Positions 1 through 64,000 of a stretch of DNA of 64,000 nt are shown in pieces. This DNA is from Octopus vulgaris (lineage: Eukaryota). The stretch is taken from NCBI GenBank assembly GCA_951406725.2, contig OX597821.1, positions 50,592,001-50,656,000 of the forward strand, read 5' to 3'. The first letter of the stretch is position 1. Every line of letters starts with the position of its first letter. The position numbers were made by a program, and so were the translations under genes. The notes under the pieces are model-generated. The model had not been told where the DNA came from and made no database searches. It saw nothing but the letters and a program-made list of their open reading frames with translations.

Positions 1-930
1 TAGAACAGCAACGAACCATGATAAAACGATGGCAAGAAAAGCCCCTTCATCGTAAATACTGGACTAAACTAAACGCAAAAGAAATAGACAAAGAAAAATC
101 CCAGCAATGGCTGAGAAGCTCAGGACTCAAAGCAGAAACAGAGGGATTTTTAATTGCAGCACAAGACCAAAGCCTCCCCACCAGAAATTACCAAAAACAT
201 GTAATGAAAAGAAATATTACAAGTAACTGCAGAATATGTGGAGATGGACAAGAAACAATAAATCATATTATCTCTAGCTGCCCAGTCCTGGCTAAGAAGG
301 AATATATTCACAGACATGACAGAGTTGGAACCTACATACATTGGAAGCTATGCCAACATTATGGAATAACAACAGAAAAAAGATGGTATAGGCACACACC
401 AGAAAAGGTCACAGAAAACGAGAAAGCAACCATACTCTGGGATATGCCGATACACACAGATAGAGAAATTAAGGCCAACAGACCAGATATAGTTGTCAGA
501 GATCATGAAGAAAAAAAAATGCTTTCTAATTGATGTATCAATACCGGCAGATGACAACGTGTCTCTAAAAGAAATGGAGAAACTCTCAAAATACAAAGAC
601 CTGGAAATAGAGGTAACTAGAATGTGGAATCTGAAAACAGAAACAATTCCTATCATAGTAGGTGCATTAGGCATGATAAAAAAATATTCAAACAAATACA
701 TAACAAAAACACCAGGACTTACAAACACATATAACATACAGAAAATTGCACTACTAGGCACTGCACACATCCTACGCAGAACACTTTCCATACAATAACC
801 ATCAGAGTATCACAACAAATCACAGCACATACCCAAGGCACACAGAGCTGCGCTCGGTAGTGAAGTGAAAGCACGCTATAAAAATAAAACTACTGAATAA
901 TAATAATAATATTAATAATAATAATAATAA
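1..930 (+). mobile_element. R4/Dong-like RLE non-LTR retrotransposon 3' end (CCHC zinc finger + restriction-like endonuclease), frameshifted, with 3' UTR and (TAA)n tail
   Basis: ORFs 18..533 and 493..798 give CRICGDGQETINHIISSC, RHD, RPDIVV, LIDVSIP, K..KYKDL and IIVGALG motifs; frameshift near the A-run 511-519; ends in (TAA)n at ~897-930; continues beyond window start. Confidence 0.85.
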
Positions 931-1050
931 TGAAAAAAAGGATCTTAGTTTAGAGATAGTAAAAGAAAAAATAGCCATTTGCTCTACATGGATGATTTGA
1001 AGCTTTTTAGTTAGAATAAAAATGAAATAGATTCATTGATACAAAGTGTG
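931..1050 (+). pseudogene. Short reverse transcriptase fragment (R4/Dong-type YMDD region)
   Basis: Manual translation from 973: SHLLYMDDLKLFS*NKNEIDSLIQSV; YMDD at 985-996. Confidence 0.7.
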
Positions 1051-1167
1051 TGCCTGAACAGGCACGGACACTCTTCGCATCCAGCAGGATGAAGAGGTTC
1101 AGTTACTCGCTACTGATTAACTTCTCGGATACGAGTTAATGCCGACGACGATATATATACGATATGT

Positions 1168-1505
1168 GAAAGCGCATGGCTCAGTGGTTAGTGCGTCGGA
1201 TTCACAACTATGAGGCAGTGAGTTCGATTTCCGGAGCGGACTATGTGTTGTGTCCTTGAGCAAGACACTTTATTTCACTTTGCTCCAGTCCATTCGGTTG
1301 TAGAAATGAGTTGCGGCGTCACTGGTGCGAAGCTGCATCGGTCTTTGGTTTTTCCATTGAATAGCATCGATGGCGTTAAGAGGGGAGGCTGGCGTGCATG
1401 GGTGACTGCTGGTCTTTTATAAACAACCTTGCCCGTAATTGTACCTCGGAGGGTAACTTTCTAGGTGCAAACCCATGGTCGTCTATGACCGAAGGGGTTT
1501 TTTTT
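1168..1505 (+). mobile_element. tRNA-derived SINE (family A)
   Basis: A-box-like tggctcagtggtt, B-box-like gttcgatttcc, core ccttgagcaagacactt; homologous to the reverse copy at 3098-3408. Confidence 0.8.
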
Positions 1506-1614
1506 ACCACCTTCTCCCCCCTCTCTCTCTCTCTATATATATATATGTTGATTCGCTAGCCTCTGCACGCATTTTTTTCTCTCCTTGTTTCTTTCTGTGT
1601 TTCTTTTCTGTGTA

Positions 1615-1652
1615 TCTTTCTGTTGAAGAGCGTAGGCTCGAAACGTAAAAGA
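1615..1652 (+). ncRNA. Minimal type I hammerhead-like motif (core A6U) in a ~200-nt repeat at ~1545-1750
   Basis: tcttt CTGTTGA a gagc-gtag-gctc GAAA cg TA aaaga. Confidence 0.55.
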
Positions 1653-1777
1653 CTTGTTTTATTTATATTCCTGAGCGCCATACTAATACAATTGTTTGTT
1701 TGTATTCCACCTGCCTTCGTCTTTTGTTTATTTTCATAAAGCTTCCCGTTATATATATCTATATATCTATATATCTA

Positions 1778-1868
<91 letters not shown>

Positions 1869-1869
1869 A

Positions 1870-1910
<41 letters not shown>

Positions 1911-2145
1911 TTATATATGATTTTATATATTTTTTAAAGCTATTTTTTTTATTTCTCTTAATTTCTTCCTCATTTTATACCTTCCTGTTTTTTCTTGTTC
2001 ACATTAAGGATGGTCAACCCTCCTGAACTTTTGTCAAGAACCTTAATTTATAAGAAATATATTAGACACCTTATCATTATTTTTAATGAGCAACTAAGCT
2101 AATTTTATCTGGTCACCGGCTTCCATGCATTATATTTATAAAGAA

Positions 2146-2818
2146 CGAGCAGTATCGCCCGGCGTTGCTCGGGTTTGTAAGGGAAATAACTATATAAGCA
2201 TTTTTAGAGAGTTATAGCAAAAAAATTAGCAAAAAATGCATTAAAAATGGAATAAAAAAAGGTTGGTAATTTTTTTTTTAATCGTTGACTCATCGTAGAC
2301 ATTTTTAGAGAGTTACTTCCCTTATATAATAGCGAAAAATGCATTAAAATGGAAAAAATGATGGTAAATTTTTTTAAAAATCGTAGACTCATCGTAGACG
2401 CTTTCTTAGTCATTTCTGTTTTGGTGTCTTCAAGCCATGAAGTCGTTGTTCTAAAAGAACGCTGGTCTCCTTGACAACGCTTTACGACATTGATTTCCTT
2501 ACACTCCCTTCCCCACAGCTTCACGAGGGAGGGAAGAAGGGGGAGAAGCAACACAGGTGCAGGTGTGACCATGGACGCCAACTCCGCCGCCATCGACACA
2601 CGAAAAAATATGCGTTAAAATGGAAAAAAATGATGTTAAATTATTTTTAAAATCATAGACTCATCGTAGACAGGCGCTAATACCCAGACGGGCTCGATAG
2701 GAATCACGACTATAAGATACCCGAATTTGGTTAAACTGCACCGCAAAATGTGGGAGTAGTTAGGAATCTAAATCGTAGGAGACAGACACTCACACAACTA
2801 CAGTTTTATATATATAGA
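2146..2818 (-). mobile_element. Non-autonomous Helitron
   Basis: Minus strand starts A|TCTATATATATAAAA and ends with hairpin cccg-agcaacg-ccggg, a short spacer and CTCG|T (one mismatch to CTAG); A/T flanks, no TSD; internal subrepeats (gactcatcgtagac x3). Confidence 0.7.
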
Positions 2819-3097
2819 TTTTGTGTGTATACTTGGAGTTGGATTTCTGGTGTAACCAGGATGTTCTGATGATCAGCTGAGCTAACTTTCTTTATTTGTA
2901 GTGATATGTGAATATACAATTGTATTGTGTAATTCGTAACATGCATATTAATGCAAACATATAAACATAATCTACTTCACTCTGAAATTATCATACATGA
3001 AGAAGGTTGCAAAACGGCCGTAATCCTAAAATTGTCAAGTAGTTAAATAAACATATACATCTTTCATACCTCCTGAATTTGTATGGTATATGAGCAG

Positions 3098-3408
3098 GAG
3101 ACCCCCTTCGGTCATGAATGATCATGGGATTGCACCTAGAAAGTTACCCTCCTAGGCACAAGTCTGAGCAAGGTTGTTTATGGAAGGCCAGCAGTCGCCC
3201 ATGCATACCAGCCTCCCCTATCCACGCCACCAGTGTTATTCAAGGGAAAGGCAAAGGCCGATACAGTTTGGCACCTGTGACGTCGCAACTCATTTCTACA
3301 GCTGAGTTAACTGGAGCAACGTGAAATTAAGTGTCTTGCTCAAGAACACAACACGCAGCCCGGTCCGGGAATCGAACTCACAACCTCACGATCGTAAGCT
3401 CCACGCTT
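3098..3408 (-). mobile_element. tRNA-derived SINE (family A), 5'-truncated
   Basis: Reverse complement matches 1168-1505. Confidence 0.8.
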
Positions 3409-3567
3409 ATGGTATATATATATATATGTATGTGTGTGTGTTTGTGTGTGTATGTGTATGTGTGTGTATATGTGTGAGTGTGTGTGGGGGTGAGGATGTG
3501 TTTGTGTGTATGTGTGTGTATATGAATGTATGTATGTGTATGTGTGTGTGGTATATATATGTATATG

Positions 3568-3627
<60 letters not shown>

Positions 3628-3628
<1 letters not shown>

Positions 3629-3783
3629 GACGGGCTTCTACACAGTTTCTCTCTACCATACTCACTCACAAGGTATTAGTTGGCCCGGGGCTTGTGCTGA
3701 AGACACTTGGCCAACGTGCTCTTCAATGAGACCGAAATCAAAACCTGTGGTTGCGAAGCGACTTCATTTACTACACAGCCGTG
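3628..3783 (-). mobile_element. Diverged SINE 5' half (family C-like)
   Basis: gacgggcttct...gaagacacttggcc matches the reverse of the family C body. Confidence 0.55.
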
Positions 3784-3813
3784 TAAATGCTAATGTTTTC
3801 ATGTATGTACATA

Positions 3814-4907
3814 TATCAGGTTTGGTCAAAAGTTTTTCGGATTGCTTATTCGTTATTTTATAGTTTTGATAAGATAATAAGTAGTGAAAAAAATTGCAAT
3901 TGGAGCTATTTCACGCTACTTGTAGATAAAAGAACTGTAGATAAAAGAACGTGTGATGCAAAACTGGTTCAGACGTTTCAAGGAAGATAACACCAACCTC
4001 GAAGAAAACATTAAGGTCAGGGGACCTTCTGTTGTGGAGGATGAGGCCTAGCTTGAAATGGTTGAACAACAGTCAAGCACAAGCACTCATACATTGTCTG
4101 CAGATCTTCGTCTTTCACAAAGTGCTATCAATCGACACCTCTGTAAGCTCCCGACTTGTGAACAGACGCTACTCATGAGTTGATCAATGACAAGGGTCTC
4201 AACGACATTTGAACATTTGCAAACAACTGCTGGAATAATCTTCGAGATCCCCATTTTTGGCGTCGACTTGTAACCTGAGATGAAAAATTGATCTATTTTC
4301 GTAAACCTAATACAAGAAGTCAGTGGCTTCGTTCCGACCAGACTTCAGAATCTGTTGTCAAACAACGATGGTTTGAACAGAATGTCATGTATGTTCGGTA
4401 GAATTTCGAGGGAGTGTTGCACTTGAGGCTTGTCTCAGATGGTGATGCTGTGAACGCTAACCTTTATACTCAACAACTACAGCTAGTATATGATGCTTTT
4501 AAAGCCCGCTACCCGGCATTGGTCAATCGAAGACGCACACTTCTACAGCATGACAATGTCCCAGCACATACTAGCAATGTGACTAAGCGCAAACTCGAGG
4601 AACTTGGGAGGCTGGAAGCGCTGCTTTACTCTGCTTACAGTTCAAACCTTGCACTCTCAGATTACTACCTTTTCCCAGCTATTGCTCATTTTCTGCACTT
4701 ATGAAGTTGAAAATGGGTGCAGGGAGCTTTTTACCTCTATACCAGCGAATGGTATAAGCGCGGAATTGAGCTTCTGACACAGCGATGGCAACAGACATTA
4801 GAATATGATGGGGTATATTTTGATGCACAAAAGCATTTCTTATGTAATTTGTTAGAACTATTAATTAAATTTTGAAATAAGAAAACAACTTTTGACTCAA
4901 CAGGATA
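3814..4907 (+). mobile_element. Decayed mariner transposon
   Basis: ORF 4414..4704 has LQHDNVPAH and YSSNLALSDYYLF; imperfect TIRs tatcaggtttggtcaaaagtt / aacttttgactcaacaggata; many stops. Confidence 0.85.
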
Positions 4908-5000
4908 ATATGAGACGAGAAATTGAAACGAAGGGGAATGAATAAAGTGAAAGGGAATGATAATTATTAATAACCGGCATTATGTACACACCTACACAGT

Positions 5001-5247
5001 GGAGGCGCGTGGCTTAGTGGTTAGGGTGTCAGCATCATGATCATAAGATTGCGGTTTCGATTTCTGAACCGCGCGGCGCGTTGTGTTCTTGAGCAAAACA
5101 CTTCATTTCACGTTGCTCCAGTTCACTCAGCTGGCAAAAATGAGTAACGCTGCGATGGACCGGCGTCCCGTCCAGCTGGGGGACACATACGCCATTGAAA
5201 CCGGAAAACCGGGCCCACGAGCCTGGCTAGGCTTTAAAAGGGCGCAT
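5001..5247 (+). mobile_element. tRNA-derived SINE (family B, gcgatggaccggcgtcccgtccag segment)
   Basis: A/B boxes; homologous to 14588-14896 and 48577-48830. Confidence 0.8.
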
Positions 5248-5263
5248 TTATTTTGTTTTTTTA

Positions 5264-5668
5264 GTATACCTCCACAAGTGTGCATTCCTCTGCGAATTTC
5301 TTTCTTCATAAATTTCAGACAAATGGATACTTTTTAATGAAATTTTTCAATGAATTTTCAGATTATGTCTATTACGATTAAATCGAATTTAACGTGCACT
5401 CCAACCCCCAGAAAATGGTCGGCGTGCACACATCCATACTTACATCACAGGTATGTCTTCTAAATGTAAGCTGAAGTTATGGAAAACGTTATGTGATGTG
5501 CGTGAGTATATATGTGTACATAATCCAGTTTTATTTTTTACGTAAAAGAACCACATATTTGTAACCTACACAACATGAAAGGTACTTTTAGAAAATTTCA
5601 TGAAAAATACCCACTTCTCTATAAGTTATGACGAAACAAATTCGGCGGGCACATTTGTGTAGGTATAC
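5264..5668. mobile_element. MITE with long imperfect TIRs
   Basis: gtatacctccacaagtgtgc...atgaaatttttc versus gaaaatttcat...gcacatttgtgtaggtatac. Confidence 0.6.
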
Positions 5669-5911
5669 CTAATTCTATAGCAGGGAATTGACTTCTCATG
5701 AAACTCTATGTAACATATATTGTGTTTCCTGTATAATGTTATATTGTTAGGAACTACGGAATGAAGAATGTGGTTCGGTTGTAATAGTTTTGGAAGTTGC
5801 TTTATTTTTCATTTTGTTTGACATTATATGTGAATGAAACGAAAGATCGTCTTACACGTACATATATACATGAGCGCGCGGTATACGTACATACATACGT
5901 ACGTACGTAGA

Positions 5912-5948
<37 letters not shown>

Positions 5949-6106
5949 ATTTATCTACATCTACATGTGCTCATGTATACATCCATCCATCCATCCATAA
6001 ATACACACGCACACACTCACACACACACACGTACATACACACACACACACGTAAAACAACAGCAGAATCAGGTAGTAAAAAGCAGTAGATGTGTGTAAGC
6101 GTGTGC

Positions 6107-6171
<65 letters not shown>

Positions 6172-6514
6172 TGATTATGTGAAAGAAAGACAGAGTAGGA
6201 AGAGAATGATAGTCACATAGCCAGAAATGTCTCTTTTCAATGTGTTTGCACAAAGGGTTGCAGTGAAAGTGTGTGAGAAAGAGGGAGAAAAAGAGATATG
6301 ATGAAAAGGGCGATAGAAGACAGGAAAAGAGAAAAGGAGGGAGAGAGAGAGAGAGCGAAGGAGAGAGGGAAAGAAAGAGGGAGAGGAAGAGAAGATGTGA
6401 ATCAGTCAGTAAGTACCTTAAACTGATTTTGTTGATGATTTCATTATGTAACAGTTGTACTGAATGCGCGACATGTATAAGTCTGTGTGTTTGTGTGAGC
6501 ATATGAGAAAGAGA

Positions 6515-6566
<52 letters not shown>

Positions 6567-6676
6567 AAGAGACAGAGAGTGAGAGAGAGAGAGAGAGAGA
6601 GCGAGAAAGAGAGAGAAACAAAGGGAGACCGTGGAGAGAGGACAGCAAATGTAATAAGAATGGCGAACGCTACGAT

Positions 6677-6759
<83 letters not shown>

Positions 6760-6762
6760 CTC

Positions 6763-6874
<112 letters not shown>

Positions 6875-6923
6875 CTATCTATATATATATATATATATAT
6901 CTTTCTCTCTCACTCTCTCTCTT

Positions 6924-7019
<96 letters not shown>

Positions 7020-7258
7020 AACTAAATTTCAGAGTAGTCGTGTATGAACTTGAGCATTTGTAAAGCAAACATACACACACACACACACATTTTCATAGCG
7101 TTTTACTACTGTCGGTAGCCTACATGAGGTTTTAGTAGATCACATAGCCACCCCATAGCTTATTTCAGTGTATAATTCATCGGCCTACATTTCACCAATT
7201 GCCTTAGTTACACTTTTCACTCAATAGCGGTCTTTCAAACAGTAGTGTGGCGCTCAAT

Positions 7259-7415
<157 letters not shown>

Positions 7416-7492
7416 GAGAAAGACCAAAACAACAGCAACAATAATTCACGCATACTTGTTTAAGTATATATTTGTTGTAAACATATTGTACG

Positions 7493-7703
<211 letters not shown>

Positions 7704-7899
7704 ATATATTTATATATATATATATTCCTTTTATTCTTTGTATATACACGTATGTACGTATTTATATCTATATCTCTATATACACACATTTATATAGGTT
7801 TATATAAGTGCTTGGATGCATATATACATATATATATGTATATATGTACACATATATATATAGATATGTATATATATATATGTGTATGTGTAAGCATGA

Positions 7900-7937
<38 letters not shown>

Positions 7938-7979
7938 CACATACACAGGTGTGTATATATATACATATATACATTCAAA

Positions 7980-8049
<70 letters not shown>

Positions 8050-8050
<1 letters not shown>

Positions 8051-8299
8051 GCAGGAGTGGCTGTGTGGCAAGTAGCTTGTTTACCAACCACATGGTTTCG
8101 GGTTCAGTACCACTGCGTGGCACCTTGGGCAAGTGTCTTCTACTATAGCCTCGGGCTTAGCGGTTCGGCAAAAGAGACCGATAGAATAAGTACTGGGCTT
8201 ACAAAAGAATAAGTCCCGGGGTCGAGTTGCTCGATTAAAGGCGGTGCACCAGCATGGCCGCAGTCAAATGACTGAAACAAGTAAAAGAGTAAAAAGCAA
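8050..8299 (+). mobile_element. SINE family C with internal deletion
   Basis: Head as at 10140; jumps from gcctcggg to cttagcggttcggc; tail intact. Confidence 0.85.
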
Positions 8300-8302
8300 A
8301 GA

Positions 8303-8429
<127 letters not shown>

Positions 8430-8823
8430 CATATATATGTGTGTATATACATACACACACATGTATGTATGTGTGTATGATTCTGTATAGTTTTCGTCAA
8501 ACCAAAAATTCCACTCAGAAAGGTGTTTGGCAAAATGGGGTCTATTCTTGGCCCCGTCTACCCTACTCAAGGATTAAGTACTCTCTGAACCATGTGAGTC
8601 AGAAGTGCTGTTATGCACGTGTGCTGAATTGTGTGTTTCTGTGCATACATATATACAAACACACGCGGGCACATGTACACGCCTGTTTAGTATTGACTAT
8701 TACTAAAAAAAAAAAAAGAAAAAAGAAGAAAAACACGAGTCGTAACTTGTCTCAAGATCCTGTATACTCGCTAGCAAAAGACAGACTCGATCAAAATATG
8801 ATGTAAAAAGATAAAAGGTAATA

Positions 8824-8943
8824 TAGTGGTTTTCCAAAGTGGATAATTGGGAAGACAGAGGGTGAGGTGTGTGGAGTGATGGCGCTAGGAATGTGGCCCG
8901 GGTGCCAAGGGGGCGGCAGCCGGAAAAAGTTTGGGAAGTACTG
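8824..8943. mobile_element. Small hAT-like MITE
   Basis: Termini tagtggttttccaaagt / agtttgggaagtactg resemble CAGTGGTTCCCAAA-type hAT TIRs; no exact 8-bp TSD. Confidence 0.45.
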
Positions 8944-9160
8944 AGTAATATATATGATGTAATATAATATGAGATGATATATAATATAATATAATATAAT
9001 ATAATATAATATAATATAATATAATATATGAGTGAGTATATGCGTGCGCGTGCGCGCGTATATATATATATATATCCATATATATTTATATCTATCCATA
9101 TATATTTCACACACACAGGCACACACACGCATACTCACTCATACTCAGTATAGATGTATG

Positions 9161-9216
<56 letters not shown>

Positions 9217-9316
9217 TAATCCAAACAAGAAAGCACAAAAAAAAAAACACAACAACGCGAGGACGTGGAACGAATATAGTATTATTGGACGCTCAGGAAA
9301 GAAGGAAAGAAGGAGG

Positions 9317-9351
9317 GTTTAACGTTTCGAGCGGAGCTCTTCGTCGGAAAC
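9317..9351 (-). ncRNA. Minimal type I hammerhead-like motif (core U4C) in a ~220-nt repeat at ~9210-9430
   Basis: Minus strand: gttt CCGACGA a gagc-tcc-gctc GAAA cg TT aaac; identical motif at 46005-46039. Confidence 0.6.
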
Positions 9352-9448
9352 ATAGGTAGAAGAAGGAAAGATCCAGAGAAGGGAAGACAGAGGAAGAAAA
9401 CATCGCCAGCGGTACACACGCGGTGACGAGGTTGGTAACCTTTATTTG

Positions 9449-9502
<54 letters not shown>

Positions 9503-9896
9503 ATAAAGGTTACCAACCTAATTAAGAGGGATAGTAAATGAAAGTTACTTATTTATACAAAGAATGTTGAACATTACAATTAATAATCAATTGTAAGGTA
9601 ACTTATATAAACCGTAATTTATATATGTTTATTTAAATAAGACACGAACAAAGAGATAATCAATAAATCATTATTATCATCGTTTGTCAATTTTTAAATC
9701 ATAAATAATAATTCATTAATTACCCCTCTATTTTCCTATCTCATTTATATTTATACATACTTATTAAATGTCAATTTCTATCCGCCCATCTATATTTCAT
9801 GCACTCATACACACACACGCGCGCGCAAACACACACATGCTCACACACTCAACTAATATAATATATATGTGCGTGTGTGTGTACCCGTGCGTGTGC

Positions 9897-9980
<84 letters not shown>

Positions 9981-10139
9981 CTCTCTCTCTATATATATAT
10001 ATGCATGTATATATATATATATGCATGTATATATATATATATATATACAATCACACACCTATATATATGCATATACAAACAGACACATGCACACTCATAT
10101 TTATATACATACATTTATTTATATATATATATGTATATA

Positions 10140-10304
10140 GGCGCAGGAGTGGCTGTGTGGTAAGAAGCTTGTTTACCAACCACATGGTTCCGGGTTCAGT
10201 CCCACTGCATGGCACCTTGGGCAAGTGTCTTCTACTATAGCCTCGGGCCGACCAAAGCCTTGTGAGTGAATTTGGTAGACGGAAACTGAAAGAAGCCCGT
10301 CGTA

Positions 10305-10335
<31 letters not shown>

Positions 10336-10550
10336 GCGTGTGTGTGTCTGTGTTTGTCCCCCTAGTATTGCTTGACAACCGATGCTGGTGTGTTTATGTC
10401 CCCGTTACTTAGCGGTTCGGCAAAAGAGACCGATAGAATAAGTACTGGGCTTACAAAAGAATAAGTTCCGGGGTCGAGTTGCTCGATTAAAGGCGGTGCT
10501 CCAGCATGGCCGCAGTCAAATGACTGAAACAAGTAAAAGAGTAAAAAGAG
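10140..10550 (+). mobile_element. Full-length SINE family C with internal microsatellite
   Basis: tRNA-like head, ccttgggcaagtgtcttc core, internal (TA)n/(TG)n, tail ending (GTAAAAGA)n. Confidence 0.9.
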
Positions 10551-10563
10551 TATGTATGTGTGA

Positions 10564-10611
<48 letters not shown>

Positions 10612-10973
10612 CTATCTATCACACTCACACACAGACACACACACACATTCAAACCACCTCAAGTCTCAGTTTCACAATTTGTATTAGTGCACGAGTTCAC
10701 GTACAATTTTACAAATACGTACATTTAGACGCCGAACATATGGGTTGGGGGTTTGGCAAAATGGATACCAGTCGTATATATTGGTCGATTGAAAGAAAAT
10801 ATGTCACTCTTATAAAACATGTTTGCCTGTACATCAAATATTTTTATATCATTGTCTAGTAACAGTTTTATGTATTTCACATTATGCACGCATACAAACG
10901 TTCGCTCTGTGGCTATGTATGTATGTATGTATGTATGCATGCAAGTATGTATGTAAATATGTATGCATGTATG

Positions 10974-11005
<32 letters not shown>

Positions 11006-11061
11006 AATGTATGTATGTATGTATGCATGCATGTATGTATGTAAATATGTATTCATGTATG

Positions 11062-11095
<34 letters not shown>

Positions 11096-11317
11096 TGTAT
11101 GTATGTATGTATGTATGTATGTATGTATGTATGTATGTACGTACGTATGCATGTACGTATGCATGCATGTATGTATGCATGTATGTATCAATCTAGTTAG
11201 ATTGTATCATGTAGTTAGAACTACATGTGTTTATATATATGTGTATGCATATATATGTATGTGTAAATAGTTATATATATATATATATATTTTCATAGGG
11301 GCCCTCTCAGACATACC

Positions 11318-11794
11318 CTCAGCTGCTTAGATAGCCACCCTTACTTGCTATGCAGATGACACAAAAGTCCCTCAGACAATAGAAAATCCTGGAAACATTG
11401 CACATCTGCAACGGTAGTTGGATGCAATATACAGGTGGGCTGAGGACAACAACATGCAGTTTAATGCAGGAAAATTCCAAACCCTGCGCTACCAGCACAC
11501 AAAGCTGAACGACATGCAGACAGGATACACTGGGCCGGGGGGGGGATGCAATTCTTGAATCAATATCAGTGCGTGGCATGAGCAATGATGCATCTTTCCA
11601 AATGCATATTACCAATTTGGTAATAAAATGCAGATGGCTAGCTGGATAGCTCTATCGAACTTTCAAGAGAAAAGGAGATTTTGATAGTCTTTGGAGAATA
11701 TACGTTCTCAGCCGCTTGGACTATTGCTTCCAACTATGGACACAACACAATATAAAATTAACGGTGGAACTCGAAGACATACAACGAAGCTACA
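11318..11794 (+). mobile_element. CR1/L2-like LINE RT fragment
   Basis: tatgcagatgacacaaaa = YADDTK; homologous to the reverse LINE at ~58250-58650. Confidence 0.8.
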
Positions 11795-11796
11795 CT

Positions 11797-11990
11797 AAGT
11801 GGCTGCGTGGTAAGGAACTTGCTTCCCACATGGTTCCGGGTTCAGTCCCACTGCGTGGCACCTTCGGCAAGTGTCTTCTACTATAGCCTCGGGCCGATCA
11901 AAGCCTTGTGGGTGGATTTGGTAGACGGAAACTGATAGAAGCCTATCGTATATACACACACACATGCACACACATGCACACACACACACA

Positions 11991-12044
<54 letters not shown>

Positions 12045-12327
12045 TACACACACACACAAACACACACACACACACACACACGCGCGCGTGTGTGTATCTA
12101 CATGTGTGTGTGTCTGTACGTTTTCGTGTTTGTCCCTTACTGGTTGACAATCGGTGTCATGTTTACGTCCCCGTAACACAGCGATTCGATAAATGAGACC
12201 GATAGCATAAGTACTAGGCGTTAAAAAAAAAGATATGTCCAGGGGTCGATTCGTTTGGCTAAAATCCTTCAAGGTGGTGCTCTAGCATGACCACAGTCAA
12301 ATGACTGAAATAAATAAAAGATAAAAA
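11797..12327 (+). mobile_element. SINE family C directly following the LINE fragment
   Basis: Family C head, core and tail with internal (CA)n. Confidence 0.85.
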
Positions 12328-12356
12328 GATATATATATATATATATTTGTATACAT

Positions 12357-12421
<65 letters not shown>

Positions 12422-12471
12422 ATATATATATATATATATGCATATATATATATGTGTGTGTGTGCATGTAT

Positions 12472-12512
<41 letters not shown>

Positions 12513-12611
12513 CATACATGTGTATAGATATACGTGCATACACACATACCACTTTATTTATGTGTCTGTCTCTCTGTCTGTCTCTCCGTCCGTCCGTTCG
12601 TCTGTTCATCC

Positions 12612-12900
12612 ATTTCTCAAAACCAGAAAGGAGCAAGCTGATTCAAAGACTACAGATCCAAGCCATCACTGGAACTGTAGAAATCTGTAAAACTTTTCTG
12701 AAATTTATCATTTAAGTATATATGAGCACTTCTAGACATGCAATTATATGCATGAGAATATATATATATATATATGAAACAATATATACAAATCTGCACA
12801 TATGCATACATACATGCAAATATACTCTGTTGGTGTTTTTGAAATTCAAGAGAAGGTTTGAAACCGGCTCTTTCTCTATTGGAAAGGAGTCGAATAGTGA
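12612..12900 (+). mobile_element. RLE-type LINE extreme 3' end
   Basis: FSKPERSKLIQRLQIQAITGTVEICKTFLKFII* plus 3' UTR; homologous to the reverse copy at 24185-24628. Confidence 0.6.
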
Positions 12901-13161
12901 CATACATACATACATACTTATACATCTATTTGATAGATGTGAATGAGGAACTTGGAATGAATAAGAAAAGCCACTACGAGTATTGCGTTCTATTTCTAGC
13001 GATTGTAGATCCTCATATACGCGTGCGTATATATATATGTGTCTGGTGGTGGTGGTGGTGGTGGTGTGTGTGTGCGTGTATGTGTGTGTTGTGTGTGTCG
13101 AACTTGTTAAACCGGACTCACAATAAAAAACCGATGCGCAAATGAACCCACGCAAAACGTC

Positions 13162-13254
<93 letters not shown>

Positions 13255-13305
13255 ATGTATGTATATATATGTATGTGTAAATATATATGTATATATATAT
13301 ACATG

Positions 13306-13366
<61 letters not shown>

Positions 13367-13370
13367 AATA

Positions 13371-13603
13371 GGCGCAGGAGTGACTGTGTGGTAAGTAGCT
13401 TGTTTACCAACCACATGGTTCCGGGTTCAGTGCCACTGCGTGGCACCTTGGGTAAGTGTCTTCTACTGTAGCCTCGGGCCGACCAAAGCCTTGTAAGTGG
13501 ATTTGGTAGACGGAAACTGAAAGAAGCCCGTCGTGTGTATATGTACATGTAGAGGTAGGTACGTACATATATGTTTATATATATGCATATGTTCTATTTT
13601 ATT

Positions 13604-13647
<44 letters not shown>

Positions 13648-13862
13648 CGTGTGTGTGTTTGTGTGTCTGTGTTTGTCCCCCTAGCATTGCTTGACAACCG
13701 ATGCTGGTGTGCTTATGTCCCCGTTACTTAGCGGTTCGGCAAGAGAGACCGATAAGTACTGGGCTTACAAAAGAATAAGTCCCGTGGTCGAGTTGCTCGA
13801 CTAAAGGCGGTGCTCCAGCATGGCCGCAGTCAAATGACTGAAACAAGTAAAAGAGTAAAGAG
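13371..13862 (+). mobile_element. Full-length SINE family C
   Basis: Near-identical to 10140-10550. Confidence 0.9.
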
Positions 13863-14224
13863 TATATATATATATATATATATGTATACACAATGAGGTG
13901 CAACCATGTGTGTCTGTATATATAGATATATATATATCTATATATACACACACACACACGATTGCACCTCAAAATTGTCGTTAGTTATTGAAAATCACCG
14001 AAACGCAGCCAAATACAATCCACCCGCTAACAAAGTTAGGAGCACACACACACACATAGGAACATACCATACATACTTATACACAAAGAACTACTCGCGA
14101 TTAATACAGGAATGTACTGAAGTAGAATATAGAAATGATTGAGAAAACGTGGACACACCTAGGCAGGCATACATAAATATGTTTACTAAGACATACCTAT
14201 ACATACATTTACACGCAGAGACAT

Positions 14225-14286
<62 letters not shown>

Positions 14287-14368
14287 ACACAGATACACAC
14301 GCGCGCACAAAACTAAGAATTTATAGCTCATAACTTTGATACGTGTGTATGTAGGCATGTATGCACAA

Positions 14369-14556
14369 GGACAACAATTTCGGGGAAGGGAGCAGGTCGA
14401 TTACATCTACCCCGGTGCTCAATTGGTAGTTATTTTCTCGACCCCAAAAGGATGAAAGGTTAAGTCAACCCCGGCGAAAATTGAACTCAGAACATGAACT
14501 CGGGAGAAGTATCGACAAGCATTTTCCCAGGCTGGGTAGCGATTCTGCCAGCTCAC
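14369..14556 (-). mobile_element. SINE family D (Nin-domain-like)
   Basis: cgaccccaaaaggatgaaagg...gaactcag motif shared with 28277-28855 and 40696-40918. Confidence 0.7.
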
Positions 14557-14587
14557 CTTTTATATATATCTATATCTATGTATATGT

Positions 14588-14896
14588 GGAGGTGCAATGG
14601 CCCAGTGGTTAGTGCAGCGGACTCGCAGTCGGAAGATCACGGTTTCGATTCCCAGACCGGGCATCGTGTGTATTTATTGAGCGAAAACACCTAAAGCTCC
14701 ATGACGCTCCAGCAGGGGATAGTGTCGACCCCTGTTGTACTCTTTCGTCAGAACTTTCTCTCACTCTTTCTTCCTGTTTCTTGAGTAACGCTGCGATGGA
14801 CTGGCGTCCCGTCCAGCTGGGGGAACACATACGTCACAGAAACCGGGAAACTGGGCCCATGAGCCTGGCTAGGTTTGAAAAGAGGCGCATAAATAA
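14588..14896 (+). mobile_element. tRNA-derived SINE (family B variant)
   Basis: A/B boxes; 3' half matches 5140-5247. Confidence 0.8.
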
Positions 14897-14902
14897 AATC
14901 TT

Positions 14903-14982
<80 letters not shown>

Positions 14983-15183
14983 TATACATACGTGTGGGTA
15001 TTTATGTATGCATATATATGTGTGTATGTGTGTATGTGTGCATGTATGTATATGTGTGTGCGCGCGCGTGTGTGTGAGTGCGCGTGTTTATATATATATA
15101 TATATATGTACATACACGAACGCAGGTATACAGAGAAATAAGTTGTAATCCCATAAATACACGTGGCGCTGCTTCTGCTGCTG

Positions 15184-15247
<64 letters not shown>

Positions 15248-15447
15248 CCCACAATTATAAGCAGGTATCCATGCACTATTTCACATACCAGCGATCCACG
15301 AACCAACGAGCTAAATGTGAACAAAAAATCCGTTTCTCCTCACCCTTCACCTTTCGTTGGCCACTATGTATATTGTGTGTGTGTGTGTGTGTATGTGTGT
15401 GTCTACAGGTATTTATATATATGAATATATGTATGTGTGTATGTATG

Positions 15448-15536
<89 letters not shown>

Positions 15537-15621
15537 GTAGGTCCCGGGTTGAGTCGGGGTTAACCACAGTAAATAAGGTACTCAATACATAGTAGAGTAA
15601 ATTAATTTATTTTATAGAAGG

Positions 15622-15672
15622 AGCTTCTACAGGACTAGAACTGTTTCATTCAAAAGAAATCATCAGGAAGCT
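15622..15672 (-). ncRNA. Type I hammerhead ribozyme with canonical core, in a Penelope-pLTR-like repeat at ~15538-15857
   Basis: Minus strand: agcttc CTGATGA t-ttc-tttt-gaa-t GAAA cag-ttctagtc-ctg TA gaagct; GUA cleavage triplet; first stem II pair is U-U. Confidence 0.7.
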
Positions 15673-15891
15673 AGGTGACAAGAATAGTTTTGGCATTTAT
15701 ACACTTAGGCAGGTTTAAAGGGGTGGTTGTGGGGGACTTTTTGGGGTAGGCATGGCGCAAACTATCATTCTTAGGGGAGTGGTCAAAGGAATCAGTGATA
15801 AAGTAGATAAAAGAATAAATAGAATAATAGAGTTTAGGTAAATAAGGAGACTCTCACTTATACATATATATATATATATATATATACATAT

Positions 15892-15946
<55 letters not shown>

Positions 15947-16052
15947 CATACACATACACATATACATCCATATACACATGTACATATGCACCCATTTACA
16001 TACATCTACATACACACCCATTCCCATACTCGTACATACACACGCGCTCACA

Positions 16053-16092
<40 letters not shown>

Positions 16093-16176
16093 TAAAAGAG
16101 GATACACACCCCCATATACACACGCTCACATATCTATATATATATATATATATATACACACATTCATATACACACT

Positions 16177-16212
<36 letters not shown>

Positions 16213-17347
16213 TATATATATATATACACATACACATACATATACATATACATACATACACACATACATACACATACATCTGCATATACATGCACACACA
16301 TACACACACATTTCTTCCCTATTTTAATTTTATTTTTATTTTTATATATTCATTTTTATTTTTATTATTATTGTTTTTATTTGACCTCGACCAACCAAGC
16401 CGATACAGAAGTAGGGTTCTCCCAAGGGAGCTTGCCTAGCTGGCTTAAAAAACCTTTTATTGCCCCTATCCCTTCCTTTCTATCTTTCTTCCCACTGATA
16501 CGAACACAAACACTCACACACGCGCACACACTCACACGCACACTCATACACATACACAGACGCACGTGTTATATTCATACATACATAAGTGTACCGACTT
16601 TCACATAAACGTACACATAACTATGTACACACAAAACCACATATATAAATGTACTTCAGTACACATAAACACACAAGAGCATCTGCCCACATATATAGAC
16701 GCATATGCCTATATACAGACATTTGTGCATATAAACATACATACGCATATATACACATCCATACGCCTTTAAGTACATATTAGCACACATGCACGCATAC
16801 ACGTGTACATAAACGCATACCTACATATATCTACCTACACTCATACATATACATACATGCACATATATACGCTTACGTACACGTACCTACAAATTCATAT
16901 CTACACGCATACACATACATACATACATCTGCACACACACAGAAGACTAGTCCATATATATACACAAATATATATATATACACATATATATACATATACA
17001 TATATATACATATATATACATATACATATATACATATATATACACATACACGCACGTATATACCTACATATACATACACATATATACCTACACCAGTCAT
17101 ATACATACCTACATACACATACATCCATATATCTATACATATACATACACATATATATACACATGCACATACTAATACACATACGCATATCTACGCACAT
17201 ACAAGCACTCACATCTATCTACATATATAAAAAAAGAAACCCAACAAATCCATACTTATACACTCATACACATACATACATACATATACACATATATACC
17301 CATACATATATACACATATATACACACACATATATATACACACATGT

Positions 17348-17396
<49 letters not shown>

Positions 17397-17450
17397 CATC
17401 TACATACACATACATATACATCCGTACGCACACCCATATACATACATACA

Positions 17451-17483
<33 letters not shown>

Positions 17484-17591
17484 GTATATGTATATATATA
17501 TATGTACGTATATATATATATATTATATATACGTATATAGTATATACATATATGTATTTATATATATATATATACATATATACATATATAC

Positions 17592-17714
<123 letters not shown>

Positions 17715-17998
17715 ATTATGCATTGATTTTTGAATTATATAGGGGTATGTTAAACGTTGATTAAAACATTAAATCTACATAGAAATCAATCCAAAATACT
17801 AGAAGGAAATAAACGTTTCTTTTGATAACATACACAGTGGCAGTTTTAAGTTCCACCGTGCTGGCCCAATTAGCACACCGAAAAATAACAGCTGCTGTCT
17901 CTCTTTATAATATGTATTTGTATGTGTATGTGTATATATATATATGTGTGTGTATATATATATCTGTGTGTGTGTGTGTGTATGTATGTATATATATC

Positions 17999-18076
<78 letters not shown>

Positions 18077-18107
18077 GATATATATACATACATACACACA
18101 CACACAC

Positions 18108-18154
<47 letters not shown>

Positions 18155-18187
18155 GATATATATACATACATACACACACACACACAC

Positions 18188-18252
<65 letters not shown>

Positions 18253-18377
18253 ATTTTTGATGCTTTTTAATAAAGTATATATATATATATATATATATAT
18301 AATACATCTTTTATATATGTATATATGTGTGTGTATGTATATATGTGTATACACGCACACACGCAAACACAGACGCA

Positions 18378-18578
18378 GGCGTGGATGTGTGGTAAGAAAT
18401 TTGCTTCCCAACCACATGGCTCCAGGGTTCAGTCCCATTGCGTTGCACCTTGGTCAAGTGTCTTCTACTATAGCCTGGAGTCGACGGAAGCCTTGAGAGC
18501 AGATTTGGTAAATGAAAACTAAAAGAGAACATAGTGTGTGTGCCTCTGTGTGTGTGTGTGTGTGTGCGTGTGTGCGTG

Positions 18579-18612
<34 letters not shown>

Positions 18613-18812
18613 TGTTCCCCACCACCGCTTCACAACCGATGTTAGTGTGTTTGCGTCTCTGCAATATAGTGGTTTGGTTAAAGGAACCGGTAGAATACGT
18701 ACCAGTTTTTAAAAAGTACTGGAGCCGATTTGTTCGACTAAAAGTTCTTGAAGGTGATGCCCCAGCATGGCCGTAGTCTAATAACTGAATCAAGTAAAAG
18801 ATAGAAAATAAA
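18378..18812 (+). mobile_element. Diverged SINE family C
   Basis: Head, core and gccccagcatggccgtagtc tail. Confidence 0.75.
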
Positions 18813-19407
18813 AGTTATAAGACATATATAACATTACAAGACTATTTTTTTAAACATGCAAATATTTAACTAGATAATATTATATTAACATGTAAAGTAA
18901 AGATTAAGTGTTCGTTGCAATGTTGCTAGGATTGTCCTAAGCCATATAATTAAACATTTCCCTGTAGACAACAAGATATTTAATATGAATTGTATAAGTT
19001 GAGCTATAGTTGCTCTAAAAATTTCATTGCTATGCAGCAATGAAGAATTGCTGCATAGCGATTGAAGAAAACTTTCCAGTATGGATGAACAAAATTCTTC
19101 TTCTCTCTGCAATTATAACAGCACGAGCAAAGGTAGGTGTATTGCTTACGATCTAAAATCATTTCTTCCAGAGACAGTAAAAAGCCTCTGAAAAATCTTT
19201 AAAAAGAATCTTGCAAATCATATGTTTTGTGTATGTTATGTGTACATTTTTGACTCAGATAATGATGCCTCGCCACTTCAGTGTCCAAAACTAACTGAAG
19301 TTTAAACAATAAACGTATTCATATTCATAAAACCGATTGATCCATTATACAACATACAGTTCTCTACCTTAATGACTCTCTCGAAGTATAAGATTCCACC
19401 GTAGCCG

Positions 19408-19456
<49 letters not shown>

Positions 19457-19852
19457 GAGAAACGGAACAGGTGAATTCTGGCAGCTACTCCCATTGATAA
19501 TTACTAAGGAATTAGTAATTAACAACTGCTTGAGATAGTTTACATCCGATATAATAGTTTTGTCATACTCTGAAAGACGGTCATATGATACGAACAGGCA
19601 AATATAAAACAACCCCCACAAAAAACCCCTAAATAAACAAAACAAACAAACAAACAACAATTTGTTTATTAACAGTAAAACTTCAAAACTTCATTAACAA
19701 GACTAGCTTTTGATGGTTACGTGTGTTTTATATGCATGATACTGAAGACATGAAACGGTCACCTGCTTTGTACGGTAATAGTTAAAACAACGTGATCGGA
19801 GTACAAAAATTTGATGCATGCATGTTCGTAAATATATGCCACACACACACAA

Positions 19853-19917
<65 letters not shown>

Positions 19918-20703
19918 ACACACACACAAAATTTAATGCTACACTAAACCTGTAGATTAACTTCTTAGATCAAACAATTCCAGAGTCAAATTCTATGATA
20001 AATGTCGATAAAATCTGAATTAGTCAAATATACCAGTCAAATTATCAAGTAGATCTAATCTCCGCCGATAAAGTTGTCAAGCGGTAGTGGCTATAAGTAT
20101 AAACACACACACCGACATAGGTAAACGCCCGTGTGCGCATACACAGGTATGTGACGGGTTTCCATACACCTACCGTTTGTCGAATTGACTCACAGGGTGG
20201 CTCGGCAAGAGAGAACAATCGAATGAGTTCCAGGTTATAATAAGAAAAAAAATATTGGCGTTGATCAGGGTGGTACCGTAACATGAGTCGGTCCATAGCT
20301 ATTGTAGCCCTACATGCCACGCAGTTGGATTGAAACCGAAATCATGTTATCGCAAAGTGAACTTCTTAACCATACACACATCCTACATACATACATACAT
20401 ACATACATACATACATACATACATACATACATACATACATACACGCATATATGCGTGTATATATGTATTCATTTATGTACGTATGTATATATGTATGTAT
20501 ATCCACAGACGTGTGTTTATATATACAAATATATATGTATGTATGTATGTTTCTATGTACATATACATATATATATTTATATATACATACCAAATATGTA
20601 CGTTTTATCTTATATTTAATCTTTCTATAAGTTGTAATTTTTCTAAATGGTATAATTTAATTTTTCCTTATTGAATTGATAAAGGTGTTTTTTTTTTCTA
20701 ATT

Positions 20704-20863
<160 letters not shown>

Positions 20864-20931
20864 ATATTTTGTGAAATTTGATTCAGTATTTCTAAATTGA
20901 ATTTTTCCCTGTAAGTTTGGAATAATATTCC

Positions 20932-20977
<46 letters not shown>

Positions 20978-21450
20978 CAATAATTATAGCGGTAGAGATT
21001 ATAGTGACTGATACATCTTCAAAATTTATTTCCTATGTCATATCGCATGTTTCTATGGTTACAACCTACACGTGTTTCCACTGCACATCATATGTGCAGA
21101 TACATATGCAACCAGGCATAATTTTCTGCACACAGCTTCGTTCTGCACAGCTTAACTCGAAGCTACATATACACACACATACGTAAAATCGCAAGCGACA
21201 CACATGCACACACACTCAGATATGACAATGCATACTAATTCATTGGATGCTGCACATATATGCACACATAAAATTTCATTTGTACAATGAAATATGCAAA
21301 AACACACGCTCACATTTAAACTCCTGCACTCTCAGTCATATGTCAGCGGATAAACACATAAACACACACACACACACACACACAACCACTCACATATAGG
21401 CAATTACGCACACATTTTCTACGCGCCCTTGCAGTATGTGTGTATGTACG

Positions 21451-21529
<79 letters not shown>

Positions 21530-21760
21530 GTCTGTTTGTCTGTCTGCCTGTCTGTCTGCCTGCCTGCCTGCAAGTCTGTCTGTCTGTCTGTATATCTATC
21601 TAAACATACATAAGTAATGCATACATACATACACACATACATATATACACAATACATACATACGTACATGCACACATACATATATATATATACATATACA
21701 TACATACAAACAGAAACAAAGAATATGTATATTATATGTATATATATATATATATATATA

Positions 21761-22983
21761 TTGGGTCATCTCATAAGTAATGCGGTATTTTTACACTTCT
21801 TTTATTTTTCAAAATTAAGTTCTTGCTTAATCTTAAATATACTCTCCTTCATTTTCTGAAATGCTCTTTTATCTATCTGGTATTCTTGCAAGGCCCCTCT
21901 TTCAAAATTCACTTGTCCGTGACGAAAAATACTCCTCCAGAACTGTTCTGAACTCGACTACAGAATTCAAATTGTTTCCGTTCAAATAATTTTAAAGACT
22001 GCGGAATAAATGATAATCAGACGTGGCAATGTCCGGCGAATATGGTGTGTGGGGCATCGTTTCCCATTCAAATTGCTCCAGCCTTTGAAATGTCTTCTTC
22101 ACTGCATGTGACCAAGCATTATCCTGATGGAAGAACACCTTTCGTCTTGAAACCAAAGATGGTCGTTTTTCTTTTATCCCTGACACAAGGCGCTCAAACT
22201 GCTCGCAGTAGATCTCCTTTGTTATCGTTTGGCTTGGGCTTAAAACTTCATAGTGGACTAAAACTTTCATATCCCACCAAACAGACAACAACACCTTACA
22301 TGGGTGAAGACCTTCTTTAGCCTGGAGTGCCGGTGTTTCTCCTTTCCCTATCCATTGTCTTCAGTGCTTGACATTTTTATAGAGAACCCATTCCTCGCCA
22401 CCGGTCACTATTTTGGTCCCAAAAGTTTCATTTGTGAGAGGTGACAGCACATTTACTCTCCGCACTCGATTAAACTCGGAAAGTTTGTGAAGAACTCATT
22501 GACCCAATTTGCTGACTTTTCCGATGGCTCGCCAATGTCGATGAATAGTTGAATGACCAAAACCAAGCTTCAGCTAGTTCCTCAACAATTACGATGGGAT
22601 TTTACTCCACCAAGGTTTGCAGGACGTCTTCGTCGAGCTCTACAGATCTTGAAGGATAAGACCCTTCTTCTAGGCTGTAGTTTCCGGCTCGGAATTTCTG
22701 AAACCACCGTTGGCACTGGCTTATGCCTATTCTCCGATCCCCATAAGCTGCATTAATAGTCCTCGCACTTTCCGTTCAGCAAAATATGCTGAATATTCTC
22801 CTTTGTAATTTCCATTATAGCTTTGGAAAAATAACTATTAAAATCGAATTGCACTCTTCAAAAACTTGCACTAAGAATAAGGAGAAAGTAAATCCATTTT
22901 CTGCTTTTGTAGCAAGTTAATGCAGGTAGTTTATCCGGCTCCATCTCCGAAAAGAAATCTGCATTATTTATGAGATGAACCAA
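21761..22983 (-). mobile_element. Decayed mariner transposon with TIRs and TA flanks
   Basis: ORF 21992..22294 has FHQDNAWSH and PYSPDIATSDYHLF; TIRs ttgggtcatctcataagtaatgc / gcattatttatgagatgaaccaa, both flanked by TA. Confidence 0.9.
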
Positions 22984-23389
22984 TATATATATATATATAC
23001 ATACATATATATACATATGCTATAGTAGAAGACATTTGCCCAAGGTGTCACTCTGTAGGACTGAACCCGGCACCATGTGGGAAGAAAACCTCTTACCTCA
23101 CAGGCACGCCTGCGCTTAAGGCGAGCAGAAATTCAGTTTTGGAATAGGTGACACACGGTTATAAATGACACAGTTATACGTACTCACAAACACTACAAAG
23201 TGTACGTAATCTCTTTATCTATGCCACTCCCTACGCTCTTTCTTTCTATCACACACGCCCACATGCACACTCACACTCATTGAGAATTAACTAAGTAGAA
23301 GGATAAACTTGACAAACAGTTAGCAGTGGGGGGGGTAAAGAAGTAGTAGGTTTATATTGCTATGTATGTATGTATGTATGTATGTATGT

Positions 23390-24060
23390 CAGGTCACTTT
23401 CGAGTGCTACTGGTAACATGTAACCCAGTACAACCTGTTGCATGGTCGGGCCGTCGGCGACTAAACCGGCAACCCCACCAAGTTTGCTTGGTGAGGAGGG
23501 TGCTTATTGGACACCCTGTGGGATGAAAAACAAAACCCGTCAAAGGGCGGAGGAACTCTTGAGAGTCAACGGGCATCCAATAAATGTATAATTTTTCTTC
23601 TTCTTAAGGCTTAAGGCTGTATCATGCGCGGGGACATAGAAATAATCGGACTGAATACCCGATCACGCGGTTAAACCATTGGGAGTGAATGATTCCTAGC
23701 CTTTGTTAGGGCATCCTTCTAGGAGAAGGTAACTCAAGTAACTGGGATAACTCCAACATAAAACCTGCGGCTCAGTGGTTACCAATGATGTTGACTTGTT
23801 CTTCTTTTCGGATTATGGCTGCTGTTGCTTAGTGAGTAGGATTGACTCAGTGCACAGCCTTTCCTCACTTAAAAAAAAAAATCTTCTTGCACAGGCATTG
23901 CACGATAACAACATTGTTCATGATTGTTGATGGTGCTGTGAGTCTCAACCGAATGGCTGACTGCAGCCTTAAAAAGCAAATAAAAGTCACATCCGATCAC
24001 AGCACCAATGACAGTTAAGCTTCGTGCAATGGCCATACTCGATAACGAGGGGGCAGCCAT
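23390..24060 (+). mobile_element. Probable LINE 5' UTR-like fragment (RTE-like)
   Basis: Non-coding, hairpin-rich, embedded in (ATGT)n; gggcatccttctaggagaaggtaactc resembles a motif I recall from RTE 5' UTRs (unverified). Confidence 0.4.
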
Positions 24061-24184
24061 CATGTATGTATGTATGTATGTATGTATGTATGTATGTATG
24101 TATGTATGTATGTATGTATGTATGTATGTGTGTATGTATGTATGTATGTATGTATGTATGTATGTATGTATGTATGTATGTATG

Positions 24185-24628
24185 TCATTATTCAATTTTA
24201 TTTCAAGATTTTTGGCTAATAGATAAAGAGCCGGTTTCTAACCTAGATCCAAGGCTACTTCATTGGAATTTCAAAATCAACAAGAGGGGATTTTTGAATG
24301 TATGTATGTATGTGTGCGGATTTGTATGTTTTGTTTTACGTATGTATTCTCATGCTTATAGTTACATATCTAGACATGCTCATATATATTTATATGATAA
24401 ACTTCTGGAAAGCTTTACAGATTTTTATAGTTCCAGTGATGGATTGGATCTATAGTCTTCGAATTAACTTTCTCCTTGCTGGTTTTGAGAAGCCTAATTT
24501 CTCAAGATTGGCATTTAGGCAGTGTGTTACATATCCCTGTGCCCCAATAATTACAGATATAAACATGAACTTGTAGTCTGGATAGAGTGACTGCAGATTT
24601 CTCAATAGTTCACTGTAGGTATTCTCAT
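24185..24628 (-). mobile_element. RLE-type LINE 3' end
   Basis: YSELLRNLQSLYPDYKFMFISVIIGAQG...FSKPARRKLIRRL; same family as 12612-12900. Confidence 0.65.
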
Positions 24629-24659
24629 GTATGTATATACGTATATATGTATGCATGTA

Positions 24660-24873
24660 CGAGGGGTTACTGAAAAGTTCCTGGCTTTAAGGGTATCGCG
24701 ACAGGTCTGGTTGGAGGGGTAACCTTCCAAGTTATTTTTTTTTGCCGGGCTTACAAAAACCGAAGGACCGCTACAATAAGTGTGTGAATACGAGAGGGAA
24801 ATATATCGAATAAAATCATAATTAACTGATCCTTCTTTTATTTCTTTTACCCAAAGCCAGGAACTTTTCAGCA
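24660..24873. mobile_element. mariner-type MITE, right TIR truncated
   Basis: TA|cgaggggttactgaaaagttcctggcttt versus aaagccaggaacttttcagca. Confidence 0.7.
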
Positions 24874-24884
24874 TGTTTGTATAT

Positions 24885-25109
24885 CACGTAAAAAGCACCA
24901 ACCGATCGTGGCTGCTGCCAGCCCCCCTTGGCACCTGTGCCGGCGGCACGAAAAAGCACCCACTACGCTCACAGAGTGGTTGGCTTTAGGAAGGGCATCC
25001 ACCCGTAGAAACACTGCCAGATCAGACTGGAGCCTGGTGCCGCCTCCTGAGTTCATAGACCCCTGTCAAACTGTCCAACCCGTGCTGGCACAGAAAACGG
25101 ACGTTAAAC

Positions 25110-25153
<44 letters not shown>
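24885..25153 (+). mobile_element. SINE/LINE 3' tail ending in (GAT)n
   Basis: aggaagggcatcc...acggacgttaaac followed by a (GAT)n tail. Confidence 0.55.
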
Positions 25154-25155
<2 letters not shown>

Positions 25156-27580
25156 CTCCCTCTTTGTTTCTCTCTCCTTTCTCTCTCACTTTCCCACTCT
25201 CTTACTCTTCCTTTCTCTCGGACTCTCCCTCGCTTTCTCTTATTCTCTATCTTTATCTATCTCTCTCCCATTTATAAACAACAAAAGATCTTGAGTAAGT
25301 TGAGAAATAAAATATTTAGAAAGATCAATCATAAATATCAGGCAGTAACAACGGAAAGGTCTGCTTCAAGGCAGACAGCAAAACACTAACATTTAAAAGG
25401 GACAGACGAACTTGCGAGCTGAATAAAAATAATAAAATATTGGAAACCAAAGTTTGAAGGGATAGAATTTGAGGATAGTAGAGTCACCATGGCTGGCATT
25501 TCTTAACAACGGACAGCAACGTATTGACAGCTCAACGGCTGGCGTAAAATTATGAACTTGATGTAAAAGAAAATCCCTAAAAACCAAGTTTTGAACTGAT
25601 TCTTTCTCACGACAGTAGACTCACGATGGCAAGCATTCAAAACTTCTTCATCATGGACGGCAACACATTGACGATTAAAAGGCTGGCGCAAAATTTTTAG
25701 CTTGATGTAACAGAGAATTGCTAAACACCCGCCCTTTAAATTTGAATCCCCTTCCAGCCCCATTTAGACCCCTTTTCACATTTTGGTTAATATAACCCGA
25801 TTTCCTTTGGGTCTACTGGGACCACATTTTATAAGATGAGGACTCAACCAAGTTTCCCGAGTTCTGGTCATAGACCATAGAACACTCAACCAAGTTTCCC
25901 GAGTTCTGGTATAGACCATAGAACACTTAGCTAAAATCTAGTTTCTACCTAGTCTGAACTAATCAATCCGCCGCAGTCTTCATCCACACAGAGCTTACGC
26001 AATCATGTTCCAGTTCCAGCGACAGACGACCAGACCATCTAGTCATGTTCCTGCTCCAGCCAATGACGACGCTAACATACACCAGCAACGCCATCGACGC
26101 CTTCATCTCAACGTCGCCATCACCATCGTCGTCCTTCACCTTCACGTTGTCTCCATCTCCGTCGCCTTCATCTCCAGCAACACTAATATGTACATAGCAC
26201 TCATTCAGGTGTAGCTTTCACGCTGTTATGATTTTCACCGAGGTTAACAGCACAGCACTACCTGCGAGATCTTCTGTACCAATGTAACCTGGCACAGCAT
26301 TGAAGCCACAACCACTACACGACATGTGTTCAACCGGCATCTGCACTTGTGATCCGAACATCCTGTTACAGAACGAACTGCTATTATGTACTTTACTACG
26401 AACTGGTAAATTAACTCCATCTTGTCTGAAATACCCTGAGAGACTTTTCCTATGCGCTGTATTTTGTTTTGCCCGCATACACCTTGTTTGTACTTCTGTC
26501 GCACACACGAACACACATAGTTAATACACACACAAATGCTATCTCTGTCACATTCATACGCTACACATGCCTTTCTCGCTTGTTTTCCATGCTCAGTGTG
26601 CCCTTGTAAACACAACTCATCTCTGTAAGACCCTAGGTCGGTCACGCATACATAGAGAAAGTTGTTTGTCCCTTACAACGCACCAGCATGCCACACTTTT
26701 GTTCCTGCACGACCGAGGCATATAATAGCTCAAGCACTGGCTGGCAGCCTCAGCCTTACCGCATTAATCACTGGGATATTCAATACTGTACACTGTATTT
26801 CAGCCTAGCAAGCCCTATTGCACTCATGCACCTCTGTTCTGCACGTGTAATCCCTTGTTTTGCAACACGTCTGCGTCAGCTCAATTCTTCTCCCGACTCA
26901 AAGCACTTCGGATGTTCACATGCGCTGCGCTCATGTTTAGGCATAATTTCCCCCTGTTAGACCCCTGTTGGTCACGTAATTAACAGAGAAAATTATCTGT
27001 CTCGCACCCAAGTTGCACCCAAAAAGTGTAAAGAAGCAACCAGTTCCCTTTACGTAACTATCAAAAAGTATTAAAAAGTTTAATATACATAAATACAGAT
27101 ATATACACTTTGTATATATACATTATATATACATATTTATATATAGAACACACACACACACATGTATATAAACGCTTGTTGGTGTGTTCTGTTTGTATTT
27201 GGTCGATGGGCGCGTTGACAGGTAGACAATAGAATGCGGTGGCGATGGCGATGGAATATTTGTTTCTCTGTATAGAGATACATGAGTAAAAATTATGGGA
27301 AGCTAAGAGATAGAGTGAGTGAAAATGTTCTTACATTAAATAACGGGAGTGGACTAACTGAATGGGAGTGAGAGGGTAATATAGGAAATAGCGTGAGTGA
27401 GGAAGATGACCCCTAGCAACCACACCTTTTAAGATAGGGATTTCTATGGTAGCCCACTGGCATCGTCACCTCATTCTACATGTCCCTGTAAATTTTGGAG
27501 CGAATCGGACGGGTCGTAGTGGTATTGAAAGCGATCCAACCGGTAAAAACGCATTTCAGTTTTATATATAGAAGAAGAAG

Positions 27581-27623
<43 letters not shown>

Positions 27624-27658
27624 GTTTGTGTACATATGTGTATAAAGAGAAAGAGAAG

Positions 27659-27706
<48 letters not shown>

Positions 27707-27932
27707 GAGAGAGAAGAGACAGAGAGAAATTGGGGATGTATCCGTTGAAGAATGCTTATGTAAGAGCGGCAGAGATAATCACCAGGTAGTCCTCAGATAA
27801 ATCTGAAATTTGAACATCAACTCCTTCGTCTAAGGCAGGTGTGCTGAGGTAGGAAGTCAGGTATAAGAACGAATTCGTCGAGCGAGTATGGAAGCAGAAA
27901 AGACTACTTTTGTTTAGCAGTCTTTTCTTCTT

Positions 27933-27964
<32 letters not shown>

Positions 27965-28026
27965 TTCATTTGGGTTTGTACATATATATATGAATATATG
28001 AATGTATGCATATATATTTACATGGA

Positions 28027-28060
<34 letters not shown>

Positions 28061-28276
28061 CTTGTCACGCATTACAACGTACAGAAAAAAGGAAAAGAAT
28101 AGAACAAAAGAGAAATGCAGAAAGAGTTAACGTAAGAGGTGGGGGGAATGAATGCACATAGTAGGCTTGGTGAGAGGCAATTAATAGCAGACATCACTAC
28201 ACACACTGAGAGAGGAAAATCACAGATGAATAAATGACAGACTAGTTGGCTGTAGCAGCAACATTTTAATAACTAT

Positions 28277-28855
28277 TGGTTTCAAATTTTGGTACAAGTC
28301 CAGCAATTTCGAGGGAGGAGGTAAGTCGATTACATCGACTCCAATGTTCAACTGGTATTTGTTTTATCGACTTCGAAAGGATGAGAGGCAAATTCGACCT
28401 CGGCGGAATTTGAACTCACACAGCTGAGCATTTTGCCCGGCGTGCTAACGATTAGCCAGCTTGGTGCCTTAATTCTTTTCTACTCTAGGCACAAGGCCCG
28501 AAATTTTGGAGGAGGCGACCAGTCAAATAGATCGACCCCAGTACGCAAATGGTACTTAATTTATCGACAAAGTCGACCTCGGCAGAATTTGAACTCAGAC
28601 CATAATGATGGATGAAATACCTATTTCTTTACTACCCACAAGGGGCTAAACACAGAGAGGACAAACAAGGACAGACAAACGGATTAAGTCGATTATATCG
28701 ATCCCAGTGCGTACCTGGTACTTATTTAATCGACCCCGAAAGGATGAAAGGCAAAGTCGACCTCGGCGGAATTTGAACTCAGAACGTAGCGACAGACGAA
28801 ATACGGCTACGCATTTCGCCCGGCGTGCTAACGTTTCTGCCAGCTCGCCGCCTTA
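28277..28855 (-). mobile_element. Tandem cluster of about 3 SINE family D (Nin-like) units
   Basis: gtcgacctcggcggaatttgaactc-like motif recurs at ~28395, ~28572 and ~28756. Confidence 0.85.
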
Positions 28856-29140
28856 ATTGCTACCATTATACTCTTTTGTCACCATAGGTGATATCGAGAA
28901 ATATGACATACATGCAATAATTACAATTTAACTTTTATCAAATTGTATATGATAGCATTAGTATACTTCAAAAGTGATCCCTATTTTGTGTCACATCTAA
29001 ACTAACTATGACTTAATCATCCGTCTCCGATTAAGGGATATAATTAATAAATATCTTGGAAACAGCTGTAAGACCTTCTATCTATAAATGTTCTAATATC
29101 TACACAGCCTTGGTTTTTATCTCATTACGTAAAAAAGTCT

Positions 29141-29227
<87 letters not shown>

Positions 29228-29229
<2 letters not shown>

Positions 29230-29705
29230 CAGTTATCGCCAAGCTAATATAGCAGTCCATAAATATAAGACTAAAGCTGCCGTTGATTAGCTCCAAGAGG
29301 CCATCGCCTCTAGCTAATATGTCACACGAACCTGTATCCTTCGAACAGGGGAGGTCAGCCGCTTCCCCTTGCTGGTCAGATATCTGCAGACATGTTTCAG
29401 GATATTTGTCCTTGCAGAGTAACCAGACCCACCAGGCGTCGCTGCCGACCGTCTGATCGAAGGATTATTTACAATTTCAATGGAATACATCCATTGGTTT
29501 TCAAAAATTGAAATATTAAAATTTCTAAGTCTCTCTAAAGGAGACTACAGCAGCGGTATGACACACAGGTTCGTGTGTCATATAGTTAGCTAGAGGTGAT
29601 GGCCTTTTGGAGCTAATCAACGGCAGCTTTAGTCTTATATTTACGGACTGCCATATTAGCTTGCGATAATTGTTAATTTCCAGTACCGCTGCCGTAGTCT
29701 CCTTT
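29228..29705 (-). mobile_element. Retrozyme-like element (same family as 59579-60081) with inverted partial copy; HHR core deleted
   Basis: Reverse of 29228-29558 aligns by eye with ~59725-60080; 29565-29674 is an inverted repeat of 29228-29335. Confidence 0.7.
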
Positions 29706-29821
29706 ATATATATTTTAATATATATATATATATAACATACACTACTTTATTTTGAGATTGCTAGTGTTAACAATACTCGCAAATAAAATACAGACTGGAG
29801 TTGTAGTGCTCTAAGTGAGTT

Positions 29822-30756
29822 ATATTCCACTTATTAATTTCAATAGATGCAATGCAAGCGGAAACTAGAGGAACATCATTAAAAAACAATACTCGAAAAT
29901 GAAATACATACATACATTCTTCCAGATTCACAAAACGGATATATAAATTCCAAATATATAAATATATAAATATTTATAAATAGATAAATATCGATGTGAT
30001 ACATAAAACAGTGAATTTACATTGGTGTAATTAACAATTTGGGAAGATAAAACATTAATAGGACGTACTAAAATCCCACGAAAATAATACAAAAATTAAA
30101 AAATTTAAAGTTCCATCTATGGACCTTTTCAGAGACGTGCCAAGTAATATGATATATTTCATATTTTGAAAACTGACACTCCCTCAACAGGATGTTTTCA
30201 CACACAATATAGAGAAAACAAATACAGAAATACTATTATGCAATTACATACCAGCCACCTGTGAGCTGGTATGTTATTGTGAGTTTTAAAAATATGAAAT
30301 ATATTATATTACTTGGCACGCCTCTGAAACGGCCCATAGATGAAACTTTAAAGTTTCTAATAGTTTCTAGGCCGATGAAGGACAATGATCCTGAAACACG
30401 GTGTCCCTAGATGCAGTTCCGGCGGTTGGGGGTGTTTGTCTCCCCTTCGTATACAACCATTCAATAGTTATATTATTTTCGTGGAATTTTAGTACATCCT
30501 TTTAATGTTTTATAATCCCAAATTGTTAATTACACTAATATATTATGACTTTTAAATGTAAATTTACTGTGTTTTATGTATCACATCGATATTTATCTAT
30601 TTATATATATTTTTATATTTATATATTTGGAATTTATATATCCGTTTTGTAAATATAGAAGAATGTATGTTATGTATTTGATTTTCGAATGTTTTTTAAT
30701 GATGTTCCTCTAGTTTCCGCTTGCATTGCCACCATTGAAATTAATAAGTGGTATAT
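29822..30756. mobile_element. Foldback/MITE element with ~355-bp inverted arms
   Basis: ccacttattaatttcaat...gaaaactgacac (29827-30178) is the reverse complement of ~30277-30751 apart from an insert. Confidence 0.8.
30366..30411 (+). ncRNA. Type I hammerhead ribozyme (core U4C) at the 5' end of a 97-nt TSD-flanked insert
   Basis: tctagg CCGATGA agga-caatga-tcct GAAA cac-g-gtg TC cctaga. Confidence 0.75.
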
Positions 30757-30842
30757 ATATTAATGCAGACACACCCATATATACATACATACATATATGA
30801 TATATACATATGTATATATACGTACACATATATATACATATA

Positions 30843-30883
<41 letters not shown>

Positions 30884-30979
30884 GGGCGTGCGTGTATGTG
30901 TATGTGTGTGTATATATGTAGGTATAAATATGTATGTGTATATACATTCATACATAAATATATATATATATTTATGTAT

Positions 30980-31455
<476 letters not shown>

Positions 31456-31587
31456 TGAACACACACACACAACACACACACACACATATATATATACATA
31501 TTTATACATATATTTTATACATGTATGTATGTATGTATGTATGTATGTATGTATGTATGTATGTATGTATGTATGTATGTCTGTCTG

Positions 31588-31630
<43 letters not shown>

Positions 31631-31655
31631 GTCTATCTGTCTATCTGTCTATCTG

Positions 31656-31698
<43 letters not shown>

Positions 31699-31699
<1 letters not shown>

Positions 31700-33182
31700 A
31701 AGCGAGAAGAACTGGAACGAGATAACGAGTAGGGTGGTCACTCTCGCCCGGCAATGGGCCGAGAGGAAACTGTCCCTAAAAGGTCGGGCGGAGGTGGCGA
31801 ACACGTACATCGCGTCCATCATCTACTACCGCCTGACCGTCGTACCTTGTCCCGACCCTACCATCACCAAACTAGAACGCATTCTCTTCCTCTTCTTGTG
31901 GAAAGGATGCGTCCCGATGGTCAGGCGATCCATTTGCTGTCAACATCCGTAAAAAGGAGGGCTGGGCATGCCGTGGTTGATGATGCGCAGACACGCGCTG
32001 AGACTGCGACATCTCCGGCTCTATGTAGACGACGGTGAACAGGTGTGGTCGCATTCCCGCAGGTCGTCTCCATGATCGAACTGCAGTCGTGGATCAAAAA
32101 GAGGCCGAGGAAGGGCGAATGGCACCGCGAGTGTCGCGTTGCTCTTAAGCAACTCTGCCGTCCCGGGTCGACCTTGAGTGACTTCAACACAACCAAAGCA
32201 TTCTATAGGGGATTAGTGGAGGGGAGGTACGACGACGATCTTGGGGCGAACCTGGGCGTCGACGAGGAATACCTGACCTGCCTGTTTGAAACGACTTTTG
32301 GGCCGGGACCTATGGACAACTTCCAGAGATCCCTGGCCTGGCAGTGCTACCGAGAAGCGCTACCCGTTCGGGATAAGCTCTATAGGCATGGCTCGAGAAA
32401 CACGGGGCCGACCTGCCCGAGATGTGGTCAGAGCGACGAAACCGTTCTGCACGCACTCGTGCAGTGTCCAACAATCTCCGACCTGTGGGCATATGTTGAA
32501 CGACAGCTGTCACGTGTGGGACGTGTCGGTTTATCAGCCGAGTCTATCGTTAATGTCGTCATGCCTCCTTCCTTCAAACGGGAAGGAAGAGCTATTTTTA
32601 TCAAACTTGTGGCTATGGCGAAAAAATGTATCTGGTGGACACGCCTAAAAGGATTAGAGACAAACACTTTCCTCTCTGGTCAATCTCTCATCAACTTCTT
32701 CAAGTATCACTTGAAGAGGAAAGTGAGAGTAGAGAGGCAAGTTTTATCTAGTGAATGTTTTTAAAAAAGATGGGTGAATGTAGCAAGGATGGCACGTATG
32801 AATGACGAAGCCACCTTGACTATGATCCTATGAACCGTAAAAATTAATACAGAGAGTTGCTTATTTGTAAAAAAAATAACATGTGACTTCATTGACCGAG
32901 GTTACCGTGGTCTTTTCCGTAGGCTTTTCTTTCCACGGGTAAACCTCACCTGTTCTCCCCTTTACACTTTATATTGACATTTCTGTGATAGCGATCCCTA
33001 TTGATCGATTTTTTTTCCTTTTCCTTTTATTTTCTATCCCACCCCCTTTTTTTGTCCTCTTTCTTTCCTTTTACGATCCCTTTTGATCGAAAACCAAAAC
33101 CCCTTTTTTTACTTCCCAATGAAAAGCTCTACCTTGTAATTTGTCCTGTCTGTGTGCAGCCCTGTGTGGCTAATAAAGAAAC
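31699..33182 (+). mobile_element. Tx1/L1-like LINE ORF2 3' end (zf-RVT-like CCHC) plus 3' UTR, frameshifted
   Basis: LSLKGRAEVANTYIASIIYY, GGLGMP, WQCYREALPVRDKL and CPRCGQSDETVLHALVQC; ends aataaagaaac; flanked by (ATCT)n. Confidence 0.85.
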
Positions 33183-33183
33183 A

Positions 33184-33258
<75 letters not shown>

Positions 33259-33269
33259 TTATCTATCTA

Positions 33270-34415
33270 CCGCTAGTGTCGCGTTGCTCTCAAGCAACTC
33301 TGCCGTCCTGGGTCAACCTTGAGTGACTCCATCACAACCAAAGCATTCTATAGGGGATTAGTGGAGAGGAGGTACGACGACGAGCTCGGGGCGAACCTGG
33401 ACGTCGACGAGGAATACCTGACCCGCCTGTTCGGGACGACTTTCGGGCCAGGGCCCATGGACAACTTCCAGAGATCTCTGGCCTGGCAGTGCTACCGAGA
33501 AGCGCTACCCGTTCGGGATAAGCTCTACAGACACGGCTCGAGAAACACGGGGCCGACCTGCCCGAGATGCGGTCAGAGCGACGAAACCGTTCTGCACGCA
33601 CTCGTGCAGTGTCCAACAATTTCCGACCTGTGGGCTTATGTCGAACAACAGCTGTCACGTGTAGGACGAGTCGGTTTATTAGCTGAGTCTATCGTCAATA
33701 TTGTCACGCCTCCTTCCTTCAAACGGGAAGGAAGAGCTATTTTCATCATCCTTGTGGCTATGGCGAAAGAATGTATCTGGTGGACGCGTCTGAAAGGATT
33801 AGAGACAAACACTTTCCTCTCTGGTCAATCATCTCATCAACTTCTTCAAGTACCACTTGAAAAGGAAAGTGAGAGTAGAGAGGCAAGTTTTGTCTAGCGA
33901 ACGTTTTAAAAAAAGATGGGTGAATGTAGCAAGGATGGCACGTATGAATGACGAAGCCACCTTGAGCATAATCCTATGAACCCAGAAATTGAAAACAGAG
34001 GGTTACCCACTTGCAAACAAATGTGGTAACATATAACAATATTGACCAAGGTTACCGTGGTCTTTTTCGTAGACTTTTCTTACCACGGATAAACCTTACT
34101 TGCTTTCCCCTTTACACCATACATCATGACACTGTGATACACGATCCCTATTGATCGTTTTTTTCCTCTCCCCTTTTTTTCCTCTTTTTTCTTCTTTTTT
34201 TCATTTTTCTTTTCTTTTTTTCCCTTTTTTCTTTTTTCTTTTCCTTTTTTCTTTTTTTCTTTTCCTTTTTTTCTTTTTTTGTTTGCTCTTTTTTCCCTTG
34301 TACGATCCCTTTTGAAGGAAAACCTACGCCACCTTTTTTTTTCTCCCCCAAAAGAAAAGCTCTACCTTGTAACTTGTCCCATCTGTGTGCAGTCCTGTGT
34401 GGCCAATAAAGAAAC
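33270..34415 (+). mobile_element. Second, more 5'-truncated copy of the same Tx1-like LINE
   Basis: ORF 33319..33897 closely matches 32045..32764; ends aataaagaaac then (TATC)n. Confidence 0.85.
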
Positions 34416-34904
34416 TTATCTATCTATCTGTCTGTCGATTGAGGAGGATTAATGGATATTTACCGTAAATACTAATATCTAGAAGTGGTCAACGCCACCA
34501 TCACTACCATGACTACGACCATCACCGTCATCAATCTGATAATCCTCCTCCTCCCCCTCCTCCTCCTCCTCATCATCATCACCGTAAAAGATTACAGTAA
34601 CATTACATCACTATAACAGTGACCCTAAACATCAAGCGAAAGTAGAAAGATGCATGTAACATCTGCAAAAACTGGAATGAAATAATCGTCACCACTACCA
34701 CCATTGTTACTACATCCATCAACACAACTACTACCACCGCCATCACCACCGCCACCACCACCGCAATTGCCGGCACCGCCGCTTTTACCGCTGTCGCCGT
34801 CGTCATTACCGTCACCACCGTCATTACCCTCAGCACCACCATTCCCGTCACCCCTTCTATTCCTGCCACTGTCTGTTAAAACCGCAATCCCCGCCACCGA
34901 CATC

Positions 34905-35525
34905 ACCTTCGCCGCCGCTGCCGCCCCCGCTGTCATTACCGCTGCTGTCGCCGCTGCCGTCGCCGCTGCCATTAACACTGCTGTCGTCTCTGCCGTCACC
35001 GCTGAAGTCGCCGCTACCGTCGCAGCTGCCGTCGCCGCTGCCGTCGCCGCTGCCGTCGCCGCTGCCGTCGCCGCTGCCGTCGCCGCTGCCGTCGCCGCTG
35101 CCGTCGCCGCTGCCGTCGCCGCTGCCGTCGCCGCTGCCGTCGCCGCTGCCGTCGCCGCTGCCGTCGCCGCTGCCGTCGCCGCTGCCGTCGCCGCTGCCGT
35201 CGCCGCTGCCGTCGCCGCTACCGTAGCAGCTGCCGTCGCCGCTGCCGTCGCCGCTGCCGTCGCCGCTGCCGTCGCCGCTGCCGTCGCCGCTGCCGTCGCC
35301 GCTGCCGTCGCCGCTGCCGTCGCCGCTGCCGTCGCCGCTGCCGTCGCCGCTACCGTAGCAGCTGCCGTCGCCGCTGCCGTCGCCGCTGCCGTCGCCGCTG
35401 CCGTCGCCGCTGCCGTCGCCGCTGCCGTCGCCGCTGCCGTCGCCGCTGCCGTCGCCGCTACCGTCGCAGCTGCCGTCGTTGCTGCCGTCGCCGCTGCCGT
35501 CGCCTCTTCTGTCGCCGCTATCAAC
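34905..35525. repeat. GC-rich 12-bp minisatellite (GCCGTCGCCGCT)n
   Basis: Direct tandem units, near-perfect 35020-35500, degenerate flanks. Confidence 0.95.
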
Positions 35526-36012
35526 GCTGTAACAGTGGCAACTTCATTAACAACACGAACAATTTTAATAGTAATGTAAATTGCTTGACATCATCATTTG
35601 CAACACACACAACTCTGTATGGACAACATATTTGGGATCGCTCGAACTGCTAGAAATAACAGCCTAGCCTACTTCAGATCTTTCGGTCACTGTCTTACCC
35701 ACGCATGCACACTCACATGCACACACATACATACACACACACACTTGCACGCGCACACACACACACACACACACACACTTACACCTAAACACAAACACAT
35801 GCACACACGTACACACACACACTCACACCTAAACACACAAACAGATGCACACACGTACATACACACACACACTCACACCTAAACACACAAACACATGCAC
35901 ACACGTACATACACACACATACACACACACACTCACACCTAAATACACAAACACATGCCCACACGTACATACACACACACTCACCTAAACACACAAACAC
36001 ACGCACACACGT

Positions 36013-36074
<62 letters not shown>

Positions 36075-36537
36075 CCACACACTGCTACAATGAAAGGGAG
36101 AGCACATCGGTTAATGCGATCCTAAATAGACTGGTAGTATAAATGGAATGGGTGTGAGCATATTTCCTGCACCATGGCTGACCAAAGGCTAAACAGCAGC
36201 AGCAGCAGCAGCAACAACAACGACAACAACAGCAACAACAGCAACAGCAGAAACACCATTCACATCAATCCCAAGCACAGAGAGCATCTAGGCAGTCATT
36301 CGATTTGTTAAAAATAGCACTCAAATCTTTCTCATATTACAATTGAGATAATGTTGCCGGGAATAAACTGTTTCAATAAAAGTAAGGACGGTCACAACCG
36401 TAACTCATTGATCATAAGTTCACTCGATCAGGGTTGACCTGGGGTTAAATAACAGCAACAATTATTATTACGACCCAGTCCTTGAAGAACGGCTTTCCCC
36501 CTCACCCCACCCAATATTGCTGCTGCAACTGTTGCGG

Positions 36538-36614
<77 letters not shown>

Positions 36615-36803
36615 ACTACTACTACTGGATAAGCGCTTTTATAGCATGGCCACCACCACCACCACCACCACCACCACCACATCACTACTACCAAACCCAC
36701 CATCACTGCCATTACCACCAACCCAGCACAACTTCCACCATTACCACCACCAGTACTACTACTACAACTACTACTGGATAAGTACTTTTATAGCATAGTC
36801 ACC

Positions 36804-36835
<32 letters not shown>

Positions 36836-37296
36836 CAACAGCACTGCTACCAATACCACCACTTAACTATCACCGCTACCGCCACTGCTACCACTTAGCT
36901 TCTATCACCACCACTTAGCTACGACCACAACCACCACCACCACCACCATCACCACCACTACCATCACCATCACCACCATCATCAACCTCTCCTCTCAACC
37001 ACCGTCATCCCATCGTCAACAACAACCATCACCTCTTCCTGCCTCTTAAATACTAACAATATATCTTTAGCCACCCCTCCTTCACCAGTCACACTCTTAT
37101 ACAGAGACATTTGTCCAACCTTATGTCCAACAATTCTCAGTTGTGTCCAAGTCTACCGGGTTGTATCCAGTTGTAAGAGAGTATTGCTTTGTCAACTTTG
37201 CCCAGTTCCCAGTTGGTAGTTAAAGGCGACCTTGAATTAACGTTGATGCTATCTCGACTGTCACACTTTATGTAACGGTAAGTGACTGTTTTATAT

Positions 37297-37398
<102 letters not shown>

Positions 37399-37504
37399 AG
37401 ATAGGGGTTGAAAATTCAACCCACCATGGGATAATAAGTATGATTTAAGTATGTTTCTCCATTCTCTAATTTTGTTATATATATATATTATATATCTATA
37501 TATC

Positions 37505-37540
<36 letters not shown>

Positions 37541-39107
37541 TGTATGTATGTATGTATGTATGTATGCGTGTGTGTGTGTGTGTGTGTGTTACCACGTTAC
37601 TTGAAACCATGAATCCACCATGAAATCACATCAAACCTCGCCCCCAAAATAACCGCAACCACTTCTTGCGCCATCACCACCAACAACACCATCACCACCA
37701 CCACCACCACTAATATCATCATCATCATCATCATCATTGGCATCATTATCATCATCACCACCAATGATCACCACAAATACCACCATCACCCTCACCATCA
37801 CTACCACCCCCACCACCAGCACCACCCTTATACTAACTTGACCATCAAAGTTCACTAACATCCTCACTGCCCTTATATCAACTGTGTCACAAATAACCAC
37901 CACCACCACCCCACCACCATCACCACCACCACCACCATCACCACTACCACCACCACCACCACCATCACCACTACCACCATCACCACCACCATCACCACCA
38001 CCACCACCACCACCACCACCACCACCACCACCACCACCACCACCACTACCACCTATCAATTTCGCTGTCATTTGCTCACATATCAATGTCGGAGCTGACG
38101 CAGATGTGTCTCAATCAGCAGCTCCGACCTAGATATGCTACCACATCCAGTCGGTGTTGCTGTTTGTTAACATATCTAGGCTTGTGCTGCTGTTGAGGGT
38201 CATGTCCATGTCGATGCTGCTGTATGCTGACACAACTAGACCGGTGCTGCAGTATGCTGACACAACTAGTCCGGTGCTGCTGTTTGTTAACATGTCTACA
38301 TCCGTGAGGCACTCCGCTCTCTGAACTCTCTTGGACCCTCGGCCTTTGCAGCAAATACTTTGACTTCATTTCCAGTTTAAGGAAAATGCAGTATTTCCTT
38401 TCTCCTCATGTAGGGGCCACCAGTTTTTCATGGACATTGTTCTCCAGCGAGCTCAGTTCCAACAGTCGTGTGGCCGCATTCATACCACGCACTAAAATCT
38501 CAGAGTCCAAGTTCTTGCTCGACTCACTTTCCATCTTGCGATTCGACTACTTCAGCACATTATTTGCCACACAGAGATTCCATTTCAAAAGGTAAAAACC
38601 AAACAAAAGCAAAACTATACACGTAACCTTGTCAATAGTTTCGTCATTCCAAGACGTAGCCAGCCTTGCACATCAATGCACCCTTGACTGCAATACTCTG
38701 TCCAAAGTGAAATGTCAATGCTGTTTACCACTTTGACTGCATTTTCTCCAACCGGGGACATGTCGTGTGAGCATTTTCGAGACAATGGTAACACTGTTTA
38801 AAGAGTTTTCAAACCTGTGGTTCGACACTTTCACTCGTTTGTTCTTTTGACCTCCTCAAAGTTTGCGGTGTTTGCCATCATGGGTTGGTTCAAATGAAGC
38901 ACACAAAACAAAAAAAAAAAGTGTTTTGCCTTCAGTCTAAGCATTCCTGCCTCTTAGGACATCGATACACACGTTTCTACTTCCTCTAATTTTGCCTTTC
39001 ACTTTCAATTCCCGCCATCAATCAGAACTGTTTTTATTGCGTTGCATCGATTTGTTTGCGTTGTGATATGTGCACGCGTATGTGTGTGTGAGTGTGTATG
39101 TGTGCGT

Positions 39108-39145
<38 letters not shown>

Positions 39146-39548
39146 GCACGCGCATGCATGCTGCTCATGCGTACTATGTGAGGCATAAGTGCAGTTATTA
39201 GGTTTATTTACACTTGTGTTTATTATATTTGTCCTCAATACGCCAATCCCATCTCTGGACAATAACACTTGTTCTATTTAAAATTGATAGACCCTCTCCA
39301 CTTACTGGCTTCTTATTGGTCACATTATCGTCCACTCCACACTCCCTCAATCCTTTCCAAGATCATTCTACTGTTCTTTTCCATCTTTATCTCTCTCTCT
39401 CTCTCTCTTGTCTTCTTCGCGTGTGCATCAGCGATATTTTGGTCTATCTTTTCTTTTGCATTCTCACTTATCTGGCATGTTTATGATTATAATACATACG
39501 TACATGTGCGTGTATGTGTATAATTTCACTCATAAGCAGACATTTAAA

Positions 39549-39586
<38 letters not shown>

Positions 39587-39801
39587 TATACTCACATATA
39601 TGTAAGTATATATATATATATATATATACATATATATACATATATATATATATACATACTATATGTACTTACAATAATAATAATACTAATAACAATAGTA
39701 ATGATAATAATAATAAAAAGTGACAATACATATATATATTTATATATATGTATATACTTACATACATACTTACACAAACACATACACATATATATATGTA
39801 A

Positions 39802-39844
<43 letters not shown>

Positions 39845-39938
39845 CTATATATACTCATGAAAGGTTCGTTTCTTCCAAGGAAATAATTAATTTGCTGTTA
39901 ATAATAAACAATTAACTTCCTATTCTCCATTTTCGTTT

Positions 39939-40200
39939 TCTTCTTCTTCTTCTTCTTCTTCTTCTTCTTCTTCTTCTTCTTCTTCTTCTTCTTCTTCTTC
40001 TTCTTCTTCTTCTTCTTCTTCTTCTTCTTCTTCTTCTTCTTCTTCTTCTTCTTCTTCTTCTTCTTCTTCTTCTTCTTCTTCTTCTTCTTCTTCTTCTTCT
40101 TCTTCTTCTTCTTCTTCTTCTTCTTCTTCTTCTTCTTCGTCTCCTTCTTCTTCTTCTTCTTCTTCTTCTTCTTCTTCTTCTTCTTCTTCTTCTTCTTCTT
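39939..40200. repeat. Long (TTC)n microsatellite
   Basis: ~260 bp with one interruption near 40139. Confidence 0.98.
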
Positions 40201-40209
40201 TTAAATATG

Positions 40210-40252
<43 letters not shown>

Positions 40253-40695
40253 ACATATATAATAAAAGCGAAAACTCATTTCTGTGTGTCAGTGTGTCAC
40301 ATTTTGAACCCCTTCTCTCACTATTCAATGATGCTTGTGTTCCTCATGCTGGGGTGAGAGTAATAGAAGGCACAGTGATGGTGAGGGCGGTGACGAAGAC
40401 AGACAGAGAAATAAAGAGAAAGAAAAAGGGAGGGAGAGGAATAGAGACAAAGAAATTTAGGGAGAGTTGATGATGTTTTATTAAAAGTAATAGTGTTGAT
40501 TGTGGCAGTAGCAGTAATAATAATAATAAGAGAGAGGGAGAGAGAGAAAGAGAGAGGGAGAGAAAGAGAGAGGGAGAGAGAGAGGGAGAGAGAAAGGGAG
40601 AGAGAGAGAGAGAGATAGAGAGAGAAAAAGAAAGTGGGTATGTTAAAGAAAAAGGGAGATGATTTATAGCTTTCTTTAACCATGTCTCTTAAATA

Positions 40696-40918
40696 TATTT
40701 CTTTACTACCCAGAAGGGGATATACACAGAGGGGGACAAACAAGGACAGACAAACGGATTAAGTCGATTACATCGACCCCAGTGCGTAACTGGTACTTAA
40801 TTTATCGACCCCGAAAGGATGAAAGGCAAAGTCGACCTCGGCGGAATTTGAACTCAGAACGTAGCGGCAGACGAAATACGGCTACGCATTTCGTCCGGTG
40901 TGCTAACGTTTCTGCCAG
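40696..40918 (-). mobile_element. SINE family D (Nin-like) with 12-bp TSD
   Basis: gtctcttaaata at 40684-40695 and 40919-40930. Confidence 0.9.
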
Positions 40919-41164
40919 GTCTCTTAAATAGAAATTCCTGTGGCCAGCATACTGAACACTGAACCAATATACTGAATACTTTTACACACACATTTAGCCT
41001 TTTGCTTTTATCATTTTTGTTTTATTATTTGCTTTCTTTAATACATACATGCATACATACATACACACATATATATATATATATGGAATAAAGTTTCCCT
41101 CAACTTAAACATATCTAATATATTAAATGTGAATGTCAGTGGGTCACGCATTTTCAACTTTAAT

Positions 41165-41382
41165 AAATCCTTTCCACTGGAAGCACAAGGCCTCAAATTT
41201 TGGGAAGGGATTAAGTCGATTACATCGACCCTAGTACGTAACTGGTACTAATTTTATCGACACCGAAAGGATGAAAAGCAAAGTCGACCTCGGCGGAATT
41301 CGAACTCAATACCTAATGGTAGATGAAATACGGCTAAGCATTTCACCCGGCGTGCTAACGATTCCGCCAGATCGCCGCCTTA
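41165..41382 (-). mobile_element. SINE family D, flanked by a ~45-bp imperfect duplication
   Basis: taaatgtgaatgtcagtg on both sides (~41124 and ~41389). Confidence 0.8.
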
Positions 41383-41899
41383 ATATGATAAATGTGAATG
41401 TCAGTGTGTCAGTTTGCTACACTCTTTCAACTTTACTCCTAGAGGCCGTAGCCCAGCATATCATACCATTTTGGAATCAGGTTGACTCCGTGAGTAAATG
41501 TAAATCATTCCAAGCCGAATCCGGACCCACAATCCTGAAATTTTGGATTCCCGAGTTATCATTACTGTGATTGTTTCCGGCGATTTTTTTATGTGACTTT
41601 TTGCAACAAATTTTTTTGTATGATAACAATTTTTATAATCTAAAGGCCAACTCTGTGAGTAAATTAAAAACATTCCGGGCTGAATCCGTACCTGCAAACC
41701 TGAAATTTTGGATTCCCAAGTTTTCATTACTGGGATTGTTTTCAGCGATTTTTTTAGATCATTTTTTTTGCGACGAATTTGATCAGCGTTGGGATATGAC
41801 TCTGGAGGAAGCAATTGCATCAAATTCAGTAATTATTATTATTTTGCAATAGTAAAAAAAAAAAACTAAATTATTTTAGATTTACCAATACGTGAATAC

Positions 41900-43320
41900 A
41901 GTTTGGTGGCTTACATCGCGGATGTAGATGGTTGTGGATCATCATCATCAACCACTGACTCTGGCTGTTTTTGTTGTTCGATGTGCTTAAAAAAAACGGC
42001 TGAGAGTTCCTTGAACTGTCTACTGTCTTATTTTCCCCAAGGATTACATTATAAGGAGCAAAATCTTAGTGACAAACCATCGTAATCTTGGAGAAGCATT
42101 GAACATTTGGATCCATATCCTCGAACATAGAAAATCCTTTTTCGATATATGCAAATGCTTGCTGCATTTTCTTAATGGCAAAATGACGTGACTCAGGTTC
42201 AACTTCCTCTTCTTCTTTATTTTGCTGTTCGTGAAGCTCTATCAAATCCTTGTTCGTCAGGAGCTGCTTGTCTTTTTCAAATAAATCTGTGAAATCTTCC
42301 TTCTCCAAATCCATTCCCAGTTCTTTGCTTGTAGTCACCAACGTTTTGTTGATGATAACATTATCAAACCCCTTAAAATCATTCACGAATTGCGGGCAAA
42401 TCTTCTTCCATACACCATTCATAACCGTGCTCTGTACATCAGTCTAAGCCGCTGCTATGCTCTGTCAGCCTTGTAGATATCGTATCTCTTCCAAAGGTCA
42501 CGAAGTGTGATGAACTCCTCAAGATCGGTTGTAGCTATTGCTTGCCGCAGTGTATGCTTCATATAGTAACGCTTGAAGATAGAAATTATTCCCTGATCCA
42601 TTGGCTGCAGAAGAGTCATGGTGTTCGGAGGGAAGTATTCGATGGTAACGTTGGGGCCAAAATCTACGATGTTTTGCGGGTGACCAGGAGCATTATCTAA
42701 GATAAGTAAAACCTTAAAAGAAATTCCCTTCTTAAAGCACTTCTCTGCTGCTGGGATAAAATGATTGAAGAACCAGTCTTCAAAAATAACAACAATAACC
42801 CATGCTTTTGAATTAGCCATCTATATAACAGGGAGAGATGCCTTGGGTATGTTCTTCAGGGTACGGGGGTTGTGTGCTTGATACACAAGCGATGTCTTTA
42901 ACTTAAAAACTCCTGCACAGTTACCTCGCAACATAATGGTCACACGTTCTTTTGAGACCTTGTATCCTGAAGTACTTTTCTCCTCCTTGGAAATGAATGA
43001 ACGGTCTGGCAATTTTTTCCAATGCAGTTTAGTTTCGTCTACGCCAAAAATCTGTTCGGAAAGAAACCCATTTTCTTCGATGATTTTCTTTTATGTATTA
43101 GGAAATTACGCTGCAGTTTGTTCATCAGTTGAGGTATTTACACCTTGCTTCTTAATGGAGTGATAACGTCTTCGCTCCTTAAATCTCATGAACCACCCCT
43201 GATTTGCCTTGAACTCTACATATTTCTAATCTGGATGTTTTTTCTTCAGGTCCTCAAAGACAACGCTTTCTCTTGAATGATTTCTTGACTAATAGCAACA
43301 CGCTGACGATATAACCTAAC
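41900..43320 (-). mobile_element. pogo/Tigger-like DDE transposase pseudogene
   Basis: MPDRSFISKEEK, KERVTIML, KVLLILDNAPGHP and PPNTMTLLQPMDQGII in split ORFs 42066-43012. Confidence 0.9.
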
Positions 43321-43403
43321 AATTCAAAGAGAAAGAAGACTTTTCATTACTTCAAAGATTTTGCCTCTTTTCTTATATATATGTACATATATATGTACAT
43401 ATA

Positions 43404-43454
<51 letters not shown>

Positions 43455-43529
43455 ACCTAGCTGAGACGCACAGATACACGCACACAAGCACGCGCATGTA
43501 CCTTACGCTCACACAACTCCAAACACCCC

Positions 43530-43965
43530 CACACGCATACATTCACACACACACATACATAGATACATTCATACATACACACATACACACACACGCATAC
43601 ATACATACATACATACATTCATACATACATACATACATTCATACATACATACACACACACACACACACATACATACACACACATACATACACACATACAT
43701 ACACACATACACATATGCACACATACATACATTCACACACACACATACATACACACATACATACATACATACACACACATACATATACATGCACACATAC
43801 ACACACACATACCCACACACACACGCACGCACACATACATACACACATACATACATACATACATACATACATACACACACGTACACACATACATACATAC
43901 ATACATACACACATACACACACACAAACATACATACACACACATACACACACACATACACATACA

Positions 43966-44011
<46 letters not shown>

Positions 44012-44629
44012 TATACATACATACATACACACACACATACACACATACACGAATACACACATACATAGATACATACACACATACACACACATACATATAC
44101 ATACATACACACACATACATATACACACATACGTACACACACGCACATACACACATATACGCATGCACACATACATACATATATACACATACATACACAC
44201 ATACATACGCACATACATACACACACACACTTACATACATACATACACACACACATACATACACACACACATACACACATACATACACATACACATACAC
44301 ATACATACATACATACACACATACACACATACACACACACACACACATATATATATACATACACACACACACATACACACATACACACATACATACATAC
44401 ACACACATACATACATACATAGACACATATATACATACACGCACATACATATACATACATACATACAGACACACACATGCACACATACACGCATGCACAC
44501 ATACATACATACACATACATACACACACACACACACTATACACACATACACACATACATACATACACACACGCGTACATATATACACACACACACACACA
44601 CATACACACATACACACATACACACACAC

Positions 44630-44660
<31 letters not shown>

Positions 44661-45680
44661 TACATACATACATACATACATACATACATACACACATATA
44701 TACACACACATATGTATATACATACATACACACATATACACATACACGCATGCACACATATATACATACATACACACACACATACATACACTACATACAT
44801 AGATACATACATACACACACACATACATATACATACATACGTACACACACGCACATACACACATACACGCATGCATAAATACATACATACACACATACGT
44901 ACATACATACATACATTCATACATACACACACACACTTACACACATACACACACACATACATACGTACGTACATACATACATACACACACACATACATAC
45001 ACACACATACATACATACATACATACATACACACATACACACACACATACACACATACATACACACACGCATACATACACACATACACACACACACACAC
45101 ATACATACATACACACACGCATACATACATACATACACATACACACACATACACACATACACACATACATACATACACACATATAAACATATAAACACAC
45201 ATATAAGCCTCTACATTGTACACACACGCACACATATACACATACATTCACTCGCACGCACGTACACACACACACACATTTACATATATATACTATACAC
45301 GCACACACACATACACACGTACAAACACACACAAACTCACATACACACCGACAGATATACATACACACAATATACACCTATCCGCGCACGCACACATACA
45401 CATAAACACATACAAACGCACACATACACGCACACACATACACGTACATACATACACACTCACACAAATGAACCCACACATACATCCCTACACACACACA
45501 CGCACGTACAAGCACACACGCACGTACAAGCACACACGCACACATACACTAGGTTAAGCAGTTACTCGCCACACACCCACACTCTACGCATACACACACG
45601 AACACACACATGCACACACACACACTACAAACAACACACACACATGATACATATATATACACGCACACACATATATACCC
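43530..45680. repeat. ~2.1-kb compound (CA)n/(CATA)n microsatellite field
   Basis: Low-complexity tract; the long HT/YI/CV ORFs here derive from it. Confidence 0.95.
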
Positions 45681-46004
45681 CTTTGTTTTCTGACCTGGCT
45701 TTGACCTGGCTGGATACAAACAAGCTAGCTGTCATAAAGGAGTGCCTTATGACAGCTAACTTGCCATGCTTTATTCACCATACATACACACACACACACA
45801 CGCACGCACGCACAAACACACTTGTCATCCTTGCACACACACACACACACCCACACACATTCTTTTTTTTGAAACTCTTGTTTTTAAAAATCATGATTCG
45901 TCTACCTCTCAACTTCTGTTCTTTCAACATGTGATCTCTTGAGCACCACCAGCTTAAATATTTTTTTCCTGTGTCTTCCCTTCTTGGGATCTTTCCTTCT
46001 CCTT

Positions 46005-46039
46005 GTTTCCGACGAAGAGCTCCGCTCGAAACGTTAAAC
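46005..46039 (+). ncRNA. Minimal type I hammerhead-like motif (core U4C) in repeat ~45960-46133
   Basis: gttt CCGACGA a gagc-tcc-gctc GAAA cg TT aaac. Confidence 0.6.
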
Positions 46040-46137
46040 CCTCCTTCCCTTCTTTCCTGAGCGTCAAATAATACTTTAATTGTTCCACGTCCTCGCGTTG
46101 CTGTTCTTTCTGTGTTTTCTTGTTTGGATTAACTATG

Positions 46138-46200
<63 letters not shown>

Positions 46201-46267
46201 TACAGATTTATTTCACTTTCTCTCGAAAGACTCTTATAACGTCAGCATTAGATATATATATATATAC

Positions 46268-46555
46268 TCTCTTTACTCTTTTTACTCTTTTACTTGTTTC
46301 AGTCATTTGACTGTGGGCATGCTGGAGCACCGCTTTTTAGTCGAGCAAATCTACCCCAGGACTTATTCGTTTTAAGCCTAGTACTTACCCTATCGGTCTC
46401 TTTTGCTGAACCGCTAAGTTACGGGGATGTAAACACATCAGCATCGGTTGTTAAGCGATGTTGGAGAGACAAACACAGACACACAAACACACACATATAT
46501 ATACATATACATAGATACGACGGGCTTCTTTCAGTTTCCGTCTACCAAATCCACT
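46268..46555 (-). mobile_element. SINE family C, 5'-truncated
   Basis: Reverse of the family C tail including (TCTTTTAC)-type repeats. Confidence 0.85.
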
Positions 46556-48576
46556 CTCTTGTAATATAGAGCCTGTGCATATCACTGTTTCTTTGAAGGC
46601 TCCCAGCTGATGACAGGAACCTGCAGGTTTTAATATCCTTTGAGTGGATTTAATCTACAAGCCAGCAAACTACTTCAAGTGCCAGTAACATTGCTGGTAT
46701 TGAAAATGCACGTATAATTCTGAGAAGGATTTTTTTTAATGAAGATATGTTTCTTCATTCTCTGATATACAGCTTGTGAATGAGAAGCAAACTTGTGCAT
46801 AATACCGGCCTGATGACGTAGTTTCTTTTTGGCCGATAACAGTTTTCACTCAATGATGTGAGTTTTAGTTTTAAAGTTTTTAATTTTTTCTGAAAAGTTT
46901 GGCGTGTCGAATCTTTGCATAGTTACTTTTATTAATTTCTCTTAAGATGTTGTTTTGTTAGTCCAGTATGTGTTATATATTTCCACGTGATATCCAACTA
47001 GATTCTCGATAAATTTTGGCATGTAAGAAGTTGTTACTTAATGACAGTTTAGAGAAATTGAAATAATGTCAAAGTGCAGTTTTAAATAGTTTTTAAGCTG
47101 GATATAGTCCACTGTTGCATCTACAGGAAATCAGTTTTATAGAGTCAACATTATCATAACTCAACTCTTAAATATATATATGAGTTGAGTTATAGTAATG
47201 TTGGCTACAGTTTTTACCCATCTCTTCTACGGTGACTTTTGGTTAATTTTGGACGTCTTCAGAAAAATAAGCTAATATCACAAGAGTTGGAATAACAATT
47301 ACTATCTGTGAAAGCCATCTTTCGGACAAAGCATAATGTCATTTGCAGAATTTGTTTAGTCATGAACTATTTTTTTACTGCTTAGTCAAGGAAAGATGAA
47401 CCCACGAGCCATTGTTTTTCAAGGACCCCGATACTAATGGGAGGAAGGGAAAGAGTTACCATTAAACTATAGTCCTGGTTCAAATACTTGCATTAATGTG
47501 AACTCCACTGAAATCACCCGAGGACATGTTGGTTGTGTTAAACTGGGCAAGGGCAAAAGATTATCTCTATCCTCTGATAACCCCGAACGTAAAGGACTGG
47601 AATAAATACTCCAAAATATCATGTCCGTCTTTCAAATAATTCCACCAATCGTCCTGGACTGGTCCTTTATTTTGTTGACTCCACAAAGATGAACGGCAAA
47701 AAGAATAGGGACAAGTACTAATTTTGCCAATCATTCTTATATGATTTTTCATAGCTCCAGACGAGCTCTTGATTTAAATGCAAAGATCAAGTGAAGTGAG
47801 CAGATTCTTACGTCAATTTAGCTCACAGGTTTTTAGTGTTTGTTTTGTTGATATCATCCATGATCGTAAAAGTGAATTTCCACGTGAAGAAAAGTTGTTT
47901 TTTGTAACCCTGTCTGAATATCGCTAAGTTGGTGGGTTAAACATGTTTCTCTCATTTATAAGGCAACAACTAAAAGACAATAACTGATCTAGTCTGAGTT
48001 AGGTTGGCATACTTGTTGATCAAAACGTTCAAAACCAATTTTAAATAGTCTTCTATGCCTGAACGTCTCTTGTTCACGGCTATGATGTGTGTATGTATGT
48101 GTGCATATGTGCATGTATGTGTATAACTGTATGCCTATCGATCATAAGCCGCTACTAATCTAATAGTTTAGTTAGTGAAATTAGTAAAGTAATTCGATAT
48201 CAGTGTAGTTGGAGAAAGGTTACAAGCGGAAGTAGTTTTCCATATGTCCATCTCTTTTTCATATACCGGATGTTCTTTTGCACAACTCTCCGTCATCATC
48301 CCATCGTTAACACTTCCTCTTCTCTCTTTGTTGATTCATTCTCACACCTTTGTCTTAGTGTTTCACATATAAAACCTGGAATACATATTTTTGTAGAAGA
48401 GTTTAGAAGTTATGACAGCTTACCTTTCGAAAAGCTTTGAGTGGCATGTGTGATAAAAGTTATTTAATGACGTAAATGAAATGTTTCTGTCCTGGAATCG
48501 AAATAATGTCTTAGATTCGGTTGATCCAAGCAGTAACATTTACATTACGATAGCTTCATACGACTTATTTCGCTGT

Positions 48577-48830
48577 GGAGGCGCCTGTTTTCGTGGTTAG
48601 GGCGTTGGACTTATGATCATAAGATTGTGGTTTCGATCCCTGGATCGGGCGACGTTTTGTGTTCTTGAGCAAAACCCTTCATTTCACGTTGTTCCAGTCC
48701 ACTAGGCTGACAAAAATGAGTAATCCTGCGACGGACCGGCGTCCCGTCCAGGTGGGAATTTATACGTCATGGAAACCGAAAAACCGGCCCTCATGAATCG
48801 GCGTGATTCGGGAAGGTAGCTTTACAATTA
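48577..48830 (+). mobile_element. tRNA-derived SINE (family B variant)
   Basis: Head and core as 5001-5247, different tail; a tail fragment also at ~49140-49247. Confidence 0.75.
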
Positions 48831-50586
48831 CTTATCTCGCTGATTTGTTGATTGGTTTTCTCAGCGGGTAACGAGATAAGAAGTAAAGACACTCAAGTTT
48901 TTCTTCAAATACATTGGTCACATAAGGAAAGTGAGTGGCTCCAAAGGAACTGCCTGCAAACTCACTGAGGTCGGTTCATTTAAATGTTGCAATTGTAAAC
49001 ATAATAATCGTGAGGGGCTTTTATTTGATGCTTGTTTGGAGTCACGTTGATAAAAGATTTGAGAAAAATGAACATCGCATAGTTTCAATTTCTATACATT
49101 ACATTATCATATGGTACAGATAGCACTAGGCAACAAAGTCTGAGACGGATCGACGTCCCGTCAAAGTAAGGAATTTATACGTCATGGAATCTGGGAAACC
49201 GTACCTTATGAGACGGCATGACTCGGAAAGGTAACTTTACCTTTACCTAGGCAACAACGTTGCATTTTTTTTTGTCACAGACATGAAAATTATAATTTCT
49301 TAATAAATTGGTGATGTTGAATTCAGATCTGTTTATCAAATTTTCTTATCATTTTTTTACTCATCTCTCACCCAGGTTTTATTATGTAAATAGCCTATGC
49401 TACTTTTCTGTGCCGTTTTCTATGATAGCCTTGCTTGGATAAAGTTGAGAGTCCTTTCTCCTTTCTTATGGGTTAGAGCAAGCAGTGGTGATTTATTGGC
49501 GGAGCTACCATTATCGCAGTTAACCATACACTTAAAGCACGCAGACATCAGTTTGTTACCACCGAAAGGTAAATTCCTAATGTGAAAGGAAACTTTGTTG
49601 TCGCCTCTTTATGTTTGAATGATAGAGACCTTTCTTTCTGCAGGAATATTCACTCATATTTCTGTTGATGTTTCCTTCATATCTACCTACCATCTACTGG
49701 TAGAAACACTCAACATGCTGTTGAGTGTTTCCATGTCCTTAGTTTTGTCTCATTTAGTTTTGTGAAAGACAATGAGTTATAGATGACATTACGGATCCAA
49801 GGTCTAGTGAATTATCAGTAATCCATTTGAATTTGTTCTTTACGTGTTGATCTATTTCATTGATCTATTTCCTCTAGAAATTCTTGAATGCGACCAAGTT
49901 TAATGTGATGTGATGAAGGATATATTTCCAAAGGATCAACCAATATTGGGTGTTGGACATTATATTTACTAACAATATACTCAGTTCTATATTGCCAGTC
50001 CTGCTTTGTGTAGTGGTTCCTATAATCTCTACTATAATCACCGATTCAAAAAGTACATATGATTTAACAAGCCCAACTATAAATCAAAGATCAGTGACAT
50101 AATATGCAACAAGTATTGAAGATTTCTCACTGGCATTGTGCAGTAAGGCAGTTTTAAGAGTAGCTTTGCGTGATTCGGTGTAAAGTTTCTCTTTGTTGTG
50201 GGGTGGGGGTTATATTCACAATTAATCTATTGAAGCACACCACTTATCTTACAACAAAAGCAAACACGTTTCTCCTGTTATGTTAAATGACGGATACTTC
50301 GTATGATGGTGGTGGGAGAAAAAGAGTGTGGTGTTTGGTTGAAGATTTCATCCATGAAGTCTGGAGCCAATGAACTCTGCCTTTTCTTTTGTTAATTCTA
50401 AACCGCTTACCAAGTCATTTAATGTGATCCAGTTGATGTGGGTGATTATCTATAACTGCAACATAGAGTCTATCGCTCTTTCTGTTTCCTTATCATTAGC
50501 TAAATCCTTAGAAAAAAAAACTGTTGTCTGTAGTCTTCGAAATTAATTTTTTTTGTTTGTACACAATAATAAAGATACAGAATAAC

Positions 50587-51113
50587 AAAAACGGGAAACC
50601 TATAATATATTTTTTTTCTCACAACGCGGACAACAGTTCAAATCTCACCCACGCTAGGGGTGGATGCCACAATATAGCCTACAGCGGCTAAAATTTAATT
50701 TTTCACGCAATAATGAATTGATTAGCCCCCCCAAAACGGGAAACCTATAATATTTTTTTTTTCTCACAACGAGGACAACAGTTCAAATCTCGCCCACGCT
50801 AGGGGTGGATGCCACAATATAGCCTACAGCGACTAAAATTTAATTTTTCACGCAATAATGAATTGATTAGCCCCCCAAAACGGGAAACCTATATTTTTTT
50901 CTCACAACGAGGACAACAGTTCAAATCTCGCCCACGCTAGGGGTGGATGCCACAATAAAGCCTACAGCGGCTAAAATTTAATTTTTCACGCAATAATGAA
51001 TTGATTAGCCCCCAAAACGGGAAAGCTATAATATTTTTTCCCTATTAATGAGGATAACAGTTCAAACCCCACCTCCTAGGGTGTGGGGCACGACAATAAA
51101 GCCTACAACGGCT
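50587..51113. repeat. Tandem repeat, ~137-145-bp unit, ~3.7 copies
   Basis: acgggaaa at 50591, 50736, 50880 and 51017. Confidence 0.95.
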
Positions 51114-51670
51114 TTAATAAGTTCAATATTAATAATATTAATAAGTTCAATATTAATATTATTAATAATTTCAATATTTCAACAATTACTTTCTTCCATC
51201 ACCGTTGAAAAAGCACAAAAATTTTCAAAGTTCTACAATGTTCAACAGTTCGAAAATATTCAACAATAAATAACAATTCCAATAGAAAAATTATCCAACT
51301 TTCAACAAAACGTTTGACTCACCGCCAAAAGAACACACGTCTATCCACGACAGAGGTAAGCAAGCTACCACACTGCCACGCTTGCGATTTTCTATAATAT
51401 TATTTTTATAATTTGTATATATTTATTTTATTATAAATGCAAAACAACACCGCAGAGGAATCGACGTAAGCTTAAATAATAAAGTGAGATAGGTGAACCG
51501 CGATATGGCGAGGAATTATTGTAACTGAAAATAAACTATATGCTTAATATATACCCATTATTTTAGGGGTATTTCATTCCCCAAGAATACTAGGTATTGA
51601 ACTAGTATTTCCTTGGATGTAATCATCCCTTTACGAGGTTAATATATCCTCTAATTAAATATATACATAA

Positions 51671-51749
<79 letters not shown>

Positions 51750-51751
<2 letters not shown>

Positions 51752-53125
51752 GAAACGATTCCTGGACGATTGTTTTATACTCTGGAATGAAAACACAGAT
51801 AAACTCCTAAAATTCAAAAACCTATTGAACAGCATCAACCCAAATATACAGTTCACAATGGAATACAACCAAAAGGAGCTTCCATTCTTAGATATACTAA
51901 TTAAAAAATTAACCTTAAAATAGAAACAGACATTTTTTACAAAGCCACAGACGCTAAACAATACCTACTTTTTGATTCATGCCACCCAAGACACACTAAA
52001 ACAAACATCCCTTTCAACCTTGCAAGAAGGATATGCACAATAGTGTCAGAACAAAATACCAGGAACTTTAGACTACAAGAACTCAAAAACACCCTAATTG
52101 ACAGACACTACCCAGCTCAACTCATAGAGGATGGGATCAGACGTGCAACAGAAATCAAGATAGAAACTTTGAGAAAAGTCCAACACAACAACACACCTTC
52201 CCCGAAAATACTGCCTTACATTTCCACAGACAACCCCAGAAACAAAGAAGCCTTCACCATCATCACCCAGAATTTACCAATACTTCATAAGGACCCCAAA
52301 TTAAAGGAAATTCTAAACATACATAAAATCATTAAAAGCTACAAACAACCTAAATCACTTAAAAAGATTCTCACAAAGGCAAAATTGTTTTCTGAAATTA
52401 CGGATGCAAAAGTAAAAAAATGTGGTAGACCAAACTGCGCAACATGCCCAAACCTTCTAGAAGGATCAGAATTCCTCTTCAAAGAGGGACAAAAATTCAA
52501 GATCAAATCTAATTTTACTTGTGCTTCTGAAAACATAATTTATGTCATAAGATGCTCGGGCTGCCACCAAAACTACGTGGGGTCCACGGGGCTATCACTC
52601 AGACGTAGATGATGACACTGCATCGACAACAGATTGCATTCCCAGAATACAGAATGATACCCTTTAGTGAGCATATTGAGAAATGCGCAAAGCATCTACT
52701 ACCACAATTTTTAATCTTTCCATTTTATCAATGTGCTATTGGAACACCAACACAAATTAGACTAAACAAGGAAACATTCTTCATTGAAAAATATAAGCCC
52801 AAACTTAACCACTCTAACATTCTTATACAGAGAAACTCACCCCATTAAATAAAAGGGACAAGAAATATAACGCGATTATCTCCCTTACACCGGAAGAAAT
52901 CACTTATTACCTCCCCTTACCTGGAACACTTCTTTACACTTCATAACGAAGACATAACACGATGTTTTGAGAAATTTGAAACGTTAACACGAAACCGGTA
53001 ATTTCTTCAAAAACTATGTCACTGTATGAAAAAATTTTATAACATTCTTCTGACATAATGACTCAAATATATTTTTTAACCTTTTAAAACAAGCCTTCTG
53101 TAGTTTTTTCACTTTTTACTATTTT
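51750..53125 (+). mobile_element. Penelope-like element fragment (RT C-terminus + GIY-YIG endonuclease), 5'-truncated and frameshifted
   Basis: From 51750 WKRFLDDCFILW...IQFTME...LPFLD; SCHPRHTK; linker CGRPNCATC; NIIYVIRCSGCHQNYVGST. Confidence 0.9.
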
Positions 53126-53126
53126 C

Positions 53127-53195
<69 letters not shown>

Positions 53196-53209
53196 ATATA
53201 TATACGTAC

Positions 53210-53270
<61 letters not shown>

Positions 53271-53305
53271 CATACACACACACACAATATACATATGCAC
53301 ATATA

Positions 53306-53337
<32 letters not shown>

Positions 53338-53452
53338 AGTATTAAATAAAGCGTATGTATCCTTATAAGTTTATAAGCGACAATATTGCTATTGTGGATA
53401 TTTCGGAAAAAGAATAAAGAAAAAAATAAAAAGAGAGATCAAGACATATAGG

Positions 53453-53497
<45 letters not shown>

Positions 53498-53817
53498 GTT
53501 GTAAGTTTGAAAGAGAAAGAGAGGAAGAGGGAGGGGTAGAGGTGGGGCGCTATGTATAGTACACACCTTTATGTTTAAAACATAATAAGACACGCGAAAA
53601 GCAGACATACATGTTGGGAACTAGCCGAAACAGGTAATATCTAAGTCTTATATACATTTTCTCATCACGACGTTTATTTAACTGATTTAGCAAACTAGTT
53701 TAGAGTCCACATCTCCCCCCCTCTCTCTCTCTCACACAGTGTTAATCTGTTATGTGTTTGTATGCTTATGTGCATATGTGTATACACACACACACGTGCA
53801 CAGACTCTCATATTCAC

Positions 53818-53871
<54 letters not shown>

Positions 53872-53986
53872 ATATGTGTATACATCTATATATATATGTA
53901 TAAATGCATGAGCATTTATGTACGTATATACACAGACATATATATATATACACACACATATTTATATACATATATATGTACACACA

Positions 53987-54027
<41 letters not shown>

Positions 54028-54196
54028 GTAGCAAATGTACGTATCTACGTAGTATATATATATATACATACATATATGGATGTATTTATATGAGCGGCTG
54101 CATCTATATATATGTATATATCTAAGTGTACATATATGTGTGTTTGTGCATACCTGTGTGCATGTGAACACGTGTATACGTATATTTATGTGCATT

Positions 54197-54227
<31 letters not shown>

Positions 54228-55338
54228 ATTATAGAAGTAGAGAGAGAATCTATAGTTTGTTGTGTAAACAAATCGACACATGTATACATACATTCCCACG
54301 CAAGCATATACCTAAACACATATTCTCGTTTGTACATATGCACATTTAGAAGTGCATAAGTCCGACAGCGCAAATTCAATACCTATGATTAGATATAATA
54401 TTCCCTACAATGTTAAAATAAGCTCATGTTACATTTAGACAACTGTAGCTGTGTATGTGTGTGTGTATGTGCATATGTATTTGTGTAGATATATAGACAG
54501 GTATACACATTTTTATGCATTATTGCATGTATTGATATAAGTATACATGCAAATATACGTGTGTGCATTATATATACATAATACAAATAAGAAAATGGAG
54601 GAACAGATTCATTTCAATCATCGACTTACGTATATTACCAATTCATATTATTTATTAACTACATAAATAGGAACATCCAAATCCAACAGAATAAAACAAT
54701 ATACATCAATAAGTAAGATAATACCCAGCAGTATATTGGATAACTGATATCCCATAGTGGGTTACACTCATAACCCCAATCTCACTTTGTACTTATATAT
54801 ATATATATATTTGTGAATCAGGACAACAGACACCGAGTTAAGAACTCAACTAATTTAAGAATAGTATAAAATAATGTGTATGACTCGAGATGCTTCCTAT
54901 GTTTCAGCGTTTGTTGTCCTCTTTCACAAGAGTATATCTGCTAGATCTGAAACCTAAAATGGATCCATAGCTCAGTTACGAGTTTGGAACCCTAATAATC
55001 CGTTACAGCGTACCTATTCGTTTAGATTACCATTGAACTAAACCATCATGTTCTGTATATATAAATATAAATACATATGACGATATTATTGCTTATAATA
55101 ATATCAGTGGCTTAGCATGCGAAAAAATATTCCATAACGATAAAAAATTATCAATTAATAATTAAGGGTACTAACGAATAGAATCGGTATGCTAAATATA
55201 ACAGTCAAAATGCCTAAACCACAAATTTTCACTTCAACACAAAGGTGAAAACGGGCAACTGAATAAAAATCCTAAAACCATATACCTATGACGAACATGA
55301 TCGACAATTGAAAAAAGCCAGACATATATATATGCATG

Positions 55339-55395
<57 letters not shown>

Positions 55396-55500
55396 CATAA
55401 ATATGAACAGATATATGTGTAACTGTCCGTATGCGCATGTATAAATATATATTTATATATATGTATATATATATATATGTGTATGTATATGTGTATATAA

Positions 55501-55531
<31 letters not shown>

Positions 55532-55566
55532 CAATTATATATATAGATACATGTATGTATTGATGT

Positions 55567-55601
<35 letters not shown>

Positions 55602-55659
55602 AATACATATGTAAGTATTTATGGAGATATATACATATATACATAAATACATATGTATG

Positions 55660-55708
<49 letters not shown>

Positions 55709-55832
55709 GTATATCTATATCTATCTATCTATACATATATATATATATATACACGCACACAAATATATACGTTTAAAAGTTGAGTGTATTACAAATATGA
55801 CCTGTATAATTTGTTACGCCAGTGTATGTGTG

Positions 55833-55869
<37 letters not shown>

Positions 55870-56010
55870 TAAAAATAAGGTGGCACTCAGCACATTTGGT
55901 AGGAATTTCTTGTATTATTTGAAAACATTTTGACTCAGCTCCATAGAACATAAAATTTCGTAGGTTCGTAGAACGAACCGAGCTCCTCAGGCATTTCGAG
56001 TTGATATATG

Positions 56011-56041
<31 letters not shown>

Positions 56042-56180
56042 GCATGTATATATATATATGTATACGTATGTATGTATGTATGTATGTATGTATGTATATA
56101 TATATATATATATACTTGTATGTGTATGTATGTATGTATATATGTATGTATATATATGTATGTATGTATATATATATATG

Positions 56181-56237
<57 letters not shown>

Positions 56238-56275
56238 ATATGTATGTATGTATATATATATATGTATGTATATAA

Positions 56276-56321
<46 letters not shown>

Positions 56322-56512
56322 ATATATATATATGTATGTATATATATATATATGTATGTATGTATATATTTATGTATGTATATATGTATATATGTATATA
56401 TGTATGTATGTATGTATATATATGTATATATAGATATATGTATATATATATATGTATGTATTTATATATATATATATGTATATATATATATGTATGTATA
56501 TATATATATATG

Positions 56513-56875
56513 ATTGATTGATTGATTGATTCATTGATTCTAGTTTCAGCTTATGAGCTGTGGCCATGCTGGGGCACTGCCATTTAGTGTTGCTACTTGG
56601 TTTCACTTCATGGAGGCTTTCTAGCAACTGCTATTTGGTGCATGAGAGAGTTCGATGCAGCTGCCCTCATCTGCCCCTCCTGCCGTGAAGTTGGTTCATC
56701 TGGGACACCTGACAGGAAGAGATCCAGCTTCATTTTAAAGACATCTGTATCCACCCCATGCAGGTCTCTCAGGTTCTTCGGGGAGGATATTGAAGAGCTG
56801 TGGGCCTCGGAAGCCCAGGCTATCACAGAATCTTGTCCTACATCTTGATGGCAGGTTTGGAGTCCTAGGCACCAC
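56513..56875 (-). mobile_element. CR1/L2-like LINE 3' end with (CAAT)n tail
   Basis: [30 protein letters not shown]; homologous to ~57778-58050. Confidence 0.85.
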
Positions 56876-56918
56876 ATGTATGTATGTATATATGTATGTA
56901 TGTATGTATGTATATATG

Positions 56919-56957
<39 letters not shown>

Positions 56958-57020
56958 ATATTTACATATATATATGTATGTATATATATACATATATATA
57001 TATGCATGTATATATATATG

Positions 57021-57101
<81 letters not shown>

Positions 57102-57130
57102 GGATGTATATATATATATATGTACGTATG

Positions 57131-57174
<44 letters not shown>

Positions 57175-57336
57175 GTTAAATAATAATAATGATAATAATA
57201 ATCATTATGATTTAAACGTAGCTTCAGACAAAATACCGCTAAGCATTTCACCCGGCGTGAAATATATATATATACTTGTATGTGTATGTATGTATGAATG
57301 TATATATGTATGTATATATATGTATGTATGTATATA

Positions 57337-57415
57337 TACTTTGATACTTTGATACTTTGATAGATTTCGGCCATTATTGGCCCAGGCCATGTCTAATTTA
57401 ATAGCACCACCTGGT
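57337..57415 (-). mobile_element. LINE/SINE 3' tail remnant with (TCAAAGTA)n
   Basis: Minus strand ggtggtgc...catggcct gggcc-aataat-ggccg aaat followed by an 8-nt tandem tail. Confidence 0.55.
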
Positions 57416-57440
57416 ATGTATATATATATATATATGTATG

Positions 57441-57473
<33 letters not shown>

Positions 57474-57696
57474 GTATGTATATATGTATATATATATATG
57501 TATATATATATATGTATGTATATATATATATATATGTATGTATGTATATATAAATATGTATAAATATATATATGTATGTATATGTATGTATGTATGTATG
57601 TATGTATATATGTATGTATGTATATATATATGTATGCATGTATATATGTATATATAGATATATGTATATAGATATATGTATGTATTTATATATATA

Positions 57697-58650
57697 TCCT
57701 TAAATCCTTAAATCCTTAAAAATGTTTTAGCCCGAAGGCCGCGGCCATGCTGGGGCACCACCGCTGAATGAGCTACACTAGTTTGTGAATCCACCTCTGA
57801 TACGTGGCACCTGATCAACAAGGGAGTTCGATGCTGCTGCCCGCATCCGTGTCTCCTGTCGTGAGGTAGGTTCATCTGGGACTCCCAACAAGAAGAGATC
57901 CAGTTTAGTTTTAAAGAAACCCACATCCACACCATGTAAGTCTCTCAGGCATTTAGGGAGGATGTTAAAGAGCTGTGGTCCTCTGAAACCCAAGCTGTTG
58001 CAGTATCTGGACCTATATTGTGATGGTGATGTTGGAATCCTTGGCACCACGCAGCGGCGCCCCGTTCTGCGGTTGGAGTAACTTTGAATGCCAAAGTTTG
58101 GGACAAGACCCTCCAGGATTTTCCAGATGTATATCACTGCATATCTCTCCCGCCTCCGCTCCAGGGAGAAGAGGTTTAATACCTTCAGTCTTTCCCAGTA
58201 GCTGACATTTTGCATTGAGACGATTTTCTTTGTGTAGCTTCTCTGAGTTGCTTCGAGTTCTGCTGTTTGTTTTATATTGTGTGGTGACCAAAGTTGGGAG
58301 CAGTAGTCCAAGCGGCTGAGGACAAATGTTTTCCATAGGACCATCAGTGTCTCCTTCTTTCTTGTTCTGAAAGTTCTGAGAATCCATCCAGCTAGCCGTC
58401 TGCATTTTATCACCAGATTAGCAATATGCATTTGGAAAGATGCATCATTGCTCATGTCAATGCCCAGGTCACGCACTGATTTTGACTCAGGGATTGCAAT
58501 TCTTCCTGGGCCAGTGTATCCAGTCTTCACGTCATTTACCTTTGTGTGCCAGTAGCGCAGGGCCTGCTACTTACCTGCATTAAACTGCATGTTGTTGTCC
58601 TCAGCCCACCTGTATATTGTGTCCAGCTCATGTTGCAGATGCGCAATATT
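57697..58650 (-). mobile_element. CR1/L2-like LINE 3' portion (ORF 57778..58530) with (TTTAAGGA)n tail
   Basis: VRDLGI, LDYCSQLWSP, SYWERLKVLNLFSLERRRER and FFKTKLD motifs typical of CR1-type ORF2 C-termini. Confidence 0.9.
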
Positions 58651-58736
58651 TTGTATGTATATATATATGTATGTGTATATATATGTATGTATGTATATAT
58701 GTATGTATGTATATATATATATATGTATGTATGTGT

Positions 58737-59060
58737 GAGGGCGCGTGGCTTAGTGGTTAGGGCATTCGGCTTATGATCGTAAGGTTGTGAGTTCGATTCC
58801 CGGCGACGCGTTGTGTCCTTGAGCAAGACACTTTATTTCACGTTGCTCCAGTCCACTCAGCTGGCAAAAATGAGTTGTACTTGTATTTCAAAGGGTCAGC
58901 CTTGTCACTCTCTGTGTCACGCTGATTATCCCCGAGAACTACGTTAAGGGTACACGTGTCTGTGGAATGCTCAGCCATTTGCACGTTAATTTCACGCGAG
59001 CAAGCTGTTCCGTTGATCGTATCAGCTGGGACCCTCGTCGTCGTAACCGGCGGAGTCTTT
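58737..59060 (+). mobile_element. tRNA-derived SINE (family A/B head and core, distinct tail E)
   Basis: gcgcgtggcttagtggttag, gttcgattcc and ccttgagcaagacactt. Confidence 0.8.
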
Positions 59061-59221
59061 GAATGTATGTATGTATGTATATATGTATGTATATATATAT
59101 ATATGTATGTATATATTTACATATATATATGTATGTATATATATACATATATATATATGTATGTATATATAGATGTATATATATATGTATGTATGGATGT
59201 GTATATATATATATACGTATG

Positions 59222-59304
<83 letters not shown>

Positions 59305-59322
59305 TTATATATATATACATAC

Positions 59323-59357
<35 letters not shown>

Positions 59358-59578
59358 CATACATACATATATATATCTCTCATATATATATATAGCAACA
59401 CCAAATAGCATACATACATATATATACATACATATATACATACATACATACATACACATACAAGTATATATATATATTTCACGCCGGGTGAAATGCTTAG
59501 CGGTATTTTGTCTGCCGCTACGTTTAAATCATAATGATTATTATTATCATTATTATTATTATCATTATTATTATTTAA

Positions 59579-60081
59579 CTTGTTCGAAGGTTATAATGGA
59601 TACAGATCGTGTATCAATAGCTATCTTGATGGCGGTGGCCTCATGGAGCTGACCAGCGGCAGCGATTATTCTTATATCTATAAGAATGCCATATTAATAT
59701 GGCGATAACAATTAATTTCCAGTAAACGCTGCCGTAATCTCTTTTATAGAGACTTAGTAATTTTAATATTTCTATTATTGAAAACAAGTGGATGTATTCC
59801 ACTGAAACTAGGTAAATAGAAACCTTCGAACAGAGACGTCAGTGGCGACACCTGCGGGTCTGACTGCGCTACATTGACAAGGGGCAATACCCCGAAACGC
59901 GTCTGTAGCTGTCGGACTGGCAGTGTGAAGCGGCTGACCTCCCTTGTTCGAAGGTTATAATGGATACAGAACGTGTATCAATAGCTATCTTGATGGCGGT
60001 GGCCTCATGGAGCTGACAAGCGGCAGCGATTATTCTTATATCTATAAGAATACCATATTAATATGGCGATAACAATTAATT
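59579..60081 (+). mobile_element. Retrozyme-like 1.4-mer of a 364-nt non-coding unit
   Basis: Direct repeat 59579-59717 / 59943-60081; contains the HHR at 59868-59909. Confidence 0.75.
59868..59909 (+). ncRNA. Type I hammerhead ribozyme, U3-A8 core variant
   Basis: gctaca TTGACAA gggg-caata-cccc GAAA c-gc-g TC tgtagc. Confidence 0.8.
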
Positions 60082-60152
60082 ATGTAAATATATATGTATG
60101 TATATATATATGTATGTATGGATGTGTATATATATATATGTACGTATGTATG

Positions 60153-60198
<46 letters not shown>

Positions 60199-60202
<4 letters not shown>

Positions 60203-60410
60203 ATTTTATAGAAGGAGCTTCTACAGGACTAGAACTGTTTCATTCAAAGAAATCATCAGAAAGCTCATGAGCTCATGAGCTTCCTGCTGATTTCTTTTGA
60301 ATGAAACAGTTCTAGTCCTGTAGAACTCCTTCTATAAAATAAATTAATTTACTCTGCTATGTATTGAGTACCTTATTTACTGTGGTTAACCCCGACTCAA
60401 CCCGGGACCT
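60199..60410. mobile_element. Inverted pair of the HHR-bearing pLTR-like repeat (family of 15538-15680)
   Basis: Palindrome centred on agctcatgagctcatgagct (60262-60281); HHR folds at 60216-60265 (-) and 60278-60327 (+). Confidence 0.75.
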
Positions 60411-60485
<75 letters not shown>

Positions 60486-60635
60486 GTTAAATAATAATAA
60501 TGATGATAATAATAATAATAATGATAATAATAATCATTATGATTTAAACGTAGAGGCAGATAAAATAGCGCTAAGCATTTCACCCGGCGTGCTAACGACT
60601 CTGCCAGCTCACCGATAATAATGATGATGATGATG

Positions 60636-60672
<37 letters not shown>

Positions 60673-60711
60673 TAATAACAATAATAATAATAATATATTT
60701 ATTATTAAATT

Positions 60712-61351
60712 AGAGCGCAGTGTATGCCATGAAAGTGGCACTGAGTTAAAATATTCGAAGCCCTGTATACCTATCATGACAACCCGTGTGACAAGGGTGC
60801 ATCAGGCAACGTAACACAACCAAATGTGCGCGACATGGTGATCCCATATCAAGATAAACAATGCATGACCTTGTAGATGGGTCTCAGTCATAAGGTCCCT
60901 CTATAAGGATTGTTTATTGATGATAAACGAAACACCCATGTTTCCAGAGATGAATTATCCAAACCCCAAAGAATTCCTTTCAATACATAGTTATGATGCT
61001 CCCCAGCTACTTCTGCTCGTAATCAAAGATGCACATATCGTCAGCCACCAAAAGACATGGTCAACTGGTTAAGGTCAAACAATTGACAAACAAATCTGTG
61101 CTATTCAGCGGAATATTTGTTGTAGCCCATCTTTTATACCAAGACAAAACAAATATATGATAACTCTTCCAATCAGTTAAGATCAGAAGCCACGAGAACC
61201 ACTGTCTGGTACTGCATCAGGGCATTGATGCTCCCCCAGGGCATTGATGCTCCCCCTGGGGTAAAATATACGAAGCCCAATACTACTTCTGCAGGTGATC
61301 ACAACCATATGTGCGCGACATCATCAAGAGCACATGTTGCAGGTGGGGCCC

Positions 61352-61394
<43 letters not shown>

Positions 61395-61501
61395 TCTGCT
61401 CGTGATCAGAGATGCACATATCGTCACCACTAAGGGACATCTCAACTGGTTAAGGTCAAACAACTGACAAGCAAATCTGTTATTGAGCGAATATTTGCTG
61501 T

Positions 61502-61576
<75 letters not shown>

Positions 61577-62121
61577 ATTGAGTGAGAGAGCAGTGCATGC
61601 CATCAAAGTGACACTGGGGTAAAATATACGAAGCTCAGAATACACATCATGACTACCCGTCTGATAAGGGTATCACAACCATGCGTGAGCGGCATAATGA
61701 ACTCATATCAAGATAAACAGTGCATGACCTTGCAGGTGGGGCCCATTTAGAATTTTCTTCTGGTCGAGTAGCCCATCCCGCTCAAAAGGTCCCCCAAATA
61801 AGGGTTGTTTAGGGATGTTGAACAAAAAAAAAACCCATGTTTCTATAGGTAAATTATCCAAACCCCAAACAATTCCTCTCAACACATGGCATGATGCTCT
61901 CCCACTACTTCTGCTCGTGATCAGAGATGCACATATCGTCAGCCGCTAAGGGAATGCACAACTGGTTAAAGTCAAGCAACTGACAAGCAAATATGTGGTA
62001 CTGAGCAGAATATTTGCTGCAGTCCATCTTTTATACCAAGACAACACAATGTAGATGATAACACTTCCAATCAGTTAAGATCAGAAGCCATGGAAGCCAC
62101 TTCTTCGTACATCATCAGGGC
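60712..62121. mobile_element. Two near-complete (60712-61223, 61580-62121) plus partial copies of a ~530-bp non-coding element embedded in (TAA)n/(TTA)n/(TTG)n
   Basis: Shared cttctgctcgt...gatgcacatatcgtca and cttccaatcagttaagatcagaagcca blocks. Confidence 0.7.
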
Positions 62122-62239
<118 letters not shown>

Positions 62240-62434
62240 CATTATTGTTGTTGTTGTTGATTAAAATAGTTTGATTCGGCTCCATGCGACGTAAAGTTTC
62301 GCAGGTTTCTAGCAAGATGGAAGCCTGTGAAAAACATTAAGTCGCACATAGAGCCAAAATCAAACTATTTTAAATATTAATATATGTAACTCCTACTAAA
62401 TGTGTCGCGCACCTCTTTCTTTTGCTTAACCACT

Positions 62435-62478
<44 letters not shown>

Positions 62479-62668
62479 CATATGAATTCACAAACACATT
62501 TCACACACACATACTACACGCTCGCGTGCACACAGACTCACACACATACAGACTTGTCATTGTCCTATATTTAGCTTTTCCCTTTGATATACTGACTATT
62601 TATAGCTCTGACCTTGTGGCTGGGGAAGTATAAACGGAATACATATGGCTACATACGCAGATAAGTAC

Positions 62669-62725
<57 letters not shown>

Positions 62726-62854
62726 CATACAGACATGTAACATTGACAATGTACATGAAGAATGTTTTCTTTTCAATTTTGTGTGCTTGTCTTACCTGGA
62801 ATATACAACTTGACAAAGGACACCGGCTTGTCAAGTTCACAAATGCGATTGTCC

Positions 62855-62917
<63 letters not shown>

Positions 62918-63493
62918 GTGTGTGTGTTTTTGTGTATCTCCCCCCCCCCTCTCTCTCTCTCTATCTATCTATCTGTCTCTCTTTCTCTCTATATATATTT
63001 ACTTATGAATTAAAAGCAGCGCCAGTCTTGATAACATTACCGACCGAACGTAATTAATGAATGCGCTTCACTTGTTTACCGGTTCGCTGCGGAACGGCGC
63101 TGTGGGGACGACTCCCTCATAGCACTGGGTTTTAAAGTACCTGAAAGTCATAGACAGGTGAGAACAACTCGCCCCAGTCCCATCGAGGAGTGTTGGATAC
63201 CAATATTTTGCCATTTTAGTGGCTTTTCGACATCACGACTTTGTACAAATGTGTTTACATTTTTATTTTTATTTGCATTTTGTTTCCTCCCGATATAACC
63301 GAAACGAAAAACCTGGCGGACGCTCAAGGTAAGAGAGCACCTTTAATGCAGGCCTGAAGAAGTCTTACTCCAATGTTTAAAACCGCAAATATTCCAGAAA
63401 CTTTTCACTTGGGACTTTTGCGTGAATTGGCGTTCAAAGTATATACATATAAATACACACACACACACACGCACGCACGCACACCTACACAAG

Positions 63494-64000
63494 GTGGCGA
63501 GCTGGCAGAATCGTTAGCTCGCCGAGCTAAATACGTAGCGGTATTTCGTCTGCCGCTACGTTCTGAGTTCGAATTCCGCCGAGGTCGACATTGCCTTTCA
63601 TCCTTTCGGGGTCGATTAAATAAGTACCAGTTACGCACTGGGGTCGATATAATCGACTTAATCTGTGTGTCTGTCCTTGTTTGTCCCCTCTGTGCTTAGC
63701 CCCTTGTAGGTAGTAAAGAAATAGGTATGTCGTCTGCCGCTACATTCTGAGTTCAAATTCCGCCGAGGTTGACATTGCCTTTCATCCTTTCGGGGTCGAT
63801 AAATTAAGTACCAGTTACACACTGGGGTCGATGTAAAACCAGTGCTATGAGGGAGTCGTCCCCACAGCGCCGTTCCGCAGCGAACCGGTAAACAAGTGAA
63901 GCGCATCCGTTGTTTGTCCTCTCTGTGTTTAGCCCCTTGTGGGTAGTAAAGAAATAGGTATTTCGTCCGTCTTTCCGTTCTGTCAGAATTCATATTCCGC
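63494..64000 (+). mobile_element. Tandem SINE family D (Nin-like) units
   Basis: ggcgagctggcagaatcgttag head; repeated ttccgccgaggt...cctttcatcctttcggggtcgat. Confidence 0.85.

Follow-up and report, generated by a model that had tools for sequence, protein, structure and literature searches.

At positions 29227-29558 of the Octopus vulgaris stretch analysed here (64,000 nt, hereafter the window), the minus strand carries both helices I and II of a hammerhead ribozyme, the GAAA, the UH cleavage site and helix III. The catalytic core strand is absent. The stems differ by compensatory changes from those of a related copy in the window, here called copy A. How can the pairing be kept in an RNA that has lost its core? 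The answer for which we argue, and which we hold to be very probable, is that the locus is a single, dead insertion belonging to a ~360-nt non-coding repeat family, very abundant and of the non-LTR-retrozyme type. Its stems are likely inherited, and its core was likely lost later, in this copy alone. The window is eukaryotic, microsatellite-rich DNA.

The Unit and Its Missing Core

The sequence-only reading placed a set of hammerhead motifs on the minus strand at about 29383-29418, and all of them are found there. The parts of the unit are as follows.

29227..29558, minus: retrozyme unit, a direct and nearly full monomer with 74% identity to 59727-60083
29479..29495, minus: outer hairpin, with a G-C to A-U switch at 29494/29480 that is specific to the lineage of this copy
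29413..29429, minus: hammerhead helix I, 5' strand, with outer 8 pairs, UAC bulge (29421-29419) and inner 6 pairs
29418-29413, minus: inner strand of helix I, tctgca, which directly abuts helix II
29412..29413, minus: site where the 7-nt core strand (positions 3-9) is lacking; copy A has TTGACAA at the equivalent point
29399..29412, minus: helix II, 4 pairs, agga (29412-29409) with tcct (29402-29399), loop CAAATA (CAAAUA in RNA)
29389..29398, minus: GAAA (29398-29395), palindrome acatgt (29395-29390) and the end of the UC cleavage triplet, C17 (29389)
29374..29388, minus: hammerhead helix I, 3' strand, including tgcaga (29388-29383)

Helix I extends 8 pairs past the UAC/U internal loop and is longer than drawn earlier. 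Helix III consists of 1 pair and a palindromic loop (ACAUGU). The deletion of the catalytic core is readable as the absence of the 7-nt strand: 0 letters stand between tctgca and agga (29412/29413), neither a CUGAnGA nor a UUGAnAA core strand is present between helices I and II, and a descriptor scan for a hammerhead core at the unit found nothing. Because the defining core strand is absent, the copy is placed outside the hammerhead class, and judged by its letters it is catalytically dead.

The monomer is 13 nt short of one full turn of a ~360-nt unit, with GC 0.43, and lacks ~21 nt relative to its siblings by five small deletions. It contains no coding frame (longest ATG frame 58 aa). Its predicted linear fold is highly self-paired (z -5.2, 60 shuffles). 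A loose descriptor of a core-less hammerhead has 14 matches on both strands of the 64-kb window. This topology is therefore not rare in the window, and the significance of the locus comes from homology.

Homology with Copy A

Copy A and its ribozyme are located as follows.

59579..60083, plus: comparison copy A, a 364-nt unit and a 139-nt direct repeat (partial tandem)
59857-59918, plus: single hammerhead of copy A, with core TTGACAA (U3-A8) at 59874-59880 and a 5-nt loop 2

Pairwise alignment of the two loci gives 74% identity over 358 columns (E 9e-57), which bears out the proposal of a second retrozyme-like copy at 29227-29558. The local score is 315, against 23.5 +/- 3.6 (max 41) for 200 shuffles. 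The 64-kb window has no copy of the unit besides these two. Neither is an array of tandem copies with a hammerhead per unit; each has one hammerhead, core-less at 29227-29558. Both copies, at 29227 and at 60083, end near the same AT-rich point, ~165 nt past the cleavage site. This common end suggests a fixed priming point.

The descriptor with U3-A8 has one match in the window, copy A, and the CUGAnGA descriptor has 0 matches in the 64 kb. The Rfam hammerhead models match neither copy at E <= 10, which is probably due to the U3-A8 core and the 1-pair helix III. Among the matches listed from a whole-window Rfam scan (150 of 519), all are microsatellite-driven and below the gathering score.

The longest ATG frame of copy A is 21 aa. 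Its predicted circular fold has an energy of -139.3 kcal/mol (z -10.2, 60 shuffles). In the predicted lowest-energy fold of its monomer (-25.3 kcal/mol), the core would be paired with the cleavage site, and this fold is calculated to lie 7 kcal/mol below the active monomer fold. A monomer that hides its cleavage site in this way would fit dependence on dimers.

Covariation in the Stems

In total, 27 base pairs in six helices were compared by coordinate between copy A and the unit at 29227-29558. Seventeen pairs are unchanged. Seven change on both sides and are all still Watson-Crick, and three change on one side (two G-U exchanges and one broken pair). The permutation P for two-sided changes is 2e-4, or 8e-4 without helix III, values that are biased somewhat towards covariation by drawing the helices with both copies in view, while the hammerhead layout itself is fixed by the GAAA and the UC site.

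The compensatory changes described by the sequence-only reading in the hammerhead helices and the outer hairpin are thus real, and one more double-changed pair, 29422/29381 in outer helix I, can be added to them. The change of the helix III palindrome from acgcgt to acatgt was also seen correctly, but it counts little for selection since it consists of two CpG transitions.

Sibling Contigs at the Core Point

Contigs of four public runs were aligned to the locus at 80% likeness. This yielded 7,623 contigs from three organisms: 3221 in X1 (organism A), 2876 in X2 (B), 1293 in X4 (C) and 233 in X10 (A). None of the runs that contain part of the stretch is registered as RNA; X10 is only guessed to be RNA and serves as a fourth sample, not as evidence of transcription. 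Part of the stretch is present in 20 of 21 listed runs, which cover five organisms and 12 studies. The summed contig depth peaks at about 1e6, against 35-70 for single contigs; it is not a copy number and is used only in the sense of "very abundant".

The counted depth collapses between 29409 and 29411, from 12,678 to 88 in X1, from 18,085 to 70.8 in X2, from 567 to 0 in X4 and from 148 to 0 in X10. In X4 and X10, the distances to the ends of sibling alignments, taken from both sides, give a break at 29413 for 11 of 12 cases and at 29414 for the other. Such an end reached from both sides indicates that the siblings carry other letters exactly there. Only 3 of the 7,623 contigs in the four runs are counted across 29411-29412.

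Individual records are informative. Record 19 of X2 crosses the core point with 7 extra letters. Record 4 of X1 (on 29357-29471) has no gap, and its t and t at 29412 and 29411 give TTGACAA. Record 4 retains the core, but 7 nt of its helix II, between two caa repeats, are gone: the same hammerhead has been knocked out independently. Record 5 of X1, a single contig of depth 36.3, has 0 differing letters over 108 nt and 9 extra letters. All the X1 contigs counted at 29475 have a 1- or 2-letter insertion at 29472-29475 (783 + 119.8 = 902.8). Because these depths sum exactly, 1-2 of the extra letters of record 5 belong at 29472-29475 and 7-8 elsewhere. The core point is the only other insertion site seen in the range of record 5 among the 12 listed of 69 indel rows, and the 7-8 letters can be placed there.

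Based on the break positions, the net lengths and the letters of one record, the siblings most likely keep the core. The basis is 12 of 69 indel rows, 24 of 553 loose ends and 32 of 7,804 pieces listed, from which the core of the majority is inferred, not read. Siblings with a core, for which a search had been proposed, were accordingly found: TTGACAA is read in copy A and in record 4, and the extra letters of record 19 and the break at 29413 agree with it. A core-less junction is possible in at most one of the 7,623 contigs, a count in which ~80% of X1 was read and records were filtered, so that a missing junction of this kind is no proof of absence.

Head-to-tail joints from 29558 to 29232 with 13 letters between them occur in sibling contigs of X1, X2 and X4, which sets the unit near 360 nt. 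Only short joints and no long arrays are seen among the siblings, whose short contigs cannot show arrays. The fraction of sibling contigs running on into unlike sequence is 0.01. Metagenome scans with the conserved stretch of the family and with the U3-A8 hammerhead motif gave 0 matches each. Viral relatives were considered and rejected, as the four loci share only a word of 17-19 letters, expected by chance.

Deletions, Substitutions, and the Order of Events

The five deletions of the copy are the 7-nt core, three of 9, 2 and 1 nt at 29317-29338, and one of 2 nt at 29472. At 29317-29338, siblings are 11-12 letters longer in six of the seven spanning records listed. The exception is record 1 of X1, which falls 9 letters short over 29232-29367.

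Outside the duplicated part, within 29338-29535, the copy has eight positions at which at least 80% of sibling depth shows another letter in each of the four runs. A ninth, 29475, differs from 77%, 68% and 32% of sibling depth in three runs. These shares come from the 40 listed of 99 rows, with lower shares inferred for the remaining rows. The count excludes the allele shares of 29232-29335 and 29563-29673, where a contig can align to either arm.

Six of these nine substitutions form three G-C to A-U pair switches (29494/29480, 29422/29381, and 29409/29402). The simulated P for three switched Watson-Crick pairs is about 7e-6 (62 pairs, 70% transitions), and none of them is at a CpG. The other letter makes up 81-100% of sibling depth at every one of the six sites. 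The remaining three substitutions are pair-breaking (29432 and 29475) or in a loop (29509), as in decay. The three switches point to a minor source lineage under selection as RNA.

Record 5 of X1 has five of the six switch letters (it ends before 29494). The sharing of these letters indicates that the switches predate the core deletion. Since the siblings appear to keep the core at 29413, the covariation as a whole is likely older than the deletion, and was likely inherited from catalytically active ancestors. The sequence-only reading had implied that the stems are under selection without a core; the siblings, with alignments that break at 29413, point the other way. What seemed surprising at this locus dissolves, as the covariation likely came first and the core was lost later. 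For the core loss as a real recent deletion, we see about an even chance. Copies with a broken core have been described among the repeats of Schistosoma mansoni (PMC8490949, in the available text).

Anatomy of the Insertion

The insertion contains, besides the direct monomer, the following parts.

29141..29228, no strand: (TA)n run, 3' end of the insertion and target site
29557..29582, minus: inversion junction, an 11-pair fold-back hairpin (-14.1 kcal/mol) completed by the 4 letters 29562-29559
29563..29704, plus: inverted, 5'-truncated partial copy at the 5' side of the element
29676..29704, plus: ~29-nt tail of the inverted arm, reaching beyond the point where the direct arm ends on its 3' side; the final 4 letters also belong to the AT-rich flank
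29705..29734, no strand: AT-rich or (TA)n flank, 5' end of the insertion

The order on the strand of the element is AT-rich flank, inverted arm (29704-29563), junction, direct near-monomer (29558-29227), and (TA)n. The inverted copy proposed earlier is real, with 91% identity between 29565-29673 and 29229-29335 (6 mismatches and 2 gaps), but on the strand of the element it lies 5' of the unit instead of following it. Loose ends of siblings set the ends of the arms at 29563 and 29558 (24 of 553 loose ends listed). The hairpin at the junction suggests snap-back synthesis before a jump to the direct copy. As both flanks are (TA)n, a target duplication is unreadable.

Penelope-type insertions are described with an inverted arm, a 30-40-bp tail, partial tandems and a bias for microsatellites (Craig et al., bioRxiv 10.1101/2021.04.23.441226, in the available part). 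Here, the inverted 5'-truncated copy at the 5' end and the microsatellite target are present, and the tail of ~29 nt is at the lower edge of that range. The likeness to Penelope-type insertions that had been noticed from the arrangement of the two arms therefore extends to the tail and the (TA)n.

Other Repeats in the Window

A 5'-truncated, frameshifted Penelope-like element is found at 51751-53128 (plus) between (TA)n runs. It contains the C-terminal part of the reverse transcriptase (RT), a CxxC zinc-finger linker and the start of GIY-YIG. Its frame has 94 relatives with RT and GIY-YIG domains, and those named include oyster, mussel and octopus proteins. No hammerhead motif was found in its 3' region. 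It is the only such fragment in the window, and its role as partner of the unit finds no support: the two share no detectable 3' sequence, with scores within those of shuffles.

The neighbouring short repeats are presumably octopus-type SINEs. At 50588-51113 there are three to four tandem units of ~145 nt with an internal hairpin, about 90% identical and with no Rfam match. MITE-like inverted-repeat elements are seen at 60200-60350 and 30000-30600, the latter enclosed by an inverted pair, 29821-29938 and 30642-30757 (89%). LINE-type fragments with a zf-RVT domain occupy 3-530 and 32039-34157; the latter contains a direct duplication, 32124-33007 and 33269-34157 (89%). Transposase fragments lie at 21995-22360 (minus) and 42458-42820 (minus), with Pfam Transposase_1 and DDE_1.

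Alternative Explanations

The deletion of the core may be absent from the animal itself. A consensus error of the assembly in a fold-back within a very high-copy repeat would leave the true hammerhead intact, and we regard this as a substantial possibility, though somewhat short of even. Record 5 of X1 is identical to the copy at every letter, yet is probably without two of its deletions. The direct arm has five deletions and 0 insertions against 9-16 substitutions, while repeats of the window average 52 gap openings per 564 mismatches (40 of 91 pairs, at least 85% identity, non-independent), a difference with P = 0.004-0.03. The insertion folds back at -147 kcal/mol (DNA parameters), and nanopore reads, if used for this window, may have failed there, as they are reported to lose bases in inverted duplicates (PMC7229812). 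Against such an error, the window is elsewhere not indel-rich. The 7- and 9-nt deletions are flanked by microhomologies of 1-2 nt, as in natural slippage, and similar deletions are found in other members of the family from public contigs (X1 records 1 and 4, X4 record 27). Also, X1 holds 0.46 of the sampled words, against 0.69 expected if the deletions were the only difference. The family reading is the same whether the deletion is real or an artefact. It is also possible to place the gap elsewhere, as MAFFT does, in which case AGGACAA would be a mutated core, helix II would have lost its 5' strand, and agga/tcct would pair by chance. Record 4 of X1 shows that deletion of this strand occurs in the family. 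However, the placement costs two transversions against one transition, the sibling alignments are continuous through 29412-29409 and end at 29413, and nothing but pairing with the a at 29409 accounts for the t at 29402, so that we consider this placement very improbable. The copy is dead under either placement.

A core-less sub-lineage might instead propagate as a parasite that supplies substrate only, pairing via ACAUGU with intact siblings and being cut in trans, with its stems under selection. Its substrate half is complete (GAAA, helix III palindrome, UC site and helix I), the three compensatory switches are rare in the family, and the extra letters of record 5 are known by count and not by sequence. 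If true, it would be a natural pseudo-ribozyme parasite on a ribozyme family and a direct test of trans-cleavage in vivo. We find it extremely unlikely: the single contig that can have a core-less junction has 9 extra letters, which fit the core and 2 nt, and the copy at 29227-29558 also has the pair-breaking changes at 29432 and 29475 and four other deletions. Another possibility is that the unit is the pseudo-LTR of an autonomous Penelope-like element, truncated at its 3' end. The anatomy of the insertion is that of Penelope-like elements, and retrozymes and pseudo-LTRs are related in Xenopus (bioRxiv 10.64898/2026.07.22.740005, in the available part). Against it, the siblings close head to tail at ~360 nt and hardly ever run into unlike sequence, the unit has no coding frame, and no RT and GIY-YIG frame was found in or beside it. 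Furthermore, the internal loop of helix I and the CAAAUA loop resemble the tertiary-contact layout of S. mansoni, which indicates a full-length type I hammerhead and not the minimal type of pseudo-LTRs. The pseudo-LTR origin is thus improbable. The preferred reading remains that of a dead insertion of a non-LTR-retrozyme-type repeat.

A Possible Cycle of the Family

Based on sequence, the family is very likely a non-LTR retrozyme with a full-length type I hammerhead, U3-A8 where seen. We propose that tandem copies of the family are transcribed, and that their type I hammerheads pair via the palindromic helix III and cut as dimers. A Penelope-like element, through its reverse transcriptase and GIY-YIG endonuclease, would then copy the resulting monomers or circles of ~360 nt and insert them at (TA)n sites. 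Selection at the RNA level in each round could fix compensatory pairs in sub-lineages. The copy at 29227-29558 would come from a minor sub-lineage with the three G-C to A-U switches, and its insertion would have landed as one monomer and an inverted arm. With a single hammerhead no unit-length RNA could be released, and the core would be free to go.

The core-less copy itself is ordinary, likely the product of decay or of an error in the assembly rather than a novel type of RNA. The family appears to be a very abundant retrozyme common to at least three organisms, likely a mollusc group. Rfam and the CUGAnGA descriptors miss it, and counts of retrozymes built on them would therefore overlook it as well. 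Mobilisation by Penelope-like enzymes, proposed in the literature but not shown directly there, is supported by the inverted arm, the tail and the (TA)n target of this single non-coding copy.

Comparison with Known Systems

The closest systems are the metazoan non-LTR retrozymes (Cervera and de la Pena 2020, PMC7229834), which include the 350-390-bp repeats of mussel and HHR_Amex1 of axolotl. As far as the available text of that study describes them, they share with the present family a non-coding unit of ~360 nt that is highly self-paired with GC <50%, one type I hammerhead per unit, a 1-pair helix III with a palindromic tetraloop, very high copy number and head-to-tail joints. Non-LTR retrozyme units are non-coding, 150-450 bp long and below 50% GC, and the present units, 364 nt in copy A and ~360 nt here, are within this definition. 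Efficient cutting of HHR_Amex1, which has a similarly weak palindromic helix III, needs a dimer. Unlike the retrozymes described there, the copy at 29227-29558 is core-less and consists of a monomer and an inverted arm, and the present family is known from sequence alone. The two readable cores of the family are U3-A8, whereas those retrozymes have C3-G8. No report of the family for octopus or cephalopods was seen in the titles and abstract starts searched; the supplements of PMC7229834 and PMC4209133 may list the animal group.

With the endonuclease-positive Penelope insertion units of Craig et al., as described in the available part of that preprint, the insertions share the inverted truncated copy at the 5' end, the partial tandem (copy A), the tail of ~30 nt and the microsatellite target. 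Unlike those elements, the unit is without an RT or GIY-YIG frame and without a sequence link to the one such element of the window. Animal retrozymes have been argued to be non-autonomous derivatives of Penelope in the available part of the preprint 10.64898/2026.07.22.740005.

The full-length hammerhead of S. mansoni (SM-alpha; PMC2632901, in the part available) has the same loop 2, CAAAUA, and an internal loop of helix I ending in UAC. The available texts report U3-A8 covariation in about 1,300 minimal hammerheads of S. mansoni (PMC4209133) and activity in vitro for U3-A8 in Cercyon variants (PMC3088659). Helix II of the family begins with A10.1-U11.1, where the pair usual in the accessible portion of PMC4209133 is G-C, and this counts against the preferred reading. 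Compared with the S. mansoni and Cercyon examples, U3-A8 is found here in a full-length hammerhead of a short repeat, with 1 pair in helix III and, in this branch, A10.1-U11.1.

Follow-up and report, generated by a model that had tools for sequence, protein, structure and literature searches.

A short hammerhead-bearing insert in the Octopus vulgaris genome as a probable internally deleted copy of a retrozyme-type repeat with Penelope-type insertion marks

Metazoan non-LTR retrozymes are described as low-GC repeats with units of 170–400 nt and larger duplications, and those of a mussel form repeats of 350–390 bp (PMC7229834). A preprint by Li et al. argues from co-occurrence and sequence in vertebrates that retrozymes are non-autonomous Penelope derivatives (10.64898/2026.07.22.740005). 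The retrozyme consensus lengths in that preprint range from 51 to 972 bp, and cleavage was obtained with one of the nine tested dimers; invertebrates lie outside its study of the Penelope link, and the mechanism of mobilisation is left open. Penelope-like elements are marked by 5' truncation, partial tandems, an inverted 5' copy, a one-ended tail and a bias toward microsatellites (PMC8557442). In the lizard Poseidon element, two internal start sites of reverse transcription delimit the tail, the DNA that is cut is AT-rich and the main template is uncut RNA (PMC11167929). Among hammerhead ribozymes, dimer-dependent metazoan type I motifs with a palindromic helix III were described by Cervera and de la Pena 2014 (PMC4209133), and the U4C change in a viroid hammerhead variant is reported to lower its in vitro activity (Perreault et al. 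2011, PMC3088659).

The window analysed here is a 64,000-nt stretch of Octopus vulgaris DNA (assembly GCA_951406725.2, contig OX597821.1, positions 50,592,001–50,656,000 of the forward strand) that is rich in microsatellites and short repeats. At 29786–30757, the window contains an AT-rich foldback repeat whose arms are separated by a spacer of ~100 nt with a small inner hairpin. The right arm is broken by an insert that lies between two copies of the heptamer AATAGTT (Table 1). The earlier note had read this arrangement as a target-site duplication around 97 nt, with the opposite arm of the foldback as a built-in empty site, and both observations hold. The left arm aligns through the insertion site and offers one 7-nt counterpart, which is 5/7 identical to the duplication. 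By chance, AATAGTT would occur at a given place with a probability of ~3e-4, as calculated from the composition of the flanks. The host foldback belongs to a dispersed family with ~90 candidates in a first look at the genome. Of the 39 other places listed for this foldback, 20 were examined, and the hammerhead core of the insert is absent from all of them; the segment is not native there. The insert was retrotransposed into the site, as the earlier note proposed, and both its duplication and the empty site are real. The proposed start of the insert exactly at stem I of the hammerhead is borne out in part: the insert does start with the hammerhead, but its exact 5' boundary is uncertain by a few bases because 5 of the 28 surrounding bases differ between the right and left arms and the 8-mer of 30352–30359 occurs again at 30362–30369.

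Table 1. Features of the insert and its host foldback, in window positions
Feature	Position	Strand	Remark
Left arm of the host foldback repeat, without the insert (empty site)	29786–30178	-	
Right arm of the AT-rich host foldback repeat, broken by the insert	30278–30757	+	
Left copy of the 7-bp target-site duplication, AATAGTT	30359–30365	+	Single counterpart in the empty left arm
Insert between the two AATAGTT copies, 97 nt	30366–30462		
Type I hammerhead motif with U4C core	30366–30411	+	Parent unit positions 1–46; cut predicted after 30405
Hammerhead stem I, 6 bp	30366–30371/30406–30411		
Hammerhead core CCGATGA (U4C)	30372–30378		
Hammerhead stem II, 4 bp	30379–30382/30389–30392		
Hammerhead GAAA	30393–30396		
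Hammerhead stem III, near-palindromic	30396–30404		
C17, end of the cleavage triplet	30405		
Parent unit positions 47–88, identical to a young subfamily	30412–30453	+	Predicted partner of the far unit end in a long rod of the parent
GTATA microhomology at the junction of the missing 120 nt	30449–30453	+	88-nt 5' match plus 14-nt 3' match equals 97 + 5
Last 9 nt, first fixed 3' end of the family (E1, tail-less)	30454–30462	+	Putative start site of reverse transcription
Right copy of the 7-bp target-site duplication, AATAGTT	30463–30469	+	

The first half of the insert contains every part of the type I fold that the earlier note had named (stem I, the CCGAUGA core, stem II and the near-palindromic stem III). 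General searches do not single out this motif. Rfam yielded no hammerhead at the gathering score across the whole window or at E ≤ 10 across 30200–30600, with three weak unrelated matches, and the predicted folding of the segment is no better than that of shuffled sequence (z of 0.53 for 111 nt and 0.77 for 97 nt). Support for the hammerhead fold comes instead from its relatives, in which changes in stem I and in stem II are compensatory and stem III stays palindromic. The 33 distinct variants from the fetched loci include relatives whose stems I and II are changed yet still paired and whose stem III palindromes differ; stem I is broken in several single copies. A relaxed pattern of the hammerhead core has 612 matches in the genome, compared with none for a control pattern.

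Structure prediction points to a hammerhead that is inactive as a monomer. The catalytic fold of the monomer has a predicted energy of −6.5 kcal/mol, compared with −11.9 kcal/mol for a fold that pairs the core CCG with a CGG in loop III, and the predicted lowest-energy monomer fold differs from the catalytic one. For the dimer, a double-hammerhead fold is predicted at −26.5 kcal/mol, which lies below two inactive monomers and less than 3 kcal/mol above the dimer minimum of −29.4 kcal/mol. Cutting is thus predicted to require two copies of the hammerhead, which agrees with the behavior of dimer-dependent metazoan hammerheads (PMC4209133). As in those systems (PMC4209133, PMC3088659), stem III is short and self-complementary, allows pairing between copies and is kept across diverged relatives. 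In contrast to the viroid variant (PMC3088659), U4C is the majority state in the octopus family, specifically in its young subfamilies, and it permits the predicted inactive monomer fold with loop III.

The insert derives from a longer repeat, hereafter the parent, with a unit of 364/365 nt that is arranged head to tail in tandems; this period is seen at three loci (L021, L056 and L080). The parent unit has a GC content of 43.8%, and 67% of its bases are predicted to be paired, with a folding z of about −8 against 60 shuffles. The combination of low GC content and self-pairing that characterizes retrozymes is a property of the parent unit and not of the 97-nt piece, with its z of 0.77. Likewise, tandem units of ~150–450 nt that each carry a hammerhead are observed in the parent family but not in the window copy alone, which amounts to one partial unit. 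The type I assignment of the hammerhead, expected for a non-LTR retrozyme, follows from inspection and from the compensatory changes. The element is non-coding, without a match to Penelope proteins, and is flanked by duplications longer than 4 bp (7 bp in the window). These sequence features suggest that the parent is an element of the non-LTR retrozyme type, a class that is further defined by self-cleavage and by linear and circular RNA of unit length. Like metazoan non-LTR retrozymes (PMC7229834), the parent combines its 364/365-nt unit with a type I hammerhead that has a 6-bp stem I and a 4-bp stem II, a GC content below 45%, strong predicted self-pairing, dimers and trimers, the same class of duplications and co-existing Penelope-like elements. 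Unlike them, the octopus family is mostly scattered as partial tandems and inversions instead of forming long arrays, and it carries the U4C core in its young subfamilies; the window copy further differs as a 97-nt sub-unit fragment with one hammerhead.

A 35-nt stretch of the hammerhead (30367–30401) has 151 exact copies in the genome, which suggests that the parent family is a young member of this known class. At one candidate source locus (G000:C4:127188792-127189556), the hammerhead occurs in three exact copies spaced by 365 nt, as a trimer of the parent unit. The literature that was searched gave no account of an octopus hammerhead or of this retrozyme family; repeat databases and paper supplements, which lay outside the scope of that search, may list the family.

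Aligned to one parent copy, the window sequence shares 88 nt with the 5' side and 14 nt with the 3' side of a 217-nt stretch. The insert corresponds to this stretch of the parent repeat with a 120-nt deletion between two GTATA repeats, and over its 97 nt there is no point change from the parent. The GGTTG…CAACC hairpin that had been proposed next to the hammerhead is present as strands, but its outer stem is a product of the deletion, which joins two halves; in the predicted parent fold, CAACC has no partner and the GGTTG strand is paired to the far unit end.

The deleted form is a single occurrence. In a genome search with a 111-mer (assembly of 2.8 Gb in 227 contigs; 40 of 942 candidates scored), no match except the window itself extends beyond query position 95. 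The other matches cover query positions 8–95 or less and then enter the ~120 nt that are absent from the window copy. At 29 other fetched loci, the shared 87–88 nt continue into ~120 more bases, after which the CAACCAT end is reached in all but one, an internally altered copy. The 25-nt sequence across the deletion junction has one match in 2.8 Gb, the window. Five matches were found when one mismatch was allowed, compared with three for a control, and only one of them other than the window is family sequence; three candidate copies from this search (L165–L167) were rejected because they hold no family sequence. A search for hammerhead ends followed within 5–100 nt by the 3' end returned three genome matches with three different breakpoints, and a further pattern for the jump returned four, namely the window, two insertions of an older subfamily and one unrelated deletion. 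Contigs assembled from four public runs, which can attest presence only, contain the parent continuation at both ends and no 97-nt junction among the matches listed; they bridge neither the filled nor the empty allele of the window locus, and none of the public runs listed is recorded as RNA.

These results bear on the two readings offered by the earlier note, an ultra-short mobile ribozyme element or a truncated pLTR/retrozyme. The truncated retrozyme copy stands, and the unit of its own does not: matches stop by query position 95, the junction 25-mer is unique in the genome, and the search for copies with the same ends and independent duplications led back to the window alone. Random ends, which had been named as the mark of a mere truncation, were not found either, as the 3' end coincides with the fixed end E1 and the 5' end with a hot spot of stops in the family. 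It is highly improbable that the 97-nt piece is, or founds, a self-propagating minimal ribozyme element, for which several copies with the same ends and separate duplications are expected. The clean duplication, the intact hammerhead, the kept E1 end and the 5' end exactly at stem I would suit such an element, but it has one copy in the genome and, among the matches listed, no junction in the contigs of the public runs, where the parent sequence continues. Both of its ends are also explained by start and stop sites common to the family. Moreover, cleavage after 30405 would strip 40 nt from the 5' side, and RNA cleaved by this ribozyme could not give rise to a copy that starts at 30366. From sequence comparison, the insert is best described as a one-off, 5'-shortened and internally deleted copy of a retrozyme repeat of known kind, with an ordinary cause.

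The internal deletion may be explained by a jump of the copying enzyme or by a later loss, and both would yield the same sequence. Two insertions of the older subfamily (L168 and L169, ~80% identical) exhibit the same or a nearby jump to E1. Because each is inverted, lacks the hammerhead and has its own target duplications, they represent repeat occurrences of the jump and not daughters of the 97-mer. The recurrence of an early jump to E1 in both insertions argues that the jump arose during copying. Insertion of a 217-nt copy that later lost 120 nt through microhomology-mediated repair or replication slippage is unlikely. The 5-nt direct repeat at the breakpoints fits this route as well as a copying jump, but the 97 nt without any point change from the parent leave little time for a second event, the same jump near E1 is found in two independent insertions, and other family copies contain switches that are typical of copying.

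The ends of the window copy follow a pattern that is shared by the family. In total, 45 distinct insertions were defined from 60 loci, all of which had been chosen for holding a hammerhead. The outer end lies at E1 (unit position ~219) or at E2 (~274), 55 nt apart, in all 45 insertions, and E1, where the window copy also ends, is a putative start site of reverse transcription. Inverted structures (5' inversion) are present in 29 of the 45, and 25 of these inverted insertions combine an E1 arm with an E2 arm. Flanks of (TA)n are found in 38 insertions; the other seven comprise six with duplications of 6–14 bp and one doubtful case. The window copy lacks both the (TA)n target and the inversion, unlike most of the family. 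The arms reach up to 857 nt, more than two units, and run through intact hammerheads. In a set of 79 distinct arms with a hammerhead, 73 end short of the next unit. Twelve of the 73, with the window copy among them, end between −2 and +7 nt relative to the base of stem I, compared with ~6% predicted by a geometric decay fitted to the data (p 0.0015, for an interval picked after the data were seen and with stem I mismatches in two of the 12 arms).

The fixed 3' ends, the inversions, the tandems of partial units and the preference for (TA)n match the structure of Penelope insertions, and we infer on this basis that Penelope machinery probably inserted the family. Partial tandems, an inverted 5' copy and a one-ended tail, as expected of a non-autonomous element mobilised by Penelope, all occur in the family. 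Like Penelope-like elements (PMC8557442, PMC11167929), the parent family exhibits these features together with 5' truncation, two fixed internal 3' ends, AT-rich or microsatellite targets and copying through an uncut hammerhead. It differs from them in having no reverse transcriptase (RT) or GIY-YIG frame in the element or its copies and in the length of its tail, which at 55 nt exceeds the described 30–40 nt and counts against the Penelope fit. A partner with a homologous terminal repeat was not found at 28 GIY-YIG loci or at L163.

Candidate sources of such an enzyme exist in the genome, where open RT and GIY-YIG frames of 776–781 aa are present. Of 6136 candidates from a GIY-YIG search, 150 were scored. 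No terminal sequence in common with the parent family was detected in the 28 loci around GIY-YIG matches or in L163, which represent a small part of the candidates. The sole match among the 28 loci, L103, was rejected as a partner since it is a separate related repeat on the other strand. At L143, a pair of hammerheads 4 kb apart encloses the frame of another repeat, without a Penelope-protein match. A search with a Penelope-type protein in L001–L084 and L113–L162 matched only L137, where the Penelope-type element is a neighbor in the same (TA)n tract with no common terminal sequence.

The parent could also be the terminal repeat of an autonomous Penelope-like element that has yet to be located, with the short copies as its truncations. 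All structural marks of the family are those of Penelope-like elements, and hammerheads sit in Penelope-like terminal repeats (PMC4209133). Nevertheless, this origin is very unlikely: long copies proceed around the 364-nt unit and on into a following one without any reading frame, and the only match of the Penelope-protein search in L001–L084 and L113–L162 was the neighbor at L137.

Several other elements were observed during this search. Another Penelope-type element, whose open frame spans 776 aa, starts at a (TA)n tract by an older retrozyme copy in L163 (G000:C1:188817500-188825500). L097:1245-3587 and similar loci represent a Penelope-type family that is young and has many open RT and GIY-YIG frames of 781 aa; several copies have an upstream open frame, and the 3' region consists of repeated short motifs. 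The window itself carries, at 51750–52809, a frameshifted 3' fragment of a Penelope-type RT/GIY-YIG frame that is 43–69% identical to the 781-aa protein. At L019/L020 (G000:C10:26828676-26832641) and L143, retrozyme arms ~4 kb apart have non-Penelope open frames between them, and the L020 frame presumably resembles a LINE endonuclease.

A second retrozyme-like family, ~58–63% identical to the parent unit, occurs in the window at 29230–29706 and 59581–60079 and at L103:91-536. It has a covaried hammerhead and a tail similar to that of the parent. The copy at 29230–29706 has an inverted structure, is bordered by (TA)n runs and has apparently lost its hammerhead core. The window further contains minimal hammerhead-like motifs in two near-identical copies each, at 46009 (+) and 9347 (−) and at 15666 (−) and 60259 (−), and the former pair has a CCGA core too. 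CCGA cores are also found beside the GIY-YIG loci L089, L100 and L104, so the U4C core may be common in the octopus genome.

Taken together, the insert is very probably a single 5'-shortened, internally deleted copy that likely resulted from one event of target-primed reverse transcription by a Penelope-like enzyme. The copy is probably a dead end. In this model, a protein with RT and GIY-YIG domains would bind multimeric or circular RNA of the retrozyme, and the AT-rich DNA of the foldback arm would be cut with a 7-nt stagger. Reverse transcription would begin inside the RNA at the fixed site E1, and after 9–14 nt the enzyme would jump 120 nt at the GTATA repeat. It would then copy through the uncut hammerhead and stop at the base of stem I, the recurrent stop, and repair would leave the 7-bp duplication. 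As the window copy has a single hammerhead and lacks both a tail and a second unit, it would have no evident route to unit-length or circular RNA.

The window copy itself is ordinary, and the value of the locus lies in the insertion footprints of the parent family. The chances are about even that this family is a young invertebrate case of a retrozyme inserted by Penelope machinery, with a U4C core that locks the monomer off through loop III so that only dimers cut, two internal starts of reverse transcription 55 nt apart, each used on a different arm of inverted copies, and a multimeric or circular template that is copied for more than two units through uncut hammerheads. The family would carry the footprints of Penelope insertion directly, and its near-identical young copies would map where copying starts, jumps and stops.
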